In this document: one piece after another, positions 1-64,000 of the stretch
Numbering within the stretch: the first letter of the stretch is position 1
How the letters are laid out: each line of letters starts with the position of its first letter
Source of the DNA: Patescibacteria group bacterium
GTDB lineage: Bacteria > Patescibacteriota > Minisyncoccia > Phycocordibacterales > SIBU01
Direction: 5' to 3'
Length of the DNA stretch: 64,000 nucleotides
NCBI GenBank assembly: GCA_040390045.1
Contig: JAZJZC010000004.1
Span: 579 to 64,578, forward strand
Translations under genes and position numbers: made by a program
The notes under the pieces: generated by a model
What the model was told of the DNA's origin: nothing
Seen by the model: only the letters and a program-made list of their open reading frames with translations
The model's database searches: none

Positions 1-60
1 TTTCAATAGACCGAAAGAATGTTATAATCGTCTTATTATTCTCTAAATTAAATAAATTAC

Positions 61-615
61 ATGAAAAAATCTGTATACATTATCGGTGCGATTATAGTTG
101 TGGTTTTACTCTATGGTTGGATGACCTACAACAGTTTAGTTTCTGCCAACGTAGCCGTTGACGGACAGTGGGCACAGGTGGAAACTCAGTATCAACGACG
201 TTTTGATTTAATTCCAAACCTCGTTGCCACAGTTTCAGGAATTTTCAAGCAAGAACAAACAGTTTTCACCGCTCTTGCTGATGCTCGAGCTCATTACAGC
301 GGCGCACAAAATGTTGATGCAAAAGCTTCAGCTGCGACAGAAGTAGAAAGCGCGCTCTCAAGGCTTTTGGTAGTTGTTGAAAATTATCCAGAATTGAAAT
401 CTTCTGAGGCGGTACAAAATCTTATGGCGGAATTGGCTGGTACCGAAAATCGCGTCAGTGTTGAACGAAAACGTTTCAACGAACAAGTTCAGAGTTACAA
501 TCTTTTGACTAGCCGTTTCCCGTCCTCAATCATTGCTTCGATTGCTGGGTTTAAGGATCGAGCGTATTTCCAAGCTGCCACAGGCTCTGAGGTTGCACCC
601 AAGGTAAGTTTGTAA
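61..615 (+). CDS. lemA: LemA family membrane protein
   Basis: Has an N-terminal TM helix followed by the LemA-type sequence (YNSLV...QYQRRFDLIPNLV...ENYPELK). The typical LemA-TPM gene pair is present downstream. Confidence 0.75.
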   Translation: MKKSVYIIGAIIVVVLLYGWMTYNSLVSANVAVDGQWAQVETQYQRRFDLIPNLVATVSGIFKQEQTVFTALADARAHYSGAQNVDAKASAATEVESALSRLLVVVENYPELKSSEAVQNLMAELAGTENRVSVERKRFNEQVQSYNLLTSRFPSSIIASIAGFKDRAYFQAATGSEVAPKVSL

Positions 616-757
616 AGTTCTAAAGTTAATTATAACTCGCAGGTTTGGCGCTCTTCCCTGCCTACCGGCAGGCAGGTTCGTTGCTTCGCGCCTGATTCAC
701 CAGAATCACCTACTGGGTTAGAATTGCATCCAAACCTGCGAGTTCTAAGCAAAGATA

Positions 758-1675
758 TTGATTAAGTCGAAGTTAAATTTAATGATCTCCGCCTTTAAAA
801 AAGTTTTCTCTCTCTCGTTGGTTTTTCCATTGGTGGCTTTCGCATACCAAAGTCCCGGTAGCCCGACAGGTTTCGTGAATGACTTTGCAAATCTTTTGAG
901 TCAGCAGGCGCACGCCACGCTTGAATCCAAGTTGACCGCGTTTGAAAAAACCACGGGAGATGAAATCGCAGTAGTAACTGTTAAAAATCTTGGGGATGAA
1001 ACTGTTGAGGATTTTGCCGTGGCGCTTTTTAAGGAATGGGGAATTGGTGAAAAGGGGAAAGACAACGGTATTCTAGTTCTTGTGGCGGCAGAGGAACACA
1101 AAATTCGTATTGAAGTTGGTTACGGGCTTGAAGGTGATCTGACGGACGGAGAAGCCAGTTCAATCATCAGGAACATCATGACGCCAGCATTTCGTAACAA
1201 CGACTATGATGGTGGCATCCAAACTGCTGTCGATCAAATTATTGCCGCAGTCGCTCCCGATTACGCTTCGGGTGCGGGGATTGAGATCGAACCTATCTCA
1301 GAACAATCTGGTGAGGGTTTCGACTTCTCAAATATTTTTTTCTTTATCTTTTTTGTACCGATTTGGTTGGGCAGTATTCTCAGTCGTTCTAAGTCATGGT
1401 GGGCTGGGGGACTTGTCGGAGGGGTTATTGGCGTAGTACTTGGATTTATTTACGGTTTTTTGTATCTTGGTTTGATCGCGACCATTTTCCTTATCCCAAT
1501 CGGTCTGTTGTTTGATTTTTTGGTTTCTCGAACCTATACTAAAAGTACTAGTCGCGGTATCCGCCCACCATGGTGGATTGGAGGTGGAAGAATTGGTGGA
1601 GGTGGCGGAGGTTCTTCATTTGGAGGGTTTGGTGGCGGGGGAAGTGGTGGAGGTGGTTCTAGTGGAAGCTGGTAG
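758..1675 (+). CDS. TPM domain (phosphatase-like) membrane protein with Gly-rich C-terminal tail
   Basis: Carries a TPM_phosphatase-type motif (GDEIAVVTV...GILVLVAAEEHKIRIEVGYGLEG). This is followed by TM segments and a GGGSGGG-rich tail, and it is paired with lemA. The true start may be the internal ATG near 782. Confidence 0.65.
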   Translation: MIKSKLNLMISAFKKVFSLSLVFPLVAFAYQSPGSPTGFVNDFANLLSQQAHATLESKLTAFEKTTGDEIAVVTVKNLGDETVEDFAVALFKEWGIGEKGKDNGILVLVAAEEHKIRIEVGYGLEGDLTDGEASSIIRNIMTPAFRNNDYDGGIQTAVDQIIAAVAPDYASGAGIEIEPISEQSGEGFDFSNIFFFIFFVPIWLGSILSRSKSWWAGGLVGGVIGVVLGFIYGFLYLGLIATIFLIPIGLLFDFLVSRTYTKSTSRGIRPPWWIGGGRIGGGGGGSSFGGFGGGGSGGGGSSGSW

Positions 1676-1733
1676 GAAAAGTAGATTCAAGATTCACGAT
1701 TTAAGATTAAAGAATCAGAGGGGAAGAATAAAT

Positions 1734-2351
1734 ATGCCGAAATTTAAACAAAAAGTTTTACAGTTGGCGGAAATGCGCATGAAAGATTTGGCGCGGGTTA
1801 CGCCGATTGATAAAGTGATTAAGTTTTTATTTTTGGGATTAATTCCGAAATCGGTAACCCCCAACCAAATTACCGTTTTTCGATTTGTTAGTGTGCCGTT
1901 TATTTTGGCCTTGTTGCTTACAGAGCAAAATCTTTGGGCGTTTGTTCTATTTTTGTTTTCCGCTTTGTCGGACGCAGTTGATGGAGCACTGGCGCGAACC
2001 GAAGGGCAAATTACTCGATGGGGAATTCTAGCTGATCCTTTGGCCGATAAATTATTGGTGGGAAGCGTGGCGGTGGTTTTAATTTCAAAATATCTCTCGT
2101 GGCATCTGACGTTTGTTATTGTGGCACTGGAAATATTTATTTTGGCCTCAGCGTATTTTCGCTATCGAGGTAAAGCTCTTCCGGCAAAAATTACCGGAAA
2201 GATAAAAATGGTTCTGCAGTGCTTCGGAATTATTTTTCTTTTTTGTTTCGTTCTTTTCGGCGGAGCATTCTGGCTTCTTCTCGCACAAGGCACACTCTAT
2301 CTCGGAGTTCTTTTCGCGCTTCTCAGCCTTTTCGTTCACAGATCAATTTAG
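1734..2351 (+). CDS. pgsA: CDP-alcohol phosphatidyltransferase (PgsA-like)
   Basis: The motif DAVDGALAR...G...D...DK is typical of CDP-OH phosphatidyltransferases. The start was reassigned to the in-frame ATG at 1734, which is preceded by the RBS GAGGGGA. The ORF-track start at 1512 overlaps the upstream gene. Confidence 0.7.
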   Translation: MPKFKQKVLQLAEMRMKDLARVTPIDKVIKFLFLGLIPKSVTPNQITVFRFVSVPFILALLLTEQNLWAFVLFLFSALSDAVDGALARTEGQITRWGILADPLADKLLVGSVAVVLISKYLSWHLTFVIVALEIFILASAYFRYRGKALPAKITGKIKMVLQCFGIIFLFCFVLFGGAFWLLLAQGTLYLGVLFALLSLFVHRSI

Positions 2352-2399
2352 TTGAAAGATTAAGGATTTAAGACTACAGTAATAGTCTCTTGTTTACAT

Positions 2400-2486
2400 G
2401 GAGAGATGCCAGAGCGGTCGAATGGGCCACCCTGGAAAGGTGGTATGTCCGAAAGGGCATCGAGGGTTCGAATCCCTCTCTCTCCG
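2400..2486 (+). tRNA. tRNA-Ser (anticodon GGA), type II long variable arm
   Basis: Hand-folded structure: acceptor GGAGAGA/TCTCTCC, anticodon stem CCACC/GGTGG with loop CTGGAAA, long variable arm, T-arm GAGGG-TTCGAAT-CCCTC. Confidence 0.8.
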
Positions 2487-2491
2487 CAATG

Positions 2492-2528
2492 AACCGCGCG
2501 AAAGTCTAAACGACTTTCGCGCGGTTCA
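2492..2528 (+). terminator. perfect hairpin aaccgcgcgaaagtc-taaac-gactttcgcgcggtt immediately after tRNA-Ser
   Basis: A 15 bp perfect stem is visible in the sequence. Confidence 0.5.
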
Positions 2529-2535
2529 TCATTGC

Positions 2536-2657
2536 GTGGAGAGGGAGGGATTCGAACAGCAGAGTAAAATTTTTAGCAGAAAATTTTGTGAGCTGGTGCC
2601 CAGCCCGAGTTCGCTGACGAGCGAACGAGAGGTGCGGGCGAATCTCCTACCCTCCGC
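2536..2657. repeat. tRNA-3'-associated element, copy E1 (cognate tRNA-Ser GGA)
   Basis: Starts with the reverse complement of the tRNA-Ser T-arm/acceptor (ggagagggagggattcgaac). Ends with a direct copy-like sequence (ggcgaatctcctaccctccgca). Contains the shared core gagctggtgcccagcc...gagtcg...ttttctgct(a/g)aaaaa (reverse complement). Confidence 0.6.
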
Positions 2658-2714
2658 AATAGAGTTTTGATAAGAGTGTGACTTGAGTACCTAAAAGGAT
2701 CACTTTAAGTTAGA

Positions 2715-3032
2715 ATGGTAAATATGGAAGGCAAGCTGAATAATATAAAATCTGGGTTCTCTGGCTACATGGCCAGGAGGGGGTATGAGTTGGTTGAAGA
2801 GAGAAATTACCCCGAGGCTTTTGGAAGTTGGTATATTGTCTATAAAAATGATTCTCGCTTTATCAGGCTTGTCTGGGATGGAAAAGATTGCGAGATTATA
2901 ATAGAAGAAAGCGAGGCCAGTGTAGCGACTACTGTATCATGGAAAAATATTGTGAACTATACATTGAAAGCAGATCTTCCAGCACCAGCAATTGAAGAGA
3001 TTGAATCAATTCTCGAAAAAAGTATTTTTTAG
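2715..3032 (+). CDS. hypothetical protein
   Basis: ORF of 105 aa with no recognisable motif. Confidence 0.4.
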   Translation: MVNMEGKLNNIKSGFSGYMARRGYELVEERNYPEAFGSWYIVYKNDSRFIRLVWDGKDCEIIIEESEASVATTVSWKNIVNYTLKADLPAPAIEEIESILEKSIF

Positions 3033-3179
3033 GCAGGTTATTCAACTTTGAAAAGATACCAAAAATTGTACAAACCTGAGAGGGTTAACGATATTAGTTG
3101 TAGGTATAAATTGACCCCATTCTTTTCGATAAGGGTGTGTTAAAATGGTTAGATTAATTAGTAATTTTAAATCACCACT

Positions 3180-3482
3180 ATGTTTTTTGGTATATTTGGT
3201 TGGGGAAAGAAATCCAGGAGATGGCCAATTGGCGAGGGTAAAGAACTCGTTGCGACATGGTCTTATTTTTCGCTAAATTTCGTGGCTCTTGCGTGGGCGA
3301 TACATTGGTACGTGATTGGAGAAAATCGTTCGGAAGACCGAGAGGTCACATACGACGAAGTTAAAGCACTTTTCCCTCAAAATACGCCGCATCTTACTAG
3401 CCTGGAACAATACGGCCTTTGGTGGGTAATCGGTGCTACCGCCTTACTTGTTATCTACGCTTTTGCAAATCGACAGTGGTAA
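3180..3482 (+). CDS. hypothetical small membrane protein
   Basis: ORF of 100 aa with two hydrophobic segments. Confidence 0.4.
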   Translation: MFFGIFGWGKKSRRWPIGEGKELVATWSYFSLNFVALAWAIHWYVIGENRSEDREVTYDEVKALFPQNTPHLTSLEQYGLWWVIGATALLVIYAFANRQW

Positions 3483-3509
3483 TTTGCGAAAAGTGTCTGG
3501 ATTTAAATT

Positions 3510-3935
3510 ATGACCGAAAAAACAATTCTAACTCCTGAGCTTAAAGTTTTTGATTTTAATGCCAGTTTGGATTTTTACACCAAACTTGTAGGATTTGAGG
3601 TGCTGTACGATCGACCGGAAGAAAATTTTGCTATGCTCGGTATAAACGGAGCTCGCATTATGATCGAAGCCCTAACTCCAAAAAGTCGCACATGGAAAGT
3701 GGGGAATTTAGAAAGGCCACTCGGTCGTGGCATGCATTTTCAGATAGAAGTACCAGATGTTCAAGTGTTGTATCAAAACTTCAAAAATGCTGGTTGGCCA
3801 ATTTTCTTTGAAATGGAAGAAAAATGGTATCGGATGAATGATCGGGAACTTGGTAATAAACAATTTTTAGTGCAGGACCCCGATGGATATTTGTTAAGAT
3901 TTTTTCAGGATTTGGGTAGCAAGCCAATTAAATAA
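3510..3935 (+). CDS. VOC family protein (glyoxalase/bleomycin-resistance fold)
   Basis: 141 aa. The VOC-like pattern FDFNASLDFYTKLVGFEV...MHFQIEV...DPDGYLL is present. Confidence 0.6.
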   Translation: MTEKTILTPELKVFDFNASLDFYTKLVGFEVLYDRPEENFAMLGINGARIMIEALTPKSRTWKVGNLERPLGRGMHFQIEVPDVQVLYQNFKNAGWPIFFEMEEKWYRMNDRELGNKQFLVQDPDGYLLRFFQDLGSKPIK

Positions 3936-3938
3936 TTT

Positions 3939-4580
3939 ATGACTAGTTGGTACCAAAAAAATATTGTTCCTCGTTTGCTCAATTTTGAAATGGGCGGAGA
4001 TGATTTGGAAAAGATCCGCCGTGTAGTTTTAGAGAAAGTAAAAGGCGCGGTTTTAGAAATTGGTGTGGGGCCGGGCTACAATTTTGCATTGTATAAAAAT
4101 ATTTCAAAATTATTTGCCCTCGAACCTTCGAAAGAACTTATCGAGATTGCCAAAACCCGTCTTGGTTCAACGTCATTTCCTATTGAATTTTTAAATACAG
4201 GAGCGGAACATATTCCACTGCCGGATCACTCTGTCGATACAGTAGTATCAACATGGACACTTTGTAGTGTTTCAGATCCTAGAAAGGTGTTGAGTGAAAT
4301 CAAACGCGTACTTCGCCCCAGCGGTAGTTTTATTTTTGTTGATCACGGAGCTTCACCTAATTTTTTAATTCGAATGATTCAAACTGCCTCAACATTTTTT
4401 ACTAAATATTTTACGGGCAATTGTCACTACGATCGACAACTTGAGAAATTGATTAGAGGAGCCGGTTTTGATATTAAGAAAATTGAGCACCCACGCGAGG
4501 GCTTTAAACTTTTGATTTATAATTTTCAAGGTGTTGCTATTCCAGTAAATTTGGAAACTAAGTTTCCAAATTTAATTTAA
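3939..4580 (+). CDS. class I SAM-dependent methyltransferase
   Basis: Motif I (VLEIGVGPGYN) and post-I/II motifs (VDTVVSTWTL...VLRPSGSFIFVDH) are present. Confidence 0.7.
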   Translation: MTSWYQKNIVPRLLNFEMGGDDLEKIRRVVLEKVKGAVLEIGVGPGYNFALYKNISKLFALEPSKELIEIAKTRLGSTSFPIEFLNTGAEHIPLPDHSVDTVVSTWTLCSVSDPRKVLSEIKRVLRPSGSFIFVDHGASPNFLIRMIQTASTFFTKYFTGNCHYDRQLEKLIRGAGFDIKKIEHPREGFKLLIYNFQGVAIPVNLETKFPNLI

Positions 4581-4583
4581 AAC

Positions 4584-5151
4584 ATGAGCCAAAATATCAG
4601 AAATGAAATTTTAGAGATTGTGCGAAAAATTAAGCCGTACGATGAAATTGAACGCGTGCATATTGCTGATGCAATTTCGTGGATACAGAGTGGCGCTGAA
4701 ATATTTCGGATACAAAAACCCGATATTCCGGCGAAACATTTAGTTTCTTATTTTGTTTTGGTTGATCCTAAAAAGCAAAAAATACTTTTTAGTCGATCAT
4801 ATTAAAGCGCAACTGTGGCTTCCGGCCGGTGGACATGTGGAATTGAATGAGCATCCGAGAGTGACCGTTCAAAGAGAAATTATCGAGGAGCTTAATATCG
4901 AAGCTAAATTTTTGGTCGTGGACGTTTTCTTTTTGACTCAAACTGTCACTGTCGGGCTAACTGCGGGACACACAGATGTTAGTTTGTGGTATGTTCTTGA
5001 AGCAGATTCAACTCAAACTCTCCAATATGATCCACGAGAATTTAATGGGTATAAGTGGTTTAGTTATGACGAAATAGTACAAACGCCACTCAAAAAATTA
5101 GACCCGAATCTTCATCGGTTTGTTAGAAAATGGATGAATATCAATTCCTAG
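4584..5151 (+). pseudogene. NUDIX hydrolase interrupted by a +1 frameshift
   Basis: ORF 4584-4805 (frame 0) and ORF 4753-5151 (frame +1) together reconstitute a Nudix protein. The Nudix box GGHVELNEHPRVTVQREIIEELNI is in the second ORF. The shift lies in the A-run near 4776-4800. Confidence 0.55.
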
Positions 5152-5181
5152 ACACTTAGTGTCTAGGAAGTTAGGAACTGT

Positions 5182-5305
5182 GAATTACAAAACCCCTCAA
5201 TCAACCCTTCTCTGTCCTTCCCGCGAAAGCGGGAATCCAGATTTCTCCCTTCAGTCCTAGATCCCCGCTTTCGCGGGGATGACACGTGAGAGGGTTTCGT
5301 AATTC
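5182..5305. terminator. 124 bp near-perfect palindrome between convergent genes (bidirectional terminator candidate)
   Basis: Outer arms are gaattacaaaacccctc and gagagggtttcgtaattc. Inner complementary hairpins are cccgcgaaagcggg and ccccgctttcgcgggg. Confidence 0.5.
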
Positions 5306-5320
5306 AAAGTAGCAAGAATC

Positions 5321-7216
5321 TCACTTTTGATCAGGAGTCTCAAGCATTTTCAAAAGCTCAGAAGTTTTAGCGGTTGCTACGCCGACAACTAAATCTGCCG
5401 CACCGTAGTAGAAAAATAACGTATCACCGCGCTCAATCACTCCACAGGGGAAAACTACGCCGGGCACGATACCTTTCCATTCATAATCTTCAACTGGTTC
5501 AAAAATCGGAAAGACGGAACGGGCGAGCACCACTGTCGGATCATTTTTATCTAGAAGAGCTACTCCGACTCGGTAATGTGTGGTGTTTGAGACACCGTGA
5601 TAAAAGAATAACCAACCTTTTTTAGTTTCAACTGGTGGACAGGCCAGGCCAATTCTGCCGCCATCCCACATGCCGCGACGAGGGTGGAGGAGTGGAATAC
5701 AGGTACGTACTGGTTCATTTTTCCAATCGAGAGAATCGACAAAGTCGGCGCAGATCAAATCATCAATACGGTGAATAATCATGTACTTGCCATTTATTTT
5801 TTTCGGGAGAATACAGGCATCTTTGTTGCCCACGGAAGCAAAGGTGATGAGACTTGGCGTTGACCAATTCCACTCGCCGTTTTGCAAATCTTTGACCGAG
5901 ATAGATGTACCGGCAACGCGAGGCGTGTTGCCATCGTACGCGGTGTAGAAAACATGAACACGATCTTTGATGAGTGTGGCGCGTGGGTCTTCACAACCCT
6001 TACTTTCAAAATCAACACGCGGAGTATAAATAGGTTTTTCTGATCGTTCGTCAATTGAAAAACCATCAAGCGACGTGGCGAGGCCGAAAGTTGAAATGTT
6101 GTCGCTCGAAACTGCGCGATAAAAAATATAAATTTTACCGTCAATTTCTACTGAGGCCGGATTAAATGTACCACGAGTTTCAAAGGCTTTATCGGGGCGG
6201 GGACTGATGATCGGATTATTTGGTCCGCGAACAAAAAGTGGCTTTTTCTCTACCATTGAGGCGAGGAATTTTTTTAAGTTGACGCGGGCGATGCAGGAGT
6301 GAGTATCAGCCGCACCGTAATAGATTTCTAAATTTTCGTCGGAAATTATGGCGCCGGTTGGGAAAATAATGTTTGGCACTTGCCCGACGCGTTCGTAATA
6401 TTCTTCAGGCACCAAAAATGAACCCTTGGTTCTGCCAATGATAAGACGCGGATTGTTTTTGTCCAAAAGTAGGGCTTCCACACCAAAACTTCGGTCACCT
6501 TGAAAATAATTTTGAATATGAGAGTACACCACAAGCCAGCCGAGCGACGTCAGAATGGGCGGCGCGCCGAGTTCCACTTGTTCGTTATTTCCGCGACGAA
6601 CGTTTAGGGTATGAAGAGAAATATCTCTTTTCCATTTCTCCCAAAACTCGGGATTCCACATGTCAGATTCTTTTTCGAATTCAACGTAGCAGATTTCAGA
6701 CGGCGGTTCGTCGGTGCGAATGGTAAGGAGTGCTGCGAATTTACCACCAATCTTTTTTGGAAACAGCGCCATGGCTTTGGCGTTAAAGGGAGTAATGGAA
6801 TGTTTCTCCATAATTTCCATTTTCTCGTTGACTTTGGCGAGAGCAATACGAATACCGTCTTTTTGAACGGGGTACATTGAAAGTGCGGTATAAAAAATAT
6901 AGTGAATTTTGTTGAAGGTAGTTACTCGAGCATCTTCACAACCGAATTTTTCCCACTCATGTTCGGGAGTGATGAATTCTTGACGATTGTCGAAATGCTG
7001 ACCGTCAGAACTTTGCGCCAGCCCGATCGTCGACACTGAACGTCTCACTCCGTCTTGCAGTTTCGATTCAGATTGCGCGCGATACACAGCGGCTGTTACG
7101 GGAGATTTTCCAACTGGAGGAATTGGACACCAATTAAAACTGCCAGCGGATTCCCATTCGTGGTGAACTTCGGGGGAGAGGATTGGATTGTGTTTATCGC
7201 GTTCAATTACAAACAT
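5321..7216 (-). CDS. glycoside hydrolase family 130 protein (glycoside phosphorylase-like), tandem two-domain
   Basis: Two GH130 repeats, each with NP(I/L)LSP, GCEDPR/GCEDAR and YYGAAD motifs. 631 aa. Confidence 0.7.
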   Translation of the reverse strand: MFVIERDKHNPILSPEVHHEWESAGSFNWCPIPPVGKSPVTAAVYRAQSESKLQDGVRRSVSTIGLAQSSDGQHFDNRQEFITPEHEWEKFGCEDARVTTFNKIHYIFYTALSMYPVQKDGIRIALAKVNEKMEIMEKHSITPFNAKAMALFPKKIGGKFAALLTIRTDEPPSEICYVEFEKESDMWNPEFWEKWKRDISLHTLNVRRGNNEQVELGAPPILTSLGWLVVYSHIQNYFQGDRSFGVEALLLDKNNPRLIIGRTKGSFLVPEEYYERVGQVPNIIFPTGAIISDENLEIYYGAADTHSCIARVNLKKFLASMVEKKPLFVRGPNNPIISPRPDKAFETRGTFNPASVEIDGKIYIFYRAVSSDNISTFGLATSLDGFSIDERSEKPIYTPRVDFESKGCEDPRATLIKDRVHVFYTAYDGNTPRVAGTSISVKDLQNGEWNWSTPSLITFASVGNKDACILPKKINGKYMIIHRIDDLICADFVDSLDWKNEPVRTCIPLLHPRRGMWDGGRIGLACPPVETKKGWLFFYHGVSNTTHYRVGVALLDKNDPTVVLARSVFPIFEPVEDYEWKGIVPGVVFPCGVIERGDTLFFYYGAADLVVGVATAKTSELLKMLETPDQK

Positions 7217-7389
7217 ATATTTTGTCGCTAAATTGTATCATATTATAAATTTTAATTTCGATACGAAAATACGAATTATATATACGAATATACGAAATTA
7301 TACGAAAACTTTTGCGGTGGCACTACAATTTTTGTATATTTTCGTATTTTCGTTAGTCCGTCTTTCGTATTGAAGGACAGTCTTTATAT

Positions 7390-8493
7390 TTATACCCGTT
7401 CAAGCTGACTAAAAATTTTCGAAAGTGGCGCGCTTGCCATGCAGACGTGTTTATCACCTCCGCCGTAGTATACGAAGAGTGTGTCGTTTTTAATAACCGC
7501 TCCGCAGGCGTAAATTACTCCCGGCTTCCAATCATTCTCATACCATTCATCGGGAACAAGCAGAGGATTTTTTGCTTTAGCCAAAACGTTTTGCGGATTA
7601 TTCAAATCTAAAAGTAGAGCTCCAAGTTTGTAGCGATCCGGATCTTTTTTATCAATCGCATGATAGAGCACAAGCCAGCCTTTTTCTGTTAGCAAAGGTG
7701 GCGGTCCCACTCCGCGTCTCATTGTATCCCATCCCTTAGCTCTTGGTTCTTGCGCAAAACGACTTTTTATCACGTTTCGGCCAGTTGTGAGATCTTCGAG
7801 TCGGTCGACATAATCAATTTGTACATTCGGCGAAACGCTGTGCAAAATGGCAAATTTCCCATTAATTTTTTTAGGAAAGAGCACCCAATTTTTGTGGATC
7901 TCTCCCTTCGGAGAAATGAACAAGGGTTTACTCCAATTCCATTTCTTCTCAAAAAAATCTTTTTCTTTTATCGAAACAGCGGCGATGCGAATAAAATCCC
8001 AACCATCGAAGGCGTTAAAAGTGACGTAAAGCCTGTCGTCAATTTTAACAATGCGGGGATCCTCAGCTCCGCCCCAGCTTCCACCAGAAGGATAGAGTCC
8101 GAAATCATATCGTTGAAGTTTTCGAGGAACATTGCTTCTCGGCGTGTCGAGGGCAAAGACCGGATAGGGAACAAAGTCATTAAATTCAATACCATCTTTG
8201 CTAGCGGAATATCCAAATCGCGAAATGCCATCAGAGCCCGTGGCGCGATAGAGCAAGTGAATTTTTCCATGCTCATCGGCAATGGCGGCCGGATTAAATG
8301 TTCCCGTCGCTTGCCACCAGTGTTCTTCTTTTGGTGAGAGCAGTGGATTTTTGGTGTGCCGCGCGAGTGAGTGTTTTTCAGATTCTGCCTGAGATTTTTT
8401 GGCTTTTCGAACGAGGCGTCTGGACAATACAAAAGCCAGAATCAAAATGGAAATAATTAAAATTAGATCTGTAAAAAGAAAAGATAACGGCAT
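7390..8493 (-). CDS. GH130 family protein with N-terminal membrane anchor
   Basis: An N-terminal TM helix is followed by NPLLSP...GAEDPRIV...YYGGGD motifs. Confidence 0.65.
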   Translation of the reverse strand: MPLSFLFTDLILIISILILAFVLSRRLVRKAKKSQAESEKHSLARHTKNPLLSPKEEHWWQATGTFNPAAIADEHGKIHLLYRATGSDGISRFGYSASKDGIEFNDFVPYPVFALDTPRSNVPRKLQRYDFGLYPSGGSWGGAEDPRIVKIDDRLYVTFNAFDGWDFIRIAAVSIKEKDFFEKKWNWSKPLFISPKGEIHKNWVLFPKKINGKFAILHSVSPNVQIDYVDRLEDLTTGRNVIKSRFAQEPRAKGWDTMRRGVGPPPLLTEKGWLVLYHAIDKKDPDRYKLGALLLDLNNPQNVLAKAKNPLLVPDEWYENDWKPGVIYACGAVIKNDTLFVYYGGGDKHVCMASAPLSKIFSQLERV

Positions 8494-8527
8494 GAATTAT
8501 AAAAAATCGATTTGTAATCGAAAATGC

Positions 8528-8890
8528 CTAGGCCCGTCCATACTTATCCTCAAAACGAACGATATCTGCTTCGTCAAATTCACCGCGCGAAATTTCTAAA
8601 AAAACTACGGGACTTGAGCTGGCTTCGATGTGATGTTTTGTTCCTCGCAGAACGCTGTATTCAAGTCCAGGCGCGACGGCTGTTTTTGTGCCACCCACAG
8701 TAATTGTTCCTTCCCCAGAAATAATTTTCCAAAACTCATCTCGATGTTCGTGTGATTGCAAACTAAACGCCTGTCCAGCATTGACCGTAATAATTTTAAC
8801 TGTCACCGGTTCATTTTTGGTAAATCGGGTAAACGATCCCCATGGCCGCTTTTCAGTATATATAGAGTTATCCATAGAAGTACCACCCAT
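8528..8890 (-). CDS. cupin domain protein (mannose-6-phosphate isomerase-like small cupin)
   Basis: The cupin motif G(X)5HXH (SLQSHEHRDEFWKIISGEGTITVGG) is present. Confidence 0.6.
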   Translation of the reverse strand: MGGTSMDNSIYTEKRPWGSFTRFTKNEPVTVKIITVNAGQAFSLQSHEHRDEFWKIISGEGTITVGGTKTAVAPGLEYSVLRGTKHHIEASSSPVVFLEISRGEFDEADIVRFEDKYGRA

Positions 8891-8967
8891 ACGTTTGTAT
8901 TTGTTACCAATTATTATATCACTATTTATATGCGAGACCTGTTTATAACCGAACCTAATTTTACCGA

Positions 8968-11238
8968 TCAGTTTGTTAATCGCTCAAACCATGACTTGGC
9001 TTTTTTATGCACAGTCGAACTTTTTTCAACCGCCAATCGTGCTAAAAGATACATAACGGTCGATTCCGCTCCTTGGTTTAGGTTGACGTAGTCTTTACCA
9101 ACTCCGTCGTAACAACCACCAGAATCATAATCGTAGACTACTTGTCGTAATAGGTTGTTGCCGGTAAACCAGCCAAAGGCCAACATCATCAAGTGTTGAT
9201 AGCGTTCTTCACCCGTAATTTCGTACATGGTTTTGAGTGTTTGGACGAGCGTGGCTACTTCTTCCGGCTGTTGATCGTGAAGTTGTTTTTCGCCACCTTT
9301 TTGAAACCAGCCCTTCTGTCCAATTGGAACGCAGATATCACCTTGGAAACTGTATAAGATCAAAAATTCCAAACTAGTCTTGGCCACTGACAAATATTTT
9401 TCATTACCAGTTTCGCGGAATGCCAAGGCAAGAGCCTCGGGCAAGAGCCCGTTTGAGTAGGTCAACGAGTCACCAAACCACTGCCAGTTGTGCGTTGAAT
9501 TTTTTTCATAGAGCTCGACTAGCTTGTCTGCGTAACCGACAATTTTAGTTTTAATTTCGACAGAAGGGTCGATGGTAATCCATGCGGTAAGAGATTTAAG
9601 AAAAAACGCCATAGACCGAGGGTGTTCAGGAAAAAAAGAATTTGCGCTGAGATCGTACAACGAATACGCCTGAGTTCGTAACTGCTTCGACATAACATTT
9701 GAACTTGCGGCAATAGCAAGCGATTCGAGCGCGCGGGCTCGAGCATCTTCTAGACTATCAATCCTGTTTTTCTCAGATGGAATCGTTCGGTCGTAATTTA
9801 CATAATTGGAAAAATCCCCAAAAGCTTCTGCGACGTAATCTATAAAATTTAAATAAATTTTTGCCAACTCAAGTACCGATTTATCCCTCCGCTCCTCGCA
9901 GTACTTTATGACGGCAATCAAAGCTCGGGCGTTGTCGTCGAGTGTGTATCCGGAGGACGGATCTGGCGTGGTTAGGTTCGTAAACTGAATCATTCCAAAT
10001 TTGTCTGTCAATTCAAATATGTGATCGAGTTTTATTTTTGGCAGATTGGTTTCGATGTTTGAGAGGGACGGTGCGAGCGTAATATATTCTTTCATGTACA
10101 GCAGGGCGCAGTTGTGCCACGTCTTGCTTCTGGTTCTGAAGTAGGCGCGTTTTCCCATCTCCTTTTGACGCGTAGGATCTTTTAGCATTTTTAAAAGCGC
10201 GTTTTTAATATCCTCAGGATTTTTAAAATCAACAAGCAATCCGGTTTCTTCAGTGATGTCTTCTTTGGCTTGGGCAAATCGAGTGGCAATGACTGGCCGG
10301 CCAGCACCGAGTGCATAGGAAAATGTTCCTGAAACCGCCTGATTTGGTTCAAGAGAAAGCGCCAGATAAATATCGGTGGCCTCCAAAAAATTTAATAAGT
10401 CAGGTAAATCAAAATATTTATTATGAAAAATGACATGTTTTCGCAACCCAAGTTGTTCAACTTTTTTGATCAGTGATTTTCTGTAGCTTTCACCTTCTCG
10501 CGCCAAAATGACGGGGTGGGTCGCGCCAATGACGTGGTATTCAACATTTGGAAAACGTTTGACCACCTCAGGTAAAGATTCAATGCCATATTCAATGCCT
10601 TTTCCCTTGCTCAAAAGTCCAAAAGTTGAAAGGACCATTTTTCCTGAAAGCCCCAACTTCGCTTTGGCTTTTTTGCCGTCGGAAAATGGCTTTGGGTGGA
10701 TGCCGTGAGGAATTATTTTTATTTTAGAAGCATCAATTGTATAGTCAGTAGCCAATATTTTTTTCGAGGTTTCTGTCATAACAATAATGGTGTTGGCTTT
10801 CATGCCAAGTTCCTCTACGGTTTTTTTTAGAATTGGATTTGGTCCAGGAAGAACTGTGTGCAAGGTAAGCACAATTGGTTTGCGGAGTTCGTTCATGAAA
10901 TCCAAAATATACGAACCGTATTCTCCGCCAAAAATACCGAATTCGTGTTGAATATTTACAACCGAAACATTTTCCAGACTATTTAAATATCGAGCGGCGC
11001 CCAGATAGCTTTTCTTATCAGGCTGAGTGATTTGATAAATTACTCGGTCCAAGTCATACCGATGTTTTGACCGACTATCGAGATTGATTGCTACCACTTT
11101 TGACTCCTCTCGAGGCATGTAGAGTTCGTCAAAGGTATTCATCAGGTCCTGAGTGAAAGTGGCGATCCCGCACTCTCTGGGAGGGAAGGTAGAAACATAG
11201 ACAATCCACTGGCGACTGTTTTTTTGGAGTCCGAACAT
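8968..11238 (-). CDS. glycosyltransferase family 4 fused to C-terminal (alpha/alpha)6-toroid glycosidase/epimerase-like domain
   Basis: The N-terminal half has a GT4/group-1 signature (EYHVIGATHP...ALSLEPNQAVSGTFSYALGAGRPVIATRF). The C-terminal 350 aa resemble the six-hairpin AGE/GH superfamily (WQWFGDSLTYSNGLLPEAL). Confidence 0.6.
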   Translation of the reverse strand: MFGLQKNSRQWIVYVSTFPPRECGIATFTQDLMNTFDELYMPREESKVVAINLDSRSKHRYDLDRVIYQITQPDKKSYLGAARYLNSLENVSVVNIQHEFGIFGGEYGSYILDFMNELRKPIVLTLHTVLPGPNPILKKTVEELGMKANTIIVMTETSKKILATDYTIDASKIKIIPHGIHPKPFSDGKKAKAKLGLSGKMVLSTFGLLSKGKGIEYGIESLPEVVKRFPNVEYHVIGATHPVILAREGESYRKSLIKKVEQLGLRKHVIFHNKYFDLPDLLNFLEATDIYLALSLEPNQAVSGTFSYALGAGRPVIATRFAQAKEDITEETGLLVDFKNPEDIKNALLKMLKDPTRQKEMGKRAYFRTRSKTWHNCALLYMKEYITLAPSLSNIETNLPKIKLDHIFELTDKFGMIQFTNLTTPDPSSGYTLDDNARALIAVIKYCEERRDKSVLELAKIYLNFIDYVAEAFGDFSNYVNYDRTIPSEKNRIDSLEDARARALESLAIAASSNVMSKQLRTQAYSLYDLSANSFFPEHPRSMAFFLKSLTAWITIDPSVEIKTKIVGYADKLVELYEKNSTHNWQWFGDSLTYSNGLLPEALALAFRETGNEKYLSVAKTSLEFLILYSFQGDICVPIGQKGWFQKGGEKQLHDQQPEEVATLVQTLKTMYEITGEERYQHLMMLAFGWFTGNNLLRQVVYDYDSGGCYDGVGKDYVNLNQGAESTVMYLLARLAVEKSSTVHKKAKSWFERLTN

Positions 11239-11320
11239 AGGTATCTAGTATAAAGGGTTTTGAAACTAAGGGCAAAGTTACGAATCTTGCCCGCAGGACA
11301 ATGTTCCATTCAATGTAGTT

Positions 11321-12439
11321 TTGGTATACTTGATGAAATATATGAAAATTATTCTACTAGTTGCCCGAGACGGGTTTAGTTTTATCAATCAGGCGGAAGC
11401 GCTGTCAAAAGGCTTACGTATCGTGAACATTGATCATAAAATTATTCGAATTGTTGACGAATTTCCAGAAAAAGAAATTAGGGAGTACAACCCGGATTGC
11501 ATACTCGGTATTGGTTCGTGGCATTCATATAAAGATTTCGTTGAAAAGCCTCGATTTCTCGGTATCCGCGCCGTTCCTTGGATAGTTTCCGATGATGCAT
11601 TTGATACATTTGTTAATGAGTATAATGAGCTCGATCTCATTTTGACGACCAGCGAATATTGTAAGAGTGTTTTTGTGCAAGGCGGAATCAAGAAGGATAT
11701 CGTGAAGGTTGTTCCAGAGGCCGTCAACGATGGTTTTTGGAAACCAATACTAGATGAGGATTTGTTGCCATTTATAAAGCGGATTTCAATTACCCATTCA
11801 GAAATAGTGTTACCACAGACTTTTGATCTTGAAAAAATAAAAGAAAAGGGTATTCCCATTCTTTTTACCACAGGCGGAGATGCAACGAGTAAAGGGGCGC
11901 TCGAGGTAATAGCCGCTCTTGGAAGGCTCGATAGGTCTGTTCCTTGGATTTATATATTAAAAACTTGGCCCTCAGAATTCAGCTTCGGTCGTTCAATTCT
12001 CGAGCTCGCGCTAGCGGAAAAGTTAGGTATTCGAGATAGGCTTAAGTATATTGTTGGAGAGTTTTCGGACGAGTTCATGCTCGGCCTTATGAATCTTTGT
12101 GATATCTATGTTGCGCCATCGCGGAGTGAAGGATTTGGTTTACCGCTTGTAGAAGCCCAGATGTGCGGAAAGCCCGTTATTACTATTGCGGCCACTGCGG
12201 CTCAAGAAACCATCAAGGATGGAAAGACCGGGTTTTTAGTTGGCCAAGACAGCGAAAGTAAATCACCGCGCGCCGATGTAAAAGCTCTTTCAGAGATTTT
12301 GGCAAAACTTCTTTCAAACCCAAGGCTTTGTGAAAAACTCGGTTCCCAAGGAGTAGCGTATTCCCGAGAACATTTCAGTCCCGAAGTTATTGTCAATCAA
12401 CTTTTGAAAGAATTAACTAACCAAAAATATGGTCACTAA
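11321..12439 (+). CDS. glycosyltransferase family 4 (group 1)
   Basis: The C-terminal EX7E-type motif VAPSRSEGFGLPLVEAQMCGKPVI is present. Confidence 0.7.
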   Translation: MVYLMKYMKIILLVARDGFSFINQAEALSKGLRIVNIDHKIIRIVDEFPEKEIREYNPDCILGIGSWHSYKDFVEKPRFLGIRAVPWIVSDDAFDTFVNEYNELDLILTTSEYCKSVFVQGGIKKDIVKVVPEAVNDGFWKPILDEDLLPFIKRISITHSEIVLPQTFDLEKIKEKGIPILFTTGGDATSKGALEVIAALGRLDRSVPWIYILKTWPSEFSFGRSILELALAEKLGIRDRLKYIVGEFSDEFMLGLMNLCDIYVAPSRSEGFGLPLVEAQMCGKPVITIAATAAQETIKDGKTGFLVGQDSESKSPRADVKALSEILAKLLSNPRLCEKLGSQGVAYSREHFSPEVIVNQLLKELTNQKYGH

Positions 12440-12932
12440 AAAGAGTCAATTTTTCGTACTCGCTGTGACCGCAATCCTCCTTTTGTCCTTTATAGTTTTT
12501 TGGAAAGTCAATCAAAAGGACATTGGCCTTTCGGAGCTAGCTGGTGAAGGAGACGTTAAAAACTCTGTAGAGCTTGATATAGGACATTCTCATCTTACGG
12601 TAATGATAGCCGACATCCCAGCCCTTCAAATAAAGGGTTTGGGTGGACGTGACTTTTTAGCCGACGACCAAGGAATGCTTTTTATATTTAAAGATTTAGC
12701 ATACCCAAGTATTTGGATGAAGGACATGCATTTTCCGATTGATATTTTGTGGTTTAATGATGAAAAAAAAGTGGTGAGCGTCGAAAAAAATGTTGCAACT
12801 TCCACATATCCCAAAATCTATACACCGAAATTGCCTGCGCGCTACGTTTTGGAGACAAATGCCGGTTTTTTTGAAAAAAATAATTTAAAAATTGGTAGTG
12901 AAATTTATTTTTCAAAAGAAGTTGCAAAGTAA
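12429..12932 (+). CDS. DUF192 domain protein
   Basis: The DUF192 pattern (MLFIFKD...MKDMHFPIDILWFNDEKKVV) follows an N-terminal TM helix. Confidence 0.55.
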   Translation: MVTKKSQFFVLAVTAILLLSFIVFWKVNQKDIGLSELAGEGDVKNSVELDIGHSHLTVMIADIPALQIKGLGGRDFLADDQGMLFIFKDLAYPSIWMKDMHFPIDILWFNDEKKVVSVEKNVATSTYPKIYTPKLPARYVLETNAGFFEKNNLKIGSEIYFSKEVAK

Positions 12933-13071
12933 CGAGCTTTGTCAAAGGAATTTGAGAGGCACGTTTACAGTTTTTAAATTTTATACTCCAGTTTGATTTA
13001 AACACTTGTCCACTGTTTTTTCTTTTGGTTATAAGTAGTAGAATATAGAAATAAAAGTCAGATAGAAATTT

Positions 13072-13190
13072 CACAGTTGGCGCATTTCTTCGTTGCTTCA
13101 CAATTTTACTCCTGCAATGTATACGAATACATTTTAGTTGCAAAATTGTTCGCGCCTCGAATTGCATCCAACCGTAAAATTTCTAAAAAA
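13072..13190. repeat. about 110 bp direct repeat R1 upstream of nrdJ (about 85% identical to R2 at 15536-15650)
   Basis: Direct comparison of the two stretches; both also appear as paralogous spurious minus-strand ORFs starting MQFEAR. Confidence 0.8.
13117..13132. promoter_or_regulatory. NrdR-box-like 16 bp palindrome ATGTATACGAATACAT in nrdJ leader
   Basis: Perfect dyad. R2 carries the compensatory variant ACATATATGAATATGT, which indicates selection on the dyad. Confidence 0.45.
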
Positions 13191-13220
13191 ATTATAAAAA
13201 CTTATTTATTAAAAAGCAGT

Positions 13221-15527
13221 ATGGCATCCAGCAAGAAAACCCCAGTCAAAGTAGAAGTTTTGGTTAAAAATGTCCAGAAAAGAGACGGATCGATCGTTCC
13301 GTTTGAATTTGAGCGCGTCGTCACTGCCATCAACAAGGCGATGATCAGCACCGGCGAAGGTTCTGAGCAAGAAGCGCGACTTGTAGCCAATAAAGTTTTG
13401 GCGGATCTTGTTCGTATCGTCCGGAAACATAAAAATTTTGTTCCAACCGTCGAAGGTATTCAGGATTCGGTTGAGAAAGAATTAATTTTGAGCGAATACG
13501 TTAAAACCGCCAAGAGTTACATTTTGTATCGTGAAAAACGATCCAAACTTCGTGAAAAAGGATTGCACGTTCCAGAGAAAGTTAAAAAAATGGCGACGGA
13601 CAGCAAGAAATATTTCAGAAATCCGCTCGGTGAATTTGTCTACTATCGTACGTACTCACGATGGATGGATGGGGAAGGAAGAAGGGAGACTTGGATCGAA
13701 ACTGTCGACCGTTATATTTCTTTCATGAAAGAAAATGTCGGTAAGAAATTAAAAGATGCTGAGTATTCAGAAATTCGTGAAGGAATTTTGAAACAAGAAG
13801 CGATGCCAAGCATGCGGCTTTTGCAATTTGCTGGAGACGCGGCACGCAAGACTAATGTCTGCGCGTACAACTGTTCATTTATTGCTCCAGAAAATTTTCG
13901 CGACATCGCAGAAATTATGTATGTCTCGATGTGTGGTACCGGAGCCGGCTGGGCAGTAGAAAGTCAGAACGTTCAAAAATTTCCACAAATAAAATTGCAG
14001 ACTGGAAAAAAATTACCAACGCACACGATAGATGACAGCAAGGAAGGTTGGTGCGATGCATTTATTTTAGGAACCAACGCGTGGGTAAATGGCACTGATG
14101 TTGATTTTGATTATTCTCAATTGCGACCGGCTGGAGCTCGACTTAAAACTATGGGAGGTAAATCAAGTGGACCAGAACCGTTGCGACGCCTTCTCAGTTT
14201 CGCTCGAGAGAAAATGTTGAAGAGGCAGGGCAAGCGACTTTCAAATCTCGATGTACACGATATTATTTGTATGATCGGGGATTGCGTTGTTTCAGGCGGA
14301 GTCCGAAGAAGCGCCATGATCAGTCTTTCTGATCTTGATGATCTCGAAATTCGCGATTCAAAAAAAGGCCAGTTCTATCTTAATGAACCACAGCGCAGTC
14401 TCGCCAACAATTCTGCTGTCTATATTAATAAGCCTTCAACTGCTGATTTCATGAATGAGTGGGTAGCCCTCATGAACAGTGGATCAGGCGAGCGCGGAAT
14501 ATTTAATCGCGGTTCACTTGCTAAAACTTTGCCAGAACGCCGATTGAAAGTTTTGAAGGGTTATTTTGACGCTAGTGGAAAAAATATTATTGGATCAATC
14601 GGAACCAATCCATGCGGAGAAATTATTTTGCAATCAAAGCAATTTTGTAATCTTTCAGAAGTTGTGGCGCGAAAGGAGGATGATGAAAAAAGTTTACTTC
14701 GAAAAGTTCGCCTGGCCACTATCTTGGGAACCTACCAATCATCACTAACCAATTTCCCATATCTTTCAAAAGAATGGAAAGAACATTGTGAAGAAGAACG
14801 ATTGCTCGGAGTTTCCATTACTGGTCAGTGGGATTGTCCTGCAGTTCGAGATGCAAAAGTTTTGCAAAAAATGAAAGATGAAGCTATCAAGATCAATCAG
14901 ATCTTCGCCAAGAAACTCGGCATCAGCGCTTCAACCTGCATCACCTGTGTTAAACCTTCTGGAACATTGTCACAAACAGTAGACTGTTCTTCTGGAATGC
15001 ACCCACGACATGCTCCGTTTTATATTCGACGCATTCGAATTTCCGCCACCGACGCGTTGTTTAAAATGTTGCGCGATCAGGGTGTGCCGTATCATCCAGA
15101 GGTTGGACAGCCAATGGATTCTGCCACGACCTATGTTTTGGAATTTCCAGTTAAGGCTCCAGGAGGTTCAATTTACAAAGATGATATTTCAGCATTGAAA
15201 CAACTTGAGCACTGGAAACTTTTGAAAGAAAATTTTACTGAGCACAATCCATCGGTGACCGTTTCAGTGGGGGAAGATGAATGGATTTCTGTAGCCAACT
15301 GGTTGTATGAACACTGGGATATCATTGGAGGACTTTCATTCTTGCCGAGAGATAATCATGTGTACCAGCTCGCTCCGTACGAAAAGATTGATGAGAAGAC
15401 CTACTTGGAAATGTCCAAGCGAATTGCGCACATAGACTTTTCAAAAATTATTACGTACGAAAAGCAGGATGAGACTGAAGTGAGGAAGGAGATGGCGTGT
15501 GTCGCCGGGGTTTGCGAAGTGGTGTAA
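13221..15527 (+). CDS. nrdJ: class II adenosylcobalamin-dependent ribonucleotide reductase with N-terminal ATP-cone
   Basis: Has an N-terminal ATP-cone (VQKRDGSIVPFEFERVVTAINKA), the class II hallmark NPCGEIIL and C-terminal thiyl-radical region motifs. The start was reassigned to ATG 13221; the ORF-track start at 13077 lies in the repeat R1. Confidence 0.8.
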   Translation: MASSKKTPVKVEVLVKNVQKRDGSIVPFEFERVVTAINKAMISTGEGSEQEARLVANKVLADLVRIVRKHKNFVPTVEGIQDSVEKELILSEYVKTAKSYILYREKRSKLREKGLHVPEKVKKMATDSKKYFRNPLGEFVYYRTYSRWMDGEGRRETWIETVDRYISFMKENVGKKLKDAEYSEIREGILKQEAMPSMRLLQFAGDAARKTNVCAYNCSFIAPENFRDIAEIMYVSMCGTGAGWAVESQNVQKFPQIKLQTGKKLPTHTIDDSKEGWCDAFILGTNAWVNGTDVDFDYSQLRPAGARLKTMGGKSSGPEPLRRLLSFAREKMLKRQGKRLSNLDVHDIICMIGDCVVSGGVRRSAMISLSDLDDLEIRDSKKGQFYLNEPQRSLANNSAVYINKPSTADFMNEWVALMNSGSGERGIFNRGSLAKTLPERRLKVLKGYFDASGKNIIGSIGTNPCGEIILQSKQFCNLSEVVARKEDDEKSLLRKVRLATILGTYQSSLTNFPYLSKEWKEHCEEERLLGVSITGQWDCPAVRDAKVLQKMKDEAIKINQIFAKKLGISASTCITCVKPSGTLSQTVDCSSGMHPRHAPFYIRRIRISATDALFKMLRDQGVPYHPEVGQPMDSATTYVLEFPVKAPGGSIYKDDISALKQLEHWKLLKENFTEHNPSVTVSVGEDEWISVANWLYEHWDIIGGLSFLPRDNHVYQLAPYEKIDEKTYLEMSKRIAHIDFSKIITYEKQDETEVRKEMACVAGVCEVV

Positions 15528-15535
15528 AACATTTG

Positions 15536-15650
15536 AATCTGGCGCCCTTCTTCGTTGCTTCACGATTTTGCTTCTGCAACATATATGAATATGTTTTAGT
15601 CGCAAAATCGCTCGCGCCTCGAATTGCATCCAGATTCAAATTTTTTCCTA
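15536..15650. repeat. direct repeat R2 downstream of nrdJ stop, upstream of its terminator
   Basis: See R1. Contains the palindrome ACATATATGAATATGT at 15579-15594. Confidence 0.8.
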
Positions 15651-15680
15651 AGCTGTACTAAATTTGGGAAAGTTAAAAAA

Positions 15681-15720
15681 AGAATCCCCCGCGCCACAGG
15701 CGCGGGGGATTCTTTTGTCG
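15681..15720 (+). terminator. rho-independent terminator of nrdJ (agaatcccccgcgcc-acag-ggcgcgggggattc + TTTT)
   Basis: 14 bp GC-rich stem followed by a T-run. Confidence 0.75.
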
Positions 15721-15791
15721 GTCGGAAAAATATTAAAAAAGAAAAACCTCGCGCGGACGCGAGGCATGGGCGAAGTAAAGCTCGTCAAAAA

Positions 15792-16565
15792 TCAGGGTGA
15801 TTTTTGACGAGGCGAGGAGGAGAGACTCTGCAAGCCCTCAGTTGGTCTGGCGGGTGCGTTCGTCGTCAAATTTTCGCCTATCGCCGCTTGATGTAACTGA
15901 AGTTTTCTCTTCTGCACGCCTTCGAGTGTTTCAAGCGGGGCCAAAACAGTCCCATCTGATTGGAGGTGAACGAAGAAGAACATTTCCTGTTTTTTGTCAC
16001 CATCGGAGGCCAGTTTCAATTTTGGATCATTAACTGGTTCAGCCCCAACCCAATTTTGAACAGGCACAAGTGAGAGGCATTTGCTTACCATAAATACATA
16101 TTCATCGCTGGTCGAATTGGTAATGTTTCGACGAACTCTACCCACGTACTGATAGTGGTCAGTAAAAAAATACGCCGTTTCCTTGTTGATAACCCCAATG
16201 ACCTTGTAGCCTGAGCGAATTTCGCGAGCAAGTTTTATCCATTCGGAATCAGTGTATTTGTTGCCGGAGCGTTCCCCACGCCAACTCCAGATTTCATCCA
16301 GTTGATCAGGTGTGTTCCCCACACCTGTCTTTAAATCTGCAAACAGGATATCGTCGCCAGTGAAATCTGCGCGGAGTAAACAGGTGTCAGTTCCGATTAA
16401 CCACATGCGTTCAACGGAGGTCACACCAGTTGCCCTAGTCTCGAATTTACTGTAGATCGGTGGGGTGGTTCTGAGCCAATACACGGAGGGCTCCTTTGCG
16501 TTCGTGACGAGGGCTGCAAGAAAAAGAACAACTGCGACAAACAGACGGCTAAGTAATTTTTTCAT
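15792..16565 (-). CDS. secreted hypothetical protein, paralog A
   Basis: Signal peptide present. Paralogous to 16779-17567 (NWVGAEPVNDPKLKLASDGD vs NWVGHEPVVGQLFTLASDGD). Confidence 0.6.
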   Translation of the reverse strand: MKKLLSRLFVAVVLFLAALVTNAKEPSVYWLRTTPPIYSKFETRATGVTSVERMWLIGTDTCLLRADFTGDDILFADLKTGVGNTPDQLDEIWSWRGERSGNKYTDSEWIKLAREIRSGYKVIGVINKETAYFFTDHYQYVGRVRRNITNSTSDEYVFMVSKCLSLVPVQNWVGAEPVNDPKLKLASDGDKKQEMFFFVHLQSDGTVLAPLETLEGVQKRKLQLHQAAIGENLTTNAPARPTEGLQSLSSSPRQKSP

Positions 16566-16778
16566 ATGTCAACTTTTACTGTATGCCGTGATATACAAGA
16601 TTATGGGGCGGAAGCCCATTCGTGCACGCTCGTGCAAGAACATTTCGTTATCCCGAACAGTCAGGCAAACAATTCCGAGCGTATTATGAATTATATATAA
16701 TAGTATGTCAATTTTTTTTCGGGGCGCGCAGAACAATATTAAAAAGAAAAAAACCTCGCGCGGACGCGAGGTTTTGAG

Positions 16779-17567
16779 TTACTTATTTTTCGGAGTGATG
16801 GCCTCTGTGACCTTCCTCACATCTTCGATCGACTTCGAAAGTTTTTCGCTTGGCGTTAGCCTAGCGTCAGCCTTCGCCTGTGCCAAATCCCTCTTGGCAT
16901 CAGCGATTTTTTCGGTGGTGTCGAGTGGCACGAGCACTTGGCCTCGAGCGTCGCGCGAAACAGCGAAGTAGATCTCCTCCTGTCTGTCGCCGTCTGACGC
17001 CAGAGTGAAAAGTTGACCCACTACCGGTTCATGTCCCACCCAATTTCGAACCGGGATCGACTTCAACCATTTGCCAGTTCGAAAAATGTACTCCCCTCCG
17101 TTTTGATCTGAGGAAGCTCGGAGCATTTTTCCAAGGCATTCAAATGGATCACGGAAACAGTAGGCAAAGTTCCCATTGACCAAGGCGATTTTCTGGTAGA
17201 ACTCGCGGTACTGTTGCGCCAACACGAGCCACGGTTCTTCTCCATTTTGAAGTCCCTTTTTGGATTCGGCAAGCGACCAATGCCAAATAGTTGCTTTACC
17301 CTCTGCTTTGTCTACGGTATCTATCCGCAGTTCAACTGGGCTAGTGTTTGTATTCGCAAACGAAGCAACAAGGTGATAGTCCGTGATCTCAAGTGACCAC
17401 ACCATTACCAAAATGTCTGCTACCCCCAGTTTACCTGAGATGAACTGGGTGAATGTCGGCGCGTTGGTGATGAGGGTTTGGGGTTGAACGGCGGGGGATT
17501 CCTGGGCGAAAAGCACCGAGGCAATGGTCATGAAAATGATGGCCACGAGTGAACTAAGAGTTTTCAT
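16779..17567 (-). CDS. secreted hypothetical protein, paralog B
   Basis: Tandem duplicate of 15792-16565. The terminators (cctcgcgcggacgcgagg) and the 130 bp upstream regions are also duplicated. Confidence 0.6.
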   Translation of the reverse strand: MKTLSSLVAIIFMTIASVLFAQESPAVQPQTLITNAPTFTQFISGKLGVADILVMVWSLEITDYHLVASFANTNTSPVELRIDTVDKAEGKATIWHWSLAESKKGLQNGEEPWLVLAQQYREFYQKIALVNGNFAYCFRDPFECLGKMLRASSDQNGGEYIFRTGKWLKSIPVRNWVGHEPVVGQLFTLASDGDRQEEIYFAVSRDARGQVLVPLDTTEKIADAKRDLAQAKADARLTPSEKLSKSIEDVRKVTEAITPKNK

Positions 17568-17857
17568 CGATGTAAATGTTCCGAGTGCCTTTTAACGGGA
17601 TCATGGAGCGAGAAGCCCATTCTTGCAAACAGCTACAAGAATTTTTCATGTTTCCGAACAGTCAGGTAAACTATTCTCGGCGCATTATAAATTATAAATT
17701 ACAAAATGTCAATTTATTGTAAAGAGAAAGCCGCCGCCCGTGAGGGCGGCGGCTTTCATGTGCTTTGTGTCTATAAGCCGAATTCTGTCCTTCGCTTGCG
17801 CGAATGGATAGTTATTTATCTGGGCCGCACATTGCTGTGTGGCTCAAGCGGCACTCG

Positions 17858-18527
17858 CCAATTTTGCCCACCACAGGTGGCGCAAAATTGAGCGTCCTGA
17901 GATTCGCCCTAATTAAGGCGAGCGAAGGGTCTTGACCCCTCGATTACTCGGGACGCTCAATTTTTCAGCTGCCTATGGCAGGAAAAATTGGCGCACGGCC
18001 TTGCACCCAGGTAAGGATTTTGTCGTTGCACTTCTCGTATTACTACGGAACTCGCCCCGACGTAAATCGGGGCGCTCCAAGGCTTTCGCGTCGGAGCGTC
18101 TCTGTTCGCACCTCTATCCTTGCGCCTGCCCGACTGAACGAGTCAGTCGTTCGGGCGGGGACGGCGGGCGTTACCTCCCGATGCCTTTCGGATCGGGATC
18201 CCGAATCCGCAAAGCGGACATCGGGACGCTACCATTCTCCCACGCACCTCGCTTCCACTCGGTGCGGAGTTCATCAAGTTGAAAGTTTCAAGTTTATAAA
18301 GTGAAGAGGAATTCTTACTTTAAAACTTTATAACTTTATGAACTTGTAACTGCATCGAACGAAAGTGAGATGCGCGGGGAGTGTTCGGACTTTCCTCGCC
18401 AATTTTGCCCACTAGAGATCGTTTTTCATAAACTCTGATTTTACAAAATTGGGCTGCCCTTCGATTTGCATAGGAGAGCAAATCTCAGGACGCTCAATTT
18501 TGCAACCACCTCCGGTGGGCAAAATTG
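17858..18527. repeat. 670 nt GC-rich, ORF-free structured element closed by a perfect 45 bp inverted repeat
   Basis: 17858-17900 (cgccaattttgcccacc-acag-gtggcgcaaaattgagcgtcctgag) is the exact reverse complement partner of 18481-18527. Sub-motifs (gacgctcaatttt, caaaattggcg) recur internally at 17951-17995 and 18401-18420. The interior is about 60% GC against an AT-rich background, with many local hairpins. Confidence 0.6.
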
Positions 18528-18699
18528 GCGCAACTATCCAACACAAAGCTCGAAAATTATACCACATCAAATGATTAAATCAATAGGGGATAGCTACCTT
18601 AAAAATTCACCAGAGTTTGTTAACAGCGCCATTGATATTGAGGTCTCAGTTTACTATAATTAGAAGGAACAATTTATTCGCCATAATTATTAAATTCCT

Positions 18700-21177
18700 A
18701 TGCAGAATGAAGCTATTGATACAGAAGAAAAAGAAATTGAGTCTTCAAAATCCTCGTATGGATTTTTGGAAAAAATTTCTTTCTCGCTAGTGTTTATCCT
18801 GCCACTCCTCGTTCCTCTATTTTTTATGTCGACTAATGTTCTTCCGTTTCAGTTTGCCAAGATGCTGGTATTTTCAATTGTAATTGCCGTCGCGTTTGTA
18901 TGTTGGATTCTTTCCAGATTAAAAGATGGTACATTTATTTTTCCAGCAAATCTCATTACTCTTGGAGCTGCCTTAGTCCTCTTGGTGTCAACCATTTCCG
19001 CTTTTTTTTCAGGTTCAATTGGTTGGTCATTGGCTGGCCAGTCATTTGAACTCGGCACTGTTGCATCGCTTGCAGTTTTGTTTCTGCTCTTCCTGTTAGT
19101 CTCAATTTATCTTCGGAAAAAAGAGAATATTTTTTATGCCTATTCACTTTTTCTCGGATCGTTTCTCGTTATTGCTGTTTTTGAACTTTTGAGATTAATT
19201 TTTGGACCAAGTTTCTTGTCGTTCGGAGTATTTAATGATGTCATTACAAGCACCCTTGGTAAGTGGAATGATCTCGGTATCTTTTTTGGAACCGCCTCAG
19301 TCCTAGCACTCATCACCCTCGAACTCATCTCTCTCAGCAAGATTTTCAGAGTATTTGCCTATATCGTGCTGACTAGTTCACTCTTCTTTTTGGCGGTTAT
19401 CAACCTCAATGTCGTCTGGTACATTTTGGCGGTCTTCAGTCTTAGTTTCTTGGTGTATGTTATTTCATTTGAGAAAAAGGAAGGTGGCTCGATTTTGGCG
19501 GACACTTCTGAAAAAACTTCAAAAGTTAAAAGAATACCAAACGCTTCTCTGGTTGTTTTGATCATCTCTCTAGTGTTCATTGGCGACTCCTTGCTTACAC
19601 GGGTTGATCCGGCCACAGGAGTTTCGCATACATTCATTAGCGAAAAAATTTCAAACTTCTTCAACATCAGTCAGTTTGAGGTTCGACCATCGTGGGCCGC
19701 TACCTATTCAGTTTCAAAAAGCGCTCTCGCGGTCAATCCATTGCTTGGCTCCGGTCCCAACAAATTTTCAAAAGATTGGGCAAGCTTTAAACCTGACGGC
19801 ATCAATTCATCAATTTTCTGGAATACCGATTTTGATTATGCTGTAGGTCTTGTGCCAACCATGATGATTTCCACCGGAATCCTCGGCAGTATTTCTTGGC
19901 TCTTGTTTTTTGGAGTATTTCTCTACTGGGGTTTTCGCGCTCTTTTTTCTACGAGTAGTAACAAGATATCTCGCTACCTCTCCGTATCTTCCTTCTTAGT
20001 GTCTTTGTTTTTGTGGATTATCAACATCTTTTATGTTCCAGGCCTCTCGATCGTGGCGCTCACGTTTTTCTTTACCGGACTTTTCGTTTCTTCCCTCTAT
20101 CAGAGCGGATTAATGAAGCCGAAGGTTTTGTCATTCACTGAAGATCCAAAGAAAGGTTTCATTTCTGTTCTTCTTCTTATCATTCTTTTGGTTTGCACTA
20201 TTACATTCTCGTACGCTCTTCTTGAAAAGACTATTGCAACTCTTAATTATCAAAAAAGTATTGTTGCCTTTAACTCTCAAGGAGATCTCGATAAGGCGGA
20301 AGTCTATCTACAAAAGGCAGCATCAGTCGACGGCTTGGCGCTCTACTATAGAACCCTTGCTCAAATTGATATTGCTCGAATGTCTACCTTGCTTTCTCAG
20401 GATGTTAGTGCTGTTTCGACTGATGTTTTGCAGACAAAGTTTCAGGGGTATTTGACTAACGCTTTGAACAACGCTCAACAAGCGATCAAGATTGATCCAA
20501 GCGATTATCAAAACATCATCACACTTGGAAAAGTCTACGAAACGGTTGTTCCGCTGAAAATTGCTGGAGCTTATGAAAATGCTCAGGCCGCATACAAGCA
20601 AGCGCTCGTGCTTAATCCAAAAAATCCTTCGATCAATTTGTTCTTGGCTCAATTGGAAGTTGTTCATGCCAATAATAAAGGAGCAAAGGATTACATCGCC
20701 GAAGCTCTTAAGCAAAAAAATAATTACACCGAAGCTATTTTCCTACTTGCTCAAATCCAAGTTTCCGAAGGTGATATAAAAAATGCCATCACTTCAGTAC
20801 AAGCCGCATCATATCTTTCACCGAGTGATAGTGGGTTACTCTTCCAGTTAGGATTTTTACGCTACAACGTCAAGGATTACGCAGGAGCAGCCACAGCTCT
20901 TGAACAGGCGATTGCAATCAATTCCAATTACGCCAACGCTCAGTACTTCTTGGGCTTGAGTTACTATCATTTGGACAAAGTCCCGGAAGCCATCGCTCAG
21001 TTTAAAGCCTTGAAGATTACTAACCCTGATAACAAAGAGATCGATCTGATTCTTAAAAATCTCAGCGCCGGAAAAGATCCCTTTGCCAACGCCACGCCAC
21101 CGATAGACAGTAAGCCTGAAAAACGATCGACACTTCCAGTCACTGAAAAAGCTCCGGCTGACGAAGCAGCTAACTAG
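18700..21177 (+). CDS. polytopic membrane protein (O-antigen ligase/Wzy-like) with C-terminal TPR repeats
   Basis: The N-terminal 480 aa contain at least 10 TM helices. The C-terminal 330 aa carry TPR-like repeats (YYRTLAQI..., AQYFLGLSYYHLDKVPEAIAQF). Confidence 0.5.
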   Translation: MQNEAIDTEEKEIESSKSSYGFLEKISFSLVFILPLLVPLFFMSTNVLPFQFAKMLVFSIVIAVAFVCWILSRLKDGTFIFPANLITLGAALVLLVSTISAFFSGSIGWSLAGQSFELGTVASLAVLFLLFLLVSIYLRKKENIFYAYSLFLGSFLVIAVFELLRLIFGPSFLSFGVFNDVITSTLGKWNDLGIFFGTASVLALITLELISLSKIFRVFAYIVLTSSLFFLAVINLNVVWYILAVFSLSFLVYVISFEKKEGGSILADTSEKTSKVKRIPNASLVVLIISLVFIGDSLLTRVDPATGVSHTFISEKISNFFNISQFEVRPSWAATYSVSKSALAVNPLLGSGPNKFSKDWASFKPDGINSSIFWNTDFDYAVGLVPTMMISTGILGSISWLLFFGVFLYWGFRALFSTSSNKISRYLSVSSFLVSLFLWIINIFYVPGLSIVALTFFFTGLFVSSLYQSGLMKPKVLSFTEDPKKGFISVLLLIILLVCTITFSYALLEKTIATLNYQKSIVAFNSQGDLDKAEVYLQKAASVDGLALYYRTLAQIDIARMSTLLSQDVSAVSTDVLQTKFQGYLTNALNNAQQAIKIDPSDYQNIITLGKVYETVVPLKIAGAYENAQAAYKQALVLNPKNPSINLFLAQLEVVHANNKGAKDYIAEALKQKNNYTEAIFLLAQIQVSEGDIKNAITSVQAASYLSPSDSGLLFQLGFLRYNVKDYAGAATALEQAIAINSNYANAQYFLGLSYYHLDKVPEAIAQFKALKITNPDNKEIDLILKNLSAGKDPFANATPPIDSKPEKRSTLPVTEKAPADEAAN

Positions 21178-21182
21178 CTATT

Positions 21183-22868
21183 ATGGTCAAGAGAGTGCTC
21201 AATATGTTACATCGTGAGATAAGCGGACTCCATGAGGCCGCTTATCTTTTAGGCGTAGCCGCAATCGCATCGCAATTACTTGCCCTTCTGCGAGATCGAA
21301 TTTTTGCCTACACTTTTGGAGCCAGTCGCACACTCGATATTTATTACGCCGCATTTCGCATTCCCGATCTTATTTTTGTTTCTATTGCTTCTGTGGTTTC
21401 GATTTCAATTCTCCTGCCGTTCTTTATAGAAAAGTTTAAGGAAGGGGAGGCGACAGGCAAGCGATTTGTTGACGCCAGCTTTTCGATTTTTTTTGCTGCC
21501 ATTGTAGTCATTAGTTTTTTGGCTTACATTTGTATTCCATTTTTGACGCCATTTGCTTTCCCAGGGTTTTATAGCCCAGTGGTAAAAGCCCAACTTGTGA
21601 TGTTGGCTCGCATTATGTTACTTTCCCCGATCCTCCTTGGTATCTCAAATTTTCTGGCCAGTATTACCCAGATGTACAATCGTTTTTTTATTTACGCGCT
21701 GAGTCCACTTCTTTATAATCTTGGTATTATCATTGGCGCGCTTTTTTTCTATCCTCTCTTTGGTATATCGGGTTTGGCCTTCGGAGTGGTGCTTGGAGCT
21801 GGACTCCATTGTCTTGTGCAAGTACCTTTTATTTTGGAACGAAAACTTTTTCCTAGATTACGCCTGCCACTTGAATGGCGAACAGTGCGAAAGTTGGTTA
21901 TTCTTTCCTTACCGAGGACGTTGGCGCTCTCCGCCAACCAGATTGCCACCTTTTTTCTAGTGAGCATGGCGTCTCTCATGAGTGTTGGTTCCATCGCCGT
22001 TTTTAATTTTTCCTGGAACTTGCAATCGGTGCCGCTTTCAATCGTTGGTGCCAGTTACGCCTCCGCCGCTTTTCCCGCGCTTTCTCGCTATATTTCACAG
22101 GGATTGCGCGATACTTTTTTGGAACAGATGATTATTTCCACGCGCCATATTCTTTTTTGGTCAATTCCAATGATGGCGCTGTTTGTGGTTCTTCGCGCGC
22201 AAATCGTCCGTACCATTCTCGGCGCAGGAAACTTTAGCTGGTCTGACACGCGACTGACCGCCGCATGTCTGGCAATTTTTATTCTTTCAGTTGTCCCTCA
22301 AAGTCTATTGCTTCTTTTTGTTCGTGGATATTATGCATTAGGAAAAACCAAGAAGCCTTTGATAATTAATGTGGTCACTTCAGTTTTTTTAATTTTTTTG
22401 GGATATATTTTTATTTACCTTTTCAAGACCTTCGACACATTCAGGTTTTTTCTTGAAAATTTATTTAAGGTCGACAGTTTGCCTGGCAGTATTGTGTTGG
22501 TGCTTCCTTTGGCCTACTCTGTGGGTACAACGATCAATGCGCTCGTGCACTGGATCGCTTTCCAGCGAGAATTTCCAAGTTTTACGCGACCGGTATTCAA
22601 AACACTTTTCGCCAGTTTTTCCTCATCGGTTATCATGGGGTACGTCGCGTATTTATTTCTCGATATCTTCGACAATATTTTCAATATCAATACTGTTCTT
22701 GGTGTATTTCTTCAAGGCTTTTGTTCGGGGGTTCTTGGTATTGCCGCGGGTATTTTAGTTTTGGTTCTTATGAAAAATCAAGAAATTCGAGAAATATGGA
22801 AGGCCTTCCATCATAGAATTTGGAAAACTAAAGTTATTGGTGCGGATCCAGTGGACGCTCTGTTATAG
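21183..22868 (+). CDS. murJ: lipid II flippase MurJ
   Basis: N-terminal MurJ/MviN signature (AAYLLGVAAIASQLLALLRDRIFAYTFGASRTLDIYYAAFRIPDL) with about 14 TM helices. Confidence 0.75.
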   Translation: MVKRVLNMLHREISGLHEAAYLLGVAAIASQLLALLRDRIFAYTFGASRTLDIYYAAFRIPDLIFVSIASVVSISILLPFFIEKFKEGEATGKRFVDASFSIFFAAIVVISFLAYICIPFLTPFAFPGFYSPVVKAQLVMLARIMLLSPILLGISNFLASITQMYNRFFIYALSPLLYNLGIIIGALFFYPLFGISGLAFGVVLGAGLHCLVQVPFILERKLFPRLRLPLEWRTVRKLVILSLPRTLALSANQIATFFLVSMASLMSVGSIAVFNFSWNLQSVPLSIVGASYASAAFPALSRYISQGLRDTFLEQMIISTRHILFWSIPMMALFVVLRAQIVRTILGAGNFSWSDTRLTAACLAIFILSVVPQSLLLLFVRGYYALGKTKKPLIINVVTSVFLIFLGYIFIYLFKTFDTFRFFLENLFKVDSLPGSIVLVLPLAYSVGTTINALVHWIAFQREFPSFTRPVFKTLFASFSSSVIMGYVAYLFLDIFDNIFNINTVLGVFLQGFCSGVLGIAAGILVLVLMKNQEIREIWKAFHHRIWKTKVIGADPVDALL

Positions 22869-22877
22869 TATTAAAAA

Positions 22878-22900
22878 AGAGCGAAGAAAACTTCGCTCTT
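22878..22900. terminator. hairpin aagagcgaag-aaaa-cttcgctctt between convergent murJ and Clp_N gene
   Basis: 10 bp stem. A T-run follows on the minus strand. Confidence 0.55.
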
Positions 22901-22924
22901 ACTCGCATTTGTCCGCGCGCCTTA

Positions 22925-23383
22925 CTAAATGGTTGAGCATGCGATGACCTGTCGGCGCAGATCCTCAAGTGTCGGGTAGAACGGACAAAGTGCCTCCGCT
23001 GCTTGATTTTCGCGCTCGCCCAAAAGTCCTAGGAGTAAATGTTCCGTCCCGGCGAAAGATGCGCCGAGTCGGTCAGCCTCCTGTTTTGCAAAGCTTAAAA
23101 TTCTATAGACCCGCGGTGTCAGCGGTATATCGTGGTCAGAATTTAACTTTTCTGAAAAGAGAGACTCACTCAAGGCTGACTCAATTTTGCTCACAACGGT
23201 TTGAGTTATTCCTGAAGAGGCTAACACTCTGGCAGCAGTGGACTCTGGGCCAAGCTTGATAATCCCAAGTAGGATATGCCCGCCACCAACAAAGTTGTGC
23301 CCGAGCCGACGAGCCTCCTTTGAAGCGTTTGCAATAGCCTGTTGGGCACGCGGTGTAAAGTCCCGGTTCTCGATGTTTTTCAT
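22925..23383 (-). CDS. Clp N-terminal (Clp_N) repeat domain protein
   Basis: Two Clp_N repeats (AQQAIANASKEARRLGHNFVGGGHILLGI; FAKQEADRLGASFAGTEHLLLGLL). Confidence 0.65.
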   Translation of the reverse strand: MKNIENRDFTPRAQQAIANASKEARRLGHNFVGGGHILLGIIKLGPESTAARVLASSGITQTVVSKIESALSESLFSEKLNSDHDIPLTPRVYRILSFAKQEADRLGASFAGTEHLLLGLLGERENQAAEALCPFYPTLEDLRRQVIACSTI

Positions 23384-23495
23384 GTTTCTTCTTTTCTAAC
23401 GTTTCTGTATTCTGTGTACATTTTTACACTACGGTTCAATTTCTGTCAAAATTTTAAGTTGGTGATTAGGCCTTATTTCTGCTAGTATAACGTTC

Positions 23496-25298
23496 ATGGA
23501 CCTAAAAAATATCCGAAATTTTTCAATTATCGCTCACATTGACCACGGTAAAAGTACCTTGGCTGATCGGCTTTTGGAATTGACGGGTACTATCGAAAAA
23601 CGAAAAATGCAGGATCAGGTGCTCGACTCGATGGAACTTGAACGAGAGCGGGGGATTACAATCAAAATGACCCCCGTTAGAATGGGTTACAAACAGCAGT
23701 CAACCGATTACACACTTAATCTTATCGACACTCCCGGCCATATTGATTTTTCCTATGAAGTTTCTCGTGCACTCCGCGCGGTTGAAGGTGCAATCCTGCT
23801 TATTGACGCAACGCAGGGAATTCAAGCGCAGACTCTTTCGGTACTCAACATGGCGCGTGAGGCTGGGCTTGTGATTATCCCCGCGGTTAATAAAGTGGAT
23901 TCGCCACTCGCTAGAACTGCTGAAATAAAATCGGAGGTGGCCAAACTGCTCGAGTGTGATGAAAGTGATGTGCTTGAAGTTTCCGGACGAACCGGCCAGG
24001 GTGTGCCAAAACTCTTGGAAGAAATTGTTCGTCGGATTCCACCACCGCATGAAGAAATTGCGAACAGTGGCAGTTTCCGCGGATTGATTTTTGATTTTCA
24101 ATATTCCAACCACACAGGGGTGATTGTCTACCTGAGAATTTTTGATGGTACGGCGCGCAAAGGCGAAAAATTAATTTTTAAAATTGCGGGTAAGGAATTT
24201 ACGCCGATTGAAGTGGGTGTTTTTGCGCCGGCTCCAACTGCCGCGGAGAGTTTAAACGCGGGCGAGATCGGCTATATTGTCACTGGCATCAAAGAACCCG
24301 GGATTGCGTCGGTTGGAGATACGGTGACCGTTTTGAACAAACCACTTCCCGAGCTTGCCGGCTACATGAGTCCGAGACCTGTGGTATGGGCGTCAATTTA
24401 TCCAGAAAGTCAGGACGATTTTAATTTGCTCAGACAAGCTCTTGGGCGATTACGTCTTTCTGATTCCTCATTTACCCACGAAGAAGAGTCTTCAGGTCTT
24501 TTGGGTCGAGGTTTTAGGTGTGGATTTTTGGGAATGCTTCATCTGGAAATTATTACTGAACGCCTTCGTCGCGAATTTCCACTTAAACTTATTGTGACCA
24601 CACCAAGCATTACTTACGAAGTAATTGATACACGAGGGAAACGTTTGGTTGTTCATTCGCCAACACTTTTACCCGAGTATGGTGAGATTGATAAAATTTT
24701 TGAACCATGGGTGGTAATCAAAATCATTACCCCTTCGGATTTTCTTGGCCCGATTATGCAATTGCTTTTTAAGCATGAAGCGATTGTGGGCGAGTCAGAA
24801 ACTTTTGGTGACAATCGCTCCTCCGTCACGCTTGAAATGCCGTTGCGAGAACTGATGAGAAATTTCTTCGATGAGTTGAAAAGTGTTTCTTCAGGATTTG
24901 CTTCTCTTTCCTACAAGATTGGTGATATTCGAGAGGCGGATGTGGTGAAGCTAGATTTGTTGGTGGCAGATGAAGTGGTGCCGGCCTTTTCTCGCGTGGT
25001 ATCGAGAAAACGCGCGGAGGAAGAAGCGGAAGCGGCGGTTGAAAAATTGTACGGCATTTTACCGCACCAAATGTTTGTCACCAAAATTCAGGGAAGAGCT
25101 TTGGGTAGGATTATGTCATCGCGCACAATTTCTGCTATGAAGAAAGATGTCACCCAGCATATGTACGGAGGCGACATTACTCGAAAAATGAAACTTCGCG
25201 AAAAACAGAAAAAAGGCAAAAAGAAAATGCTCGAACGGGGTCGAGGCAACGTCAACATTCCTCAGGAGGTGTTTATCAAGATGATGCGAAGCGAGTAA
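23496..25298 (+). CDS. lepA: elongation factor 4 (LepA)
   Basis: G-domain motifs (AHIDHGKST, DTPGH, NKVD) and the LepA-specific C-terminal domain. Confidence 0.9.
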   Translation: MDLKNIRNFSIIAHIDHGKSTLADRLLELTGTIEKRKMQDQVLDSMELERERGITIKMTPVRMGYKQQSTDYTLNLIDTPGHIDFSYEVSRALRAVEGAILLIDATQGIQAQTLSVLNMAREAGLVIIPAVNKVDSPLARTAEIKSEVAKLLECDESDVLEVSGRTGQGVPKLLEEIVRRIPPPHEEIANSGSFRGLIFDFQYSNHTGVIVYLRIFDGTARKGEKLIFKIAGKEFTPIEVGVFAPAPTAAESLNAGEIGYIVTGIKEPGIASVGDTVTVLNKPLPELAGYMSPRPVVWASIYPESQDDFNLLRQALGRLRLSDSSFTHEEESSGLLGRGFRCGFLGMLHLEIITERLRREFPLKLIVTTPSITYEVIDTRGKRLVVHSPTLLPEYGEIDKIFEPWVVIKIITPSDFLGPIMQLLFKHEAIVGESETFGDNRSSVTLEMPLRELMRNFFDELKSVSSGFASLSYKIGDIREADVVKLDLLVADEVVPAFSRVVSRKRAEEEAEAAVEKLYGILPHQMFVTKIQGRALGRIMSSRTISAMKKDVTQHMYGGDITRKMKLREKQKKGKKKMLERGRGNVNIPQEVFIKMMRSE

Positions 25299-25611
25299 AC
25301 CATCCATACGAAAATACGAAAAAAGAAGATGGTATACGAAATCATACAAAAAACTCAGTAGTCCTTGAGGTTTTTGTATGATTTCGTATTTTCGTACCCA
25401 ATTCGTAATTTCGTATTGACCTAACTATACAGTCCAGGTAAATAGAGAAGCACCATACTTAAAATAATAAGGATACAGAGTATGCTCCAAATGATCTGGA
25501 TTTTTTTCTGGTGTTTTTTGTTGAATAGCATGATAGTAGTAGATTAGTAATTAGTAAATTGGTCGGTAGATAAAGATAAGATCACTCTATCTTATTATTT
25601 TTATACCGATT

Positions 25612-26064
25612 TTGCAACAAAAACGAGAGCTAGGCGGTTACTCGGGTCTACCAACTACCAACTATTTACTATATACTATTTTAATGCGCGAATTTGAACA
25701 CAAAAGGAAATTCCGTAAAATATTGTCATCGCCAATACTTTTGGTTCCGCTTGCCCTGATCGCTTTTTTTTCAGCTCGCGCAACATGGAATATTTACCTT
25801 AAGGATCGAGATTCTGTGGTCGAGTTGCAAACGTCTCAAGAACGTTTAGCTAAACTTGAGGGTCGTCAGGCCGAGCTTTCAGTGGCGACTGCAAAACTTT
25901 CAAGCGAGTCTGGCATTGAGGGTGAAATTCGAGATCGGTATCAAATGGCTAGGCAAGGGGAGAAAGAGGTGGTAATCGTAGAAAATCCATCGAGTAATCA
26001 GGCTACGCTTATTGTTAAAAAAGGTTTTTTCCAAAAAATTATTGATTTTTTTATGAAGAGATAA
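25612..26064 (+). CDS. FtsB/DivIC-like septum formation initiator (TM + coiled coil)
   Basis: TM helix followed by a coiled coil and a C-terminal (R/K)xxxxxGE(K/E)xVxV pattern (MARQGEKEVVIVE). The start is probably the internal ATG near 25685. Confidence 0.5.
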   Translation: MQQKRELGGYSGLPTTNYLLYTILMREFEHKRKFRKILSSPILLVPLALIAFFSARATWNIYLKDRDSVVELQTSQERLAKLEGRQAELSVATAKLSSESGIEGEIRDRYQMARQGEKEVVIVENPSSNQATLIVKKGFFQKIIDFFMKR

Positions 26065-26078
26065 CATAACTATGTTTT

Positions 26079-26190
26079 GCGGATATGGTTTAGTGGTAGA
26101 ATGCGTACCCCGTCATTCGACGGGGTAAACTTCCCAAGCAAGAGGCGCGGAGTTTCAAGTCATCTTATGACTTGACCCTGTCGGAGAGGC
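26079..26190 (+). pseudogene. decayed tRNA-Gly-like 5' portion (acceptor GCGGATA, D-arm, CTTCCCAAG anticodon-loop remnant, with 22 nt hairpin insertion)
   Basis: Resembles the intact tRNA-Gly at 26291 but cannot be folded into a cloverleaf. The matching acceptor 3' strand plus T-loop (gtttcgattctccctatccgca) lies 400 nt downstream at 26478-26503. Confidence 0.4.
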
Positions 26191-26290
26191 GTATCTTCTT
26201 GAAAGCGATGCTCGACGTCGAGAGCGGTATCTTAAAACAACAGAAGGAAAGAGATTTCTGAAACAACAAATAAGAGATTATTTAATTCAA

Positions 26291-26361
26291 GCGGGTATAG
26301 TATAGTGGCAATATGCGTGCTTCCCAAGCATGAGACGCGAGTTCAATTCTCGCTACCCGCA
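26291..26361 (+). tRNA. tRNA-Gly (anticodon CCC)
   Basis: Acceptor GCGGGTA/TACCCGC, anticodon stem CGTGC/GCATG with loop TTCCCAA, T-arm GCGAG-TTCAATT-CTCGC. Confidence 0.75.
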
Positions 26362-26519
26362 CACGTATAAAACATCGACAGATGTTTTATACGTGTGCGG
26401 GAATTGAAGCCCGATTGAGCATTTTTTCTAGTTTCTGAACGTAGAAAAAATCCAATCGCGGGTACTGAAACTGTAAGTTTCGATTCTCCCTATCCGCACA
26501 ATTACATTATAAAATTTAA

Positions 26520-27209
26520 ATGCTAAAAATTTCTTGCATCATTCCGGCCTATAATGAAGAGAAAAATATCACACGTGTTCTTCGGATTCTGGTCCCACTT
26601 ATCGGCACGGTGATTCACGAAGTGATCGTTGTCGATGATATGTCAGGTGACAATACGAAAGAAATTGTTAAAAATTTTTCGACAGTCCGACTGGTGGAGC
26701 ATCTAGTCAACGAAGGAAAAAGTAAAACTGTCTCTGATGGCATACAAAAATCAACTGGCGATTATATTTTGCTACTTGATGCGGACTTGCTGTACCTCAA
26801 TCAAGGCAACATCACTGATCTCATTACACCCATCAGTAACAACAGAGCCGACGTTACTATCAGTTTCAGAAAAAATGCCTGGCCACTTTTTCCTTTTAAG
26901 GATATTGATTATTTATCTGGCGAGAGAATTTTTCCTAAAAAACACGCGGCATCTTTTTTGGATGAGATGGCGCAATTGCCGGGCTATGGACTTGAGGTGT
27001 TTTTAAATAAAAATGTCATCATTCGCAATCAATTGCGTCTGGCGGTCGTGCAATGGCCAAATGTTGAAAACCAGCCTCATTATCGTAAAAAAGGTATACT
27101 TAAAGGCGCGCGTGTGATTGCCAAAATTTGGTGGAATGTGCTTCGTACTGCCTCAATCATTGAAATATTTAAACAAAATATTAGTATGCGGAAACTTCTT
27201 GTAAAATAA
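26520..27209 (+). CDS. glycosyltransferase family 2
   Basis: N-terminal GT2 signature (ISCIIPAYNEEKNI...VVDDMSGDNT...LLDADL). Confidence 0.7.
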   Translation: MLKISCIIPAYNEEKNITRVLRILVPLIGTVIHEVIVVDDMSGDNTKEIVKNFSTVRLVEHLVNEGKSKTVSDGIQKSTGDYILLLDADLLYLNQGNITDLITPISNNRADVTISFRKNAWPLFPFKDIDYLSGERIFPKKHAASFLDEMAQLPGYGLEVFLNKNVIIRNQLRLAVVQWPNVENQPHYRKKGILKGARVIAKIWWNVLRTASIIEIFKQNISMRKLLVK

Positions 27210-27210
27210 T

Positions 27211-27969
27211 ATGAAATTAAGTTTTGTTATACCTGCGTACAATGAGGAATCTTTAATTCGCCCGTGTCTCGAGTCTGTCTTACTGCAAACAGAATATCTT
27301 TTGGGTGAAGTTGAAATTATTGTTGTAAATAATGCGAGTACCGATAAAACGAAGGAGATCGCGCTCTCTTTTAAGCGGGTGGTGGTGGTTGACGAAGGGA
27401 AGAAAGGCTTAGTTAATGCCCGGCAGGCTGGTTTTTTGGCATCTACAGGGGATTTAATCGCTAACATTGATGCTGACACACGATTAACACCCGGTTGGGT
27501 GAACAAAGTTTTAAAGGAGTTTTCTAAAAGCGAAAGGTTGGTCGCTCTCAGCGGCCCATATATTTATTATGATTTATCAAGGGCGTACAATCTTTTAGTG
27601 CGCACATTTTATTATTTAGGATATATTAGTCATGTTATAAATCACAAGATTTTTCATATTGGAGCAATGCTCCAAGGTGGTAATTTTATTTTACGCCGCA
27701 GGGCTTTAGAGAAAATCGGAGGGTTTGATACCAGAATTATTTTTTATGGAGAGGATACGGATATTGCCAGACGAATTCAGAAAGTGGGGGAGGTAAAATT
27801 CGATTTTGCATTACCAATCTATTCTTCCGGAAGGCGTCTAAAAAAAGAGGGGATGCTTAGGAGTGCATGGCACTATTCAATCAATTATTTTTGGATCACT
27901 ATTTTTAAAAAACCTTTTACAGAAAATTATAACGACATTCGATCGAAGGCGGTAAAGCCAAAGAATTGA
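27211..27969 (+). CDS. glycosyltransferase family 2
   Basis: SFVIPAYNEE...IVVNNASTDKT...IDADT. Adjacent and paralogous to the previous gene. Confidence 0.7.
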   Translation: MKLSFVIPAYNEESLIRPCLESVLLQTEYLLGEVEIIVVNNASTDKTKEIALSFKRVVVVDEGKKGLVNARQAGFLASTGDLIANIDADTRLTPGWVNKVLKEFSKSERLVALSGPYIYYDLSRAYNLLVRTFYYLGYISHVINHKIFHIGAMLQGGNFILRRRALEKIGGFDTRIIFYGEDTDIARRIQKVGEVKFDFALPIYSSGRRLKKEGMLRSAWHYSINYFWITIFKKPFTENYNDIRSKAVKPKN

Positions 27970-28016
27970 ACTCGAATAACGTTATTGAACGGTAGGTTGC
28001 TATCAGTTATAATTAT

Positions 28017-28652
28017 TTGATGGGAAAACCCTCCTTATCAAAAATTGAAATCGATCAGATTGTTGACTTAAGAAAAAATGGTCACACACTCTCGGAAATT
28101 CAAGCTGTTGTTAAACGTGCTTACGGGACTGTGTTTAAATACATGAAGAACGTCTCTGTTTTACCTGAAAAAGAAGAATTTTGGAAAGTGAGACGTGGAG
28201 GTAGCAAGTTTCGTTCATTAAGTGAATGGCAAGAAGCGAAGGTAAAAGCTAAGAATTTGATTTTTCCAATTGGAAAAAAAGAGAGGCTTATTATTCTTGC
28301 CTGTTTGTACTGGGGAGAGGGCAATAAATCCGAACTCAATTTAATCAATAGTGATCCAGATTTGATCAGGTTGTTCGTTAGTTGTTTAAGGGATATTGGA
28401 GTTACTAAGGATCAACTCAAGGTATCAATTAGAATTTATGATGATGTCAATAAAAAGGAGGCGATAAGATTTTGGGCTGGTGTCGTGGGAATTTCTCCTG
28501 ATGAGATTTTGTCTGTTAATGTTTTGTTTGGTAAAAAGAAAGGAAAACTAAAGTACGGTATGTGTCGTGTGCGCGTCCAAAAGGGTAAATTATATTTCAA
28601 ATTGATAATGAGTATGATAGCCTTGATGAAAGAGAATTTATTGCTGCCGTAG
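28017..28652 (+). CDS. hypothetical protein with N-terminal HTH-like segment
   Basis: 211 aa. The N-terminus (LSKIEIDQIVDLRKNGHTLSEIQ) looks like an HTH. The 3' end overlaps the tRNA-Arg start by 10 nt. Confidence 0.4.
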   Translation: MMGKPSLSKIEIDQIVDLRKNGHTLSEIQAVVKRAYGTVFKYMKNVSVLPEKEEFWKVRRGGSKFRSLSEWQEAKVKAKNLIFPIGKKERLIILACLYWGEGNKSELNLINSDPDLIRLFVSCLRDIGVTKDQLKVSIRIYDDVNKKEAIRFWAGVVGISPDEILSVNVLFGKKKGKLKYGMCRVRVQKGKLYFKLIMSMIALMKENLLLP

Positions 28653-28717
28653 TTCAATGGATAGAACAAGACACTCCTAACGTCTAGATGCAGGTTCGAT
28701 TCCTGCCGGTGGCACCA
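28643..28717 (+). tRNA. tRNA-Arg (anticodon CCT), genomically encoded CCA
   Basis: Acceptor GCTGCCG/CGGTGGC (two GU pairs), anticodon stem AGACA/CGTCT with loop CTCCTAA, T-arm GCAGG-TTCGATT-CCTGC, then ACCA. Confidence 0.7.
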
Positions 28718-28732
28718 AAATAAAAAATAAAA

Positions 28733-28760
28733 ACGCGCATATGGTGCGCGTTTTGGGCTT
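28733..28760 (+). terminator. hairpin acgcgca-tatgg-tgcgcgt + TTTT after tRNA-Arg
   Basis: Stem plus T-run. Confidence 0.6.
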
Positions 28761-28773
28761 TTGAAAAAATCAA

Positions 28774-29313
28774 TTAATTGAAGAACGTGTGACTTACAGA
28801 AAGGAGGAGGATTAAAAGTGCATCCACACCTACCCCAGACAGAGCACCAAAGAAACAAGCCTCAAGGATATTCCACCAATCCCGTTCAATTTTCCACTCC
28901 ACTTCTCCGTTTCCGAGATATACAGATTCAAGGATACGGGGACGTATAAGATTGTCCGTAAGTCTCATACGGTAACTCTCGCCGGCTTCGTAGGCATGCA
29001 GAATAATTTTGCCGTGGATTGAGGCATGGCGGATATGTTTTTGCCCAATGCTGATGAGATGGAACTCGTTGACCAAAGCATCCTTGTAGGTCTCAGGCGG
29101 CATCTCCACGTGATATCCGTCTGCCGGCAAGCTCTTATCAAACTCGCGAGAATCTGTAAATATTTGGCAATGTGCAGGCAGCCAAAATTTTCCCCGAATA
29201 ATACCCTTGCCGCCGACGGTGAAGCTGTACCAACCTAGCCCACCCGAAAAGATTAAGGGGAGGGCAACAAATACCCAAAAGGCGATGAGCCAAGCTCTTT
29301 CTAATTTCTTCAT
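28774..29313 (-). CDS. hypothetical membrane protein
   Basis: 179 aa with N- and C-terminal TM helices. Confidence 0.45.
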   Translation of the reverse strand: MKKLERAWLIAFWVFVALPLIFSGGLGWYSFTVGGKGIIRGKFWLPAHCQIFTDSREFDKSLPADGYHVEMPPETYKDALVNEFHLISIGQKHIRHASIHGKIILHAYEAGESYRMRLTDNLIRPRILESVYLGNGEVEWKIERDWWNILEACFFGALSGVGVDALLILLLSVSHTFFN

Positions 29314-29343
29314 AACAGGTTCCTTTTTGAAACGATCAAGCGA

Positions 29344-29748
29344 TTGATGCGGTGTGTATCTGTCGTAAAACTAGCACCATTGTCTATGCATGTAAACAGG
29401 GAAGGGACCTTCTTTGTTACAGCAATTTCCCTTTTTGAGAAGTTTTGCTATACTTTCGAAGTGACGCCAGAAGAAAAAAAGCTTTTAGAGCGGGTAGCTG
29501 TATTAAGCGAAGAGAATAACCAAATTCTCAGGGGAATTCGACGGAGTAATCGCTGGGGCACAGCGATTAAGATCTTTTACTGGGTAGTCATTTTGGCGAT
29601 ATCATTTGGAACATATATTTATATTCAACCGTACGTTCAAGGGGTATTTAATGCCTACAAAAACGTCAGCGGAAAGGTTGAAAAGGTTTCTACGGTTGGA
29701 GATCAGATTTCCTCTGTGGAGAATTTTTTCAAAAGTTTTTCTAACTAG
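29344..29748 (+). CDS. hypothetical protein
   Basis: 134 aa with one TM segment. The start is uncertain. Confidence 0.35.
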   Translation: MMRCVSVVKLAPLSMHVNREGTFFVTAISLFEKFCYTFEVTPEEKKLLERVAVLSEENNQILRGIRRSNRWGTAIKIFYWVVILAISFGTYIYIQPYVQGVFNAYKNVSGKVEKVSTVGDQISSVENFFKSFSN

Positions 29749-29766
29749 TTTTAATTTTTTAGTGAT

Positions 29767-29839
29767 GCTTGGGTAGCTCAGTTGGTAGAGCATTCCCCTG
29801 AAGAGGGAAGGGTCACCAGTTCGAATCTGGTCCCAAGCA
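29767..29839 (+). tRNA. tRNA-Phe (anticodon GAA)
   Basis: Acceptor GCTTGGG/CCCAAGC, D-arm GCTCAGTTGGTAGAGC, anticodon stem TTCCC/GGGAA with loop CTGAAGA, T-arm ACCAG-TTCGAAT-CTGGT. Confidence 0.85.
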
Positions 29840-29868
29840 CAAATGAGCGGAGCGAATTGGCTTGGGAA

Positions 29869-30092
29869 GCACGAGAATAATTTCTCGTGAGTCCAGATTC
29901 GAACGCCGGAACGATGCCGAGCCAGCAGGCGAGGCCGTGAGGCGGTGGCCAGAAAAATTTTTTTGGCGAAAAAAATTTATTCGCGGCCGAATCTGTTCCT
30001 ATTTTCTCACCAGAAGAAACTGGCGAGCTGGTGGGCAGACCGGGGTGAGTGACGACGAACCTTGAGTCGCGCCCGAATCTGTCCCGCCCAAG
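29869..30092. repeat. tRNA-3'-associated element, copy E2 (cognate tRNA-Phe)
   Basis: Begins with gcttggga[hairpin]ccagattcgaac, the reverse complement of the tRNA-Phe 3' end with a hairpin inserted. Ends gcccgaatctgtcccgcccaag (direct copy-like). Contains the shared core gagctggtgggcagacc...gagtcgcgcccgaatc. Confidence 0.6.
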
Positions 30093-30513
30093 TAGTATTT
30101 CCTTGATTGTTCAGCTACAATTCATCAAGACCCCAGTGTCTGGAAAGGAGGTGTTCTTACTCAGTTTTATATTATGATTAAATTAAATAAAGCGTAAAAA
30201 GCCCCGCGGGCGGTCGACATGGGTTAATTCCCAGAGTCTTCTTCGGGATTGCGTTCACGCCTTAAATGAATTAAGTAGATGTCATGCCTGTTGCTTACTG
30301 CTTTGGCTCTTTGGCGTTAGGAATATGCTGTTGTACCCTACCGAAGGATGCTATGCCACGCTACCTTTGAGGATTAACGCTCCTCGTAAAAAAGGCAAAC
30401 AATAGAGAAGGAAACTTCTGGGCTTTCGAGTCAGCCCCAGGTGAAGGGAGCATATCTGCATCCCAACTCGAATCGAAGGGACGGCAAGACAAGTCTTGCC
30501 GTCCCTATACATT

Positions 30514-31164
30514 TTAAAATAGTTTCGCCTGATCCGGTTTTCCGGATTTTTTAATAGCAGAGGAAGAAGTTTCATTTTTGGCGGCGGCCGTTCCGGCCGC
30601 CGCATCTATGCTCACCTCGTTTCCAAGCAGCGAAGGCAATTTCTTAAAATCAGCTTTCAAGTCGTCCATAACCCCTGCTGCTCGAAGCGCTGCCGCAGGA
30701 TGAAAAAGCGGATAAATTTTTTTATTTTCAACCTCAAATATTTTACCGTGATCTCGTGTGATTTTAGCCAACGGCAAAAAATAATTCATCGAAAATCGTC
30801 CGAGTGTGGCGATTACTTTCGGATTGATAATTTCGATTTGTTTGGCCAAAAACGGCTTGTACGCCTCGATTTCCTCGGGAAGCGGGTCACGATTTTCTGG
30901 AGGCCGCCTTTTCACAATATTGGTGATATAGACGTCGGATCGCTTCCACTTGATACTTCCCAACATGTCATCGAGAAGCTTGCCTGAGCGCCCCACAAAG
31001 GGCCTTTTAAGCTGGTCCTCAGTAAATCCCGGAGCTTCGCCGATAAACATTACCTGGCAATCAATGTTGCCTTCGCCAAATACCAGATTGGCAGTTTTTT
31101 TCAACAGCAAATCAGCAATGACTAATTCTTTTTCCAGCTCCTGCAGTCTCTGTTTTTTATCCAT
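30514..31164 (-). CDS. uracil-DNA glycosylase, family 4
   Basis: Family 4 UDG motifs (GEGNIDCQVMFIGEAPG...RPFVGRSGKLL...HPAAALR). Confidence 0.75.
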   Translation of the reverse strand: MDKKQRLQELEKELVIADLLLKKTANLVFGEGNIDCQVMFIGEAPGFTEDQLKRPFVGRSGKLLDDMLGSIKWKRSDVYITNIVKRRPPENRDPLPEEIEAYKPFLAKQIEIINPKVIATLGRFSMNYFLPLAKITRDHGKIFEVENKKIYPLFHPAAALRAAGVMDDLKADFKKLPSLLGNEVSIDAAAGTAAAKNETSSSAIKKSGKPDQAKLF

Positions 31165-31199
31165 AAAGCTTGAAGCTATCAGCTTACAGCTTTAAGCTT

Positions 31200-31673
31200 T
31201 TAATTAGATTTTACTTTGAGTTTAGTTTTTCGTCCCTTGTCGATTTTAGGCAATCGAATGAAAAGTAATCCATGTTTTTCGCTGGCCTCTGAAGTTTCTA
31301 CATCAATTTCCTGTGGCAAAAGAATGGTTCTCGAAAATGAACCCCAATAGAGCTCTTTGGTAAAATAATCATCTTCCTTGACTTCTCTCGACTCCTCACG
31401 CGTTCCCTTTATTGAAACCATGTCGCGGTTGATTGAAATATCGAGATCTTCCGGTTTTACGCCAGCCACCATAGCCTTGATAATAATATCGTCAGGTCCT
31501 TGATAGACGTCGACGGTCAGTTGTCCTTCTTCTTGCTCATCTTCAAGCCACATTTCTTTCTCAGGTTTTTTTATTTTTTGGTGGGTTGGGGTGATTTCGA
31601 CAGCTTCTTCCCGGTCATCCATGTGCATTGAACCCGTAAGTCTTTCAAAAAATGATTTTTTTTCTTTTGGCAT
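31200..31673 (-). CDS. Hsp20/alpha-crystallin family small heat shock protein
   Basis: ACD pattern (VDVYQGPDDIIIKAMVAGVKPEDLDISI...GLLFIRLPK). Confidence 0.7.
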   Translation of the reverse strand: MPKEKKSFFERLTGSMHMDDREEAVEITPTHQKIKKPEKEMWLEDEQEEGQLTVDVYQGPDDIIIKAMVAGVKPEDLDISINRDMVSIKGTREESREVKEDDYFTKELYWGSFSRTILLPQEIDVETSEASEKHGLLFIRLPKIDKGRKTKLKVKSN

Positions 31674-31727
31674 AATAACAATAACGTGCGATTATTTGTA
31701 ACTTTTTTATTTTAAAATTTTGATCCG

Positions 31728-32420
31728 CTAGCGTTTCTTAATTTGTTTAACCTTCTCAAATCCCGCTATCAGGAAAAGTATGGCAACCCAAACCAATGCG
31801 AATATCGCGAAAATGCTGGTACCCTGACTTTTCATTATATAGAGATTGAAAGTGGTGTGCAATAGGACAGCAATTGCGAGTCCGGCGAAGAAGCAGAGTT
31901 GCTTGTTGAGAAGACTTTTTTTAAATGTTTCAGCAATAAAAAATCCTAATATTCCAGAAGCGAGGACGTGCAGTAGTGAGGCGCCGATGAATCGTAAATT
32001 TCCTGTGACGAAACTTGAGCCCATGCCTCCATCTGTGATTGCCGATATCAAAAATAAAGTATTTTCCATGGCGGCAAAACCAAGCGCGGCGGTGACCATA
32101 TATATGATGGCATCAACAGGTTCATCATATTCTTTTGTTTCCAAAGCAGAAAAGTAGGCGGCACCCCATTTAAAAGTTTCTTCAATCGTCGCCCATAAAA
32201 ATACCATCAAAAAAACCTGCGATGCAAAGTGGGATTCAATAATTTGCTCAAGTGGCAATACAAGTGGTACCGCAACCATTCCGGCAAGAAACGTGCCAAT
32301 AATCATACCTCTGGGCTCAGGGTGTGCTCTGTCTTCGTGAAGCCAAAACCACAGCCATAGTAATGCTGGGAGAAATCCTCCCGAAAGAGCGAAGAAGATT
32401 GTTTGTGGTGTAGGGATCAT
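31728..32420 (-). CDS. PrsW-like intramembrane metalloprotease family protein
   Basis: Polytopic membrane protein with EExxK-type and FxxxH motifs typical of PrsW (ATIEETFKWGAAYF; LHVLASG). Confidence 0.5.
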   Translation of the reverse strand: MIPTPQTIFFALSGGFLPALLWLWFWLHEDRAHPEPRGMIIGTFLAGMVAVPLVLPLEQIIESHFASQVFLMVFLWATIEETFKWGAAYFSALETKEYDEPVDAIIYMVTAALGFAAMENTLFLISAITDGGMGSSFVTGNLRFIGASLLHVLASGILGFFIAETFKKSLLNKQLCFFAGLAIAVLLHTTFNLYIMKSQGTSIFAIFALVWVAILFLIAGFEKVKQIKKR

Positions 32421-32504
32421 GGTGAGAGAAGTAAATTAGATGGTGGTAGGTAGTATGGTAGAGAAAGCATATTTAAATTTTGTCTACCGACTAATTACTA
32501 CATA

Positions 32505-34673
32505 CTAGTTACTGTTTGTGGCTGGCCATTGCTCGACAATAAGCAGATTTTTCTTTCCGAGCGGCATATCCTTCCAAATTTCTTCAGTCACAAACGGCAT
32601 GAAGGGATGCAGTACGATCAAAGTTTTTTTGAGGGTGTGGAGCAGGAATTGTTGCCGAGACATTTTTTCTTCCGGAGAATCGTTCAGCAAAATTTCCTTA
32701 CTCTCCTCTATAATTTTATCAGCAAACTCGTGCCAAATATAGTGGTATAACTTTTCCACAGCCAAGTAGAAACGGAATTCATCCATGTCTTTGGTTATAT
32801 CCACGATCAATTCGTGGCGGATTTTTCTTAATTCTGCGTCTTTAGGTGAATATTTTTCAAAACTGGTCTCATAAGTAACTCCCTGGGTATTTTCCAATAT
32901 AAAACGAGCCATGTTCCAAATTTTATTGGAGAAATTTTTGTAGCCGCGAATTTTATCTTCAGAAAGCGAAAGGGAAGTCCCTGGGGTATTTCCGGCAACG
33001 AGACCGATGCGTAGCGCGTCAGTACCAAATTTTTCGATTAAGCCCAAGGGGTTGATAACATTTCCCTTGCTCTTGCTCATCTTCTGACCCTTAGCATCGT
33101 TGACCAGGCCGTGCAGATACACGGTGTGAAAGGGTAGCTCGTTCGCGAGATATAAACCAAAAATAACCATTCTTGGTATCCATTTAAAAATAAGATCGGA
33201 TCCGCTCTCCATAACATCTGTCGGATAAAACTTTTTAAAATCTTTACCATCAGGAAATCCAAGAGTAACGAGTGGCCACTGTCCTGAAGAAAACCAAGTA
33301 TCAAAAGTGTCAGTGTCCTCTCGCACAGAGCCGGCGCACTTTGTACATTTTTGTATCGAATTATCCAAATCAGCCATGCCGTGTCCACAGTTGGTACAAA
33401 TTTTGGCTGGGATTTTAATACCCCAAACAATTTGGCGGGAGATATTCCAGTCAATGGTGTTGTTCATCCAGTACAGGAAAATTTTTCGGTAATTGTCAGG
33501 GACAAAGGTAATTTTTTTCGCTTCAACTGCTTCGGCCGCTTTTTGTGCAAGCGGTTTCATTTTAACAAACCACTGAGGTGAAATCTGTGGCTCAATGGCT
33601 GTCTCACATTTGTAGCACACGGGCACATTGTGTACATAATTTTCATCTACCTTTACCAAAAGCCCCTTTGATTTTAACTTTTCAACAATTTTTGGACGAG
33701 CTTCGGCAATTTTCATTCCAGCAAATTCTCCCGCGATTGGCAAAAGTTTTCCACGCAAATCAATGACTTGTTCCTTCGGAAGATTATGTCGTTCAGCAAT
33801 TTCAAAGTCGATGGCGGTGTGCCATGGTGTGATAGTCATGACGCCAGAACCCATTTCCATGTCTATGGCTTTGTCTTTGATAACCGTAGCAGTAATTGGG
33901 CCGTTGATCCACTCAAGTTCAAAAGTTTGGCCATGCGAATACTTGGCATATCGCGCATCATCGGGATGCATCACAACATACTTATCTCCAAATTTTGTTT
34001 CGGGACGAGTGGTACCAATCACGAAAGGCCCGTATTGAAAATAATAAAATGGATCTTTTCGTTCTTTGTTTTCTGTCTCTACATCGGAGAGGGAAGTTGC
34101 ATGTTTGGAACACCAGTTTACGATTCGTTCTCCACGATAAATCAAACCATCGTCGTACATTTTCTTAAAAGTTTGGTGAACAGTTTTGATTACATCGGGA
34201 TCAAGGGTAAATTTTTCTCGTGACCAATCACACGATGCACCCATGCTTCGTATTTGTGATTTTATATTTTTTGAATTCTCGACGGTGAAAGCCAAGATTT
34301 CTTTGTACAACTCAGCCGGATCCATGCCGAAACGCGATCTGCCTTCTTTTTCAAGTTGTTTTTCATACACAACTTGTGTTTCAAAACCGGCATGATCAAG
34401 TCCGGGAAGCCAAAGCGCTTTGTACCCTGACATTCTTTTATATCGTGTCATAATGTCCTCGATGGTCATTACGAGAGCATGGCCGGCATGGAGGTTACCG
34501 TTGGCGTTGGCTGGCGGCATGATGATGGTAAAGCTTTTAGCTGAGAGCTTAGAGCTGTTAGCTTTTGGGAGATTGTCAGGATTAAAAAAACCACTATCCT
34601 CCCAGGTTTTATAGGTACGAGATTCCACTTCAAGTGGGTTGTAGGGTTTTAGGAATTTTTCGGGAATGGACAT
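32505..34673 (-). CDS. valS: valine--tRNA ligase (compact form)
   Basis: Class I HIGH (PPANANGNLHAGH) and KMSKS (KMSKSKGNVINP). WLPGLDHAGFETQV matches the ValRS WxPGxDHAGIATQ. Only 722 aa. Confidence 0.7.
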   Translation of the reverse strand: MSIPEKFLKPYNPLEVESRTYKTWEDSGFFNPDNLPKANSSKLSAKSFTIIMPPANANGNLHAGHALVMTIEDIMTRYKRMSGYKALWLPGLDHAGFETQVVYEKQLEKEGRSRFGMDPAELYKEILAFTVENSKNIKSQIRSMGASCDWSREKFTLDPDVIKTVHQTFKKMYDDGLIYRGERIVNWCSKHATSLSDVETENKERKDPFYYFQYGPFVIGTTRPETKFGDKYVVMHPDDARYAKYSHGQTFELEWINGPITATVIKDKAIDMEMGSGVMTITPWHTAIDFEIAERHNLPKEQVIDLRGKLLPIAGEFAGMKIAEARPKIVEKLKSKGLLVKVDENYVHNVPVCYKCETAIEPQISPQWFVKMKPLAQKAAEAVEAKKITFVPDNYRKIFLYWMNNTIDWNISRQIVWGIKIPAKICTNCGHGMADLDNSIQKCTKCAGSVREDTDTFDTWFSSGQWPLVTLGFPDGKDFKKFYPTDVMESGSDLIFKWIPRMVIFGLYLANELPFHTVYLHGLVNDAKGQKMSKSKGNVINPLGLIEKFGTDALRIGLVAGNTPGTSLSLSEDKIRGYKNFSNKIWNMARFILENTQGVTYETSFEKYSPKDAELRKIRHELIVDITKDMDEFRFYLAVEKLYHYIWHEFADKIIEESKEILLNDSPEEKMSRQQFLLHTLKKTLIVLHPFMPFVTEEIWKDMPLGKKNLLIVEQWPATNSN

Positions 34674-34967
34674 GGGGAAATCATACCAAAAATGGAGTCG
34701 TTCGGGTAGTTCTCTTCACTAAAGCGCTCCGCACTCTCAAAAATCAAGAAAATTTCTTAACGGAAAATGAAAAACTCACCCCTCGAAGCTCTGGGTTCAA
34801 ACAATTTCATTTTCCTAAAATTTTCTGATTTTTTACGATTGCTACGCTAACTCGTTCAGAGAACCACCCTCACTAAAATATTCCGATAAGAATCGTCATA
34901 GAAAAAGAAGCTAAGCCTGACTTTTTTTGAGTGGCGACACGTCCGGTTATCCGCTATAATTATTCTC

Positions 34968-35501
34968 ATGAAGAGCTTCAGCCTCAAATTTTTGGACATT
35001 ATGATTGGTATTGTTTTGGGACTCGGCTTTCAATGGTGGCCGTCGCTTAAAGAGCCCTGGCAATTTTTGGCGTTTGTGTTCGTATATTTGGACGTCGTTG
35101 ATTACTGGATTGACTACGGCCCTTCGCTTAAAAAGTTTCCACCCAAACGAGAAATTGATGTCATGCTTGATGTTGCCATCATGTTTTCTTTGTTTTTGTA
35201 CATCTACGCAACCCAATTAACCCCGGTTCATTTTTTCGCGTCGTTCGTAGTGTTTCGAGTTCTCGATTTCTTCTGGCTTTTAAGTTCTAAGTATGAATAT
35301 CATCCTACAGGTACAGACAAATCATTTATTGATAGTTGGTTGACCTTCAACCTTGTGGAAAGTTTTGTGGCGGTAACTTTAATTGCACTTACAACTTTCA
35401 CCGAATTATCTTCTTTGGTTTTAATTTCCACTTTTATAGTTTTTCGAATTTTTATTCGAGTTATTGCGACATGGCGTTACAAAAAAGTTCATTTTACTTA
35501 A
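34968..35501 (+). CDS. hypothetical membrane protein
   Basis: 177 aa with 4-5 TM helices. Confidence 0.45.
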   Translation: MKSFSLKFLDIMIGIVLGLGFQWWPSLKEPWQFLAFVFVYLDVVDYWIDYGPSLKKFPPKREIDVMLDVAIMFSLFLYIYATQLTPVHFFASFVVFRVLDFFWLLSSKYEYHPTGTDKSFIDSWLTFNLVESFVAVTLIALTTFTELSSLVLISTFIVFRIFIRVIATWRYKKVHFT

Positions 35502-36697
35502 ACTGTTGGCGTTGAAGGAAAGCTTAAATTTCCATTTGCCTTAATATCCAAAAGTCCTGTAGTTTCAGTGACCGACTTTGTTCGATTAAAATATCCCGCG
35601 ATAGCGATCATCAAAGCGTTGTCGGTTGAGTGAGAAATTTCGGGTAGGTGAAGCGTAACATTTTTTTCAATGGTTAATTTTTGAAAAGAGGAGCGGATAT
35701 TTTTGTTTGCCACAACGCCGCCGCCCAAAATCAAGGTTTCAATGCCATACAGATCGATAGCTTTTCTGACTTTTTCAATAACCACTTCTGTCGCCGCATC
35801 TTCAAATTCCCTGGCAATGGCCATTTTATTATCCTCAGAAAGTGGCTGAGGTAATTTTTGAGTTAAGTACAAAACAGCGGTTTTTAATCCCGAAAAGGAA
35901 AAATCTAGGTTGTCGCTTTTCAACATTGGTCTCGGAAGAGAGAAGCTGTCAGCTGTCAGCTGTTGGCTTCTAGCTTTTTCTGCCAAAGCGGAAATCTGTG
36001 GCCCGCCCGGATAGGGAAGTCCTAAAATTCGAGCCACTTTATCAAAGGCTTCACCGATAGCGTCGTCGCGTGTTCGGCCAACGATTTCGTAATTCAGCCA
36101 ATCCCTTACTAAAACTAATTCCGTGTGTCCTCCGCTTATAAGCAAGGCAAGCGCGGGCAAGCTTAAAGCTTTAAGCTGATAGCTGTTAGCTTGCACATCT
36201 TGATTTCTTTGCTGCAAAGAAATCAAGATGTGCCCCTCCATATGATTCGTGGCAACCACAGGAATATCCCACGCCACAGAAAGCGCTTTAGCAAAATTTA
36301 CTCCTACCCAAAGCGCTGGTTCAAGTCCCGGGCCGTACGTAACAGCAATCAAATCAATTGCTGGTTTTTTGGCTGTTGGAAGAAAATCTAAAAGTTGTTT
36401 TAATAATTCCGGTTCGCGATCTAAAACAGTTGCAAGTGAATCTAGTTTTGAGTTTGTTTCTCCTGAATCAGAAAAACCCGATTCTTCCAAAACTTTTTTT
36501 AGTAACGGAGTCAGGTTTTTTCCGTGCTCTCGTTTCGCAACCATCGGGAAAACACCACCATACTGAGTGTGGATGGCAATTTGTGACAGCACTGCATTAG
36601 CCAAAATTTTAATTTGGGTGCCTTGTTCATTTTCCGTAACATCAATAATGCTCAGTGCGGTTTCGTCACAGCTGGTTTCAATACCAAGGATAATCAT
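35498..36697 (-). CDS. tsaD: tRNA N6-adenosine threonylcarbamoyltransferase TsaD (with low-complexity insertions)
   Basis: MIILGIETSCDETA...LALLISGGHTELV...metal-binding motifs. 399 aa against a typical 340 aa. The extra segments coincide with AGCT-rich repeat DNA (35925-35995, 36135-36235). Confidence 0.8.
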   Translation of the reverse strand: MIILGIETSCDETALSIIDVTENEQGTQIKILANAVLSQIAIHTQYGGVFPMVAKREHGKNLTPLLKKVLEESGFSDSGETNSKLDSLATVLDREPELLKQLLDFLPTAKKPAIDLIAVTYGPGLEPALWVGVNFAKALSVAWDIPVVATNHMEGHILISLQQRNQDVQANSYQLKALSLPALALLISGGHTELVLVRDWLNYEIVGRTRDDAIGEAFDKVARILGLPYPGGPQISALAEKARSQQLTADSFSLPRPMLKSDNLDFSFSGLKTAVLYLTQKLPQPLSEDNKMAIAREFEDAATEVVIEKVRKAIDLYGIETLILGGGVVANKNIRSSFQKLTIEKNVTLHLPEISHSTDNALMIAIAGYFNRTKSVTETTGLLDIKANGNLSFPSTPTV

Positions 36698-36833
36698 AAA
36701 AATTTATTAGGCACGATAAACGTTATGCCAGCACTTCTCGCCCCGTACTGAGAAATTCTGATTTCTCTAGTACTAGGGTCGTCGCAAGAGGTTTCAATAC
36801 CTAAAATTATCATAGACCACACAATAGCAGTTT

Positions 36834-37538
36834 TTAGCTATTTTGAAAGTTTTTAAACAGCGGTCCGTACATATCATCTTTCGGTGGAATTTGTAGTTCT
36901 TTTGGATTAACTTTTTCGCAAAAATCAATTGATGCGCCTGTAATGACTGCAAGTGGTTGTTGCTCTGCGCCTTCACCCATCAAAAATACTGCCGCAGTAG
37001 CTAAACTGTCAGCCACGTTGGTTTGAGAAAAAATAAATTTTCGGCCGAAGATGTCTGACTTGCCTCGGTAGTCTTTAGTTCCGTGAAAACCTGCGTACCC
37101 GAGGGCAATTCCAACCACCCCCGCGCGCAAAGGCTGCGTATGACTATCGGTGATTAGAACACCAAGATTTTTGACTTTGTATTGTTTCCGTAATTTCAGA
37201 CGGAGCGCATCTGCAGACTTGAAACTATTTTTTGGTAGAAGAATAAGTTTGCCCCTTGCATTTGATTCATCAATTCCCGCGTTGGCCATGAGGATTCCAT
37301 CCTTGAGTGTCAGCCAAACATGTTTAGTTTTGACCGCAATGCTACTTTCAGAACGAATTAATTTTTCTTTCGCCGTTGAGTTTTTTAGCGTCGTCGTGCG
37401 ACGCTCAGCTAACGCCACAATTTTTGAAGTAACGACAATGACAGATTTTTCCGGAACATGTTTGATATTTTGAGTGACAAAGTTGAAGAGGTCATCACCC
37501 TCACTAAAAACTTTTGTTTTAATTGCTTTGACTATCAT
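36834..37538 (-). CDS. F420-0:gamma-glutamyl ligase (CofE)-like family protein
   Basis: Pattern VIVVTSKIVALAERR...MANAGIDESNA resembles the CofE/F420_ligase domain. Confidence 0.45.
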   Translation of the reverse strand: MIVKAIKTKVFSEGDDLFNFVTQNIKHVPEKSVIVVTSKIVALAERRTTTLKNSTAKEKLIRSESSIAVKTKHVWLTLKDGILMANAGIDESNARGKLILLPKNSFKSADALRLKLRKQYKVKNLGVLITDSHTQPLRAGVVGIALGYAGFHGTKDYRGKSDIFGRKFIFSQTNVADSLATAAVFLMGEGAEQQPLAVITGASIDFCEKVNPKELQIPPKDDMYGPLFKNFQNS

Positions 37539-38190
37539 GTTTTTCTGCGTCGATTGTTTTTTCTTTCAGTAAACGAATTCCAATGTAGGAAAGTGGAGAA
37601 TACAAAGCTCCCATGGCAACTTTGTACAACCACCAGGAAAGAATGATGCTAATGAGTGTTTTGGTTGAATAGACTCCCGCGAAGGCGATGACCATGAAGA
37701 TAGCTGAGTCGAGCAGTTGTGACCAGAGATTTGAAAGAAACGAACGAAGCCAAAAAGATTTGACGCCAAACTTTTCTTGGAAGAAGAAAAATGACAAGAC
37801 GTCTTGATATTCAGCGATTAAGAATGCCACAAGTGACGCGATACTGATTCTCGCGGAAAGACCGAACATCAGGTTATAACCCTCTTTGGCCCACAAGCCC
37901 TCGCTTGACCAGGGCATGGCGAGAGAAATAAAAGAGTAGATAATAAATAGCGCAGTGCTCACAAATCCCGCGAGGACGAAAAATTTAGCGATTTTCTTTC
38001 CGTACACTTCACCAATGACGTCGGTCATCAGAAAGACAACAGGGAAGGAAAATACAGCTACCGATAAATGCGAACCAAAAAGAAATGGCATAATTTTGAG
38101 CCCCAAAGTATTGGCGGCGAAGAGGGAAGTAAGATAGATGGTGAGTGCGATTATTATTTTTTTGAATGATTGTTCGGTGAGTTGAAGCAT
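37519..38190 (-). CDS. queuosine precursor transporter (YhhQ/DUF165 family)
   Basis: Hallmark MTDVIGEVYGKK and 6 TM helices. Confidence 0.65.
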   Translation of the reverse strand: MLQLTEQSFKKIIIALTIYLTSLFAANTLGLKIMPFLFGSHLSVAVFSFPVVFLMTDVIGEVYGKKIAKFFVLAGFVSTALFIIYSFISLAMPWSSEGLWAKEGYNLMFGLSARISIASLVAFLIAEYQDVLSFFFFQEKFGVKSFWLRSFLSNLWSQLLDSAIFMVIAFAGVYSTKTLISIILSWWLYKVAMGALYSPLSYIGIRLLKEKTIDAEKHDSQSN

Positions 38191-38360
38191 GGGGAAGGGG
38201 TTAGGTTATAGGGAGGAGAAGGGGTTAGTAAAAAACAAATGCAGTTTTACTGAAAGCTCGACCATGTTTGGATTTGTTTGTTGTTTAACATGATGTTGAA
38301 AATAAGTTTCAATCGTAGCACGCCTCAAATTCACTTTCAATTATTTGCAAGAAAAAACCA

Positions 38361-38996
38361 CTAGCAAAAAGTAGTGGTTACAATAGTAGCAGTTTCTTCG
38401 CATGTTTTGCACACCCCGGTTACTCCAAGGATCGCCTTGTCCTCGCAATTAAAACATTCACCGATTATAAGTATTGCCGTGCAATCCCGGCAGATCGGGC
38501 TTCCCTCGTCCGTTCGAGCTACAGCGATTTTGATTTCGCCGCAATTCGAACACAGCTCGGGTTGTAAACGACCAAGTGTGCGTGTTTTGCGTCTACAGTA
38601 ATTACAGATAGGTTTATCACCTCTCGATGCCGCTTTTGAGATCCAAACCTCACAGCAACAGGAGCAGAGTCTGGGGTTGGGTGGATGTTTCAGGTAGCAT
38701 GTACCACAAATCGCGGCACCATCTTCTGTACGTCGATTGACACGTCTGACTAGCATGCATTTCGAGCAGGTCTCATAATTGACGGGATCCTTATAGTAAC
38801 AGCTTGCACAAATTGGCCCTGTACCTTCAATGTGTTGAGTCACGAAGCGAAGATTGCCACATCTTGAGCAGTTTTCTTTGTGCGCGCGAGTACGATAGTA
38901 TTCTTTCGAACGGCAAGCAACACAGATGAAGTTGCCGGTTTCTCTTTTTTTGCTACCTTTTTTCTTCTTGTTGCAAACTGAACAAATTGCTTCCAT
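38361..38996 (-). CDS. basic Cys-rich protein with six tandem CxxC...CxxC zinc-ribbon modules
   Basis: 24 Cys in 211 aa, arranged as repeated CxxC-(16-18)-CxxC units. Lys/Arg-rich. Confidence 0.5.
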   Translation of the reverse strand: MEAICSVCNKKKKGSKKRETGNFICVACRSKEYYRTRAHKENCSRCGNLRFVTQHIEGTGPICASCYYKDPVNYETCSKCMLVRRVNRRTEDGAAICGTCYLKHPPNPRLCSCCCEVWISKAASRGDKPICNYCRRKTRTLGRLQPELCSNCGEIKIAVARTDEGSPICRDCTAILIIGECFNCEDKAILGVTGVCKTCEETATIVTTTFC

Positions 38997-39087
38997 TTTG
39001 ACTCCTTACTATTAAGTTTCAAACCCTTGAGACGCCTCAAGGTCAATACTTTTTCTCGGCGGACAATAACATCATGCGAGGCTTGCG

Positions 39088-39681
39088 TCAATTTTTCTCA
39101 ACATCTTTTTTCAACATTGCTCGTCGAATCATAAGCATCACGCTAAAGGCTAGGTTGGCAAGTACCCAAGTAATTGGATACAGCAGTGTGAGAATATTAA
39201 ATTGCTGCAATGCAAAAATACTCAAGCCGTGGCGAATAGTAGTTATCTGATACATAAATAAGGTTTCAGAGTGAGGTTCCTTCCAGGATTTTCGTATGGT
39301 TGGGAAAAAACCAAAAACATCGGTTGAAACGATAAGGATAACGGACAATACCGGTTGTTTTGCAAAAATCCAAAGAGCCAAAGAAGTAAGAGCGAGAAAG
39401 AGAAAAGCCAAATCTAGTTTGGTAATCTCTTTATTTCCATTTCGTATAGAAAGTAGAAGAACTATAAAACAAATAGTCGCGGTGACACCAGTTGTCCACG
39501 CTCCAACTCCAGCACCACCGCTAATTTGCAGAGCCCAAGAAATAGTAACAGCGAGAGTCCACACGAGCCAGGAGAAAATATGCGGGACCGTTTTTCCTTT
39601 TACAGTGTCACGAATATACGGAGCGTATCCGACAAAGACAAGCGTGACTGCGACCAAGCTAATAATAATTTTGTAGTCCAT
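39088..39681 (-). CDS. hypothetical membrane protein
   Basis: 197 aa with 6 predicted TM helices. Confidence 0.45.
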   Translation of the reverse strand: MDYKIIISLVAVTLVFVGYAPYIRDTVKGKTVPHIFSWLVWTLAVTISWALQISGGAGVGAWTTGVTATICFIVLLLSIRNGNKEITKLDLAFLFLALTSLALWIFAKQPVLSVILIVSTDVFGFFPTIRKSWKEPHSETLFMYQITTIRHGLSIFALQQFNILTLLYPITWVLANLAFSVMLMIRRAMLKKDVEKN

Positions 39682-39689
39682 TTTATAAA

Positions 39690-39844
39690 GGCGGAGGAGG
39701 GGGTGAGATTAGGTCACAAGTATTTTCTTGCTAGAAAATCTTGCGACCCCGCCTCGCGCCGTCGCGCTCCGGCTTTCGAATCCCCCTCCTTGCTCGCAAT
39801 GATGAACTGCTCGGACTTCGTTTAGAAGTCCTTACAGCTCATTG
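39690..39844. repeat. tRNA-3'-associated element, copy E4 (cognate tRNA-Ser CGA on minus strand)
   Basis: The far end (ggcggaggagggggtgagatt) is a reverse-complement copy of the tRNA 3' end. The middle contains an opposite-strand T-loop/acceptor copy (ggctttcgaatccccctcc) and the gcgac...gtcgc hairpin seen in other copies. More divergent than E1-E3. Confidence 0.45.
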
Positions 39845-39931
39845 CGGAGGAGGGGAGATTCGAACTCCCGAGGAGCTTTCGCCCCTGCCGGTTTTCGAAA
39901 CCGGTACATTCAACCGCTCTGCCACTCCTCC
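39845..39931 (-). tRNA. tRNA-Ser (anticodon CGA), type II
   Basis: Minus-strand sequence GGAGGAG..ACCGG-TTTCGAA-AACCGG..long variable arm..GGGAG-TTCGAAT-CTCCC-CTCCTCC-G. Confidence 0.7.
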
Positions 39932-40038
39932 GTGGATTGTGTGGATAATGCTAACACTTTTTGCTAATTTTACAAAAAATGTTATTATTTCCTCGTCTTT
40001 AATATGTTCCATGTTTTATGTTTATGGTTCATGTTCTT

Positions 40039-40110
40039 GGCTCTATCGTCTAATGGTTAGGACACGGCCTTTTCAAGGCTGGAATCGGGGTTCGACTCCC
40101 CGTAGAGTCA
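40039..40110 (+). tRNA. tRNA-Glu (anticodon TTC)
   Basis: Acceptor GGCTCTA/TAGAGTC, anticodon stem CGGCC/GGCTG with loop TTTTCAA, T-arm CGGGG-TTCGACT-CCCCG. Confidence 0.65.
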
Positions 40111-40310
40111 CAAAAATAATGAGGGCGTTGCGAAGCAATGACGGATTTTATTTTTGTAGACACTGCGGGGAGTCGAAGGACGGAGCGGAATGAGACTCAG
40201 CAGAGTCGAACCGCGAGTCGGGGTCGCGGAAATTTCTGAGCGAGGGCGAAGAAATTATCTGTGACCGAAAGCGTACTCGCGGCTCCCAGTTAAGGTCACA
40301 AAAGCGGTTT
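40111..40310. repeat. tRNA-3'-associated element, copy E5 (cognate tRNA-Glu)
   Basis: Contains gcggggagtcgaaggacgg (reverse complement of the tRNA-Glu T-arm), the core-like agagtcgaaccgcgagtcggggtcgcgg, and a distal gtcacaaaagcgg resembling the tRNA 3' flank. Confidence 0.45.
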
Positions 40311-40337
40311 CTAATTAGTTTTAACTTAATCACAAAA

Positions 40338-40778
40338 ATGCCCAACGATTTTGAAAAACAACAGCCAGCAGAAATACCTCACAACCCGTTTAATACCAGT
40401 TCTGGCTTAACTCATGACTATGCAAACAATCTTCTCATTCTCGAGATGCGTATAGCCTCTTTTGACGAAAGTTCTCAGGAAGCAACAAAAAAATTTCATG
40501 AATTAGAGATTTTAAAATATTCACAAGAAAACCCTGCTTCTCGTTTTCCTGGCGCGTATAATGATAAAACAAGACCAATTATCGAAGAACTAGATGGCTT
40601 AACTGAAAAATTAAATTTAGCCGTTAAGCGAGAAAAGATAGAGGTAGCGGAACTCGAAGATATTTATAACCGAATGTCGGAATTAATATTTGGTAATGAT
40701 CGATTTCACTATGTGGATTGGACAGGGAGAGGTTTGCATAAACCAAAGCCTCAACCTAAGAAACCTCGTATAATCTAA
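40338..40778 (+). CDS. hypothetical protein
   Basis: 146 aa, hydrophilic. Confidence 0.4.
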   Translation: MPNDFEKQQPAEIPHNPFNTSSGLTHDYANNLLILEMRIASFDESSQEATKKFHELEILKYSQENPASRFPGAYNDKTRPIIEELDGLTEKLNLAVKREKIEVAELEDIYNRMSELIFGNDRFHYVDWTGRGLHKPKPQPKKPRII

Positions 40779-40921
40779 ACGTGCTTCAAACCCAATCAGT
40801 TCAATCCGCAAGACCTTGGTGTTTCGAGTTCGTGAAAGTAAAGAAGAAATCGTGGCAGACCCCATCTCTAAAGTCCATCCAAGCTATCGAATCATTACGG
40901 GAATATTGACTTCTGTATTTA

Positions 40922-41218
40922 ATGTTGTATTGTAGTCACAGACCAGAATATCAAGCAGTGACTACTATGATAAAAATCTTTACCTGGGCGATCTCTTCTT
41001 TCATCCTTTGGGCCACGTACTTCCATCTCAATGCGTTGCCTGAAGTTCAGTTTGAGCTCAATCAGCCGGTAGACCGAGCTCACCTGACATGGTCAGTGGT
41101 CGCGGTCTGCGTCAGTCTCGTTTTCGGGGTGCTGATTACATTGGGCTGGCCTTTGTACGTCTTTTGGGATCGGGCCCAGGACAGATTGGCAAATGCGATA
41201 GCTCGGTTCATTTCCTGA
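40922..41218 (+). CDS. hypothetical small membrane protein
   Basis: 98 aa with 2 TM helices. Confidence 0.4.
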   Translation: MLYCSHRPEYQAVTTMIKIFTWAISSFILWATYFHLNALPEVQFELNQPVDRAHLTWSVVAVCVSLVFGVLITLGWPLYVFWDRAQDRLANAIARFIS

Positions 41219-41350
41219 CTGCCCCAATTTCTGTGCACTCCCCATGCCGCCATGTGATCAATTGATCATACGGCGGTTTTTTTATTCCAATAACCAAGTG
41301 AGTGGTGGTTACATCGTTTAACCTTGTACTACTTTGCCGTTGTACTATAA

Positions 41351-41770
41351 TTGTCAGCAATGAAAGTCACTGAGACAGCGGGTGGAATTGTGGTAAATAA
41401 AAATGGTGACGTTGCTATTGTCAGTAATCGAGGCGTTTCGTGGTCATTACCCAAAGGTAAAATTGATCAAGGAGAAACTGATTTGGCGGCGGCCATTCGC
41501 GAAATCTATGAAGAGACGGGGATTACTGATCCAACGCTTGTTCGCGATTTGGGAACGTATGAACGATATAAAAATGGTCCAGGCGGAACTGAAGATAAAA
41601 ACGAATTAAAGAAAATTCACATTTTTTTATTTACTTCAACTAAAGAAAAATTACAGCCAGTTGATAGTCATAACCCTGAGGCTCGCTGGGTTACAAAGCT
41701 TCAAGCTCTAAAACTATTGACGCACGCTCGCGATCGGGATTTTTTCCAAGGTGTCATTGATTTGATATAG
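41351..41770 (+). CDS. NUDIX hydrolase
   Basis: Nudix box GKIDQGETDLAAAIREIYEETGI. Confidence 0.7.
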   Translation: MSAMKVTETAGGIVVNKNGDVAIVSNRGVSWSLPKGKIDQGETDLAAAIREIYEETGITDPTLVRDLGTYERYKNGPGGTEDKNELKKIHIFLFTSTKEKLQPVDSHNPEARWVTKLQALKLLTHARDRDFFQGVIDLI

Positions 41771-41836
41771 ATTCTAACTTGGTGTAGATTGTTGGAGTAA
41801 TAAGAGGCGGGGTGGTTTTTGTAACGTTAATATTTT

Positions 41837-41909
41837 GGGCGGTTAGCTCAGTTGGTAGAGCATCTCATTGACGTTGAGAGGGTCAGAGGTTCGAATCCTC
41901 TACCGCCCA
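41837..41909 (+). tRNA. tRNA-Val (anticodon GAC)
   Basis: Acceptor GGGCGGT/ACCGCCC, anticodon stem TCTCA/TGAGA with loop TTGACGT, T-arm AGAGG-TTCGAAT-CCTCT. Confidence 0.85.
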
Positions 41910-41926
41910 CATTGAGTCCACGAAAT

Positions 41927-42082
41927 GTGGGCGGTAAGGAGGCAAATTGTTTTGCCTCCGTGAGGATTCGAACAGCGGAACCATGTTTTTTCAGCAGAAA
42001 AAACAGGTGAGCTGGTGTCCAGACCAAAGTGAGCGACGGCGAGCTTTGAGTCGCGGGCGAATCCTTTACTTCTACCGCCCAC
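41927..42082. repeat. tRNA-3'-associated element, copy E3 (cognate tRNA-Val)
   Basis: Begins with gtgggcggtaagg (reverse complement of the tRNA-Val acceptor 3' end) and ggattcgaac. Core: caggtgagctggtgtccagacc...gagcgacggcgagc...gagtcgcgggcgaatc. Ends ttctaccgcccac, identical to the tRNA-Val 3' end. Confidence 0.65.
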
Positions 42083-42291
42083 AAAATCAGAAATAAAGTT
42101 TGTCCTCGTCCTATCCCGTCTCGGACTACCTCGTCGGGTAATAGGCGAGGAACCGGGGCAAACTTTGTTGTAGATGTGTCGGCTCCGCCGATTCATGCGT
42201 GCGTTGCGGATTCATCCCCGCCACAGACGGACGGGTGTTCTCCGCAGTTACAATAAAAAACCTCCGCCTAAGCAGAGGTTGGGGACAGAGA

Positions 42292-42726
42292 TTACAAGGT
42301 TTCGGCGAACCACACGTAACGCCCGGATTTTTGGGCGACAATACGGGTGCAGTGGCTCTCGGGGTCGCTATCCAATTTCAACCGGAGCGGCGCCACGTTG
42401 CGATGGTAGACAGTGCCGTACTTATAGGCGTTGGAGAGAAACACCGCGCCGGCCACATTTTTCAAGCGCTTAGTGTTGATCTCGAGTTGCCGTCGTCCAG
42501 CCCTTTTTTGCAGCGGACAAAGAACCAGCACGCGGTGCGCGCCGGTATTTGCTAGCAGGTCGCGGGGTGTGGTGATCGAGTGAACGGTCAGCTGGCTGCC
42601 GTTTTTGGCGAAGAACCTGACCATAGCCCCTTTTCCAAAAGGAACGCCCTTTTTTGTGGTCTGAAGTTCCCCAATTGCCTCGTGCAACGGACTCTTAGTG
42701 CTACCCATAGTTTCCTTTCCTGACAA
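42292..42726 (-). CDS. hypothetical protein in GC-rich island; weak Tpt1/KptA (RNA 2'-phosphotransferase)-like pattern
   Basis: About 55% GC, which is locally atypical. HSITTPRDLLANTGAHRVLVL loosely matches the Tpt1 central motif YHGTxxxxLxxIxxxGLxxGxRxYVHL. It appears N-terminally truncated. This is a weak call. Confidence 0.25.
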   Translation of the reverse strand: MSGKETMGSTKSPLHEAIGELQTTKKGVPFGKGAMVRFFAKNGSQLTVHSITTPRDLLANTGAHRVLVLCPLQKRAGRRQLEINTKRLKNVAGAVFLSNAYKYGTVYHRNVAPLRLKLDSDPESHCTRIVAQKSGRYVWFAETL

Positions 42727-42839
42727 TGAAAAAACATTGCCATTTCTGCGTTTTTAGTGTCTTGTACTGCTACAAGTTAGTCTAACAGGGTTTATGGTTT
42801 GTGCAAGTTCAGAGTTAATTTTCTGATTCTTGAATCTTT

Positions 42840-43778
42840 CTACTGCGTGTGCAAATACATGTAAATATCCTCAAGAGCTTTGACGGCATCACCCGCGGCG
42901 ATGTTGTTTTGGTGATAGAGTCCATTCGTACAATCCCCAGCACTCCATATACCACTGACAGAGGTTCTTTGGTTTCTAGGGTCAACCACGATTTGTCCTA
43001 TTGCATCTCGTTCGACAAGGTTTGCAACCAAATCAGTCGATGGCACAGAACCCACTTCAACGAAAATACCTTGCGCGGGCAATTCAACAATTTTTCCTGT
43101 TTCTCTTTCTTTATACACGATCGCTTCAACAAATTTATCACCCTTCACTTCCAGAATTTCCGTATCAACAACTCCGCGCATTTTTGGATGGGAAAGAACT
43201 TTTTTAACAGTCACAGGATCAGCTCGGTATTCTTTGGAGCGTTGTAGCAAAACCACACTCTTAGCGTACGCCAAAAGTTGGGCGGCCGTTTCAAACCCAG
43301 CGTTGCCTCCTCCAATCACCACGACATCCATGTCAGCAAAAAGGGGACCGTCGCATGAAGCGCAATAGACAACACCCTTGTGTTCAAATTTGGCCGCGCC
43401 TGGAACTTCGAGTTGGCGGCGACGGCTTCCAGTAGAAATCAAAACAGTTTTGGCCTCAAAAGATTCATCTTCGAGTTTTATATTAAAACCGGTGGGGGAT
43501 TTTTCAATGCTATTTACAAATTTCCCTTCGTGAATGTCGACGACATCCCCCGCGTAGGCTTTGAGATGTTCCTTGAGGGTTTCAGCGAGTTTGGTACCAC
43601 TGATTGAAGGCGTGCCGATCCAGTTTTGAATATCACTTGAGACAGAGCTTTGGCCGCCAAATTCTTTAGCAACAAAAAGAGTCTTCAGGCGTTTGCGTGA
43701 AGCGTAGACACCCGCGGCGACAGCCGCGGGCCCGCCACCGATGATAGCCAAGTCATATTGGGTAGATTCAAGATTCAT
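42840..43778 (-). CDS. trxB: thioredoxin-disulfide reductase
   Basis: FAD motif GGGPAAVAAGVYASR, redox-active CASCDG, NADPH motif VIGGGNAGFETA. Confidence 0.9.
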   Translation of the reverse strand: MNLESTQYDLAIIGGGPAAVAAGVYASRKRLKTLFVAKEFGGQSSVSSDIQNWIGTPSISGTKLAETLKEHLKAYAGDVVDIHEGKFVNSIEKSPTGFNIKLEDESFEAKTVLISTGSRRRQLEVPGAAKFEHKGVVYCASCDGPLFADMDVVVIGGGNAGFETAAQLLAYAKSVVLLQRSKEYRADPVTVKKVLSHPKMRGVVDTEILEVKGDKFVEAIVYKERETGKIVELPAQGIFVEVGSVPSTDLVANLVERDAIGQIVVDPRNQRTSVSGIWSAGDCTNGLYHQNNIAAGDAVKALEDIYMYLHTQ

Positions 43779-43922
43779 GATTTAAGATTAAAGAATAAAA
43801 TATTTAAATGAATTATAGCAGGGCACATATTGTAACAGCAAACTGCCCAGTTTCGCAAAGCGAAACTGGGCAGTTCTTGAATCGTGAACCTGCCTACCGG
43901 CAGGCAGGTCCAAAATCTTGAA

Positions 43923-45074
43923 TCACTTTTTGGCTCTGCGAAGAAAAGCCGGCACCGCACCCCAATCATCATCGTTGTCATCAACCACTTTCTTTTCTTC
44001 AACTTTCGGCGCAATTTCTTTTGGAGTAATCGGAGCGGTCATTGGATTGTAAATTTTACCCTTCTTTTCCTCAGCGGGAGAAGATGTGTCAGTTCCAAAG
44101 AGGCTTCGCTTGGCAACGGTCTCTGGAAATCCTGAAGCGATAACCGTAATTTTGATTTCACCTTTCTTGATTTTTTCATCACGAACGGTTCCGAAGATAA
44201 CCTTTGCGTTTGGATCGATTGATTCCGTAATAACCTTAGCAGCATCCTGAATTTCAAACATGGTAAGGTCATCACCTCCTGCAATCGAGAAGAGAACTCC
44301 TTTGGCGCCGTGGATTGAAAGTTCAAGTAGGGGAGAGTTGATTGCATTTTTGGCAGCTTCTTCTGCGCGTTTTTCTCCAGATGCGGTACCGATGCCCATG
44401 AGCGCTGATCCAGCATTTTCCATGATCGATCGAATATCAGCGAAGTCGATGTTGATAACTCCAGGAGTGGTGATGAGGTCAGAAATACCCTCAACTGCTT
44501 GTTTCAAAATCTCATCACACATCGCAAACGCGGCGCGGGCAGTGGTTTCCTTGCTGATGGTTGAAAGAAGTCGGTCGTTTGGAATGATGATGATAGCGTC
44601 GACTGATTTTTTCAATTCTTCAAGACCTTGTTCGGCAAGTCGCATTCTCTGTGAACCCTCAAAGAAAAATGGTTTAGTAACAACAGCGACAGTGAGCGCG
44701 CCAATTTCTTTTGCGGTTTTAGCTACGACAGGGGATGCGCCAGTGCACGTGCCTCCTCCCATTCCTCCGGCGATGAAAACCATGTCAGCACCCTTGATCG
44801 CTTCCTGGATTTCCTCCTTGGTTTCTTCAACTGCGCGTTTACCGAGTTCGGCGTTCATACCAGTACCCAATCCACGAGTGAGATTTTTACCAATGTGAAT
44901 TTTTTTCTTGGCGAGGGTGTTGTGCAAATCCTGCGCATCGGTGTTGACCGCAATAAATTCAACTCCTTTAACTTTGGAGTTAATCATGTGGTTGATGGCA
45001 TTTTTTCCGGAACCACCAATACCTAAAACTTTTATTCGAGCGAATGTTTCAACTTCTGGTGCAATTTGGGGCAT
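43923..45074 (-). CDS. ftsZ: cell division GTPase FtsZ
   Basis: GGGTCTG tubulin signature and the T7 loop. Confidence 0.9.
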   Translation of the reverse strand: MPQIAPEVETFARIKVLGIGGSGKNAINHMINSKVKGVEFIAVNTDAQDLHNTLAKKKIHIGKNLTRGLGTGMNAELGKRAVEETKEEIQEAIKGADMVFIAGGMGGGTCTGASPVVAKTAKEIGALTVAVVTKPFFFEGSQRMRLAEQGLEELKKSVDAIIIIPNDRLLSTISKETTARAAFAMCDEILKQAVEGISDLITTPGVINIDFADIRSIMENAGSALMGIGTASGEKRAEEAAKNAINSPLLELSIHGAKGVLFSIAGGDDLTMFEIQDAAKVITESIDPNAKVIFGTVRDEKIKKGEIKITVIASGFPETVAKRSLFGTDTSSPAEEKKGKIYNPMTAPITPKEIAPKVEEKKVVDDNDDDWGAVPAFLRRAKK

Positions 45075-45263
45075 GGGATAAAAATTAAAGTTAAAATCTT
45101 AAAATTCAAAATACAGGAAGGTTGTTAAAAAGTCAAAGAAAATTTTAGTTTTTCGTTTTGAGCTTTTAGTTTCTCCATCATAGCAGAAAGGTTTAAATAA
45201 ATACAAGCATTGACTATAGAAGGCATGTGTATTATAAGATAGCAAGCAAAATCAAGCTGAAAA

Positions 45264-45626
45264 GTGATTTTCTGCGAGTTCCAAAGGAAAATTATGGCAT
45301 CGATAGGAATTAGAAAAATGCCGGTGAGGCTCAGCCTCGCGGTCCCCGGGGGTCTCCGCGAGAACAATCGCTTTGTCGTCTTCCGTTACTGTGAAGTGGC
45401 GGTTGAAATCCCAGAAGACAAAGATTGTGTTCTCTGCTACGAAATTAACGGTTTCAAGTGGGGTTTCAAACGTCAACGTGCAACCTGGGAGTGCGGATCC
45501 GAGATGTTTGAGGTTGTTTTGGTTCCAGAGAATCCGGCTGAGGCCCTAGACATTCTAAATGATCTTAGGAGCGTAGGCGGCTCGTCAAAATGGCATGAGA
45601 CCCAATCTGTATCTCAGCTTAGCTAG
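45264..45626 (+). CDS. hypothetical protein
   Basis: 120 aa, followed by a strong terminator. Confidence 0.35.
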   Translation: MIFCEFQRKIMASIGIRKMPVRLSLAVPGGLRENNRFVVFRYCEVAVEIPEDKDCVLCYEINGFKWGFKRQRATWECGSEMFEVVLVPENPAEALDILNDLRSVGGSSKWHETQSVSQLS

Positions 45627-45633
45627 GTTTCTA

Positions 45634-45668
45634 GCCCACCGTTGCTTCAAGCGACGGTGGGTTTTTTG
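45634..45668 (+). terminator. rho-independent terminator gcccaccgttgcttcaagcgacggtgggTTTTTT
   Basis: 11 bp stem plus T6. Confidence 0.75.
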
Positions 45669-45765
45669 TTTCTAAAATTTGGATTCAAAAATCAAAAGTT
45701 GACTATTCCAGATTTATGTATTATTGTTGATTTAGAGTCAATTTCACAATCAACAAGAAAGCTAG

Positions 45766-46092
45766 ATGACCTCTAATTGCTATCTCTCAATCGTTCTTGC
45801 GAACGGAAACTCGTTTACTCCCGCGGAATCAGTGATCGAGCCGCTCTCATCGAAAACGGGTTCAATCACGCTCACATTCGGAACGAAAATTTTTACGTTC
45901 AACCAGAAAAGAGCGAAATTGGCTACCGGTGATGATGTGGTGCTTCAGCCTGTGATCGGCACCGACGAGGTGACTTTGGAAAGCTGCATCACGAGTAGCG
46001 GTGATTGGGTGTTGATTACTCCATCAATGCTGCCGGCTCTGCATCGATCTCCGTTGAGAGTTGTCACACGGAGGCATCGAGCTACTCGCTAA
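45766..46092 (+). CDS. hypothetical protein
   Basis: 108 aa. Confidence 0.35.
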   Translation: MTSNCYLSIVLANGNSFTPAESVIEPLSSKTGSITLTFGTKIFTFNQKRAKLATGDDVVLQPVIGTDEVTLESCITSSGDWVLITPSMLPALHRSPLRVVTRRHRATR

Positions 46093-46236
46093 AGAAGTTT
46101 TTACTCCAAACTACGACAAATCGGTCGTAGTTTTTTAATATTAAAGCCCCCAAATTTTGCGGCAAAATTTGGGGGCCAACATCATTCTTGATTCTTGATT
46201 CTTGAATCTACAATTCCTACCTTAAATTTGAAAAAT

Positions 46237-47421
46237 TTAAGGTAGGAATTGTTTGAGCCACCCCACAATATCCTTCCTAGCTTTTCTCGCAATTTTAATT
46301 CCACTGAGTTCAGAGTCGCCTTCATTTAATCCTAAGAGGCACAATCCAAACGCCACTGACCACGATGAGTCTTTGACTTGGCCTTTATTGCCATCGCCAA
46401 GATTGATGCTCGCAATTCGCGACGGTACCTTAAGCGCCGCTTTTGCTAAGTCTTCTATTGTTTCAATGCCCGAACTGCCACCAGTGATAATAATACCAGC
46501 TGGCAAAAGTCCGTTGCGGCCGATTTTTTTCAAGTGTGCTTCAATCAAATCAAAAATATCTGAAAGTCGCGCTGCAATTATTTCATCAAGTTTTTTCTTA
46601 GGATAGGAAACTCCTACAATCGCTCCGCGTTTAATATCCTCCGCTTCCTCGATTGGAATTCGCAGGCCGAGTGCAATGTCATTGGTCACATCATTGCCGC
46701 CGAGCGGGAAGACTTCAATAGAAATTGGAAAATTATTTTCAAACACGGCAATCGAGACAGTTTCAGAGCCAATGTTGGCAAGCACACACCCTGCCATTTT
46801 TTGAGTTTTTGAAAGCGTGACGAGGGATGCCGCAATCGGAGCCGCCACAACATCAATCGCCTCGACTCCAACTTCACCGATAGTTTCGATCAAATCGTTA
46901 AAATGATGTTCCAAAAAAGTAATGAAAAAAACTTTGGCCTCAAGCTTGGTGCCCTTCATGCCGGCCGGTTTGCCATACACCTGTTTTCCATCAACTTTAA
47001 ATTGAATTGGAATCGTGTGAATGATTCTACGGTTCAAAGAAAAAGCCACAGGAATTTCCGCTTGGCTTACTTCAATTGATTTTTTAATATCCAAATCCGT
47101 AATTTCGCTATCGGCTCTTGAAATGATGACGGTCCCTGTGGTCGTGATGCCTGAGAGTCCCATGCCACCAATTGAAATGATGGCGCGAGTAATTTTTACA
47201 CCCGAAGCTTTTTCAGCCTGATTTAAGGCGGAACGTAAACTTTTTACAGCCTCTTCTTGATTTAAAATATAACCTTGGCGTAGTCCGCGAGATTCAGAAT
47301 ATCCAACACCGATTATTTTCGGTAATTTTTTATCCAAATCTTTTTCATGCACGGTTTCAGCAACAACCACTTTGATTTGGTAAGAACCGATATCTATGCC
47401 GACTGATATGTTTCTGCTCAT
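46237..47421 (-). CDS. ftsA: cell division protein FtsA
   Basis: Actin-like ATPase fold (ISVGIDIGSYQIKVVVAE...; IITGGSSGI). Confidence 0.85.
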   Translation of the reverse strand: MSRNISVGIDIGSYQIKVVVAETVHEKDLDKKLPKIIGVGYSESRGLRQGYILNQEEAVKSLRSALNQAEKASGVKITRAIISIGGMGLSGITTTGTVIISRADSEITDLDIKKSIEVSQAEIPVAFSLNRRIIHTIPIQFKVDGKQVYGKPAGMKGTKLEAKVFFITFLEHHFNDLIETIGEVGVEAIDVVAAPIAASLVTLSKTQKMAGCVLANIGSETVSIAVFENNFPISIEVFPLGGNDVTNDIALGLRIPIEEAEDIKRGAIVGVSYPKKKLDEIIAARLSDIFDLIEAHLKKIGRNGLLPAGIIITGGSSGIETIEDLAKAALKVPSRIASINLGDGNKGQVKDSSWSVAFGLCLLGLNEGDSELSGIKIARKARKDIVGWLKQFLP

Positions 47422-47535
47422 TTAGGATTATACGAAAATACGAATGAAAACGAATATACGAAATTATACGAAAAGACCCACATTAGAAAAAAGTTTTCGT
47501 AACTCTTCGTATTTTCGTAATTTTTTTCGTATCGA

Positions 47536-47922
47536 TTAGATACCAAACTCGGCGCGGTACTTTCGTTCTAATGCTTCCATTCTACTACCATGATCCATTC
47601 CTTTCAAATGAACTAAACCGTGGATAAGAAGAAATCCCAGAAAATTTTCGAATTCTCGGTCGAATTTTTTGGCTTCAATTTTTGATTCATCGAGATTGAT
47701 AAAAATTTCTCCTGAACTTTTTGAAAGAGGGAAGCTCAAGATGTCCGTGGCTTTATCGATTGAACGATAGATGCGATTTAACTTTCGGATTTCAGCTCGG
47801 GTTACAAATACGATACTTAAATCGTATGTTTCGCCAAGAACGGTATTTTTCATAGACGCAAAAGGCAAGCGCGGAAGCTTGCCTCTTGTCATGTTTGTAA
47901 TTGAAATGTCTTGGTTTTTCAC
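47536..47922 (-). CDS. ybeY: rRNA maturation RNase YbeY
   Basis: Zinc motif HGLVHLKGMDH. Confidence 0.8.
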   Translation of the reverse strand: MKNQDISITNMTRGKLPRLPFASMKNTVLGETYDLSIVFVTRAEIRKLNRIYRSIDKATDILSFPLSKSSGEIFINLDESKIEAKKFDREFENFLGFLLIHGLVHLKGMDHGSRMEALERKYRAEFGI

Positions 47923-47973
47923 TAGGGCTCAAGGGGTATTTTCCTATCTACCCACTACCATACTATCTACATA

Positions 47974-48210
47974 CTATCTGGTCTTTTCCTGCATTTTTCC
48001 GAGTTTAATAAGGAGATCAACCTCTTTACGTCGCACCAGTTTTTTTAAGGTCATTTTCTTTCGAGTTCCGACAGATTGATTGCGGTTTTTGTATCGAAGA
48101 GAACGAACACGAGGAAGTACGCCTGAGCCCTGGACGCGCTTAGTAAAGCGTCTGAGAACACCCATACTGTTTTCTGTTCCGGTTTTTGTGACTTCAACGT
48201 TGGTGGCCAT
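47974..48210 (-). CDS. rpsU: 30S ribosomal protein S21
   Basis: 78 aa, basic. VLRRFTKRVQGSGVLPRVRSLRYKNR matches the S21 core. Confidence 0.6.
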   Translation of the reverse strand: MATNVEVTKTGTENSMGVLRRFTKRVQGSGVLPRVRSLRYKNRNQSVGTRKKMTLKKLVRRKEVDLLIKLGKMQEKTR

Positions 48211-48366
48211 GAAATAGTAGATTAGTAATTAGTAGATAGTTTGTAGACAAAATCCAAATTAGGATTGCAGTAGTCTACCAGAGGAATCTCAAAAACGCAA
48301 TGGTTAATTAACCCGTACTGACCGCTTTTTGTTTTTTCCTAAAGCTATCAGCTGAAAGCTGTAAGC

Positions 48367-49581
48367 TTACAGCTTCTTCAGGTACTTCGGCAGATGTTCG
48401 ATTTTAATGCTCTCCTGTGAGCGGTCGGTCATACAGCGCACAATCACCGTGTCCTCAAGCGCCTCCTTTTGTCCCATAATAAGAGTGTAGGGAATTCTCA
48501 TATTTTCGGCGGAACTCAATTGCGAGACAAGTTTATCACGCGAAATGCCATGATGCATTGGAATTTTGGCTTGCCGGAGGATTTCGATAATTTTGAGACT
48601 TTTTAATTTGGCTTCAAATCCAAGTTGAATAAAATAAATTTTTGGTCGCAGGAATTTCAAATTTTTCTGGACGTTTTTCTCTTTAAATGTCAGTCGAACG
48701 CCAACGCCTGGGACATCGCGCTTCATACCGATTTTCTTGGCGATACTGGCGTAGCGCACACCAACGGCAAGCGGTACACAAACTTCTTTACTTTCCGCAT
48801 CGTGAATTTCAAAAAGAGTTTGTGACGCGAAGGAGCGATTACCAACCAAAAAGTGATTTATCTCGTAGGGTATGTCGAGCATTTCCAAATATTCCAAAAC
48901 TTCCTTAAAATGTACGCGGCTCGGCTCGGACAAGAAGTTCATTATCTTTGGAGAACTTTCTTTTAGGATTCTGCACTTTTCATTTTTGCACGAAAGAAGA
49001 TCAAAGATATCTTTTTTCATCAGCTGGCGACAGTGGGCAGGGAGTTCGTCAATATTTTTTCGGTAGTAGGCAGTTAGTTCTCGCGCAAATCGTGCCACGG
49101 TATCTTTTTCTCCCATACTATTGATCTGGATGGACAAATTTTCGTACCCCTCTTCTTTGAGAATTTCCATCGTCGTTTTTATGAGTATGGCTTCCGCAAT
49201 ACTTTTTGCTGTACCCATAATTTCAAGTGAAACAACTCGTTCTTTCGCGCTACTTTTTTTGATGCCTTCTGGCAAAATTGGTTTTCCGAAATAGAGCATC
49301 AAAGGCTGTGGCAAATTTTGAAAATTTTTCTCGCCGTAAAGTCGCAGAAGTGCTACTCGTTCTAGAAGGCTGGTTTTGGTTGGTACATCGGGGACGTCTT
49401 TGTTTTTCGATTCAGAGTCCTGAAAACTTTTGGCTTTTTTTACATCTTCCTTTTTTATTTGAGGGACATCGAGAATAGTAAAGCCATAGTAGAGCGCTAC
49501 TTCAGCTGGCAAGTCCAAGTTTTTGAACAAACAGGGATCAACTTTTTTATTTTTCATTTTTACCTTTTCTTTTGTTGCCAT
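48367..49581 (-). CDS. histidine--tRNA ligase-like protein (HisS/HisZ family; catalytic motifs degenerate)
   Basis: The central HisRS-specific insertion/zinc region is collinear (IQINSMGEKDTVARFARELTAYYRKNIDEL...NHFLVGNRSFASQTLFE). The C-terminal anticodon-binding-like domain is present. Motif 2 arginines are not evident. Confidence 0.5.
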   Translation of the reverse strand: MATKEKVKMKNKKVDPCLFKNLDLPAEVALYYGFTILDVPQIKKEDVKKAKSFQDSESKNKDVPDVPTKTSLLERVALLRLYGEKNFQNLPQPLMLYFGKPILPEGIKKSSAKERVVSLEIMGTAKSIAEAILIKTTMEILKEEGYENLSIQINSMGEKDTVARFARELTAYYRKNIDELPAHCRQLMKKDIFDLLSCKNEKCRILKESSPKIMNFLSEPSRVHFKEVLEYLEMLDIPYEINHFLVGNRSFASQTLFEIHDAESKEVCVPLAVGVRYASIAKKIGMKRDVPGVGVRLTFKEKNVQKNLKFLRPKIYFIQLGFEAKLKSLKIIEILRQAKIPMHHGISRDKLVSQLSSAENMRIPYTLIMGQKEALEDTVIVRCMTDRSQESIKIEHLPKYLKKL

Positions 49582-49613
49582 ACGATTTGTAAAAATTATT
49601 CTCAGAAAGGTAC

Positions 49614-50258
49614 CTAATGACTTTCTATTGTGTCAGCAAGATCGCCAGGGAAAATTGAAATCATGTTGAATGGGTAGAGTCGGAGAATCGGACGGCCAAC
49701 AATATTTTTCTCATCAAGTGGACCCCAGCCACGTGAGTCGTAACTGACTGGTCGGTTGTCTCCTAGTACAAAATAATGAGTGTCATCAAGCACGTAGGTT
49801 TTTTTAACTTCAGGTTTATTGTTTAGTATCGAAGTTTGGTCTAAAGTGAAGCCGTTCGGGTGCTCGGTGTTTTGTATCGTGATCGTCGTGCCCTCCATTG
49901 TGATCGTTTCTCCCGGCAAGCCGATAATTCTTTTGATCAAATATTTTTTTTCTTGGGGTTGACTGAAAATAATCACCTCGCCGCGTTTTGGTTTCTGAAA
50001 ATGGTAACTAATCTCATCAGCAATCAAGTATTGATTGTTCAAAAAGGTCGGATCCATCGAGGGTCCTGACACCAAAAACGGTTGAGCAACAAAAAATCTA
50101 ATTGGAAGAATGATGAGCGCGGTCAAAACTGCAAATTTTACGACATCGAGCCAAGATTCTTTTGGTTTGCCGGAAATATTTTCGTGCGCAGGAGAAGATT
50201 GAGAAGAAATTTTATTTTCAGGAACTTTTTCAAAAGTTTTTTCGTTCTCTTCGATCAT
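49614..50258 (-). CDS. lepB: signal peptidase I
   Basis: GPSMDPT (Ser box) and the GDNRPVSYDSRGWGP box. Confidence 0.85.
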   Translation of the reverse strand: MIEENEKTFEKVPENKISSQSSPAHENISGKPKESWLDVVKFAVLTALIILPIRFFVAQPFLVSGPSMDPTFLNNQYLIADEISYHFQKPKRGEVIIFSQPQEKKYLIKRIIGLPGETITMEGTTITIQNTEHPNGFTLDQTSILNNKPEVKKTYVLDDTHYFVLGDNRPVSYDSRGWGPLDEKNIVGRPILRLYPFNMISIFPGDLADTIESH

Positions 50259-50407
50259 GATGATTGAATTCTAGTACGTCTCATCGCTTGACACAAGAGT
50301 TTTTGTTGTGTTGTGACGCATTTTTTGCGAATTTTTAATTTTAAAATGTACAAACGTTGAAAAGTTTATCCCTAGAATAATTTATTCGACTACGGTATCA
50401 TGTAGCG

Positions 50408-51742
50408 ATGATTAAGAACGCTTTTTTCTCGCTCGTCGATCTTTTTTATAGTATTTGGCTTTTCGCTCTTGGCGTAATCGCTCTTCTCGTGACTCTTTTT
50501 GTGGGTTTCAGGATGTTTTCGCAGGTTGACCTGCGACCTTTTTACCCGGTTTTACATGCGGCCTACGTGTACGCTCCGCTTTGGTCGCCGATTTTGTTTG
50601 GTGTGCTTTTTTTTAAGTACTGGATGCGCTATATTCGCGCCGATTTTGTAAAAGCTTCCGGCTCGATACTTTTGGAAATTAAAATTCCAAAGGAAACTTT
50701 GAAATCGCCGCTCGCAATGGAGATTTTTTTCACTTCGCTGTACCAAACGGGCTCTGCCACTTTTTCCGAGTTGTACTGGAAGGGGAAAGTTCGCCCCTGG
50801 TTTTCGCTTGAGCTTGCGTCAATCGAGGGTCAGGTAAAATTTTTCATTTGGTCACACAAAAAATTTCGTAATTTGATCGAGGCACAACTGTACGCGCAAT
50901 ATCCGGCCATCGAAATTCACGAAGCTGAGGACTACATGGCCTGGGCGTATCCTGATCATATCAATTTGCCGATGTGGGCAACCTATTTTAAATTTACCAA
51001 GGAAAGTATTTATCCAATCAAGACTTACGTTGACTACGGGCTCGATAAAGATCCAAAAGAAGAATTCAAAATTGACCCCATGACCTCGGTTTTGGAATAT
51101 CTCGGGTCACTGCGAAAGGGCGAGCAGACATGGATCCAAATTATTATTCAGGCACATCGAAAACAAAATCTCAGAAATGACGCTCTTCTGTTTACGAAGC
51201 CCGATTGGAAACATCATGTCAAGCACGAAATTGAAAAAATCAGAAAAGAATCAATAACAAAAACCAAGGGCAGTGAATTTCCCGGAATGCCTAACCCAAC
51301 GAAAGGTCAGCAGAATACAATCGCTGCGCTTGAGCGAAGCGTTTCGAAGTACGCGTTTGAGGCTTGCATCAGAGGAATTTATATTTCTAAAAAAGAATCG
51401 TTTAATCCGATCAACATTACGGGACTCATCGGTAGTTTCCGGCAGTACAGTTCAAATGATGATGTCAACGGTTTTAAATTAGGTTGGTTTACCGACTTTG
51501 ATTTTCCCTGGCAAGATTTTCGCCGCATTCGCCGAACGCGCGCTGAACATGAAATGTTAGAAGCCATTAAATTGCGATCATTTTTCCAGCCGCCGTTTAA
51601 ACATTTCGAACAGTCGCCGATTATTCTCAACACCGAGGAGCTGGCAACGATTTTTCATTTTCCTGGAAGCGTCGCTGGCACTCCGGGTTTTGTGCGCCTA
51701 GCTTCCAAACGTGTCGAACCGCCTGGCAACTTGCCGATTTAA
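50408..51742 (+). CDS. hypothetical membrane-anchored protein
   Basis: 444 aa with two N-terminal TM helices. No recognisable domain. Confidence 0.45.
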   Translation: MIKNAFFSLVDLFYSIWLFALGVIALLVTLFVGFRMFSQVDLRPFYPVLHAAYVYAPLWSPILFGVLFFKYWMRYIRADFVKASGSILLEIKIPKETLKSPLAMEIFFTSLYQTGSATFSELYWKGKVRPWFSLELASIEGQVKFFIWSHKKFRNLIEAQLYAQYPAIEIHEAEDYMAWAYPDHINLPMWATYFKFTKESIYPIKTYVDYGLDKDPKEEFKIDPMTSVLEYLGSLRKGEQTWIQIIIQAHRKQNLRNDALLFTKPDWKHHVKHEIEKIRKESITKTKGSEFPGMPNPTKGQQNTIAALERSVSKYAFEACIRGIYISKKESFNPINITGLIGSFRQYSSNDDVNGFKLGWFTDFDFPWQDFRRIRRTRAEHEMLEAIKLRSFFQPPFKHFEQSPIILNTEELATIFHFPGSVAGTPGFVRLASKRVEPPGNLPI

Positions 51743-51757
51743 TCAGTTTCAATTTTC

Positions 51758-52765
51758 ATGGAACTCGACTTTCAAAATATTCGCCAACTTCTTGAGACGA
51801 GGCTTGAGCAGAGACGTCAAAATCGCAACGTTTGGTTTTTGGCAATTTTGGCCGTGCTGCTTTTTGTGACTTCTGTTTATTTTTTGTATATACAATCACC
51901 GACAAATTTCGTGACACCTGCAATCGTGAATGTGAAGGAAAATGCTAGCCTCAATGAAATTGCCCAGTCTCTCTATAGTCAGAAGGTTGTGAAGTCTGCA
52001 TTTGCCTTTCGCACAGGAGTAATTGCAAAGGCGGGGGAGAAAGGGGTTCACTCGGGAGATTATCTATTTAAGAATCCAGCAAATTTGTTTACGGTCATTT
52101 CGCGATTAACGAAAGGTGATTATCAATTGACACCAGTAAAAGTTTTATTTCCCGAAGGTGTCACCGTTTCGCAGATGTCCGTGATTTTGTCTGACAAGCT
52201 TATTGATTTTGATTCCGAAGCATTTATTAGGCTCGGCAAACCATTGGAAGGCTATCTTTTTCCTGACACCTATTTATTTTTACCGAATGCCAAGCCATTG
52301 GACGTTATCGACGTGCTTAAAGAAAATTTTGATAGCAAAATTAAAACCGTAGATGACTTGATTAAGAAATTTAAGAAGCCAGTTAAAGATGTGGTGATCA
52401 TGGCCTCGATTTTAGAAGCCGAAGCCCGTACTAAAGAAACGCGGCAAATTATTTCTGGCATTCTGTGGAAAAGATTGAGTCTTGGTATGCTGCTCCAGGT
52501 TGACGCACCATTCCAATACATCATTGGTAAAAATACATTTCAATTGACGACTGCTGATTTAAAATTCGATTCTCCATACAATACCTACAAATACAAAGGT
52601 TTGCCCCCAGGTCCGATTGGAAATCCCGGACTCGAGGCTATTATCGATGCTGTGACGCCGCAAAAAACTTCTTACTTTTATTACTTGTCTGATGTGCGCG
52701 GCAACATGCATTACGCAAAAACCTACGAGGAGCATTTGCTCAATAAAGAACGTTTTTTAAATTAG
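51758..52765 (+). CDS. mltG: endolytic murein transglycosylase MltG (YceG family)
   Basis: N-terminal TM helix followed by the YceG signature (LASILEAEA...YNTYKYKGLPPGPIGNPGLEAI). Confidence 0.8.
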   Translation: MELDFQNIRQLLETRLEQRRQNRNVWFLAILAVLLFVTSVYFLYIQSPTNFVTPAIVNVKENASLNEIAQSLYSQKVVKSAFAFRTGVIAKAGEKGVHSGDYLFKNPANLFTVISRLTKGDYQLTPVKVLFPEGVTVSQMSVILSDKLIDFDSEAFIRLGKPLEGYLFPDTYLFLPNAKPLDVIDVLKENFDSKIKTVDDLIKKFKKPVKDVVIMASILEAEARTKETRQIISGILWKRLSLGMLLQVDAPFQYIIGKNTFQLTTADLKFDSPYNTYKYKGLPPGPIGNPGLEAIIDAVTPQKTSYFYYLSDVRGNMHYAKTYEEHLLNKERFLN

Positions 52766-53142
52766 CGTTCTTTAGAATTAAGAATTAGGAATTATGAATG
52801 AGGAAAATTTGTACGATATATCGTACAAATTTTAATTTTAAAAGGAAAAGAAAAAACCGAGCGGAAAGGCTCGGTTGGTGATAAATGGTGGCGACTACTA
52901 TACGACATACCAATCACTTTTTATGCGCATCTCACAGTGTGGGCAATACCAAACCCTACACTGTACTGTTAAGCCGAAGTTTTCAGTCTTTGTTGTCTTG
53001 TCAATTCGTGACGGATATGCCCCATCCGGAACAATGTGTTTGCAGACCATTTGCAAATCACCGAGCGTCCTTGGTTTTTTGTTTTTCACAAACTCATCAT
53101 TCACATTTGAGCGTTTCTAAAAAAGATGCTACATTCGGTGTC

Positions 53143-54342
53143 ATGACAAGTCAAGTTCTAAATTCTAAACCCTATACCCTAAACCCTAAAACCTTCGGAC
53201 GGGTTTTCGTCGGGCTTTCCGGCGGAGTGGATTCGTCCGTTTCTGCGGCACTGCTAAAAAAAGATGGGTTTGATGTGACCGGAGTTTTTATCCGTGTTTG
53301 GCAACCGGATTGGATTCTATGCACCTGGAAAGAAGACCGACTCGATGCTATGCGTGTCTGTGCCAAGCTCGGCATTCCATTTGTTGAATTAAATTTGGAG
53401 AAGGAATACAAAAAAGAAGTGGTTGACTACATGATTGCGGAATATAAAAAAGGCAACACACCGAATCCGGATGTGATGTGCAATCGCTATGTAAAGTTTG
53501 GGGGGTTTTATGAATTCGCGCGAAGTTCTGGCGCAGACTACGTCGCAACAGGCCACTATGCGCGGGTCATGGAACATGGAACATGGAACACAGAACATAA
53601 GACAGGGGATAGAAGACAGAAGAAAAAGACCGGCTCTTATGCTCCAGGCTCCATGCTTCATGTTGCGTGTGATGCCAACAAAGACCAGTCCTACTTCCTC
53701 TGGCAAATTCGCAAGGAGCAGTTGTCGCACATTTTATTTCCAGTCGGTGGATTGGAAAAACCAGAGGTTCGTCGATTAGCGAAAAAATTCGGTTTAATTA
53801 CTGCTGACAAAAAAGACAGCCAAGGACTTTGCTTCCTGGGCAAGATCGATATGAAAGATTTTTTGAAAAGATATATTTCAGAAAAAAAAGGAAAAGTCTT
53901 AAATGAAAGCGGAGAAATTATCGGGACACACTCTGGTGCAGTTTTTCTCACACTTGGAGAACGACACGGGTTCACGGTGAATGTGGAATCCGCCGCGGCG
54001 GACGGAACGAACGCTGAAAACAAGCTTCCATATTATGTGGTGAGTAAGGACATTAAAAAGAATACGATTATTGTTTCGAACAATCCTAAAAGTGAAATGA
54101 CTATTGGTTCAAAAAAAGTATTTGAAATTCGAGATACAAATTGGTTGGGAGAAGCGCCAACGATCGGTAAAAAATATTTAGCACGAATCCGCTATCGTCA
54201 ACCATTGCAGGAGGTTAGATTCAAGATTCATGATTCAAGATTCATGATTCACTTTGCGTCTTCGCAAAGTGGCGGGGCTCCCGGCCAGTCTATAGTTATA
54301 TATGACGGCGAAATTTGCCTCGGTGGGGGAGTTATTTGCTAA
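53143..54342 (+). CDS. mnmA: tRNA 2-thiouridine(34) synthase MnmA (with two in-frame repeat-derived insertions)
   Basis: PP-loop VGLSGGVDSSV, then ATGHYARV and KDQSYFLW. The start was reassigned to ATG 53143. Insertions sit at about 53575-53660 and 54219-54255. Confidence 0.8.
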   Translation: MTSQVLNSKPYTLNPKTFGRVFVGLSGGVDSSVSAALLKKDGFDVTGVFIRVWQPDWILCTWKEDRLDAMRVCAKLGIPFVELNLEKEYKKEVVDYMIAEYKKGNTPNPDVMCNRYVKFGGFYEFARSSGADYVATGHYARVMEHGTWNTEHKTGDRRQKKKTGSYAPGSMLHVACDANKDQSYFLWQIRKEQLSHILFPVGGLEKPEVRRLAKKFGLITADKKDSQGLCFLGKIDMKDFLKRYISEKKGKVLNESGEIIGTHSGAVFLTLGERHGFTVNVESAAADGTNAENKLPYYVVSKDIKKNTIIVSNNPKSEMTIGSKKVFEIRDTNWLGEAPTIGKKYLARIRYRQPLQEVRFKIHDSRFMIHFASSQSGGAPGQSIVIYDGEICLGGGVIC

Positions 54343-55045
54343 ATTAGGTGTATTCCAGGTTTTCCACTGCTGGACTTGCAAAAGTTCTCACAATAAGAGA
54401 GTATTAAATTTCATGCGGGCATGCATGACCAACGAGTGTTGGGGCGCCGCTCAGGCCCATCCCTTATGTCTTTCTGGGTGTTTCCCTGAGCGGCGCTATG
54501 CCTTTAAGTTTTTTGATTTCGCGGGGTAGGTGATTCCCCCGCATGGAGTGGGTGATGGTTGCCTGGGCAACCGGCGTCGTGCGAGGCGAGCCTCCAAACT
54601 GCGGTGGTAAAAATAACCTCGCACGACGCCCAATCACAAATTTTTTCGAGGAAAACAATTGCGCCCACCTCGTTTTGGGTGAGGACTCATGTGAGTCGCA
54701 CCCAGCACCGTGCAGGTCACACCTGGCCTACGCATGTGGGTTCAAACCTGCACGGTGCTAATCACTTTGTTCTTTGTACATCTTTCGCCGAAGGTTACTC
54801 TTTATTTCCTTTGCGCGAACGCCGTGCGGGAGAGCTCTCCCAATTCTCCTCGTTTGGGAGCAAGCCCTGCACGGCGACCAACTCTTTCTTTTGTTTTTTA
54901 CGTTCGACCGCATGCACCAGCTCGCGGTTTTCTTTTGCTTCGCGTTTTATGTTACGTGCTACATGTTCCCCGCCCGCCCGAACGGATTCAGGTGCGTTCG
55001 GGCGGGCATGTTCCGTGGTCTGTGGTCCGTGTGATATAATCTTTG
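54343..55045. other. 700 nt GC-rich ORF-free hairpin-dense region (candidate structured RNA/5' leader)
   Basis: About 55% GC. Long perfect hairpins lie at 54572-54630, 54706-54760, 54826-54888 and 54972-55005. All ORFs in it translate to low-complexity sequence. Confidence 0.45.
55030..55040 (+). promoter_or_regulatory. extended -10 element TGTGATATAAT 8 nt upstream of the ATP-cone/REase start
   Basis: TGn-TATAAT consensus. Confidence 0.5.
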
Positions 55046-55047
55046 CC

Positions 55048-55893
55048 ATGAGTCCCGAACAAATTTTCATCGTAAAAACCAACGGTAGTAAGGAACCTTT
55101 TCAAAATTCCAAACTCGAAGCTTCGCTTCGAAAGGCTGGCGCGTCAACTGAGGTTACCGATAAAATTGTTCATCACATTTCCAAAGAAATTGAAGATGGC
55201 ATGAGCACCTCGGCTATTTATCAGCATGCTTTTGAATTACTCCACAAATTAGAGCGTCCCGTCGTTGCGCGTTACTCATTAAAGAGAGCAATTGCCGAAC
55301 TCGGCCCATCTGGTTTTCCATTTGAAAAATTTATTTCTGAAGTCTACAAGGCGCAGGGCTTCGAAACGCTCACCGATCAAATGGTGGATGGACATTGTGT
55401 CAGTCATGAGGTTGATGTGGTAGCGTGGAATGAAAATAAATTAATTATGGCCGAAGCCAAATTTCATAATGAAATTGGGTTGAAATCGGATCTAAAAGTG
55501 GCGCTGTATGTTAAGGCTCGATATGAGGATTTGAAGGGTATGGAGTTTTTGTATGGCAAAAAACGTCAACTCGACGAAGGCATTTTGATAACCAATACTA
55601 ATTTTACCGAAAAGGCGATTCAATATTGTGAGTGTGCTGGAGTTAAGTTGATCGGTTGGAATTATCCTACCGCTGGAAATCTACACGATATGATTGAGGA
55701 TCACGGCTTGCATCCGATCACTTGTTTGACGACGCTTTCAAGCGGACAGAAAAAAAGTTTGATGGAGAAGGGGATTGTCCTGTGCAGAAATGTTCGAGAT
55801 GGACGAGAAGCGCTTTTGTCTGCTGGCTTGAGTGAGGCTTCGATTAAGGAAGCCCAAGATGAGAGTAATTTCCTGTGTCCCGTGACTATGTAA
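55048..55893 (+). CDS. ATP-cone domain fused to Mrr-like (PD-(D/E)xK) restriction endonuclease domain
   Basis: N-terminal ATP-cone (IFIVKTNGSKEPFQNSKLEASLRKAG). C-terminal REase core (HEVDVVAW...MAEAKFH). The start was reassigned to ATG 55048. Confidence 0.65.
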   Translation: MSPEQIFIVKTNGSKEPFQNSKLEASLRKAGASTEVTDKIVHHISKEIEDGMSTSAIYQHAFELLHKLERPVVARYSLKRAIAELGPSGFPFEKFISEVYKAQGFETLTDQMVDGHCVSHEVDVVAWNENKLIMAEAKFHNEIGLKSDLKVALYVKARYEDLKGMEFLYGKKRQLDEGILITNTNFTEKAIQYCECAGVKLIGWNYPTAGNLHDMIEDHGLHPITCLTTLSSGQKKSLMEKGIVLCRNVRDGREALLSAGLSEASIKEAQDESNFLCPVTM

Positions 55894-56085
55894 TGAAATA
55901 TGATGAAAGATTTTTTAAAAAAAAATGAAAAGGCGGTTTCAGTGGCAATCATTAGTTTTGCGGTTGGGTTCGGTTTTTCTCTTGTTTTGATGAAGGTGTA
56001 TGCACACAGTGAAATTATCGGCAATTTTTGCGCGAGAACGGCAGAGCAGGCGCAGGCGTATTTTAACTCTCTTTAGTAAATTACA

Positions 56086-57603
56086 ATGTCACCGAACCCC
56101 TATGAATATCAACCTTCTGTTGAAAGATCGGATCAATTCTTCAATTTTTATAAATCACTGGTCGAGGCAACCTCTTCCAACAATGGACTTAGTAATGAGG
56201 AGCTAGCCGTGCGGTTAGAAAAATTACGAAGTGAAAAATCCCTAATCGTCGATGCGCTGCCAGGCCTAAATGCACCTCGGGCAATGTCTATTATAGATCG
56301 ATTTCTAAGCGCAGAAGAGAATGCTTCAGATGAACAGGATATGAGCGGTTTTGTAACTCTTGGTTTGGAGCTATTTGAGCAGCTTCGACCGCAGATTGAG
56401 ATGGCATTGAAACGACATGATATTGACGAACTGAGAGTTTTAATTTCTTACTCTCATGTAGCTGAACATGGTCATGATAATCAGCCATATATGGCAATTG
56501 CTGGATTGATGGATCATATGGAAAGTATAGAAAAAAAAGTAATGGGCCCAGAGAATTTTGATCGATATCAGTATTTTGTGCAATTAATATTGGAAAGGGG
56601 GGATGTAAGCCAGCGTTCTGTGGCACGAGATCTTTTGATAAAATCTGCAGAGGCAAATATAGATAATCAAAAATTTTCTGGTTTGGTTTCTAGATTCTAC
56701 GCTGGTTTTAATAACGAGGAAATCGGAATGGAAATTATTCAAAAATTTTTGGTGCGTCATAAATTACCATTTACTGAGGTGTATTCTGCGTGGGGTGAAA
56801 GTGGTAATTACAAGAAAAGAAAACATGCCACGGAGGAAGATGGTGGAATGCTTTTTAGCACAGTTATTTATCGCAATCTGGATGTGATTCGTGAAGTTGA
56901 AGCCAAGAATCCAGGAACCTGTAGGTTTTTATATGACGAGTTTAACATTGCTGATTTTGGGCGTTATCCTGCGGAATTACTTTTGGATCAACGCAGAGAA
57001 TTTGATAGTCAAAAAAATCCGTATGGTGTTATTATTTATCCTCGCAATGATCATAATGGCGCTTTTTATCAGGACGCTCTTACGATTAAGGCGTTTTACG
57101 CGGATCTAAAGGGTGAGTTTAGTCTCCGCGTTGCTGAATGTGAAGGAAAGATTGATGTCGTGCGAGCGTTGCAAAAATTCGATGGGCTGTATAATCCAAC
57201 AGACGGAAGTGGCCATAAAATTTCTTTGCTGATTCTTGGAGGTCATGGTACAGAAAATTCTATTCAGTTTGGCGGAGGAGGAAAGAAGCATACTTTGTAT
57301 ACAGAAGATTTGTCGAGAAAAGTATCAACGAAAGCTGGCGGGTATCTTGATGAGAATCCCACAATAATTCTAGATTCATGTTCGACAGGTGCGGATAAGG
57401 GAATTGGGCAAGAATTATCAAGAAAATTTGGAGCGAAGGTGGTGGCTCCGAAAACACCTACGGGTTTGCGGAGCCTTCACGCTAGTCAGAGTAGCGGGGG
57501 TAGTTTTAGATTTAATGCACAGTATAGTACAAAAACAAAAAGCGTTTTCAAGCATGGAGAACCAGTTTTAACTCATGGGGAAAATCAAATTACAACGCAA
57601 TGA
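56086..57603 (+). CDS. CHAT-domain (caspase-like HG...C protease) protein with N-terminal helical-repeat region
   Basis: The C-terminal 180 aa carry a His-Gly/Cys dyad in CHAT spacing (LLILGGHGTENSIQFGG ...35 aa... TIILDSCSTGADKG). The stop overlaps the next start (ATGA). Confidence 0.5.
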   Translation: MSPNPYEYQPSVERSDQFFNFYKSLVEATSSNNGLSNEELAVRLEKLRSEKSLIVDALPGLNAPRAMSIIDRFLSAEENASDEQDMSGFVTLGLELFEQLRPQIEMALKRHDIDELRVLISYSHVAEHGHDNQPYMAIAGLMDHMESIEKKVMGPENFDRYQYFVQLILERGDVSQRSVARDLLIKSAEANIDNQKFSGLVSRFYAGFNNEEIGMEIIQKFLVRHKLPFTEVYSAWGESGNYKKRKHATEEDGGMLFSTVIYRNLDVIREVEAKNPGTCRFLYDEFNIADFGRYPAELLLDQRREFDSQKNPYGVIIYPRNDHNGAFYQDALTIKAFYADLKGEFSLRVAECEGKIDVVRALQKFDGLYNPTDGSGHKISLLILGGHGTENSIQFGGGGKKHTLYTEDLSRKVSTKAGGYLDENPTIILDSCSTGADKGIGQELSRKFGAKVVAPKTPTGLRSLHASQSSGGSFRFNAQYSTKTKSVFKHGEPVLTHGENQITTQ

Positions 57604-57869
57604 AAAATATATCTTTCAAAGAAAAAGTTTTTTTAATAGTTCGAAAAATTCCCAAAGGAAAAGTTTTGACCTACAAGGAGGTTGCTCGTCGCGCGGGTAA
57701 TACAAATGCATCCCGTGCCGTGGGCGCCGTGTTGCGAACAAATTTAGACTTAGCCATTCCATGTCACCGTGTCATCCGAAGTGACGGTAGTTTCGCAGGA
57801 TACAATCGCGGTGGTACAAAAAGAAAAATCGAAATTCTCAGGAAGGAAGGATATACTTTCAGTCTATGA
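57600..57869 (+). CDS. MGMT-family DNA-binding domain protein (Ogt C-terminal domain-like, PCHRV active-site motif retained)
   Basis: 89 aa. The PCHRV motif and the HTH of the 6-O-methylguanine alkyltransferase DNA-binding domain are present. The gene is translationally coupled on both sides by ATGA overlaps. Confidence 0.65.
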   Translation: MKNISFKEKVFLIVRKIPKGKVLTYKEVARRAGNTNASRAVGAVLRTNLDLAIPCHRVIRSDGSFAGYNRGGTKRKIEILRKEGYTFSL

Positions 57870-58255
57870 TTGTTGCTCAGAAATTAGTGAAAAAATTTGT
57901 AGAAGCTCGGGGTTGGGAAAACCAACTACCAGCAGATGTGGCGAAGTCGATCTCAATTGAAGCGGCGGAACTTCTTGAACTTTTTCAGTGGTCAAGTCCT
58001 AGAGCGGCTGATGTTAAAAACGACAAGCAGAAATTTTTTGATTTGAAATGTGAACTGGCCGACGTTTTAATTTACTGCATGCATATGGCCACAATTTTAG
58101 GATTGGATCCTGAGAAAATCGTGAGAGACAAATTGGTTATCGCTGGTAAAAAATATCCTGTGCGATTGGTGCGCAAGTACGGTGAAAATGATACGTCTGC
58201 CACGGAAAAATATTTAAAAATTAGAAACGCGTATCGTAAAAACCGAAAAAAATAA
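57866..58255 (+). CDS. MazG-like nucleotide pyrophosphohydrolase
   Basis: All-alpha NTP-PPase motifs (EAAELLELFQW...ELADVLIYCMHMA). Confidence 0.65.
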   Translation: MIVAQKLVKKFVEARGWENQLPADVAKSISIEAAELLELFQWSSPRAADVKNDKQKFFDLKCELADVLIYCMHMATILGLDPEKIVRDKLVIAGKKYPVRLVRKYGENDTSATEKYLKIRNAYRKNRKK

Positions 58256-58259
58256 TCAC

Positions 58260-58691
58260 ATGGCAAAATACTGGACAGCAAAAAATTACGAGGACGTCGA
58301 AAAAGCGGAAGTTTTTTCAGAGCTTTTTGTTGTGGCTAGTGAAATCCTGAACTCAATTCCCGAACCAGTGGCTTTAGTCTCAGGACCGATTTCAACGGGG
58401 GGACTTGGATCAATTGAAAAAAATTTAGAGGTGATGGCACGAAATATTGCCGCTTTAGAGAAAAAGGGTGTGCACATTTTTAATCAATTGCCGTTTGAAA
58501 ATAAATTTAAGGAATTTTCTAAAAATTCGAAGGAATACTACACACCGATACTTGATCATTTTTACCTTCCGCTTTTTCAAACTGGAAAAATTACCAAAAT
58601 TTTCTTTGTGCCTGGTTGGGAAACTTCTACTGGAGCCAAGTGGGAATACGAGCAGGCTGAAAAGCTTGGAATCGAAAAAATCTTACTCTAA
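58260..58691 (+). CDS. DUF4406 / nucleoside 2-deoxyribosyltransferase-like protein
   Basis: LVSGPISTGG...FFVPGWETSTGAKWEYEQAEKLG matches the DUF4406 pattern. Confidence 0.5.
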   Translation: MAKYWTAKNYEDVEKAEVFSELFVVASEILNSIPEPVALVSGPISTGGLGSIEKNLEVMARNIAALEKKGVHIFNQLPFENKFKEFSKNSKEYYTPILDHFYLPLFQTGKITKIFFVPGWETSTGAKWEYEQAEKLGIEKILL

Positions 58692-58788
58692 AAGTCTAAG
58701 GTTGATTTGCGTTGAATCCCGCTAGAAAAGGTGCTAGTCTCAAATTGTTGTCTTGCGGGCAAGGCCGGGTTGCTAGGGATTCACCTCG

Positions 58789-60132
58789 GTGAATTCCGCC
58801 CATAACCTCCAAGAGACACACGAAGGGATCGTTGACATGAGAACATCTGCAATCACACACGGTGTCAGAATAGCCCGGCTGTTAGAGTCGGGTCAGTTGC
58901 GTACTCAGGACTTGGCGAAGTTTGCCGAGAAAGCCGAAGCCGCCTTTTACCCAGACGATGAAGTTGGCCGGACCGTTTCCATAGCGTTTACCATTGCCCT
59001 CGCGGCCGTTGATGACCGTGGTCCCAAGCTGGGACAGTTGGAGGCTTCCGTGTCCAAAGAGGTCTGGAACAATGAGGCAAAATGTGGCAGTTTAATCACT
59101 AAATTGGAGGATGCAGTGAAAGCCCGAAATGTTTTGGGTCAGGAACAGTTGGCCCGCGTTTGTGGATTGAAGGCTGAACTTGGTATTGAATTCTCGGTGC
59201 ATCCGCGGATCGAGTTCCCTGACGCCCTTGCTCTCGCATCGGCTCTTGTTGCACGAGCGCCACACGCGAAAAACGATTACGTTCATATGATGGAGGCACA
59301 AGGAGCTCTTGCACGGGCTTACCGGGAACTTCCTGGAAGTCTCCTGACGATGGAAGCCTGGCTTTTGAATATTGAGGCGAGGCTTCGACGTGGCAAAGAT
59401 GAGTGGGATTTTGCCGGTCTTGGTGCTGATTCAATGCCTAAATACTGTCCCTTACGGCCATGGGCATTCAATTCGCTTTTTCGAGTGACTCAATTACCAG
59501 CAGATTTTTCCGCCGCGCGATCTGCCGCGGAATTATTTCTGGACTTGGACCACGAGAAGGAAGCAAACCGCCCGCTTATAAACGCGGGATTGCACGCGCT
59601 CATTGCCCTTGCAGAGATTGCGGATTACAGTGGTCAGAAAGATTTGCAACCGGAAATTAAAGCCATCAACCAGGAGGTCCTGGGCTGGGTTGATGCCGCG
59701 CCGGAACAACTCTGCCTTGCTGACAGGATTGAAGTTTTGGTGAGGCTTTTTGGTGCGACCCGCGATCCGAAGTATGCTGTCCGATGCAGTAATTTGATGG
59801 CTTCGACAACTACCGGAGTTCCAAATGTGATCGAGAGCTACATCCGTCTTTTTGGTTTCGGTTATACCGATCTAAAAGCGGATTACTTGCTCAGGCAGGT
59901 AAAGGTATATGGAGATGAGGGGATAGTTGGGCGTCGGCGAAAAGCTAGTCTACTCCTACTGGCCATCGAAAATTCGGTCGTGAATAAAGTGGATGCTCCG
60001 AAAGTTTGGCGTGAGGCCTACGCCTTCGCCGAGCAGGAATTGGGTGACGCAGAAAAGTTCGAACTTTTCTGCCGCCTCGCCCGCGTGGCGAAGACGATGG
60101 CAGAGGTGCCAGTGTTTCCGCCGAAGTCGTAA
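58789..60132 (+). CDS. hypothetical protein (GC-rich, likely foreign)
   Basis: 447 aa, about 55% GC, Ala/Leu/Arg-rich helical. No recognised domain. Confidence 0.45.
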   Translation: MNSAHNLQETHEGIVDMRTSAITHGVRIARLLESGQLRTQDLAKFAEKAEAAFYPDDEVGRTVSIAFTIALAAVDDRGPKLGQLEASVSKEVWNNEAKCGSLITKLEDAVKARNVLGQEQLARVCGLKAELGIEFSVHPRIEFPDALALASALVARAPHAKNDYVHMMEAQGALARAYRELPGSLLTMEAWLLNIEARLRRGKDEWDFAGLGADSMPKYCPLRPWAFNSLFRVTQLPADFSAARSAAELFLDLDHEKEANRPLINAGLHALIALAEIADYSGQKDLQPEIKAINQEVLGWVDAAPEQLCLADRIEVLVRLFGATRDPKYAVRCSNLMASTTTGVPNVIESYIRLFGFGYTDLKADYLLRQVKVYGDEGIVGRRRKASLLLLAIENSVVNKVDAPKVWREAYAFAEQELGDAEKFELFCRLARVAKTMAEVPVFPPKS

Positions 60133-60196
60133 GGAGTTCTTTTATTTTTTCCAGCCGAGTTGCCCAGCGCATCTCGGTTTTTTCTTTTGCCCGCTA

Positions 60197-60234
60197 CCCG
60201 TCAACCTGCCACGTCGACGTGGCAGGTTGACGGG
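60197..60234. terminator. 38 nt perfect palindrome cccgtcaacctgccacgtc/gacgtggcaggttgacggg
   Basis: Perfect inverted repeat after the 58789-60132 gene. A second hairpin lies at 60244-60268. Confidence 0.6.
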
Positions 60235-60424
60235 TGTCGAAATGCCATTCGCACATTCGTACGAATGGGCGAATAACAATCATTATTTGACGCTTTTTTA
60301 AAATGCTGTATGTTGAAACTCGGTCTGTTCTTTGCAAGCAATTGTCGAGACAACCAACTCACGGCGAAGCTGGCCTTGTGTCAGACGTAGCCAAAGCGAA
60401 ACGCAGAATTGAAAGGATCAACCT

Positions 60425-61354
60425 ATGCTACATGCAAAGGGTAGTCTTAGCAGTGTGGAAGATGGTCACGGCATGCACAGATGGAATCCCTATCATGTGG
60501 GACACAACCTGACATCGCCGGTCCTAGATGCACTTGGAAGGAACAAAGTCGAAGCCGGTCATTTAGGTTTACTTCTGAAAGATAGGGATCGACTTGAACG
60601 TGTCGCGCGGATGATTCGTTGTGGTGGATGGTCTCTTACAGAAATGGAGGCTAGAGCATTCGATGTCCTCGGTGAATCGAGGATGCATATTGCAGATCAA
60701 GTCACAGGTTTGTGGGAGAGGCGGAAGGCTACTCTGCAAATGAAGAGTTTTGCTCTTCCGTGCGACATGATTATGGCTGCGCCGGAACGGCTCGTGTTTA
60801 TCCTGGGACTTCCTCTGATGGAAATGTACGAAAAAATCTGCCAGCATCCTCTTATTTCCCATCGACTGATGACGGAGAAAGTGCTGCCACAAATTAAAAA
60901 ATGGGAAAAGGAATATGAGCCAGCACAAGCTGGCTACCACCTCATTCGTCCACTTCAATACCAGGACAAGATTCGCTGGAATGAAGAGTCGCATGGGCGA
61001 AATATTACCCGGGAAGAAACCCTGGAGGTAATAGACTCGATCGAACCGGCCTTCCAGTATGCTTCACCCGCACTTGTTCTGGAGGCCATGATCTCGCATC
61101 TATACATCGTCGGCTACAGCGAAAAAGTTGACGAGGACACCAACGTGATCAGTCAGTTCAGTCACCGTGTCCCTGTTTCTAGGTCGGTTACTACGGTGGC
61201 GGCCGCAAATTTTGTTGGCTGCTTTTTCACCTCAGACGGAGGAGGGGAAACCTTTCCAGCAAGCAATCGAAAGCCGAAAGAGTATTATCTCGCAGTTATG
61301 CACTACCCATGGAATGGTTGGTCAGGCAATACGGTTATTTCTCGGAAACTTTGA
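60425..61354 (+). CDS. hypothetical protein (GC-rich, likely foreign)
   Basis: 309 aa, about 52% GC. Confidence 0.4.
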   Translation: MLHAKGSLSSVEDGHGMHRWNPYHVGHNLTSPVLDALGRNKVEAGHLGLLLKDRDRLERVARMIRCGGWSLTEMEARAFDVLGESRMHIADQVTGLWERRKATLQMKSFALPCDMIMAAPERLVFILGLPLMEMYEKICQHPLISHRLMTEKVLPQIKKWEKEYEPAQAGYHLIRPLQYQDKIRWNEESHGRNITREETLEVIDSIEPAFQYASPALVLEAMISHLYIVGYSEKVDEDTNVISQFSHRVPVSRSVTTVAAANFVGCFFTSDGGGETFPASNRKPKEYYLAVMHYPWNGWSGNTVISRKL

Positions 61355-61445
61355 GTTAATTTTTTTTCGTGCCCCGCGACTGCGTCGCGGGGCTTTTCTT
61401 TTTATGAGTTTTGAGAAATTTGCTGAATTCTGTATAATTGCCACC

Positions 61446-63218
61446 ATGATGACTTCCAGCGAAATCCGCCAGAAATTTCTAAAATTTTTTGAGAAACGTG
61501 GTCACGCTGTGATTCCGTCGGCATCGCTTGTGCCTGAAAATGATCCTTCTGTGCTTTTTAATACTGCAGGGATGCAACCCTTGGTGCCCTATCTTTTAGG
61601 AAAAAAGCATTCTAAAGGTACTCGTTTGGTTAATGTTCAAAAATGTGTTCGCACTCAAGATATCGATGAAGTTGGAGACAACACGCACGATACTTTTTTT
61701 GAAATGCTTGGTAATTGGTCACTCGGGGACTATTTTAAAGAAGATGCTATTAAATGGAGTTATGAACTTTTAACCTCTAAAGAGGAAGGATTTGGGTTGG
61801 ATCCAAAGAGGTTGTATGTAACGGTTTTTGGAGGAAATGATGACGCGCCGAAAGACATGGAGAGTTTTGAAATTTGGAAAAAGTATATTCCTGAGAATCG
61901 AATATATTTTTTAACGTGGAACGGAAAGAAAGAGCCAAATTGGTGGGACGCAGGAGCGGATGGTCCCTGTGGCCCAGATACAGAAATGTTTTATGATATT
62001 ACTGAAGAGGGAATTGGCGATATGACCAAGGAGGAATATTTGCGCGCTGATAGTGAGCAAAAAGTGGTGGAAATCTGGAACGATGTGTTCATGGAATTTG
62101 TTAAAAAGGATGGAAAAGTAACTGGAAAACTTTCTGCCAAAAATGTTGATACAGGTTCGGGTCTCGAACGGCTGGTCATGGCCATTCAAAAGAGGGATAA
62201 CGTTTTTGCCACGGATCTATTTCAGCCGCTCATGGACAAGATCGATGAATTTACCTCTACGAAGGATCAAACCTTAATCAAATCAAAAAGAATTGTAGCA
62301 GATCACATCCGAACCTCGGTGTTTATGATTGGAGACGGAGTTGTTCCGTCAAATACCGAGCAGGGGTATATCCTAAGAAGGTTGTTACGCCGAGCAGTTA
62401 GACATGCAGACAAACTTTCAATGAAGCACGGTTCACTTTTCTGGATTGCGGAAACGGTTATTGAAAAATACAAGGAGGTGTATCCAGAACTGCTTGAACG
62501 AAAAGAGATAATAAAAACTGAAATTGATAAGGAAGAGCAGAAATTTAGAACCACGCTTGATCGAGGTTTGAAAGAATTTGAAAAAGGAACGGATCCTTTT
62601 ACACTTTTTTCAAGTTATGGATTTCCAATTGAACTGACGATGGAGTTGGCACAGGAAAAAGGTGTTGTGATTGACATAGAAAAATTTAATGAAGAATTTA
62701 AAAAACATCAGGAACTTTCACGCTCTGGTGCTGAGCAAAAATTTAAAGGCGGCTTGGCCGACGCGGGGAATCCAACAGTTGTAAAATATCATACAGCGAC
62801 GCACTTACTTCATCAGGCTTTGCACGACGTGCTCGGAGAAAATGCCAATCAAAAGGGAAGTAACATTACGCCAGAGCGACTACGATTTGATTTTTCACAT
62901 GATACGAAAATGACTGATGAAGAAAAAAAACGAGTGGAAGATATTGTAAACAAAAAAATTACAGAAGCAATGCCAGTAGGTAATGTTATTTTGCCTCGTA
63001 CCGAGGCTGAGAAAGTTGGTGCGCGACATTTCTTTGGCGAAAAATACGGAGAGGAAATTTCGATTTATTTTATCGGTAACGATTTACAATCAGCATATTC
63101 CAAAGAATTTTGCGGTGGCCCACACGTCAAAAACACCTCAGAAATCGGACATTTTAAAATTGTTAAAGAAGAGGCAGTTTCAGCTGGAGTTCGGAGAATT
63201 AAGGCGGTGATTAGTTAG
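61446..63218 (+). CDS. alaS: alanine--tRNA ligase, short form (catalytic + tRNA-recognition + editing-site HxxxH)
   Basis: The N-terminal class II AlaRS motifs (SEIRQKFLKFFEKRGH...FNTAGMQ...MLGNWSLGDYFK) and HTATHLLHQALHDVLG are present. It lacks the C-terminal domains of long AlaRS. The start was reassigned to 61446. Confidence 0.8.
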   Translation: MMTSSEIRQKFLKFFEKRGHAVIPSASLVPENDPSVLFNTAGMQPLVPYLLGKKHSKGTRLVNVQKCVRTQDIDEVGDNTHDTFFEMLGNWSLGDYFKEDAIKWSYELLTSKEEGFGLDPKRLYVTVFGGNDDAPKDMESFEIWKKYIPENRIYFLTWNGKKEPNWWDAGADGPCGPDTEMFYDITEEGIGDMTKEEYLRADSEQKVVEIWNDVFMEFVKKDGKVTGKLSAKNVDTGSGLERLVMAIQKRDNVFATDLFQPLMDKIDEFTSTKDQTLIKSKRIVADHIRTSVFMIGDGVVPSNTEQGYILRRLLRRAVRHADKLSMKHGSLFWIAETVIEKYKEVYPELLERKEIIKTEIDKEEQKFRTTLDRGLKEFEKGTDPFTLFSSYGFPIELTMELAQEKGVVIDIEKFNEEFKKHQELSRSGAEQKFKGGLADAGNPTVVKYHTATHLLHQALHDVLGENANQKGSNITPERLRFDFSHDTKMTDEEKKRVEDIVNKKITEAMPVGNVILPRTEAEKVGARHFFGEKYGEEISIYFIGNDLQSAYSKEFCGGPHVKNTSEIGHFKIVKEEAVSAGVRRIKAVIS

Positions 63219-63380
63219 CCAAACTCAGCCTTTACCGGCTCATTTATGTGCAACACCGGGTGTTGCACATTTCTTCACAAATTTATAAATTCCTCACATA
63301 CATTAATAACACACGGCCGGGTGTTATTAATGTATGTGGCTCAGTTGATAAGTATCACTAAAGAAAAAACCGCAGAAATA

Positions 63381-63632
63381 TTATCTGCGGCTCGATGAAA
63401 AATAGCCCATTGGCAAATCGGGTATTTCCAAAAATTTTACATCATCTGGGTCGACCGATTTGTCCCCGATCACCACTGTGTCTCGGTCTACCTTGCCAAT
63501 ACTTCCTGACAAGACATCCCCTCGCGGATTACGCGGGTACAAAACCACTTTATGGCCACGCTGCTCCGCTGTGCGCAGGCCTCTAAGTAAATTTGCTGTA
63601 TGTAGCGCATCAACTAATAAATTGTCGCTCAT
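63381..63632 (-). CDS. hypothetical protein (GC-rich)
   Basis: 83 aa ORF in a locally GC-rich stretch. Confidence 0.3.
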   Translation of the reverse strand: MSDNLLVDALHTANLLRGLRTAEQRGHKVVLYPRNPRGDVLSGSIGKVDRDTVVIGDKSVDPDDVKFLEIPDLPMGYFSSSRR

Positions 63633-63779
63633 AGCATATGTCTTTCGATGGGTGTTTGTACTGCACTACTATTTCAAGAATATCTGTAATCACTGAGTGA
63701 AGTCAAGCAATATTCTCTATCTCTAATGCTCCATGCTGTGTGTTCCATGCTTCATGCTCCCCGTGCTATAATTTCCCCA

Positions 63780-64000
63780 TGGGTTTTTTGAACTTTTCAA
63801 AAAAAACAACCAAACCGGTTGAAATTATCTTGGACATTGGCAACAACACTGTCGGTGGCGGTATTTTTGAGCGCGGCCAAAATGGTCACGCGACTCTCTT
63901 GTATTCTGCTCGCGAATCTATCACTCAGCAAGGCGTGTTAACGGGAGAAAGTTTACTTAACGCTACTACTCGTTCGCTCGACCTTGTGCTCGTGCACCTC
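63780..64000 (+). CDS. hypothetical protein, 5' partial (runs off window)
   Basis: Open frame from ATG 63780 to the window end. Confidence 0.3.

Follow-up and report, generated by a model that had tools for sequence, protein, structure and literature searches.

Structured elements with tRNA-derived ends trail most tRNA genes in a genome segment of a Patescibacteria group bacterium

The window, by which we mean the whole stretch of 64,000 nt that was analysed (contig JAZJZC010000004.1, positions 579 to 64,578, forward strand), contains seven tRNA genes according to ARAGORN and Rfam. Six of the seven are followed by a trailing element, and tRNA-Arg-CCT is the only one with a plain terminator and no element. 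An earlier note on this DNA had counted five elements behind eight tRNA genes. The five elements lie where it had placed them, the number of tRNA genes is seven, and a sixth element after tRNA-Gly-CCC (26363-26500) had been missed; the observation is confirmed as real and was understated. In the following, the 3' segment of the tRNA itself is designated S1, and its inverted and direct copies are S2 and S3, respectively. The features are:

2400..2487, +, tRNA-Ser(GGA), host of E1 (ARAGORN; Rfam RF00005, 57 bits)
2488..2535, +, spacer of E1, a palindromic hairpin: CAATGA, stem, TAAAC, stem, TCATCATTGCG (read from the sequence)
2536..2659, +, E1, type A: S2, core (2549-2645) and decayed S3 (covariance model R1, 89.4 bits, E=5e-19)
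26291..26362, +, tRNA-Gly(CCC), host of the sixth element (ARAGORN; Rfam)
26363..26500, +, type-C element (read from the sequence; no match to the covariance model)
29767..29840, +, tRNA-Phe(GAA), host of E2 (ARAGORN; Rfam)
29841..29999, +, E2a, type A, tRNA-proximal (covariance model R1, 95.4 bits; sequence; alignment A3)
30000..30092, +, E2b, distal, a partly decayed type-A core (30000-80) and S3 (covariance model R1, 39.4 bits, E=8e-7)
39690..39843, -, E3, type B, on the same strand as its tRNA (sequence)
39844..39931, -, tRNA-Ser(CGA), host of E3 (ARAGORN; Rfam)
40039..40111, +, tRNA-Glu(TTC), host of E4 (ARAGORN; Rfam)
40112..40310, +, E4, type B (sequence; weak match to covariance model R1 at 40170-40272, 27.1 bits, E=8e-4)
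41837..41910, +, tRNA-Val(GAC), host of E5 (ARAGORN; Rfam)
41911..41926, +, spacer of E5 (sequence)
41927..41973, +, left end of E5: acceptor part of S2, hairpin hp0, T-stem/T-loop part of S2 (sequence)
41965..42064, +, type-A three-way-junction core of E5: P1, P2 with hp1, P3 with hp2 (covariance model R1, 103.5 bits, E=2e-22; pair counts)
42058..42083, +, right end of E5, S3, direct copy of the tRNA-Val 3' end (sequence)

Read in the direction of the tRNA, a unit consists of five parts. S1 extends from T-loop position ~56 to the tRNA 3' end. It is followed by a palindromic spacer, which in many cases is a bidirectional terminator and in some a mini-hairpin capped by GCGNAGC, and by S2, which is usually interrupted by the hairpin hp0 with the loop AACTGCTT. 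The fourth part is a conserved three-way junction: P1 (GATTC/GAATC) is made of the T-loop copies, P2 consists of CAGC/GCTG, a bulged G with tandem G·A pairs and then hp1, and P3 consists of GCCC/GGGC and then hp2. S3 closes the unit. The bulge in the P2 motif comprises 1 nt, not 3, and the motif is not assigned as a k-turn. The element is 100-250 nt long. About 45 nucleotides of the junction and the loops are near-invariant among lineages of the Patescibacteria (CPR), hairpin stems differ from copy to copy, and GCGAAGC-type hairpin caps recur.

Two related cores were distinguished: type A is present in E1, in E5 and twice, in tandem, in E2, and type B in E3 and E4. Type B is a sister of type A, with the 5' half alone common to both. 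A core conserved between copies, as originally claimed, does exist, but the similarity had been described as clearest in E1, E2 and E3, of which only E1 and E2 share type A with E5 and E3 is of type B. The conservation is better than chance, since the core motif CTGGNCACCAGCTCAC occurs five times in the window compared to 0.53 expected, a number that was attained in 0 of 100 shuffles, and since matches to the covariance model in the window are strong (E=1e-19 to 1e-22), with weaker ones in E2b (8e-7) and E4 (8e-4).

In E5, a perfect palindrome (ACCGCCCACATT / AATGTGGGCGGT) arises from the spacer and the sequences on either side of it, the tRNA end and S2. S2 starts with GTGGGCGGTA (41927-41936), the exact reverse complement of the acceptor 3' strand, the discriminator and one further nucleotide of tRNA-Val. 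After hp0, a 22-nt hairpin at 41938-41959 with the loop AAATTGTTTT, S2 continues with its T-stem/T-loop part GTGAGGATTCGAAC (41960-73), in which GAGGATTCGAAC (41962-41973) corresponds, in reverse complement, to the T-stem 3' strand and the T loop. S3 reads CGAATCCT, an interruption of 6 nt (TTACTT) and CTACCGCCCACA. Both ends that had been proposed for the Val element, an inverted tRNA end at its opening and a direct copy at its close, could thereby be located, the latter with its 6-nt interruption. When orthologous loci were searched for, the protein encoded by the NUDIX neighbour of tRNA-Val recurred only on a 1.8-kb contig.

The other elements in the window vary this layout. E1 has no hp0, and its ends were identified by a three-way comparison of the tRNA end with both copies; its spacer has no T tract and is homologous to the E3 spacer by sequence comparison. 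In the type-C element, a palindromic spacer, an inverted copy, a differing core and the direct copy TTCGATTCTCCCTATCCGCACA follow each other; the inverted copy TGCGGG..AATTGAA follows the variant T loop TTCAATT of tRNA-Gly, and the core (GCCCGATTGAGC, hairpin, CCAATCGCGGGT) represents a third kind. E2a comprises a spacer with the loop GAGCGGAGCGA, S2, hp0 and a core (29896-29994) with CGCC:GGCG at the base of P2 and GGCC:GGCC at the base of P3, and the S3 of E2b is the direct copy GAATCTGTCCCGCCCAAG (30075-30092). E3 is ordered as spacer hairpin, S2, GATTCGAAAGCCGGAGC, the GCGACGGCGC hairpin, GAGGCGGGGTCGCAAG, a hairpin, CTTGTGACC, TAATC and S3 (CTCACCCCCTCCTCCGCC), and it has a G·T wobble in GGTCGC/GTGACC that is common to the five type-B copies having that stem. 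S2 of E4 (CGGGGAGTCGAA) follows the variant T loop TTCGACT of tRNA-Glu, and a decayed direct copy (CTCCCAGTTAAGGTCACAAAA) is found 3' of it.

The fold of the core was analysed in two alignments. In a hand alignment of 22 copies, 91.4% of the cells pair compared to 75% in shuffles, with compensatory change in 22 of 36 pairs. In the covariance-model alignment of 39 copies, 31 of the 36 pairs covary with 297 compensatory cells, and pairing drops to 35-45% in a control in which the partner is shifted by 1-3 columns. The covariance model supports the three-way junction, the helices of which covary between CAGC:GCTG, CGCC:GGCG and CGAC:GTCG in P2 and between GCCC:GGGC, GGCC:GGCC and GGGC:GCCC in P3. 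Changes in the loops of hp0 and hp1 would allow a kissing contact (CUGCU/AGCAG; UUGUU/AGCAG via G·U; UAC/GUA in locus L130); the fit is suggestive in several copies and fails in L003, L069, L100 and L122.

On the tRNA-sense strand, the non-Watson-Crick pairs amount to 22 G·T versus 3 A·C and 50 G·A versus 2 C·T. As these pairs are strand-specific, the fold belongs to the tRNA-sense strand, on which the minimum free energy is also lower in 5 of 5 window copies. These pairs and the free energy contradict the initial reading of the core on the opposite strand. A test for G·U bias is uninformative in the three hairpin stems alone, where 643 of 650 pairs (hp0, hp1 and hp2) are Watson-Crick, and the asymmetry becomes visible only with the junction helices and internal loops. 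In view of the strand-asymmetry counts, a tRNA-like reading of the opposite strand with CUGCUAA as anticodon loop of a Ser-GCU tRNA was dropped.

The second option of the earlier note, an opposite-strand RNA that is tmRNA-like, mimics a minihelix or acts as antisense RNA on the tRNA 3' half (in processing, CCA addition or the action of RNase Z), has very little probability in our view. When read there, the G·T pairs (22) and G·A pairs (50) turn into A·C and C·T mismatches, the stability of the fold decreases in all five window copies, and hp0 falls in the 3' strand, at a place without counterpart in a tRNA. No promoter is predicted on the right side of E5, and a minus-strand terminator is located at 42280-42259. 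ARAGORN and Rfam find no tRNA, tmRNA or tRNA-like family in the elements, and the acceptor pairing is not maintained (2 compensatory versus 65 one-sided changes, see below). In favour of such an RNA, the ends are complementary on the opposite strand too, by symmetry, and the bidirectional terminators would halt a convergent transcript just as they halt the tRNA. The likeness to tmRNA did not hold up either: neither program calls a tmRNA in the window or at related loci, the T stem is unformed and the T loop is replaced.

The flanks genuinely reproduce the tRNA sequence between T-loop position ~56 and a point a few bases beyond its 3' end. Local-alignment scores of the element ends were 9.5 and 10.0 for cognate tRNAs and 4.9 and 5.5 for non-cognate ones, and variant T loops are followed, in agreement with the statement that the flanks track each tRNA. 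tRNAs with wobble pairs (tRNA-Val of L125, G3·U70; tRNA-Arg of L076, U5·G68) reveal that S2 is the complement of the tRNA 3' strand and not a copy of the 5' strand. The direct copy is perfect in E5, L003, L014 and L069. A three-way comparison found S1, S2 and S3 identical at 214 positions, S2 alone different at 33 and S3 alone at 32, giving 65 one-sided changes; both copies differ at 6 positions, 2 of which are compensatory. According to these counts, S2 and S3 start out matching the tRNA exactly and later decay independently of each other. The flanks are duplication scars and not a maintained minihelix.

It is extremely unlikely that the elements are decayed tRNA pseudogenes or remnants of a tandem tRNA duplication, even though T-loop and acceptor sequences are present. 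Their left end is derived from the 3' strand including the trailer instead of the tRNA 5' strand, remnants of the D arm and the anticodon arm are absent, and the core is conserved among CPR lineages with covariation, which random decay cannot produce. Random decay was to be favoured should the elements be absent from all related genomes and be called as simple pseudo-tRNAs; models for tRNAs and pseudogenes in ARAGORN and Rfam (gathering score and E<=10) gave no match to the elements on either strand and detected only the seven true tRNAs.

The flanks might instead have arisen in situ without a dedicated mechanism, by quasi-palindrome extension, in which replication switches template at strong hairpins; the right flank of the terminator would first have been made complementary to the tRNA end, and the right flank of the core would subsequently have been made complementary to that copy. 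Such an origin would be in line with hairpin stems that are almost wholly Watson-Crick and with the near-perfect long palindrome of tRNA end, spacer and S2 that is centred on the terminator loop. However, an S3 copied from S2 would share its changes, as is the case at 2 positions compared to 65 one-sided ones. Intermediates were not observed, all tRNAs without a core also being without S2, both copies start at the same T-loop position, and the adjacency of conserved cores to tRNAs is left unexplained, so that we judge this origin to be improbable. S2, core and S3 form a single package, and the shared start position of S2 and S3 in the T loop suggests a defined crossover point.

Type A recurs in other Patescibacteria, almost always just 3' of a tRNA and in every case oriented like it. 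The first pattern used for collecting copies, GATTCGSSCGCN{25,55}CACCAGCTCRC, was too loose for high-G+C genomes: it had at least 120 matches in genomes, and about 110 of the 120 listed as well as the single viral one are chance matches in coding DNA. True copies among the listed genome matches come from Saccharibacteria, Uhrbacteria, Nomurabacteria and bins labelled Patescibacteria or 'bacterium', a taxonomic range that is a lower bound. A metagenome scan added 27 further loci. The covariance model, the construction of which had been proposed at the outset, found copies recurring among CPR lineages, with 51 matches, about 38 of which have a same-strand tRNA upstream and none of which adjoins a tRNA in opposite orientation. 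The first core of an array begins 41-85 nt past the tRNA. Over 752 kb of non-CPR loci, each matching the raw DNA pattern, the model found nothing, and neither a strict nor a relaxed core pattern detected copies in IMG/VR viral contigs. An 11-nt probe of the tRNA 3' end (at most 1 mismatch) found a direct copy downstream of 14 of 36 CPR tRNAs compared to 1 of 12 non-CPR tRNAs. The element has so far been found only in Patescibacteria.

One kind of core serves at least 13 different tRNA species, and occupancy varies between genomes. tRNA-Glu is followed by type B in the window, by type A in L125 and by no element in L056. For tRNA-Ser-CGA, the element is of type B in the window and of type A in L056. 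Units stack in arrays in which the best-preserved unit is nearest to the tRNA, as shown by model scores of 95 versus 39, 69 versus 45 and 81 versus 65 bits for proximal and distal units. In L147 and L122, copies lie between tRNAs of one operon. Some copies are away from any detected tRNA and still have tRNA-type ends; an 'X' repeat upstream of tRNA-less copies fits neither a tmRNA nor a tRNA nor any Rfam family. A stretch of 6.5 kb that contains Mrr, DUF3800 and Vsr genes lies between two direct copies.

With these properties, the element looks more like a small insertion targeting tRNA genes than like a tRNA mimic. We consider it quite possible, if short of probable, that the elements are integrated copies of a small repeat element that targets tRNA gene 3' ends and that is non-autonomous because it has no coding capacity. 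True copies of tRNA ends, independent decay of these copies, graded arrays, variable occupancy and the lack of S2 without core speak for this reading, in which the element, as we infer, is mobile. It is also the first of the two options that had been offered, a tRNA-targeting or att-duplicating element with templated ends, and fits the evidence best; a classical MITE is excluded by terminal repeats that vary by copy. A pre-formed unit of S, spacer, S2 and core could insert by a crossover inside the segment from the T loop to the 3' end, which might be site-specific or result from homologous recombination after DNA uptake, with the conserved tRNA as homology arm. The S brought in by the element would restore the tRNA, and the original 3' end would be pushed to the far side and become S3, a geometry that would correspond to attL and attR. 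On the sense strand, the inverted copy could pair with S into a long hairpin, and the core may be the recognition target of a conserved host factor or trans-acting factor on this folded single strand, either DNA or a read-through transcript.

Several observations argue against an insertion. No recombinase, transposase, HUH nuclease or reverse transcriptase was found among the 56 window ORFs of at least 110 aa, and copies are absent from the viral contigs of IMG/VR. Neither a free or circular form nor an empty site paired with an occupied one in closely related strains was observed. Copies within a genome are divergent in their stems and look like old paralogues rather than a recent burst, about 45 near-invariant nucleotides suit a functional RNA better than selfish DNA, and every lineage would need tRNA-specific ends.

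Among known systems, tRNA-targeting integrative elements and CIMEs share with the element the position at the tRNA 3' end, a direct repeat of the segment from the T loop to the 3' end at the borders with the tRNA left intact, tandem accretion with the best-preserved unit beside the tRNA, polymorphic occupancy and the lack of own genes. The direct repeat of a tRNA 3' segment next to an intact tRNA, by which this class is recognised, is thus present. In contrast to CIMEs, which span kilobases, the element is very short, has an additional inverted copy of the att segment and carries one structured core for all its tRNA species; no integrase was seen nearby, and excision is hypothetical. In integron attC sites and the XerCD-used attP(+) hairpin of CTX-phi, nearby inverted copies of a site likewise can pair on one strand and imitate a duplex target, and the structure is strand-specific including tolerated non-Watson-Crick pairs. 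Integration of the CTX-phi type predicts the order hybrid site, loop, inverted site, rest and hybrid site, and the order in the element is S1, spacer, S2, core and S3. Beyond this matching geometry, the likeness is one that we infer. S1, spacer and S2 form a long hairpin, which together with the strand-specific core pairs fits a folded single-stranded DNA site and an RNA equally well. The element differs from these systems by using the T-loop/acceptor segment of a tRNA as site instead of dif or attI and by having no phage genome attached. An integron integrase was not found in the window, and a dif-like or GTTRRRY core site was not seen by eye in the sequences read.

Similar to the PATEs of IS200/IS605 and to REP/BIME sequences, the element is short, protein-less and multi-copy, has near-perfect one-strand hairpins and would depend on a factor encoded elsewhere. 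PATEs, REPs and BIMEs, however, make no target duplication, have copy-invariant ends and are conserved within a species or genus, while the element contains target copies and extends across far more distant lineages; neither a Y1_Tnp transposase nor a RAYT is encoded by the ORFs of the 64-kb window. MITEs such as the Correia and Rickettsia palindromic elements are also small, structured and multi-copy and form long hairpins when transcribed. Their terminal inverted repeats are uniform and accompanied by short direct target duplications, and a MITE identity was rejected because the terminal repeats of the element are the 3' end of the neighbouring tRNA and vary from tRNA to tRNA. With t-elements of plant mitochondria, mascRNA, the tRNA-like domain of tmRNA and viral TLS, the element shares parts in tRNA order: hp0 as body hairpin lies between strands that resemble the acceptor 5' and T 5' strands, a replaced T loop comes next, and the 3' strands of first the T stem and then the acceptor precede the discriminator. 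Unlike in these mimics, the T loop is swapped for a 100-nt junction and acceptor pairing is not kept by selection, and Rfam models of the tRNA clan do not match the elements. None of the families in Rfam 15 matches at gathering score, and relaxing the threshold to E<=10 gave only chance-level overlaps with microRNAs and sRNAs. In line with the earlier statement that no such element has been described, we found no counterpart in Rfam or in the searchable literature on tRNA repeats and structured RNAs of CPR. Group I introns occur in tRNA genes of Patescibacteria, but trailing elements are not described there (PMC13011429).

It is conceivable, but unlikely, that the elements represent, in integrated form, a minimal replicon or satellite that has no genes, is single-stranded and measures about 200 nt. 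It would fold into a dumbbell, with the tRNA-end hairpin as attachment arm and the three-way junction as an arm recognised by a conserved CPR host enzyme, and its spread may be aided by the natural DNA uptake of CPR bacteria. If this were true, a parasite of tRNA genes with the size of a viroid, made of DNA (or RNA), would be spreading among CPR.

As an alternative to insertion, the core could be a new, widespread class of CPR non-coding RNA built into tRNA operons. A functional RNA module of tRNA transcription units, produced by read-through from the tRNA promoter, is possible but doubtful. The core would be bound by a conserved protein or RNA of CPR bacteria, such as a factor of processing or quality control, and the flanks would be no more than a closing stem that persists from the origin of the unit. 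Strong covariation, non-Watson-Crick pairs specific to the sense strand, the invariant bulged G with tandem G·A pairs at the base of P2, the G·U in the P3 stem of type-B copies with GGTCGC/GTGACC, the nearly invariant junction and loop sequences among CPR lineages and the possible kissing contact between hp0 and hp1 are all in line with an RNA, as are the constant orientation relative to the tRNA and the copies that separate tRNAs within an operon (L147 and L122). No terminator separates E1, E2 and E5 from their tRNAs, and these elements must therefore be co-transcribed with them, which leaves room for an RNA role. However, in about 14 of 23 loci, none of them in the window, the spacer is by eye a canonical bidirectional intrinsic terminator directly before the element, and a separate promoter has no room; the core itself has no T tract and does not qualify as an intrinsic terminator. 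Among about 80 hairpin loops there are no GNRA loops and one UUCG loop, and the acceptor-like stem is not maintained. Occupancy is polymorphic for a given tRNA and distal copies decay, and any function is therefore dispensable.

CPR bacteria, or Patescibacteria, account for much of bacterial diversity with genomes that are tiny and streamlined, and the RNA biology of these organisms is almost unexplored. Most tRNA genes in the window carry a conserved structured element that is recorded neither in Rfam nor in the searchable literature, and such an element of 100-250 nt among CPR lineages is apparently undescribed. If mobile, it would be an unusually small parasite of tRNA genes with a new att-like geometry, in which inverted and direct target copies surround a folded core, and it would mark recombination hot spots, one island of defence genes being flanked by copies. 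If it acts as RNA, it would represent a class of non-coding RNA that is new, widely distributed and linked to tRNA expression. A few Saccharibacteria are cultivable and naturally transformable, and the covariance model provides a direct handle for work in these bacteria and for surveys of CPR genomes. Annotators should be cautious with ORFs in these G+C-rich stretches, where spurious ones arise, for example at 39741-40193 and 41900-42196 of the window.

The window contains seven tRNA genes according to both ARAGORN and Rfam (Ser-GGA, Gly-CCC, Arg-CCT, Phe-GAA, Ser-CGA on the minus strand, Glu-TTC and Val-GAC), where the earlier note had counted eight, and only tRNA-Arg is followed by a plain terminator. 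Reading the sequence 3' of tRNA-Val confirmed the layout described before: the tRNA terminus is ...GGTTCGAATCCTCTACCGCCCA/C, and 16 bases past it the trailing element E5 begins with GTGGGCGGTA, a mismatch-free inverted copy of the acceptor 3' strand together with the discriminator and 1 nt. A perfect 22-nt hairpin comes next, after which GAGGATTCGAAC repeats the T-stem 3' strand and T loop in inverted form. About 90 nt of core lead from there to the right end, CGAATCCT[TTACTT]CTACCGCCCACA, a direct copy of the tRNA-Val 3' end. The other four elements, E1 to E4 behind tRNA-Ser-GGA, Phe, Ser-CGA and Glu, also lie where they had been placed. All five were thus located, but the list was incomplete, a sixth element after tRNA-Gly having been missed:

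26363-26500 of the window, after tRNA-Gly-CCC: trailing element with a type-C core, found by reading the sequence

This element has the layout of the others around a different core (GCCCGATTGAGC, an AT-rich hairpin, CCAATCGCGGGT). Both of its tRNA-end copies, the inverted and the direct one, track the unusual T loop TTCAATT of tRNA-Gly, and R1, our covariance model of the type-A core, gave no match on it. Alignment assigns the remaining cores to type A (E1, E5 and the two tandem copies in E2) or to a sister type B (E3 and E4). A motif shared between elements, CTGGNCACCAGCTCAC, has five occurrences in the window where 0.53 are expected, a count reached in none of 100 shuffles.

Read in the tRNA direction, a type-A unit consists of seven parts. 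The tRNA ends in S1, its own 3' segment from about T-loop position 56 to the 3' end, and is followed by a palindromic spacer, which in about 14 of 23 loci looks by our reading by eye like a canonical terminator of A tract, hairpin and T tract and in others is a short hairpin with the cap GAGC-GNA-GCGA. The inverted copy S2, the reverse complement of trailer, discriminator and acceptor 3' strand, precedes a variable hairpin, hp0, with the loop AACTGCTT (absent from E1 and from L147 and L056, two of the related loci gathered by pattern scan). After GTG and the complement of the T-stem 3' strand follows the junction with its helices P1 to P3 and the variable hairpins hp1 and hp2, in the order GATTC, GAA, CAGC-G-GA-GC, hp1, GC-GA-GCTG, GT, GCCC-A-GAC, hp2, GTC-GC-GGGC, GAATC. 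The unit closes with the direct copy S3, comprising T-stem 3' strand, acceptor 3' strand, discriminator and 1-14 nt of trailer. Type B retains GATTCGAAAG-NC-GGAGC...GCGAG and differs in the third arm, GGTCGCAAG...CTTGTGACC. The 3' CCA is not encoded by most tRNA genes of the window, Val, Phe and both Ser among them, though tRNA-Arg-CCT ends in ...GGCACCA; the Uhrbacteria tRNAs of L076 encode CCA, and the direct copy there ends ahead of it.

The scan for core patterns covered one genome per species and returned many chance matches in high-G+C genomes. Among the matches listed, those within 400 nt of a tRNA are nearly all in bins of Patescibacteria (CPR), each just 3' of the tRNA, and the bins with such copies are Saccharibacteria, Uhrbacteria, Nomurabacteria, one 'Patescibacteria group' and one 'bacterium'. 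One more tRNA-adjacent pattern match, in a bin of 69% G+C (L105), was not matched by the covariance model. A stricter pattern added 27 loci from metagenomes, and all those examined were true copies. R1 matched 51 copies and had no match in 752 kb of non-CPR loci, each with a raw-pattern match; neither core pattern is present in IMG/VR viral contigs. About 38 of the 51 matches have a tRNA upstream on the same strand, none adjoins a tRNA in opposite orientation, and the first core of an array begins 41-85 nt past the tRNA. Host tRNAs are Ser (four anticodons), Tyr, Pro, Ala, Lys, Val, Phe, Ile, Arg and Glu, with Gly added by the type-C copy. The window, which encodes the FtsZ MES2088097.1, has a divergent Ser-CGA/Glu-TTC gene pair in common with the Saccharibacteria contig L056.

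The three-way-junction fold of the core is real. When it was imposed on a MAFFT alignment of 22 cores, 91.4% of pairing cells were paired compared to 75% in column shuffles, 22 of 36 pairs had changed on both sides, and sliding the partner by 1-3 columns lowered pairing to 34-45%. In an alignment of 39 copies, compensatory change was found in 31 of 36 pairs (297 cells); this alignment was fitted to R1 and is therefore biased towards the structure, but the hand-made 22-core alignment agrees with it. A short junction helix varies between CAGC:GCTG, CGCC:GGCG and CGAC:GTCG, and a second one between GCCC:GGGC, GGCC:GGCC and GGGC:GCCC.

The earlier note had read the elements on the strand opposite to the tRNA, and here the evidence favours the other choice. 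Non-Watson-Crick cells are asymmetric (22 G·T versus 3 A·C; 50 G·A versus 2 C·T), the G·A cells being tandem pairs at fixed sites (P2 base, hp2 apex or hp2 foot), and on the opposite strand G·T and G·A would become destabilising A·C and C·T mismatches. The five type-B copies with a GGTCGC/GTGACC stem all have G·T at one constant position. The tRNA-sense strand has the lower minimum free energy in each of the five window copies, and on this strand the parts follow a tRNA-like order of acceptor-5'-like strand, one 'body' hairpin, T-5'-like strand and a junction in place of the T loop. On the opposite strand hp0 would break the 3' strand, where a tRNA has nothing. From the asymmetry, the free energy and the order of parts together it follows that the folded molecule, RNA or single-stranded DNA, is the tRNA-sense strand, and we give little weight to a tRNA mimic on the opposite strand.

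The element ends follow the cognate tRNA, with local-alignment scores of 9.5 (right) and 10.0 (left) against 4.9 and 5.5 for non-cognate tRNAs. Both copies start inside the T loop, near position 56, and track variant T loops (GAGTC in L076 Arg, GATTC in L125 Glu, GACTC in window Glu, CAATTC in window Gly). Two wobble pairs identify the left end as complement of the 3' strand and not as copy of the 5' strand, since S2 has A for G3·U70 of L125 tRNA-Val and C for U5·G68 of L076 tRNA-Arg. The tRNA end, the S2 complement and S3 were compared over 23 loci, with a crude pairwise alignment that left 106 further positions in gaps.

Three-way comparison of tRNA end, S2 complement and S3 (positions)
All three agree: 214
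S2 alone differs: 33
S3 alone differs: 32
Both differ, not compensatory: 4
Both differ, compensatory: 2

These counts are what independent decay from a tRNA-identical start would predict, and over the 23 loci there is no sign of selection keeping an acceptor-like helix. The ends are thus duplications dating from the birth of the unit and not a tRNA mimic that has been maintained.

Every tRNA found without a core also lacks the inverted copy (Arg in the window, Glu in L056, two Leu and Cys in L122, Asn in L141, Pro-GGG in L147), indicating that S2, core and S3 arrive as one package. Stepwise growth of a palindrome in place should pass through stages with S2 only; none was found among the loci examined, and this explanation receives small weight, as does pseudogene decay. 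Occupancy varies between genomes: tRNA-Glu carries type B in the window, type A in L125 and nothing in L056, and tRNA-Ser-CGA has type B in the window and type A in L056. E1 and E3, both behind tRNA-Ser genes, have homologous spacer hairpins and different cores, so modules recombine. Arrays are common, either A-A or A and B mixed, and in three clear A-A arrays the tRNA-proximal copy scores higher than the distal one (95 versus 39, 69 versus 45 and 81 versus 65 bits with R1). Just 3' of E5, at 42095-42245, lies a long hairpin AAAGTTTG...CAAACTTT, and 3' of its stem GGCTCCGCCGATTCATGCG...TTGCGGATTCATCCCCGCCACAG resembles a decayed T-loop/acceptor copy of tRNA-Val; this stretch may be an older, distal array unit. 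The three best window copies (2549-2645, 29896-29994 and 41965-42064) have GTGAG at a site that reads GCGAG in nearly all other genomes, E5 and the first E2 copy, E2a, have a compensating GGAAC instead of GGAGC, and both L076 copies have GAGAAC and GGCC:GGCC. Such derived states common to copies of one genome point to spread or gene conversion within the genome.

We tentatively prefer, at a little under an even chance, a small non-autonomous element that uses the tRNA 3' end as landing site. In the geometry of integrated elements, element-borne sequence would complete the tRNA and the displaced original 3' end would be S3 at the far side. The unusual part, S2, could pair with S on the folded sense strand to give a long hairpin whose stem equals the duplex end of the tRNA gene. 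CTX-phi integrates through a folded attP. Its geometry would be the same as that of the S/S2 hairpin, and integron attC sites are close in spirit, the likeness in both cases being one of geometry only. Alternatively, homologous recombination after DNA uptake might insert the unit at the cognate tRNA, with tRNA body and S3 as putative homology arms. A Pfam scan of all 56 window ORFs of at least 110 aa found no integrase, transposase, HUH nuclease or reverse transcriptase; the matched ORFs are all housekeeping (e.g. FtsZ, FtsA, TrxB-like, aminoacyl-tRNA synthetases, RNR, LepA, MnmA, TsaD), and about 20 of the 56 had no match. Gene callers may report ORFs of 98-150 aa that cross the G+C-rich elements (39526-39825, 39741-40193 and 41900-42196); these are almost certainly spurious.

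The main rival, a non-coding RNA made by read-through that has its own function, seems to us less likely, although the near-invariant junction nucleotides across CPR lineages, the conserved G·A and G·U features, the location of copies inside tRNA operons and the window copies without terminator between tRNA and element speak for it. Against it stand the terminator immediately upstream in most loci, the lack of room for a promoter, the dispensability of the element and the decay of distal copies. Element and RNA are not mutually exclusive. None of the known families that could be tested fits, no Rfam 15 family matches the elements, and full-text literature searches found no description of them, the nearest paper being on group I introns in Patescibacteria tRNAs (PMC13011429). 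Under the preferred reading as landing element, the units belong to a known kind of thing, small structured tRNA-anchored repeats with att-like repeats, and what appears undescribed is the architecture of inverted and direct target copy around a CPR-conserved three-way junction at many tRNA species. Something categorically new, such as a single-stranded tRNA-gene parasite of viroid size or an RNA class new to science and CPR-wide, is less likely but has a fair minority chance.

Some copies without a detectable tRNA nearby still bear tRNA-type ends, one set with the acceptor CCGCGGAG as in L141 tRNA-Asn. The ends of L128, L136, L143, L144 and L146 have the form AACTCCGCGGA...CCGCGGAGTT, matching the tRNA-Asn acceptor 3' strand (...CCCGCGGAG, L141 10834-10906). 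In Patescibacteria, tRNA-Asn genes are reported to be often interrupted by a group I intron and to be missed by standard tRNA finders (PMC13011429), so an undetected tRNA-Asn may lie near these copies. Several type-A copies have upstream of them, instead of a tRNA, a further conserved palindromic repeat, X (..GGAACATTTTTCT..GTGGCGGAATGATTCATTCC..GTTCGGATTTCGTCGTACAGAGGGAG); ARAGORN and Rfam recognised no tRNA, tmRNA or other family in X:

L128, reverse strand, ~3350-3480 (reverse-complement coordinates): X repeat
L136, 1-150: X repeat
L141, 1-120: X repeat
L143, 160-260 and 6480-6590: X repeat

In L143, direct copies of one type-A core (61-159 and 6615-6713) surround 6.5 kb encoding an Mrr-type restriction endonuclease, a DUF3800 protein and a Vsr endonuclease, which looks like a defence island. 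The orientation of the core relative to the X repeat differs between the two ends, suggesting that the core was inverted between its inverted flanks. On the reverse strand of L122, a Ser-type fragment, GGGTTCGCCTCCCTCCTCCGCA, lies 3' of tRNA-Tyr (824-910) as a foreign end copy at a non-cognate tRNA, and the L144 contig, which also carries a type-A element, contains a LOOT RNA at 4321-4444 (Rfam RF03000, 84.5 bits).

Follow-up and report, generated by a model that had tools for sequence, protein, structure and literature searches.

The window analyzed here, a 64,000-nt stretch of Patescibacteria contig JAZJZC010000004.1, contains a spacer between mnmA and an ATP-cone/Mrr_cat gene (54343-55045) that, on the comparative evidence, is an evolutionarily maintained array of related hairpins outside the described RNA families, found in two lineages so far. 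The initial annotation had suggested that this region might be a large structured non-coding RNA, and that suggestion gained support from an orthologous spacer in a second lineage (locus L031), which had compensatory stems and conserved loops, and from the lack of any match in Rfam. We consider with moderate confidence that the spacer encodes a lineage-restricted, plus-strand structured RNA of ~0.53 kb (~54412-54940) made up of four paralogous two-tier modules (Table 1). The structure of the spacer, its conservation and covariation, and its boundaries relative to the neighboring genes are shown by the sequences, while its transcription, strand, and start site are inferred from them.

Table 1. 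Features of the spacer between mnmA and the ATP-cone/Mrr_cat gene (positions in the window).
Feature	Position	Strand	Description
Conserved 5' block	54364..54404	+	promoter-like; identity to L031
-35-like element	54376-54381	+	TTGCAA; 17-nt spacer to the -10-like element
-10-like element	54399-54404	+	GAGTAT
Predicted structured RNA transcript	54412..54940	+	~0.53 kb, between promoter-like block and conserved terminator
Module H1	54443..54497	+	outer stem 12-13 bp; inner stem CCCA/TGGG; 15-nt CU-rich apical loop
H1 outer stem	54444-54455 / 54485-54496		12 bp, 29-nt loop; not listed in the initial annotation
Linker hairpin S1	54521-54542	+	GCGGGG/CCCCGC; U-rich tract before the S1/S1b region (54521..54572)
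Linker hairpin S1b	54557-54572	+	GGTTGC/GCAACC
Module H2	54573..54630	+	14-bp perfect stem, 30-nt loop
H2 stem	54573-54586 / 54617-54630		14 bp, 100% complementary, 30-nt loop
Linker hairpin S2	54647-54672	+	CGAGG/CCTCG
Linker hairpin S3	54677-54703	+	
Module H3	54704..54759	+	14-bp perfect stem; 28-nt loop with conserved motif CGCAYGTGGGTTCAAACC
H3 stem	54704-54717 / 54746-54759		14 bp, perfect, 28-nt loop
Linker hairpin S4	54785..54819	+	predicted, minimum-free-energy fold
Module H4	54820..54880	+	outer stem 11 bp, one G·U; inner stem CTCCCAA/TTGGGAG; CU-rich apical loop
H4 outer stem	54820-54830 / 54866-54876		11 bp, one G·U pair, 35-nt loop
Intrinsic-terminator-like hairpin	54907..54940	+	ACCGC...GCGGT, then tract TTTTCTTTTGCTT
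Hairpin H5w	54969..55007	+	between terminator and ATP-cone promoter; outside the module family, with another stem sequence
H5w stem	54972-54984 / 54995-55007		13 bp, 10-nt loop
Extended -10 box	55032-55040	+	TGATATAAT; 7 nt before the ATG at 55048; downstream limit of the element

Analysis of the folding of the spacer showed that its structure is far beyond chance. All four of the long hairpins named in the initial annotation were present, along with a fifth. The 703 nt contained four perfect stems of 12 bp or more, and a fifth long hairpin had one G·U pair, while in 300 dinucleotide-preserving shuffles both the mean and the maximum number of such perfect stems were 0. Fold z-scores were -7.4 for the plus strand of the element, -7.9 for its minus strand, and -7.7 for the L031 spacer. 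The long hairpins were spaced 116-152 nt apart, and every one of them was followed by a pyrimidine- or U-rich tract. The GC content of the spacer was 52.6% (peaking at 55.3% in 300-nt windows), compared to 42.8% for the whole window and 42.6% for the flanks, so the contrast drawn earlier (~55% against ~40%) was right in substance, with slightly generous figures.

The spacer starts directly after the mnmA stop codon at 54342. The gene order DUF8128-yceG-mnmA-ATPcone is conserved synteny, and the insert is missing in 30 relatives, in which the flanking genes manage without it; the element is therefore dispensable for those genes. The ATP-cone/Mrr_cat gene has more than 6,000 homologs and in this clade always lies 3' of mnmA, which contradicts the earlier association of the region with an island. 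A second, independently made Logan assembly (L088, from SRR26324623, reached via P0121) contains the element without a single difference in sequence, and thus the element is not an artifact of one assembly. L031 and this identical copy were the only carriers found: when genome contigs were scanned with the ATP-cone protein, none of the 30 loci had the element, nor did the contigs of P0003, P0010, P0012, and P0013. The mnmA/ATP-cone junction carries unrelated insertions in other lineages (L001, L005, L007, and L015), and a 505-aa ORF downstream in the window is not found in relatives (the L031 contig stops short of this position).

The orthologous spacer of L031 (found via P0002) is 745 nt long and occupies the same locus. 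The two elements were 52% identical overall and retained perfect blocks of 14-19 nt, while the four-fold sites of the adjacent ATP-cone gene were saturated, with 24% identity between the window and L031. Loop identity was 66% for H2 (21/32) and 75% for H3 (21/28). The stem of H1 (704-766 in L031) was largely different in sequence, with pairing retained through five double substitutions, and in L031 it had the same inner stem and likewise a CU-rich loop of 15 nt. H2 (827-889) kept its pairing with two double substitutions and one single substitution, and H3 (969-1021) had four double and one single. The S2 ortholog was CGCGGG/CCCGCG, with an A-U to C-G change and a conserved loop, ATTGC.CCC. 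Within H4, GCACGGCGACCAAC was identical in L031, and the motif TTGATTTCGCGGGnTAG of the S1/S1b linker recurred there after H2. No clear ortholog of S4 was identified in L031, and in the alignment H5w had no counterpart at this place. Covariation had been proposed earlier as a check on the structured RNA, and it was found: the four orthologous stems contained 11 compensatory double substitutions and five G·U-compatible single changes. With only two distinct sequences, all of the covariation, here and in the module family, comes from one orthologous comparison plus the paralogs. Six pairs scored as broken, mostly at a bulge-shifted register or at helix ends. Compensatory changes, together with loops conserved past neutral saturation, indicate that the element has probably been under long-term purifying selection.

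The nine long hairpins of the window and L031 formed one paralogous module family, with four modules in the window and five in L031, in differing order. Mean column identity among the nine modules was 58%. The outer stems (11-15 bp) had the consensus GGCGYCGTGCRGG / CCYGCACGRCGCC and led through an internal loop to a short inner stem, capped by an apical loop that was often rich in pyrimidines, and the modules were separated by U-rich linkers of ~60-70 nt holding small hairpins. In the module alignment 94% of cells were paired and double changes were seen at 9 of the 13 pairs, values that none of 500 shuffles reached; when the 3' partner was slid, pairing fell to 30-47%. A covariance model of the module (R1), run over the window (64 kb of this genome) and 32 related loci (310 kb in total), recovered the nine training hairpins and no others. 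A BLAST search of the window with the element gave no further copy in the remaining 63 kb, and TRF detected no tandem array within the element.

The plus strand appears to be favored by the non-Watson-Crick cells in the module stems, where about nine were G·U and two were A·C when read on that strand, and by the directional terminator and U-rich linkers. In the inner stem of H3, one-sided changes (CCUAC to UCUGC opposite GUGGG) left the pairing intact only as plus-strand RNA. The energy difference between the strands was discounted as evidence: the plus strand folded better by 18-21 kcal/mol, but shuffled plus-strand sequences also folded ~16 kcal/mol better than shuffled minus-strand sequences, which indicates that the gap is mostly compositional.

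At its upstream end, the element begins with a conserved block that may be a promoter, with a predicted transcription start at ~54412. The sequence CCACTGCTRGACTTGCAA in this block was identical in L031, and the block ran on through TAAGA.A.TATTAA; its match to a -10 box was weak (GAGTAT / CACTAT). The block also resembled the sequence just upstream of a tRNA-Gly gene in the window (84% over 31 nt, E = 0.037), a likeness that takes in the 5' GCGGG of the tRNA. The stretch from the mnmA stop codon to H1 contained no terminator. A promoter scan found no plus-strand sigma-70-like sites inside the array, though Patescibacteria promoters are poorly defined; the linkers were GC-rich and had no AT-rich -10-like boxes, and their U-tracts were offset from the stems. 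At the other end, the terminator-like hairpin had an ortholog at 1285-1312 of L031 (ACCGCG...CGCGGTTTTTTT), and was missed by a consensus scanner because its loop is longer than 8 nt. Transcription would run on the plus strand from this promoter-like block, which belongs to the element and lies immediately 3' of the mnmA stop codon, to a conserved intrinsic terminator upstream of the separate ATP-cone promoter.

The extended -10 box proposed in the initial annotation is real, and a TGTATAAT-type box (TGnTATAAT here) was kept 6-8 nt before the ATG in ~20 relatives. All ATP-cone homologs begin at the same methionine. Because of the conserved position of the box, the ATP-cone/Mrr_cat mRNA is probably leaderless, with the element lying upstream of its promoter. 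The earlier alternative that the region was a leader of this gene is inconsistent with a -10 box 7 nt before the ATG and with the terminator-like hairpin in between. Many long ORFs in the window look leaderless.

The finding that the spacer has no credible ORF was upheld: the sole long open frame continues the ATP-cone frame upstream of the gene for 163 codons, and one gene caller mis-extended the ATP-cone gene into the spacer to give a 400-aa product (P0121). A short ORF of 38-40 codons was common in position to the window and L031, starting from an aligned ATG near 54413, with no protein similarity between the two lineages. The initial annotation had also considered a relic of a GC-rich foreign gene and proposed a translated search for one. 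A six-frame translation compared to 5.8 billion proteins gave no match at E ≤ 0.01, and this result, the indels between the window and L031, which were not codon-like, and the dissimilarity of the ORFs in the shared position all speak against a relic.

None of the 4227 models of Rfam 15, which take in riboswitches, tmRNA, SRP, 6S, RNase P, GOLLD/ROOL/OLE/HEARO, and group I/II introns, matched at the gathering threshold. In the permissive search (E ≤ 10, 54200-55150), the top match was ssNA-helicase (21.5 bits against a gathering threshold of 41.5, E = 0.27) and the rest was noise, so the Rfam search suggested earlier placed the element in no family at either threshold. A GC-rich, ORF-free island at 17.7-18.5 kb of the window is the RNase P RNA, which means that such islands in this genome can be structured RNA genes. 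The RNase P RNA in the window scored just half the Rfam threshold, an example of how standard tools miss even housekeeping RNAs of the candidate phyla radiation. ARAGORN found no tRNA or tmRNA, whether at the default threshold or with this lowered to 90%, and at lower thresholds gave inconsistent matches without correspondence between the two lineages. Partial tRNA-like resemblances, GTGGGTTCAAACC in H3 and a stem plus ACCA after H4, are leads only. Searches for further copies elsewhere were also negative: the exact motif CGCANGTGGGTTCAAACCTG had 0 matches in the JGI metagenomes, an exact-motif scan with CCACTGCTRGACTTGCAA gave 37 matches, all attributable to chance (the best, L070, was inside a coding region), scans of IMG/VR gave 18 and 6 matches, again all chance, and BLASTN of phages and plasmids found none.

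Several known types of element were considered and rejected. A CRISPR array does not fit, as the repeats are inverted rather than direct, the loops are conserved across lineages, and there are no cas domains nearby. Integron attC sites have R''/R' cores (RYYYAAC ... GTTRRRY) flanking an imperfect palindrome, with intI nearby; the stems here are flanked by CAATCAC, TAATCAC, and ACCAACT, and inspection revealed no GTTRRRY core and no integrase in the neighborhood. A dispersed palindromic repeat (REP/BIME, REPIN, MITE, or BOX) was rejected on the basis of the single locus in 310 kb and the lack of a terminal inverted repeat or transposase. Pairing of the CU-rich loops with Shine-Dalgarno (SD) sites is unlikely, as an SD-like motif precedes only 5 of the 43 long ORFs in the window. 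The AUCAC plus pyrimidines after H2 and H3 suggested that the element might mimic helix 45 and the anti-SD tail of 16S rRNA; this was rejected since the tail is not conserved in L031 and the window does not include the 16S rRNA gene of the organism, and expansion of an ancestral mnmA terminator was rejected since the terminators of relatives have no similarity to the modules.

Of the explanations that compete with an independent RNA, the most serious, though unlikely, is that the array is a 3' UTR of mnmA resembling a BIME or REP cluster, which would be co-transcribed with mnmA, shield that mRNA from 3'-to-5' exonucleases, and stop read-through into the leaderless ATP-cone promoter by means of its units of hairpin plus U-tract, with no role in trans. 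The lack of a terminator between the mnmA stop (54342) and H1, the weak -10 of the element, the U-rich tract after each long hairpin, the closing of the array in a terminator, and the presence of a separate promoter for the downstream gene would all fit such a UTR, as would the single ordinary terminator hairpin found in relatives with a gap of 80-140 nt at this position (L002, L007, and L008). However, hairpins that act as stabilizers or terminators need pairing alone, and this element has also kept the sequence of its 28-33-nt loops and of its 5' block (66-75%, compared to 24% at neutral sites). Loops of ~30 nt with U-tracts 5-10 nt past the stem would also make poor intrinsic terminators, and the terminators of relatives are unrelated in sequence to the modules. 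It is improbable that the array derives from a mobile or selfish repeat (MITE, REP/REPIN, or BOX-like), as its relic or as its cargo, with hairpins that reflect how the repeat arose rather than a host function. The element is an insertion relative to 30 relatives, at a junction with unrelated insertions elsewhere; its construction is modular and duplicative, with a module order that differs between lineages; and its distribution is patchy, the mnmA of L031 (57% identical to that of the window) being no closer than that of relatives without the element. Against mobility, neither the other 63 kb of the window nor the 250 kb from related loci contained a second copy, and phages, plasmids, viral contigs, and JGI metagenomes had no match. 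No terminal inverted repeats were found in the element, no transposase-like or recombinase genes adjoined it, and no target-site duplication was common to both lineages: a 14-nt direct repeat in the window (54410/54997; D4) does not occur in L031. A relic is also hard to reconcile with stems that changed in a compensatory way and loops that stayed conserved, at an orthologous site, past neutral saturation.

A function at the level of DNA, in which the inverted repeats would serve as protein-binding or cruciform sites for a recombinase, a replication factor, or a nucleoid protein, is very improbable. The stem sequence GGCGYCGTGCRGG is conserved among paralogs beyond the needs of pairing, and perfect palindromic arms fold equally on either strand, yet appositions of the plus-strand G·U type were tolerated by ~9 to 2, the one-sided changes in the H3 inner stem pair only as plus-strand RNA, the terminator and U-tracts are directional, and no recombinase or similar gene is adjacent. 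The least credible explanation, and one largely refuted, is a degraded or unrecognized coding sequence, a leader peptide with an attenuator, or a 5' leader or riboswitch of the ATP-cone gene. The 163 open codons upstream in the ATP-cone frame with one caller's 400-aa product, and the 38-40-codon ORF with its aligned ATG in both lineages, could be read this way. They are outweighed by the lack of a protein homolog in any frame, the dissimilarity of the two short ORFs, the shared start of the ATP-cone homologs with a -10 box 6-8 nt upstream, the terminator between the element and that promoter, and the absence of an Rfam riboswitch match.

In the preferred reading, a structured RNA transcribed from the spacer, the array evidently grew by tandem duplication of one hairpin module and was then maintained by selection for both pairing and loop sequence. 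Rather than regulating either of its neighbors in cis, the RNA might serve as a stable multivalent scaffold or decoy, with several conserved loops on offer to a partner that could be a protein or another RNA. We suggest tentatively that the element could be the first known case of a new class of structured RNAs in Patescibacteria, large (~0.5-0.65 kb) and modular, independently transcribed and made up of tandemly duplicated, acceptor-stem-like two-tier hairpins, which would act as a multivalent scaffold or decoy. Acceptor-stem-like traits were seen in one module that ends ...CGGCG-ACCA (ACCA directly follows H4) and in another with a T-loop-like GUGGGUUCAAACC; if these are meaningful, the RNA might be a decoy for a tRNA- or rRNA-binding factor. 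The element adjoins mnmA, a tRNA-modification gene. Descriptions of non-coding RNAs from the candidate phyla radiation are, to our knowledge, very scarce, and if the element is a maintained 0.5-kb RNA that arose recently by module duplication, it would be a tractable case of the birth of a large RNA and a candidate regulator where post-transcriptional control is essentially undescribed. With a known distribution of two lineages, its importance is limited for now.

The element shares features with several known systems. Like REP/BIME elements of enterobacteria and BOX elements of pneumococci, it consists of GC-rich imperfect palindromes in a modular intergenic array just 3' of a gene; those elements are transcribed as 3' UTR hairpins, and their module number varies between strains. 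However, a single genome carries tens to hundreds of dispersed copies of them, whereas there was no other copy of this element in 310 kb, and each of its modules is orthologous between the two lineages and has a conserved ~30-nt loop. The arrangement of a promoter, tandem RNA repeats, a terminator, and then a gene for a nuclease-fold protein recalls ToxI and CptI. The repeats of ToxI are short (36 nt) and nearly identical, while the modules here have 58% mean column identity, and unlike in the ToxI/CptI layout the downstream ATP-cone/Mrr_cat gene is syntenic, free of the array in 30 relatives, and equipped with its own promoter; a type III toxin-antitoxin array was rejected on these grounds. 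LhrC1-4 of Listeria and the NsiR1 array of Nostoc also consist of tandem units (~60-130 nt) that share a common origin and lie in a single intergenic region, and the CU-rich loops of LhrC have a parallel in H1 and H4. Each LhrC/NsiR1 unit has its own promoter and canonical terminator, whereas the linkers of the element lack -10-like boxes, and LhrC targets SD sites, a mode of action that the scarcity of SD motifs in this genome makes unlikely here. Sponge RNAs of the CsrB/RsmZ type, which work through multivalent binding, resemble the predicted RNA in being transcripts of several hundred nucleotides with repeated stem-loops, single-stranded linkers, and a terminator. They repeat a short loop motif, GGA, whereas the modules of the element share a stem consensus and differ in their loops, and we know of no Csr/Rsm-type partner in Patescibacteria. 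Finally, GOLLD, ROOL, OLE, and HEARO are, like the element, GC-rich, ORF-free, highly structured, and 0.5-0.8 kb in length. Their Rfam models did not match the element even at E ≤ 10, and they have complex multistem junctions and a wide distribution, in contrast to a linear array of similar hairpins in two lineages. These RNAs, whose functions are unknown or scaffold-like, first came to light as long, GC-rich stretches between the genes of AT-rich genomes.

The GC-rich hairpin array between mnmA and the ATP-cone gene contains, in 703 nt, four perfect stems that are 12 bp or longer, and 300 dinucleotide-preserving shuffles yielded none; the fold z-score of this element was -7.4 for the plus strand and -7.9 for the minus strand. 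The GC enrichment reported in the initial annotation was reproduced (52.6% versus 42.8% for the window, with a peak of 55%), all four of its hairpins were recovered together with a fifth, and its extended -10 box was present, with the ATG 7 nt further on. Because an independent Logan assembly (L088, SRR26324623) was 100% identical across the whole region, the element is not an artifact of one assembly. The tandem repeat in mnmA, which encodes a repeated DSRFMIH-like peptide, was also the same in L088.

Features of the element, its neighborhood and other sites (window positions unless L031 is named)
Feature	Position	Strand	Description
Divergent RNase P RNA	17758-18535	-	RF00010, 51.8 bits (gathering score 100), E about 1e-14
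RF00010 alignment	17758-18068		3' half alone (ACAGAAUUCGGCUUA)
RNase P RNA direct repeats	17854-17876/18395-18417, 17947-17995/18484-18532		internal
RNase P RNA insert	about 18040-18290		GC-rich
CR-I motif	18397-18383	-	GAGGAAAGUCCGAAC
tRNA-Val region	41898-42290		downstream of tRNA-Val; 52-59% GC, ORF-poor, no Rfam match
Partner of tRNA-Val 3' end	41924-41936		13-bp hairpin
Partial tRNA-Val 3'-end copy	42070-42083		TTCTACCGCCCACA, ~170 nt downstream
mnmA ORF	52885-54342		upstream of element; tRNA_Me_trans domains
mnmA 3'-end tandem repeat	54217-54251		GATTCAAGATTCAT, perfect, 14 nt, 2.4 copies
5' block			directly after mnmA stop; TTGCAA, 17 nt, GAGTAT (L031: CACTAT)
Fifth hairpin	54444-54496
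Inner stem, H1 and H4			yCCCA/TGGGr inside ~30-nt loop; cap a pyrimidine-rich loop of 10-15 nt
Inner stem, H3			weaker version inside ~30-nt loop
Terminator-like hairpin	54907-54940; L031 1285-1312	+	ACCGC(G)...(C)GCGGT then T-run; in both lineages
Extended -10 box	55032-55040		TGATATAAT
ATP-cone + Mrr_cat gene	55048-55893		downstream of element
505-aa ORF	56086-57603		no Pfam match
Second GC-rich block	58700-61100		51-53% GC
ORFs of this block	58789-60132; 60425-61354		first is 447 aa, no Pfam match

The source genome is a MAG of a Paceibacteria/Taylorbacteria-like member of the Patescibacteria, and its ATP-cone product matches NCBI MES2088109.1 ('ATP cone domain-containing protein [Patescibacteria group bacterium]') without a difference. 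The proposed association with an island was not borne out, since the locus is core synteny, with the gene order DUF8128-yceG-mnmA-ATPcone(-DNA_binding_1) kept in ~30 related genomes and over 6,000 homologues of the ATP-cone protein. In 30 species-representative genomes the gap between mnmA and the ATP-cone gene held 8-140 nt or unrelated inserts, and a GC-rich hairpin-dense gap was found in none of them, indicating that the element was inserted in a single lineage group only.

Several other features of the neighborhood were observed. Unrelated inserts of 0.6-1.8 kb at the yceG/mnmA and mnmA/ATP-cone junctions of several relatives (L032 2767-4330, and gaps in L001, L005, L007 and L015) suggest that these junctions are sites of repeated insertion across the clade. 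The first ~120 codons of the annotated mnmA ORF (52885-53244) had no counterpart in relatives, with homology from residue 121; translation probably begins further downstream, near 53143, which would make the yceG-mnmA spacer ~380 nt (100-880 nt and somewhat GC-enriched in relatives). The 505-aa ORF between the ATP-cone and DNA_binding_1 genes was missing at that site in all relatives examined, and the contig L031 ends before that site. The second GC-rich block may be horizontally acquired coding DNA.

An orthologous spacer was found at the same place in this one Logan contig, L031, where it is 745 nt long and alignable to the window element; exact-motif scans of public collections found no further homologues, leaving two distinct element sequences. 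The ATP-cone proteins of the window and L031 were 85% identical, the C-terminal halves of MnmA 57%, and four-fold degenerate sites of the ATP-cone gene 24%, which is saturation; by the last two measures the two organisms are well diverged. The elements were 52% identical overall and retained perfect blocks of 14-19 nt (CCACTGCTRGACTTGCAA, GTGGGTTCAAACCTGC, GCACGGCGACCAAC), and loop identity was 21/32 in the second long hairpin (H2) and 21/28 in the third (H3). In the four orthologous long stems, 30 pairs were unchanged, 11 had double changes that kept pairing, 5 had one-sided G·U-compatible changes and 6 were scored broken, most of these at helix ends or where a bulge in H1 of L031 shifted the register. 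The linker hairpins covaried too (CGAGG/CCTCG in the window, CGCGGG/CCCGCG in L031).

The four long hairpins of the window and the five of L031 (nine in total) could be aligned as a single family of modules, each an outer stem, internal loop and inner stem, with the outer-stem consensus GGCGYCGTGCRGG / CCYGCACGRCGCC. In this alignment 94% of cells were paired and 9 of the 13 pairs had double-sided changes, from two distinct element sequences; none of 500 shuffles attained these measures, and pairing fell to 30-47% when the 3' partner was shifted by 1-3 columns. The spacing between modules is 116-152 nt, and behind each module come a U-rich single-stranded tract and small hairpins. Among these hairpins, TTGATTTCGCGGGnTAG... 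lies behind H1 in the window and behind H2 in L031, which indicates that the array has grown and been rearranged through tandem duplication of one unit and was thereafter kept by selection.

The most conserved block is the 5' side, directly behind the mnmA stop codon. It was 84% similar over 31 nt to the stretch directly upstream of the window tRNA-Gly plus the first bases of that tRNA, and we read it as a putative stable-RNA-type promoter with a start near 54412 and a weak -10 match; the element may instead be co-transcribed with mnmA. The 3' hairpin and T-run resemble an intrinsic terminator read from the plus strand. This signal and the U-tracts are directional and point to the plus strand, the module stems contained ~9 G·U versus 2 A·C cells, and changes on one side of the H3 inner stem kept pairing only as plus-strand RNA. 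The raw folding-energy advantage of that strand is compositional and was left out of the strand evidence. The predicted RNA would be ~0.53 kb in the window and ~0.65 kb in L031.

The suggestion that the region is a relic of a GC-rich foreign gene was ruled out, as its concatenated six-frame translation had no match at E ≤ 0.01 among 5.8 billion proteins. One gene caller stretched the ATP-cone gene into a long open frame ahead of its ATG (P0121, 400 aa); this frame is an accident of GC-rich sequence. An ORF of 38/40 codons at the same position in the window and L031 was rejected as a shared gene because the products had no protein similarity. In searches of the 64 kb of this genome in the window, of related loci, and of phages and plasmids, the element proved to be neither a dispersed repeat nor a piece of a phage or plasmid. 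The recommended cmscan against Rfam matched no family (no match at gathering threshold, noise alone at E ≤ 10), and ARAGORN found nothing. Nor is the element a leader of the ATP-cone gene, as had also been proposed, for it lies upstream of that gene's own promoter: a TGTATAAT-type box was kept 6-8 nt before the ATG in ~20 relatives, sometimes within the end of mnmA, indicating that the mRNA is probably leaderless. Such organization appears common here (55032-55050, many other gene starts, and the related loci L001-L032), and several window ORFs had a TAnAAT box no more than 16 nt from their ATG.

These analyses show selectively maintained modular helices and conserved loops outside the coding and leader sequences of both flanking genes. 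The main rival to a separate RNA function is a role only in cis, as stabilizer and insulator in the mnmA 3' UTR, which accounts for the position and the U-tracts but leaves the conserved loops unexplained. Loop conservation argues for specific contacts, and for this reason we favor a role in which the RNA would act as a multivalent scaffold or decoy. The CU-rich loops are unlikely to target Shine-Dalgarno sites, since an SD-like motif was present for only 5 of the 43 long ORFs in the window. A T-loop-like GUGGGUUCAAACC in H3, a stem then ACCA after H4, the neighboring mnmA and the tRNA-Gly-like 5' block are leads that may hint at descent from a tRNA or at a partner that binds tRNA; membership in any tRNA-like family was unsupported by ARAGORN and Rfam.

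The window also contains a divergent and probably oversized RNase P RNA, and the position of CR-I, ~330 nt further upstream of the aligned half, indicates that the gene seems to be ~780 nt long; the P4 probe used initially (AAAGTCCGG) would miss it, since the local sequence is AAAGTCCGA. The tRNA-Val region could be a further structured RNA, or an att site duplicated when an element integrated.

Among known systems, the element resembles modular hairpin arrays of the BIME/BOX type, multi-hairpin RNAs like CsrB, tandem sRNA arrays (LhrC, NsiR1) and ToxI-type arrays. It departs from the defining features of these systems that could be tested, in its copy number, in lacking identical repeats and in not being tied to the downstream gene, and it may also differ in having no promoter for each unit. 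It is best regarded as a new candidate structured RNA of narrow distribution.

Follow-up and report, generated by a model that had tools for sequence, protein, structure and literature searches.

Comparison of the five-gene stretch g1–g5 with about 140 related loci suggested that it most probably belongs to a housekeeping neighbourhood conserved across the lineage of Paceibacteria-type Patescibacteria, arranged as mltG–mnmA–g1–variable slot–alaS, and does not represent a defence system. A conserved housekeeping nuclease, some genes for DNA repair and nucleotide cleaning, and a putative protease unrelated to them were found together only in the lineage of the window (the whole stretch of 64,000 nucleotides analysed, which stems from a metagenome-assembled genome), and we therefore do not interpret their combination as a new anti-phage system. 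According to the ORF list, the five genes lie on one strand (+), exactly where the sequence-only reading had placed them, among the following features:

51758–52765, + strand: mltG (YceG; PF02618), upstream member of the backbone
53143–54342, + strand: mnmA (tRNA 2-thiouridylase; PF03054 and related families)
54343–55047, + strand: GC-rich (0.53) multi-hairpin spacer, genome-specific and outside the gene set
55048–55893, + strand: g1, 281 aa, ATP-cone and PD-(D/E)xK nuclease (Mrr_cat/AF1548-like, with an AF1548-like C-terminal domain; Pfam)
55900–56076, + strand: sORF, 58 aa, between g1 and g2 (ORF list)
56086–57603, + strand: g2, 505 aa, helical repeats (~1–305) and a clan-CD cysteine-peptidase-like domain (~313–490)
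57600–57869, + strand: g3, 89 aa, stand-alone MGMT/Ogt C-terminal domain (PF01035, DNA_binding_1, 1.1e-27)
57866–58255, + strand: g4, 129 aa, MazG-like all-alpha (d)NTP pyrophosphohydrolase (PF12643, 1.2e-13)
58260–58691, + strand: g5, 143 aa, DUF4406, nucleoside 2-deoxyribosyltransferase fold
58837–60132, + strand: GC-rich ORFan 1, 431 aa from ATG or 447 aa from an upstream GTG, GC ~0.52
60425–61354, + strand: GC-rich ORFan 2, 309 aa
61446–63218, + strand: alaS (alanyl-tRNA synthetase), anchoring the backbone downstream

The assignment of g1 as a fusion of an ATP-cone with an Mrr-like nuclease was corroborated by Pfam matches to ATP-cone (9e-9) and Mrr_cat (1.5e-5) and by a match of the nuclease half to AF1548 (PDB 1Y88; 9.5e-39). 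Residues K10, G13 and K22 of the ATP-cone and the catalytic residues E121, D123, E136 and K138 were invariant. g1 is a housekeeping gene of the core set, syntenic and conserved like mnmA and alaS: homologues were abundant (n = 6257; the top 120 all 55–85% identical and ~280 aa long), occurred in at least 599 GTDB species genomes and showed a median identity of 53%, compared to 52% for mnmA and 59% for alaS. By tblastn, mltG was located upstream of g1 in 60 of 80 related loci, mnmA directly upstream in 64 of the 69 with sufficient upstream sequence, and alaS downstream in 45 of the 50 whose sequence extends downstream by 8 kb or more; since these 80 loci were the best-scoring ones and all came from one class, common descent may account for part of the synteny. 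AF1548, of which the nuclease half is clearly a homologue, itself lacks an ATP-cone. NrdR and RNR share the N-terminal cone with g1, whereby NrdR joins it to a zinc ribbon and g1 to a nuclease. A literature search revealed no paper on a fusion of an ATP-cone with an AF1548-like nuclease. We propose that the ATP-cone would sense ATP/dATP and gate the AF1548-like nuclease for DNA maintenance or repair.

The slot between g1 and alaS proved to be variable. In a census of 58 loci, which relied on crude ORF calls and tblastn/blastp and not on curated annotation, it contained UDG (41), the commonest neighbour of g1, Peptidase_M3 (18), PDDEXK_1 (11), MgtC (7) and, more rarely, HD_3/YfbR-like (6), EamA (6), M29 (5), PCMT (3) and HD_4 (3) genes; NUDIX was present among relatives as well. 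A tblastn search across the 80 best-scoring g1 loci detected MGMT in 15 slots, DUF4406 in six, MazG in two and g2 in none. Two loci (L011 and L012) exhibited the order mltG–mnmA–g1–MGMT–(purC)–MazG–DUF4406–alaS without g2, the GC-rich spacer or the GC-rich ORFs, and in L011 MGMT overlapped g1 directly, the protease being absent. Across relatives, the slot gathers damage-control genes (UDG, MGMT, PD-(D/E)XK nuclease, HD/YfbR 5'-deoxynucleotidase, MazG, NUDIX, DUF4406, PCMT) and takes in some peptidases and transporters; its repair flavour is not exclusive, as M3 and M29 peptidases, MgtC and EamA are present too. In the window genome, the slot holds three damage-control genes (g3, g4 and g5) and one unrelated gene (g2). 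The alternative considered in the sequence-only reading, a module for modified-nucleotide salvage or DNA repair, fits g3–g5 and the neighbourhood as a whole, judging by this census and by the DUF4406 contexts described below.

The AF2 model of g2 (confident) displayed an N-terminal helical-repeat domain followed by a clan-CD caspase-like cysteine-peptidase fold, and the HG...C dyad (H387, G388 and C432) was invariant. The dyad of the proposed CHAT protease was retained, while its family was not: no Pfam model scored above threshold for g2 or any of 74 relatives, and g2 was rejected as a CHAT protein at the family level with the CHAT HMM unmatched in all 75 family members. DUF4347 was the only Pfam model that matched the family recurrently, at sub-threshold scores (g2: 12.9 bits vs. 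a threshold of 24.6), and the nearest solved structure was DUF4347/Tce1 (PDB 9qpe). In g2, as in Tce1/Tce2 (DUF4347) and the TcdB/MARTX CPD (C80), the His precedes the Cys and each follows a β-strand; the His387–Cys432 spacing of 45 residues is the same as that reported for the TcdB dyad (His110/Cys155, 45) and close to those of Tce2 (50) and Tce1 (54) (PMC13323088). In P. aeruginosa, Tce1 and Tce2 are T6SS effectors and putative cysteine proteases, whereas g2 has no secretion context and is not T6SS cargo. It further differs from Tce1, Tce2 and the CPD by its 300-residue helical-repeat N-domain and in being chromosomal, apparently cytosolic and from Patescibacteria. Its architecture, helical repeats and then a caspase-like domain, is that of TPR-CHAT (Csx29 of Craspase) and separase. 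Unlike CHAT proteases (PF12770; SAVED-CHAT, TPR-CHAT), g2 showed neither a CHAT match nor a SAVED, CRISPR or other sensor partner nor a conserved neighbour. It would represent a free-standing putative cytosolic clan-CD cysteine protease composed of a helical-repeat domain and a DUF4347/CPD-like catalytic domain.

The g2 family is large (2774 clusters at 50% identity) and patescibacterial. Six of seven contexts looked up consisted of housekeeping or uncharacterised genes unlike those of the window (ligA/ftsW, map/GT2/greA, ftsW/rplY, xseAB, mreB/holB and one of hypotheticals). Among 49 metagenome g2 loci, the neighbours seen in the window were found only in the 54%- and 47%-identity relatives, and clustering of 209 neighbouring ORFs from 47 loci yielded no recurrent partner. 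The order g1–sORF–g2–MGMT–MazG was kept in one relative with 54% g2 identity; it is seen in L001 and L094, and in L095 MGMT was located 2 kb downstream of g2; at about 50 other g2 loci MGMT was absent within 5 kb. The backbone of g1 was conserved, but the combination with g2 was confined to relatives with a g2 identity of at least 47%. Homologues of g2 otherwise lacked a conserved neighbour and usually sat in unrelated housekeeping contexts, a pattern that the sequence-only reading had itself set against its proposal. The 58-aa sORF (55900–56076), which the sequence-only reading had not mentioned, contains a hydrophobic stretch resembling one membrane helix (judged by eye); L001 and L094 carry a counterpart with 60% identity at the corresponding place, and it was absent from other g2 loci. 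Presumably, g2 and this small upstream ORF were inserted between g1 and MGMT only in the lineage of the window.

Furthermore, g3 matched TIGR00589 (76.7 bits vs. a cut-off of 46.4) and kept the PCHRV motif with Cys55. It had been described as MGMT/Atl-like; PF01035 supported MGMT, and Atl was discarded because the acceptor cysteine is kept. Compared to Ogt/MGMT, g3 corresponds to the C-terminal domain only (89 aa), the N-terminal domain being missing. By eye, we take Tyr114, Arg128, Asn137, Cys145, His146 and Glu172 of human MGMT to be Tyr25, Arg39, Asn48, Cys55, His56 and Glu83 of g3. The protein would act by suicide transfer of O6-alkyl groups onto Cys55. The MazG-like assignment of g4 was in agreement with PF12643 and with a PHROG pyrophosphatase match (1.9e-9), and its translation shows the acidic motifs E-A-A-E-L-L-E and E-L-A-D. 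For g5, the DUF4406 call held, with an NDT/Rcl fold and an invariant SxGxxxE motif. All domains proposed at the outset for HMM searches (ATP-cone, Mrr_cat, DNA_binding_1, MazG, DUF4406) were recovered, with the exception of CHAT. DUF4406 adjoined an NTP pyrophosphatase in six of ten contexts, the partner being PF12643 MazG-like (window, L011, L057), PF03819 MazG (L014, L017) or NUDIX (L072). This recurrent adjacency points to non-canonical nucleotides being cleaned up in two steps. DCTPP1, a MazG-like all-alpha NTP pyrophosphatase, and DNPH1/Rcl, a dNMP N-glycosidase with a deoxyribosyltransferase fold, mediate house-cleaning of modified pyrimidine nucleotides. In analogy to DCTPP1 followed by DNPH1/Rcl, g4 would convert non-canonical (d)NTP into (d)NMP and PPi, and g5 would act on the N-glycosidic bond of this (d)NMP by cleavage or transfer; the likeness consists of a MazG-like g4, an NDT/Rcl-fold g5 and the repeated adjacency of these gene types.

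Reading of the sequence verified the ATGA start/stop overlaps of g2/g3 (57600–57603) and g3/g4 (57866–57869), while the g4/g5 gap, previously given as 5 nt, amounted to 4 nt (58256–58259). With two overlaps and this gap, g2–g5 are more densely packed than most genes of the window, where intergenic gaps are usually ~100–150 nt and overlaps few (crude ORF map). Since the g2–g5 junctions are tighter than the window norm, local co-transcription and translational coupling are plausible, and g2–g5 are probably co-expressed in the window genome. The ATGA overlaps would reflect local co-expression and not a conserved multi-protein machine.

The shared strand, the ATGA overlaps and the 4-nt gap, weak PADLOC matches that link g1 with ZorD and CARF_PDDEXK through their Mrr-like nuclease domains, and GC-atypical DNA on either side would all suit a novel anti-phage or nucleotide-sensing island, in which an ATP-cone-gated Mrr nuclease, a caspase-like protease and MGMT, MazG and DUF4406 effectors form one system. 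We consider such an island highly improbable. The suggested PADLOC check found no system and was blank for g2–g5, and the g1 matches were generic to the nuclease domain; PHROG and NCBIfam gave no defence-system match, and no relatives were found in phage, plasmid and viral collections. Moreover, g1 is core and syntenic like alaS and mnmA, the homologues of g2 lie among unrelated housekeeping genes without a conserved partner, g2 fails the CHAT HMM, and the gene combination is limited to relatives at 47% identity or above. The earlier claim of a coupled defence operon acting as a single functional unit was abandoned on these grounds. It is also quite improbable that g1 is an ATP/dATP-gated type IV (Mrr-like) restriction endonuclease directed against modified foreign DNA, with MazG and DUF4406 detoxifying modified nucleotides set free from degraded phage DNA. 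The Mrr_cat match, the weak ZorD/CARF_PDDEXK nuclease matches, the intact D...ExK motif and the ATP-cone sensor agree with this role, but g1 lacks Mrr_N or another modified-DNA reader, matches AF1548 best and not Mrr, and has a repair gene, UDG, as its commonest neighbour; its near-universal presence, its strong conservation and its fixed place behind mnmA are atypical of restriction genes.

Alkylated MGMT is removed by proteolysis in other organisms, and g2 could act on the repair module in a lineage-specific operon, e.g., by degrading alkylated (dead) mini-Ogt or by processing MazG/DUF4406, which would account for g2 and g3 being translationally coupled. The g2/g3 overlap, tighter than the window background, the order kept in L001 and L094 and the MGMT downstream of g2 in L095 are consistent with this assumption. 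We regard it as unlikely, since g2–MGMT adjacency is restricted to two or three closely related lineages, the ~50 other g2 loci have no nearby MGMT, 15 of 80 g1 loci carry MGMT without g2, and in L011 MGMT overlaps g1 with no protease. Within the housekeeping neighbourhood that we favour, a lineage-specific functional link may exist among the packed genes of the window.

The GC-rich structured region reported upstream of g1 was confirmed for 54343–55047 (RNAfold z = −11.8 for the + strand, −7.5 for the − strand). It yielded no Rfam match and no similarity in 92 loci; the mnmA–g1 junction in relatives has a median length of 86 nt. The mnmA ORF is open from 52885, with homology beginning only at ~53143. 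The two GC-rich genes noticed downstream turned out to be real ORFs and ORFans. ORFan 1, for which no family match and no phage, plasmid or viral relative was found and which was absent from 80 related loci, is a lineage-specific slot filler. A strong terminator-like hairpin (61371–61393) is located 3' of ORFan 2, and the best promoter-like match of a promoter scan (61411–61438) lies just upstream of alaS.

The genes at this locus quite probably form a housekeeping neighbourhood for damage control, with a core nuclease gene as its anchor and combining a plausible MazG/DUF4406 sanitation pair and a mini-Ogt with an unrelated putative clan-CD protease. The sequence-only reading had instead proposed a defence system made up of an ATP-cone–Mrr nuclease and a coupled CHAT–MGMT–MazG–DUF4406 operon. 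The genes do exist, and all but one of its five domain calls are correct. The ORF list placed all five frames on the plus strand at the coordinates that had been claimed, and also contained a short ORF that had been overlooked. The window proteins have exact copies at NCBI (locus tags V4467_039xx, MAG of Patescibacteria group bacterium). The features are as follows:

55048–55893, + strand: g1, ATP-cone domain plus PD-(D/E)xK nuclease, 281 aa
55900–56076, + strand: sORF, 58 aa, directly 5′ of g2
56086–57603, + strand: g2, putative clan-CD protease, 505 aa
57600–57869, + strand: g3, MGMT, 89 aa
57866–58255, + strand: g4, MazG-like, 129 aa
58260–58691, + strand: g5, DUF4406, 143 aa
58837–60132: gc1, GC-rich ORFan, 431/447 aa
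60425–61354: gc2, GC-rich ORFan, 309 aa

Direct reading of the DNA confirmed the ATGA overlaps at 57600–57603 and 57866–57869. A gap does separate g4 from g5, measuring 4 nt and not 5 nt as had been stated. In a crude ORF map of the window, intergenic gaps were typically ~100–150 nt and overlaps numbered only a handful. The g2–g5 junctions are thus tighter than the local background, making co-expression plausible in the window's genome. The sORF encodes a hydrophobic stretch that, judged by eye, resembles one membrane helix; it occurred with 60% identity at the same position in two related loci (L001 and L094) and was missing from the other g2 loci.

Pfam searches supported both parts of the g1 fusion as originally called, with matches to the ATP-cone (PF03477, 9.4e-9, 36.1 bits vs. 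a cut-off of 25.8) and to the PD-(D/E)xK domain Mrr_cat (PF04471, 1.5e-5, 25.5 bits vs. 21), along with a weak AF1548-like domain match at the C-terminus. The g1 family profile matched AF1548 (PDB 1Y88; 9.5e-39, residues 94–276), a structural-genomics protein that represents the nearest solved relative. The predicted nucleotide-binding residues K10, G13 and K22 of the ATP-cone were invariant in 39 g1 sequences, as was the nuclease motif E121, D123…E136-x-K138 in 39 relatives. The Mrr_cat domain is common to g1 and the type IV restriction endonuclease Mrr. Pfam did not detect the winged-helix, modified-DNA-binding Mrr_N domain at the N-terminus of g1, where the ATP-cone is found instead.

While restriction genes are typically sporadic, g1 is near-universal and syntenic in its class. 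We retrieved 6257 g1 homologues, the best 120 of which were all ~280 aa long and 55–85% identical, and at least 599 confirmed g1 loci came from scanning GTDB with each species represented by a single genome. Median identity amounted to 53% for g1, compared with 52% for mnmA and 59% for alaS. Synteny was analyzed by tblastn with the window proteins in the 80 best g1 loci (L013–L092, g1 at about 8001–8830). The backbone mltG–mnmA–(ATP-cone nuclease)–slot–alaS, with "slot" denoting the variable stretch from g1 to alaS, spans 51758–63218 in the window and was kept across Paceibacteria-type genomes. The mnmA gene was located just 5′ of g1 in 64 of the 69 loci having enough upstream sequence (median junction 86 nt), mltG preceded mnmA in 60/80 loci, and alaS followed downstream of g1 in 45 of the 50 loci whose downstream sequence extended to 8 kb or more. 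This conservation and the fixed synteny indicate that g1 behaves as a core housekeeping gene and not as a restriction or defence gene. A literature search for ATP-cones combined with Mrr or restriction endonucleases returned nothing relevant.

The slot varied in length from 97 to 7310 nt (median 2.0 kb). To survey its content, ORFs from 58 loci were clustered and the cluster representatives scanned against Pfam, with a UDG-superfamily glycosylase emerging as the most frequent occupant.

Table. Families detected in the slot (number of loci out of 58).
UDG-superfamily glycosylase, directly behind g1: 41
Peptidase_M3: 18
PDDEXK_1 nuclease: 11
MgtC: 7
HD_3/YfbR-like 5′-deoxynucleotidase: 6
EamA: 6
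Peptidase_M29: 5
PCMT: 3
HD_4: 3

The window's own UDG lies outside the slot, 24 kb off on the minus strand (30637–31083). By tblastn, MGMT was present in 15, DUF4406 in 6 and MazG in 2 of the 80 loci; g2, gc1 and gc2 were found in none of them. In L011/L012, a relative whose g5 is 58% identical, the order was mltG–mnmA–g1–MGMT–(purC, opposite strand)–MazG–DUF4406–alaS, with g1 overlapping MGMT and MazG overlapping DUF4406. This relative is devoid of g2, the 700-nt spacer upstream of g1 and the GC-rich ORFs.

The MGMT assignment of g3 was borne out by matches to DNA_binding_1 (PF01035, 1.1e-27) and TIGR00589 (76.7 bits vs. a cut-off of 46.4) and by the PCHRV motif at residues 54–58. In contrast to canonical Ogt/MGMT, g3 is missing the N-terminal domain and comprises the C-terminal domain only; its slot relatives are similar in size. 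An Atl identity, which had been considered as well, was excluded: the acceptor cysteine of Atl proteins is replaced by Trp or Ala, whereas g3 retains it as an intact Cys55. From these sequence features, g3 is predicted to be a one-domain Ogt (mini-Ogt).

For g4, the MazG-like call agreed with a match to PF12643 (1.2e-13, 51.5 bits vs. a cut-off of 27), and the translation shows EAAELLE and ELAD, which probably correspond to the ExxE…ExxD catalytic motifs. The DUF4406 match of g5 (PF14359) lay just above the cut-off (22.6 vs. 22 bits) and covered residues 110–139 only. About half of the g5 homologues carry a precomputed PF14359 match, two are labelled DUF4406 by NCBI, and g5 exhibits an NDT fold of the flavodoxin-like type that includes a conserved acidic residue predicted to be catalytic, in agreement with the proposed deoxyribosyltransferase fold. 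A PDB search with the g5 profile gave nothing meaningful, and nothing relevant to DUF4406 was found in the literature. DUF4406 adjoined an NTP pyrophosphohydrolase in six out of ten genomic contexts.

Table. Partners of DUF4406 in the window and related loci.
MazG-like PF12643: window, L011, L057
MazG PF03819: L014, L017
NUDIX: L072
UDG instead of a pyrophosphohydrolase: L038

The gene order in L014 was g1–(286-aa ORF)–MGMT–PCMT–HD_3–DUF4406–MazG. MazG-type enzymes convert NTPs to NMPs and PPi, and members of the NDT/Rcl/MilB fold either cleave the N-glycosidic bond of nucleosides or (d)NMPs or catalyze a transfer at it. In analogy to DCTPP1 followed by DNPH1, we infer that MazG and DUF4406 might constitute a two-step disposal route for non-canonical nucleotides: g4 would convert a non-canonical NTP to NMP and PPi, and g5 would act at the N-glycosidic bond of the resulting nucleotide. 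The recurrent adjacency of DUF4406 to MazG or NUDIX pyrophosphatases thereby offers a functional hypothesis for a domain of unknown function.

The remaining domain call, a CHAT protease, was only partly upheld. At E ≤ 0.1, the CHAT profile (PF12770) did not match g2, nor did it figure in the list of the 25 families most often matched by 75 aligned g2-family members. The sole Pfam match of g2 was DUF4347 (PF14252), below threshold (12.9 bits vs. a cut-off of 24.6). Likewise, a Pfam scan of the 75 members revealed no family above threshold in any of them, with sub-threshold matches to DUF4347 in 4/75 and to Peptidase_C14 in 2/75. The CHAT family name is therefore not supported. The HG…C dyad and the clan-level fold stood, however: H387, G388, S431 and C432 were invariant in the family, and the AF2 model (pLDDT 90.9, pTM 0.90) showed a helical-repeat domain (~1–305) followed by an α/β domain (313–490). 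As expected for clan CD, the latter displays a caspase–haemoglobinase α/β fold in which His-Gly and then Cys each end a hydrophobic strand. The structural best match of the model was a DUF4347 protein. On the basis of dyad and modelled fold, g2 is a putative clan-CD peptidase. A comparable assignment has been made for the effectors Tce1 and Tce2, putative clan-CD cysteine proteases whose His/Cys residues align with the dyad of the TcdB CPD (PMC13323088).

CHAT proteases share the caspase-like fold and the conserved His…Cys dyad with g2, but their coupling to sensor or effector partners (SAVED, gRAMP, TPR/NACHT) found no counterpart among 209 ORFs neighbouring g2 in 47 loci. PDB searches with the single g2 sequence found nothing, and those with the g2 profile returned designed helical repeats only, aligned to the N-terminal domain. 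In a profile search, the family comprised 2774 clusters when grouped at 50% identity, of which 1914 reached E ≤ 1e-10; the proteins are mostly of ~500 aa. Across members P0002–P0353, conservation is good from residue ~230 onwards to the C-terminal end, in contrast to a rapidly diverging N-terminal helical domain. No Pfam model covers these proteins, which may represent a new class-wide clan-CD protease family with a housekeeping role.

The genomic contexts of g2 spoke against a coupled unit. Among seven contexts that were looked up, the order g1–sORF–g2–MGMT–MazG appeared in one, that of the closest relative (54% identity). In the other six, g2 was situated between ligA and ftsW, between map and glycosyltransferase/greA, between ftsW and rplY, upstream of xseA/xseB, beside mreB/holB or amid hypothetical genes. 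In 49 further metagenome loci, any neighbour in common with the window was restricted to the 54% lineage and one 47% relative, in which MGMT lies 2 kb downstream of g2. Clustering of 209 neighbouring ORFs from 47 loci revealed no recurrent partner. Hence, g2 stands beside g1 and MGMT only in the window's lineage. No g2 relatives were detected in phages (tblastn) or in viral contigs (scan with the g2 family).

PADLOC likewise revealed no known or candidate defence system. It gave weak, generic nuclease-domain matches for g1 (ZorD, 3.5e-5; CARF_PDDEXK, about 0.02) and no match in g2–g5 or the flanking ORFs, and PHROG and NCBIfam returned only generic names for the window genes. We looked for patchy spread, conserved co-localization of the components and defence-island surroundings, and found none of these. 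Since g1 is a core gene that keeps its synteny with mnmA and alaS, the neighbours of g2 are unconserved and the slot holds repair and housekeeping genes, the hallmarks of a defence system fail. The homologues are not co-localized and occur in housekeeping contexts, an outcome that the sequence-only reading had itself named as refuting, leaving the proposal of a single coupled defence operon unsupported and removing a false lead.

A more far-reaching interpretation, which we regard as possible but rather unlikely, is that g1 could be an unrecognised core DNA-maintenance enzyme of Paceibacteria, a nuclease switched by the ATP/dATP pool. Its partners would be the repair genes clustered behind it, i.e. 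UDG, the mini-Ogt, MazG with DUF4406 and the YfbR-like HD protein, and the locus would then serve nucleotide-pool-gated repair in organisms unable to make their own nucleotides. Under the more modest reading as a housekeeping damage-control neighbourhood, three unstudied points stay of interest: the ATP-cone nuclease, a fusion that is found very widely, is well conserved and occupies a fixed genomic position, and for which no literature was found; the DUF4406 hypothesis; and the large putative cysteine protease family without a Pfam model. These points should be of use to researchers working on Patescibacteria (CPR). None would greatly surprise a specialist, and each is directly testable.

The structured, GC-rich non-coding stretch that had been noted upstream of g1 was confirmed. 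This mnmA-to-g1 spacer (54343–55047, 705 nt) has a GC content of 0.53 vs. 0.43 for the window and folds into a series of long, almost perfect hairpins (plus strand, z = −11.8; minus strand, z = −7.5). Apart from chance matches to miRNAs, Rfam searches of the spacer and the whole region (gathering cut-offs and E ≤ 1) recovered only tRNAs, located in other parts of the window. By nhmmer against 92 loci and the window, each of three GC-rich or non-coding stretches matched only itself. None of the long mnmA–g1 junctions of relatives was comparably GC-rich or structured, and no spacer counterpart was present in 80 junctions. Downstream, gc1 and gc2 (GC ~0.51, within 58789–61354) had no match in Pfam, NCBIfam, PHROG or PADLOC; relatives of the two were absent from plasmids (tblastn) and viral contigs (scans), and those of gc1 from phages (tblastn). 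The pair resembles an insertion that is specific to the lineage and separates DUF4406 from alaS. The five genes g1–g5 exhibit host GC (~0.40), and relatives without this GC-rich DNA show synteny of g1, MGMT, MazG and DUF4406. We thus rejected the idea that the flanks border a mobile island and consider the GC-rich segments to be separate lineage-specific insertions.

Several minor features were observed along the region. The mnmA frame is open for ~86 codons 5′ of the start of homology (52885–53142), and an exact 14-nt tandem duplication (GATTCAAGATTCAT ×2) occurs near the mnmA 3′ end at 54218–54245. One automatic gene call runs g1 into the spacer, giving 400 aa rather than 281, and a 95-aa reverse-strand ORF (54795–55082) overlaps the start of g1. 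Between gc1 and gc2 lies a perfect 40-nt palindrome (60196–60235; ACCCGTCAACCTGCCACGTC / GACGTGGCAGGTTGACGGGT), at about which L093, a Logan contig independently assembled from the same organism, ends. Finally, a strong terminator-like hairpin (61371–61393; 10-bp stem with nine G–C pairs, then a T-run) is located 3′ of gc1/gc2 and is followed, immediately 5′ of alaS, by the best sigma-70-like promoter match (11/12; within 61371–61438), suggesting that alaS is transcribed apart from the slot genes.
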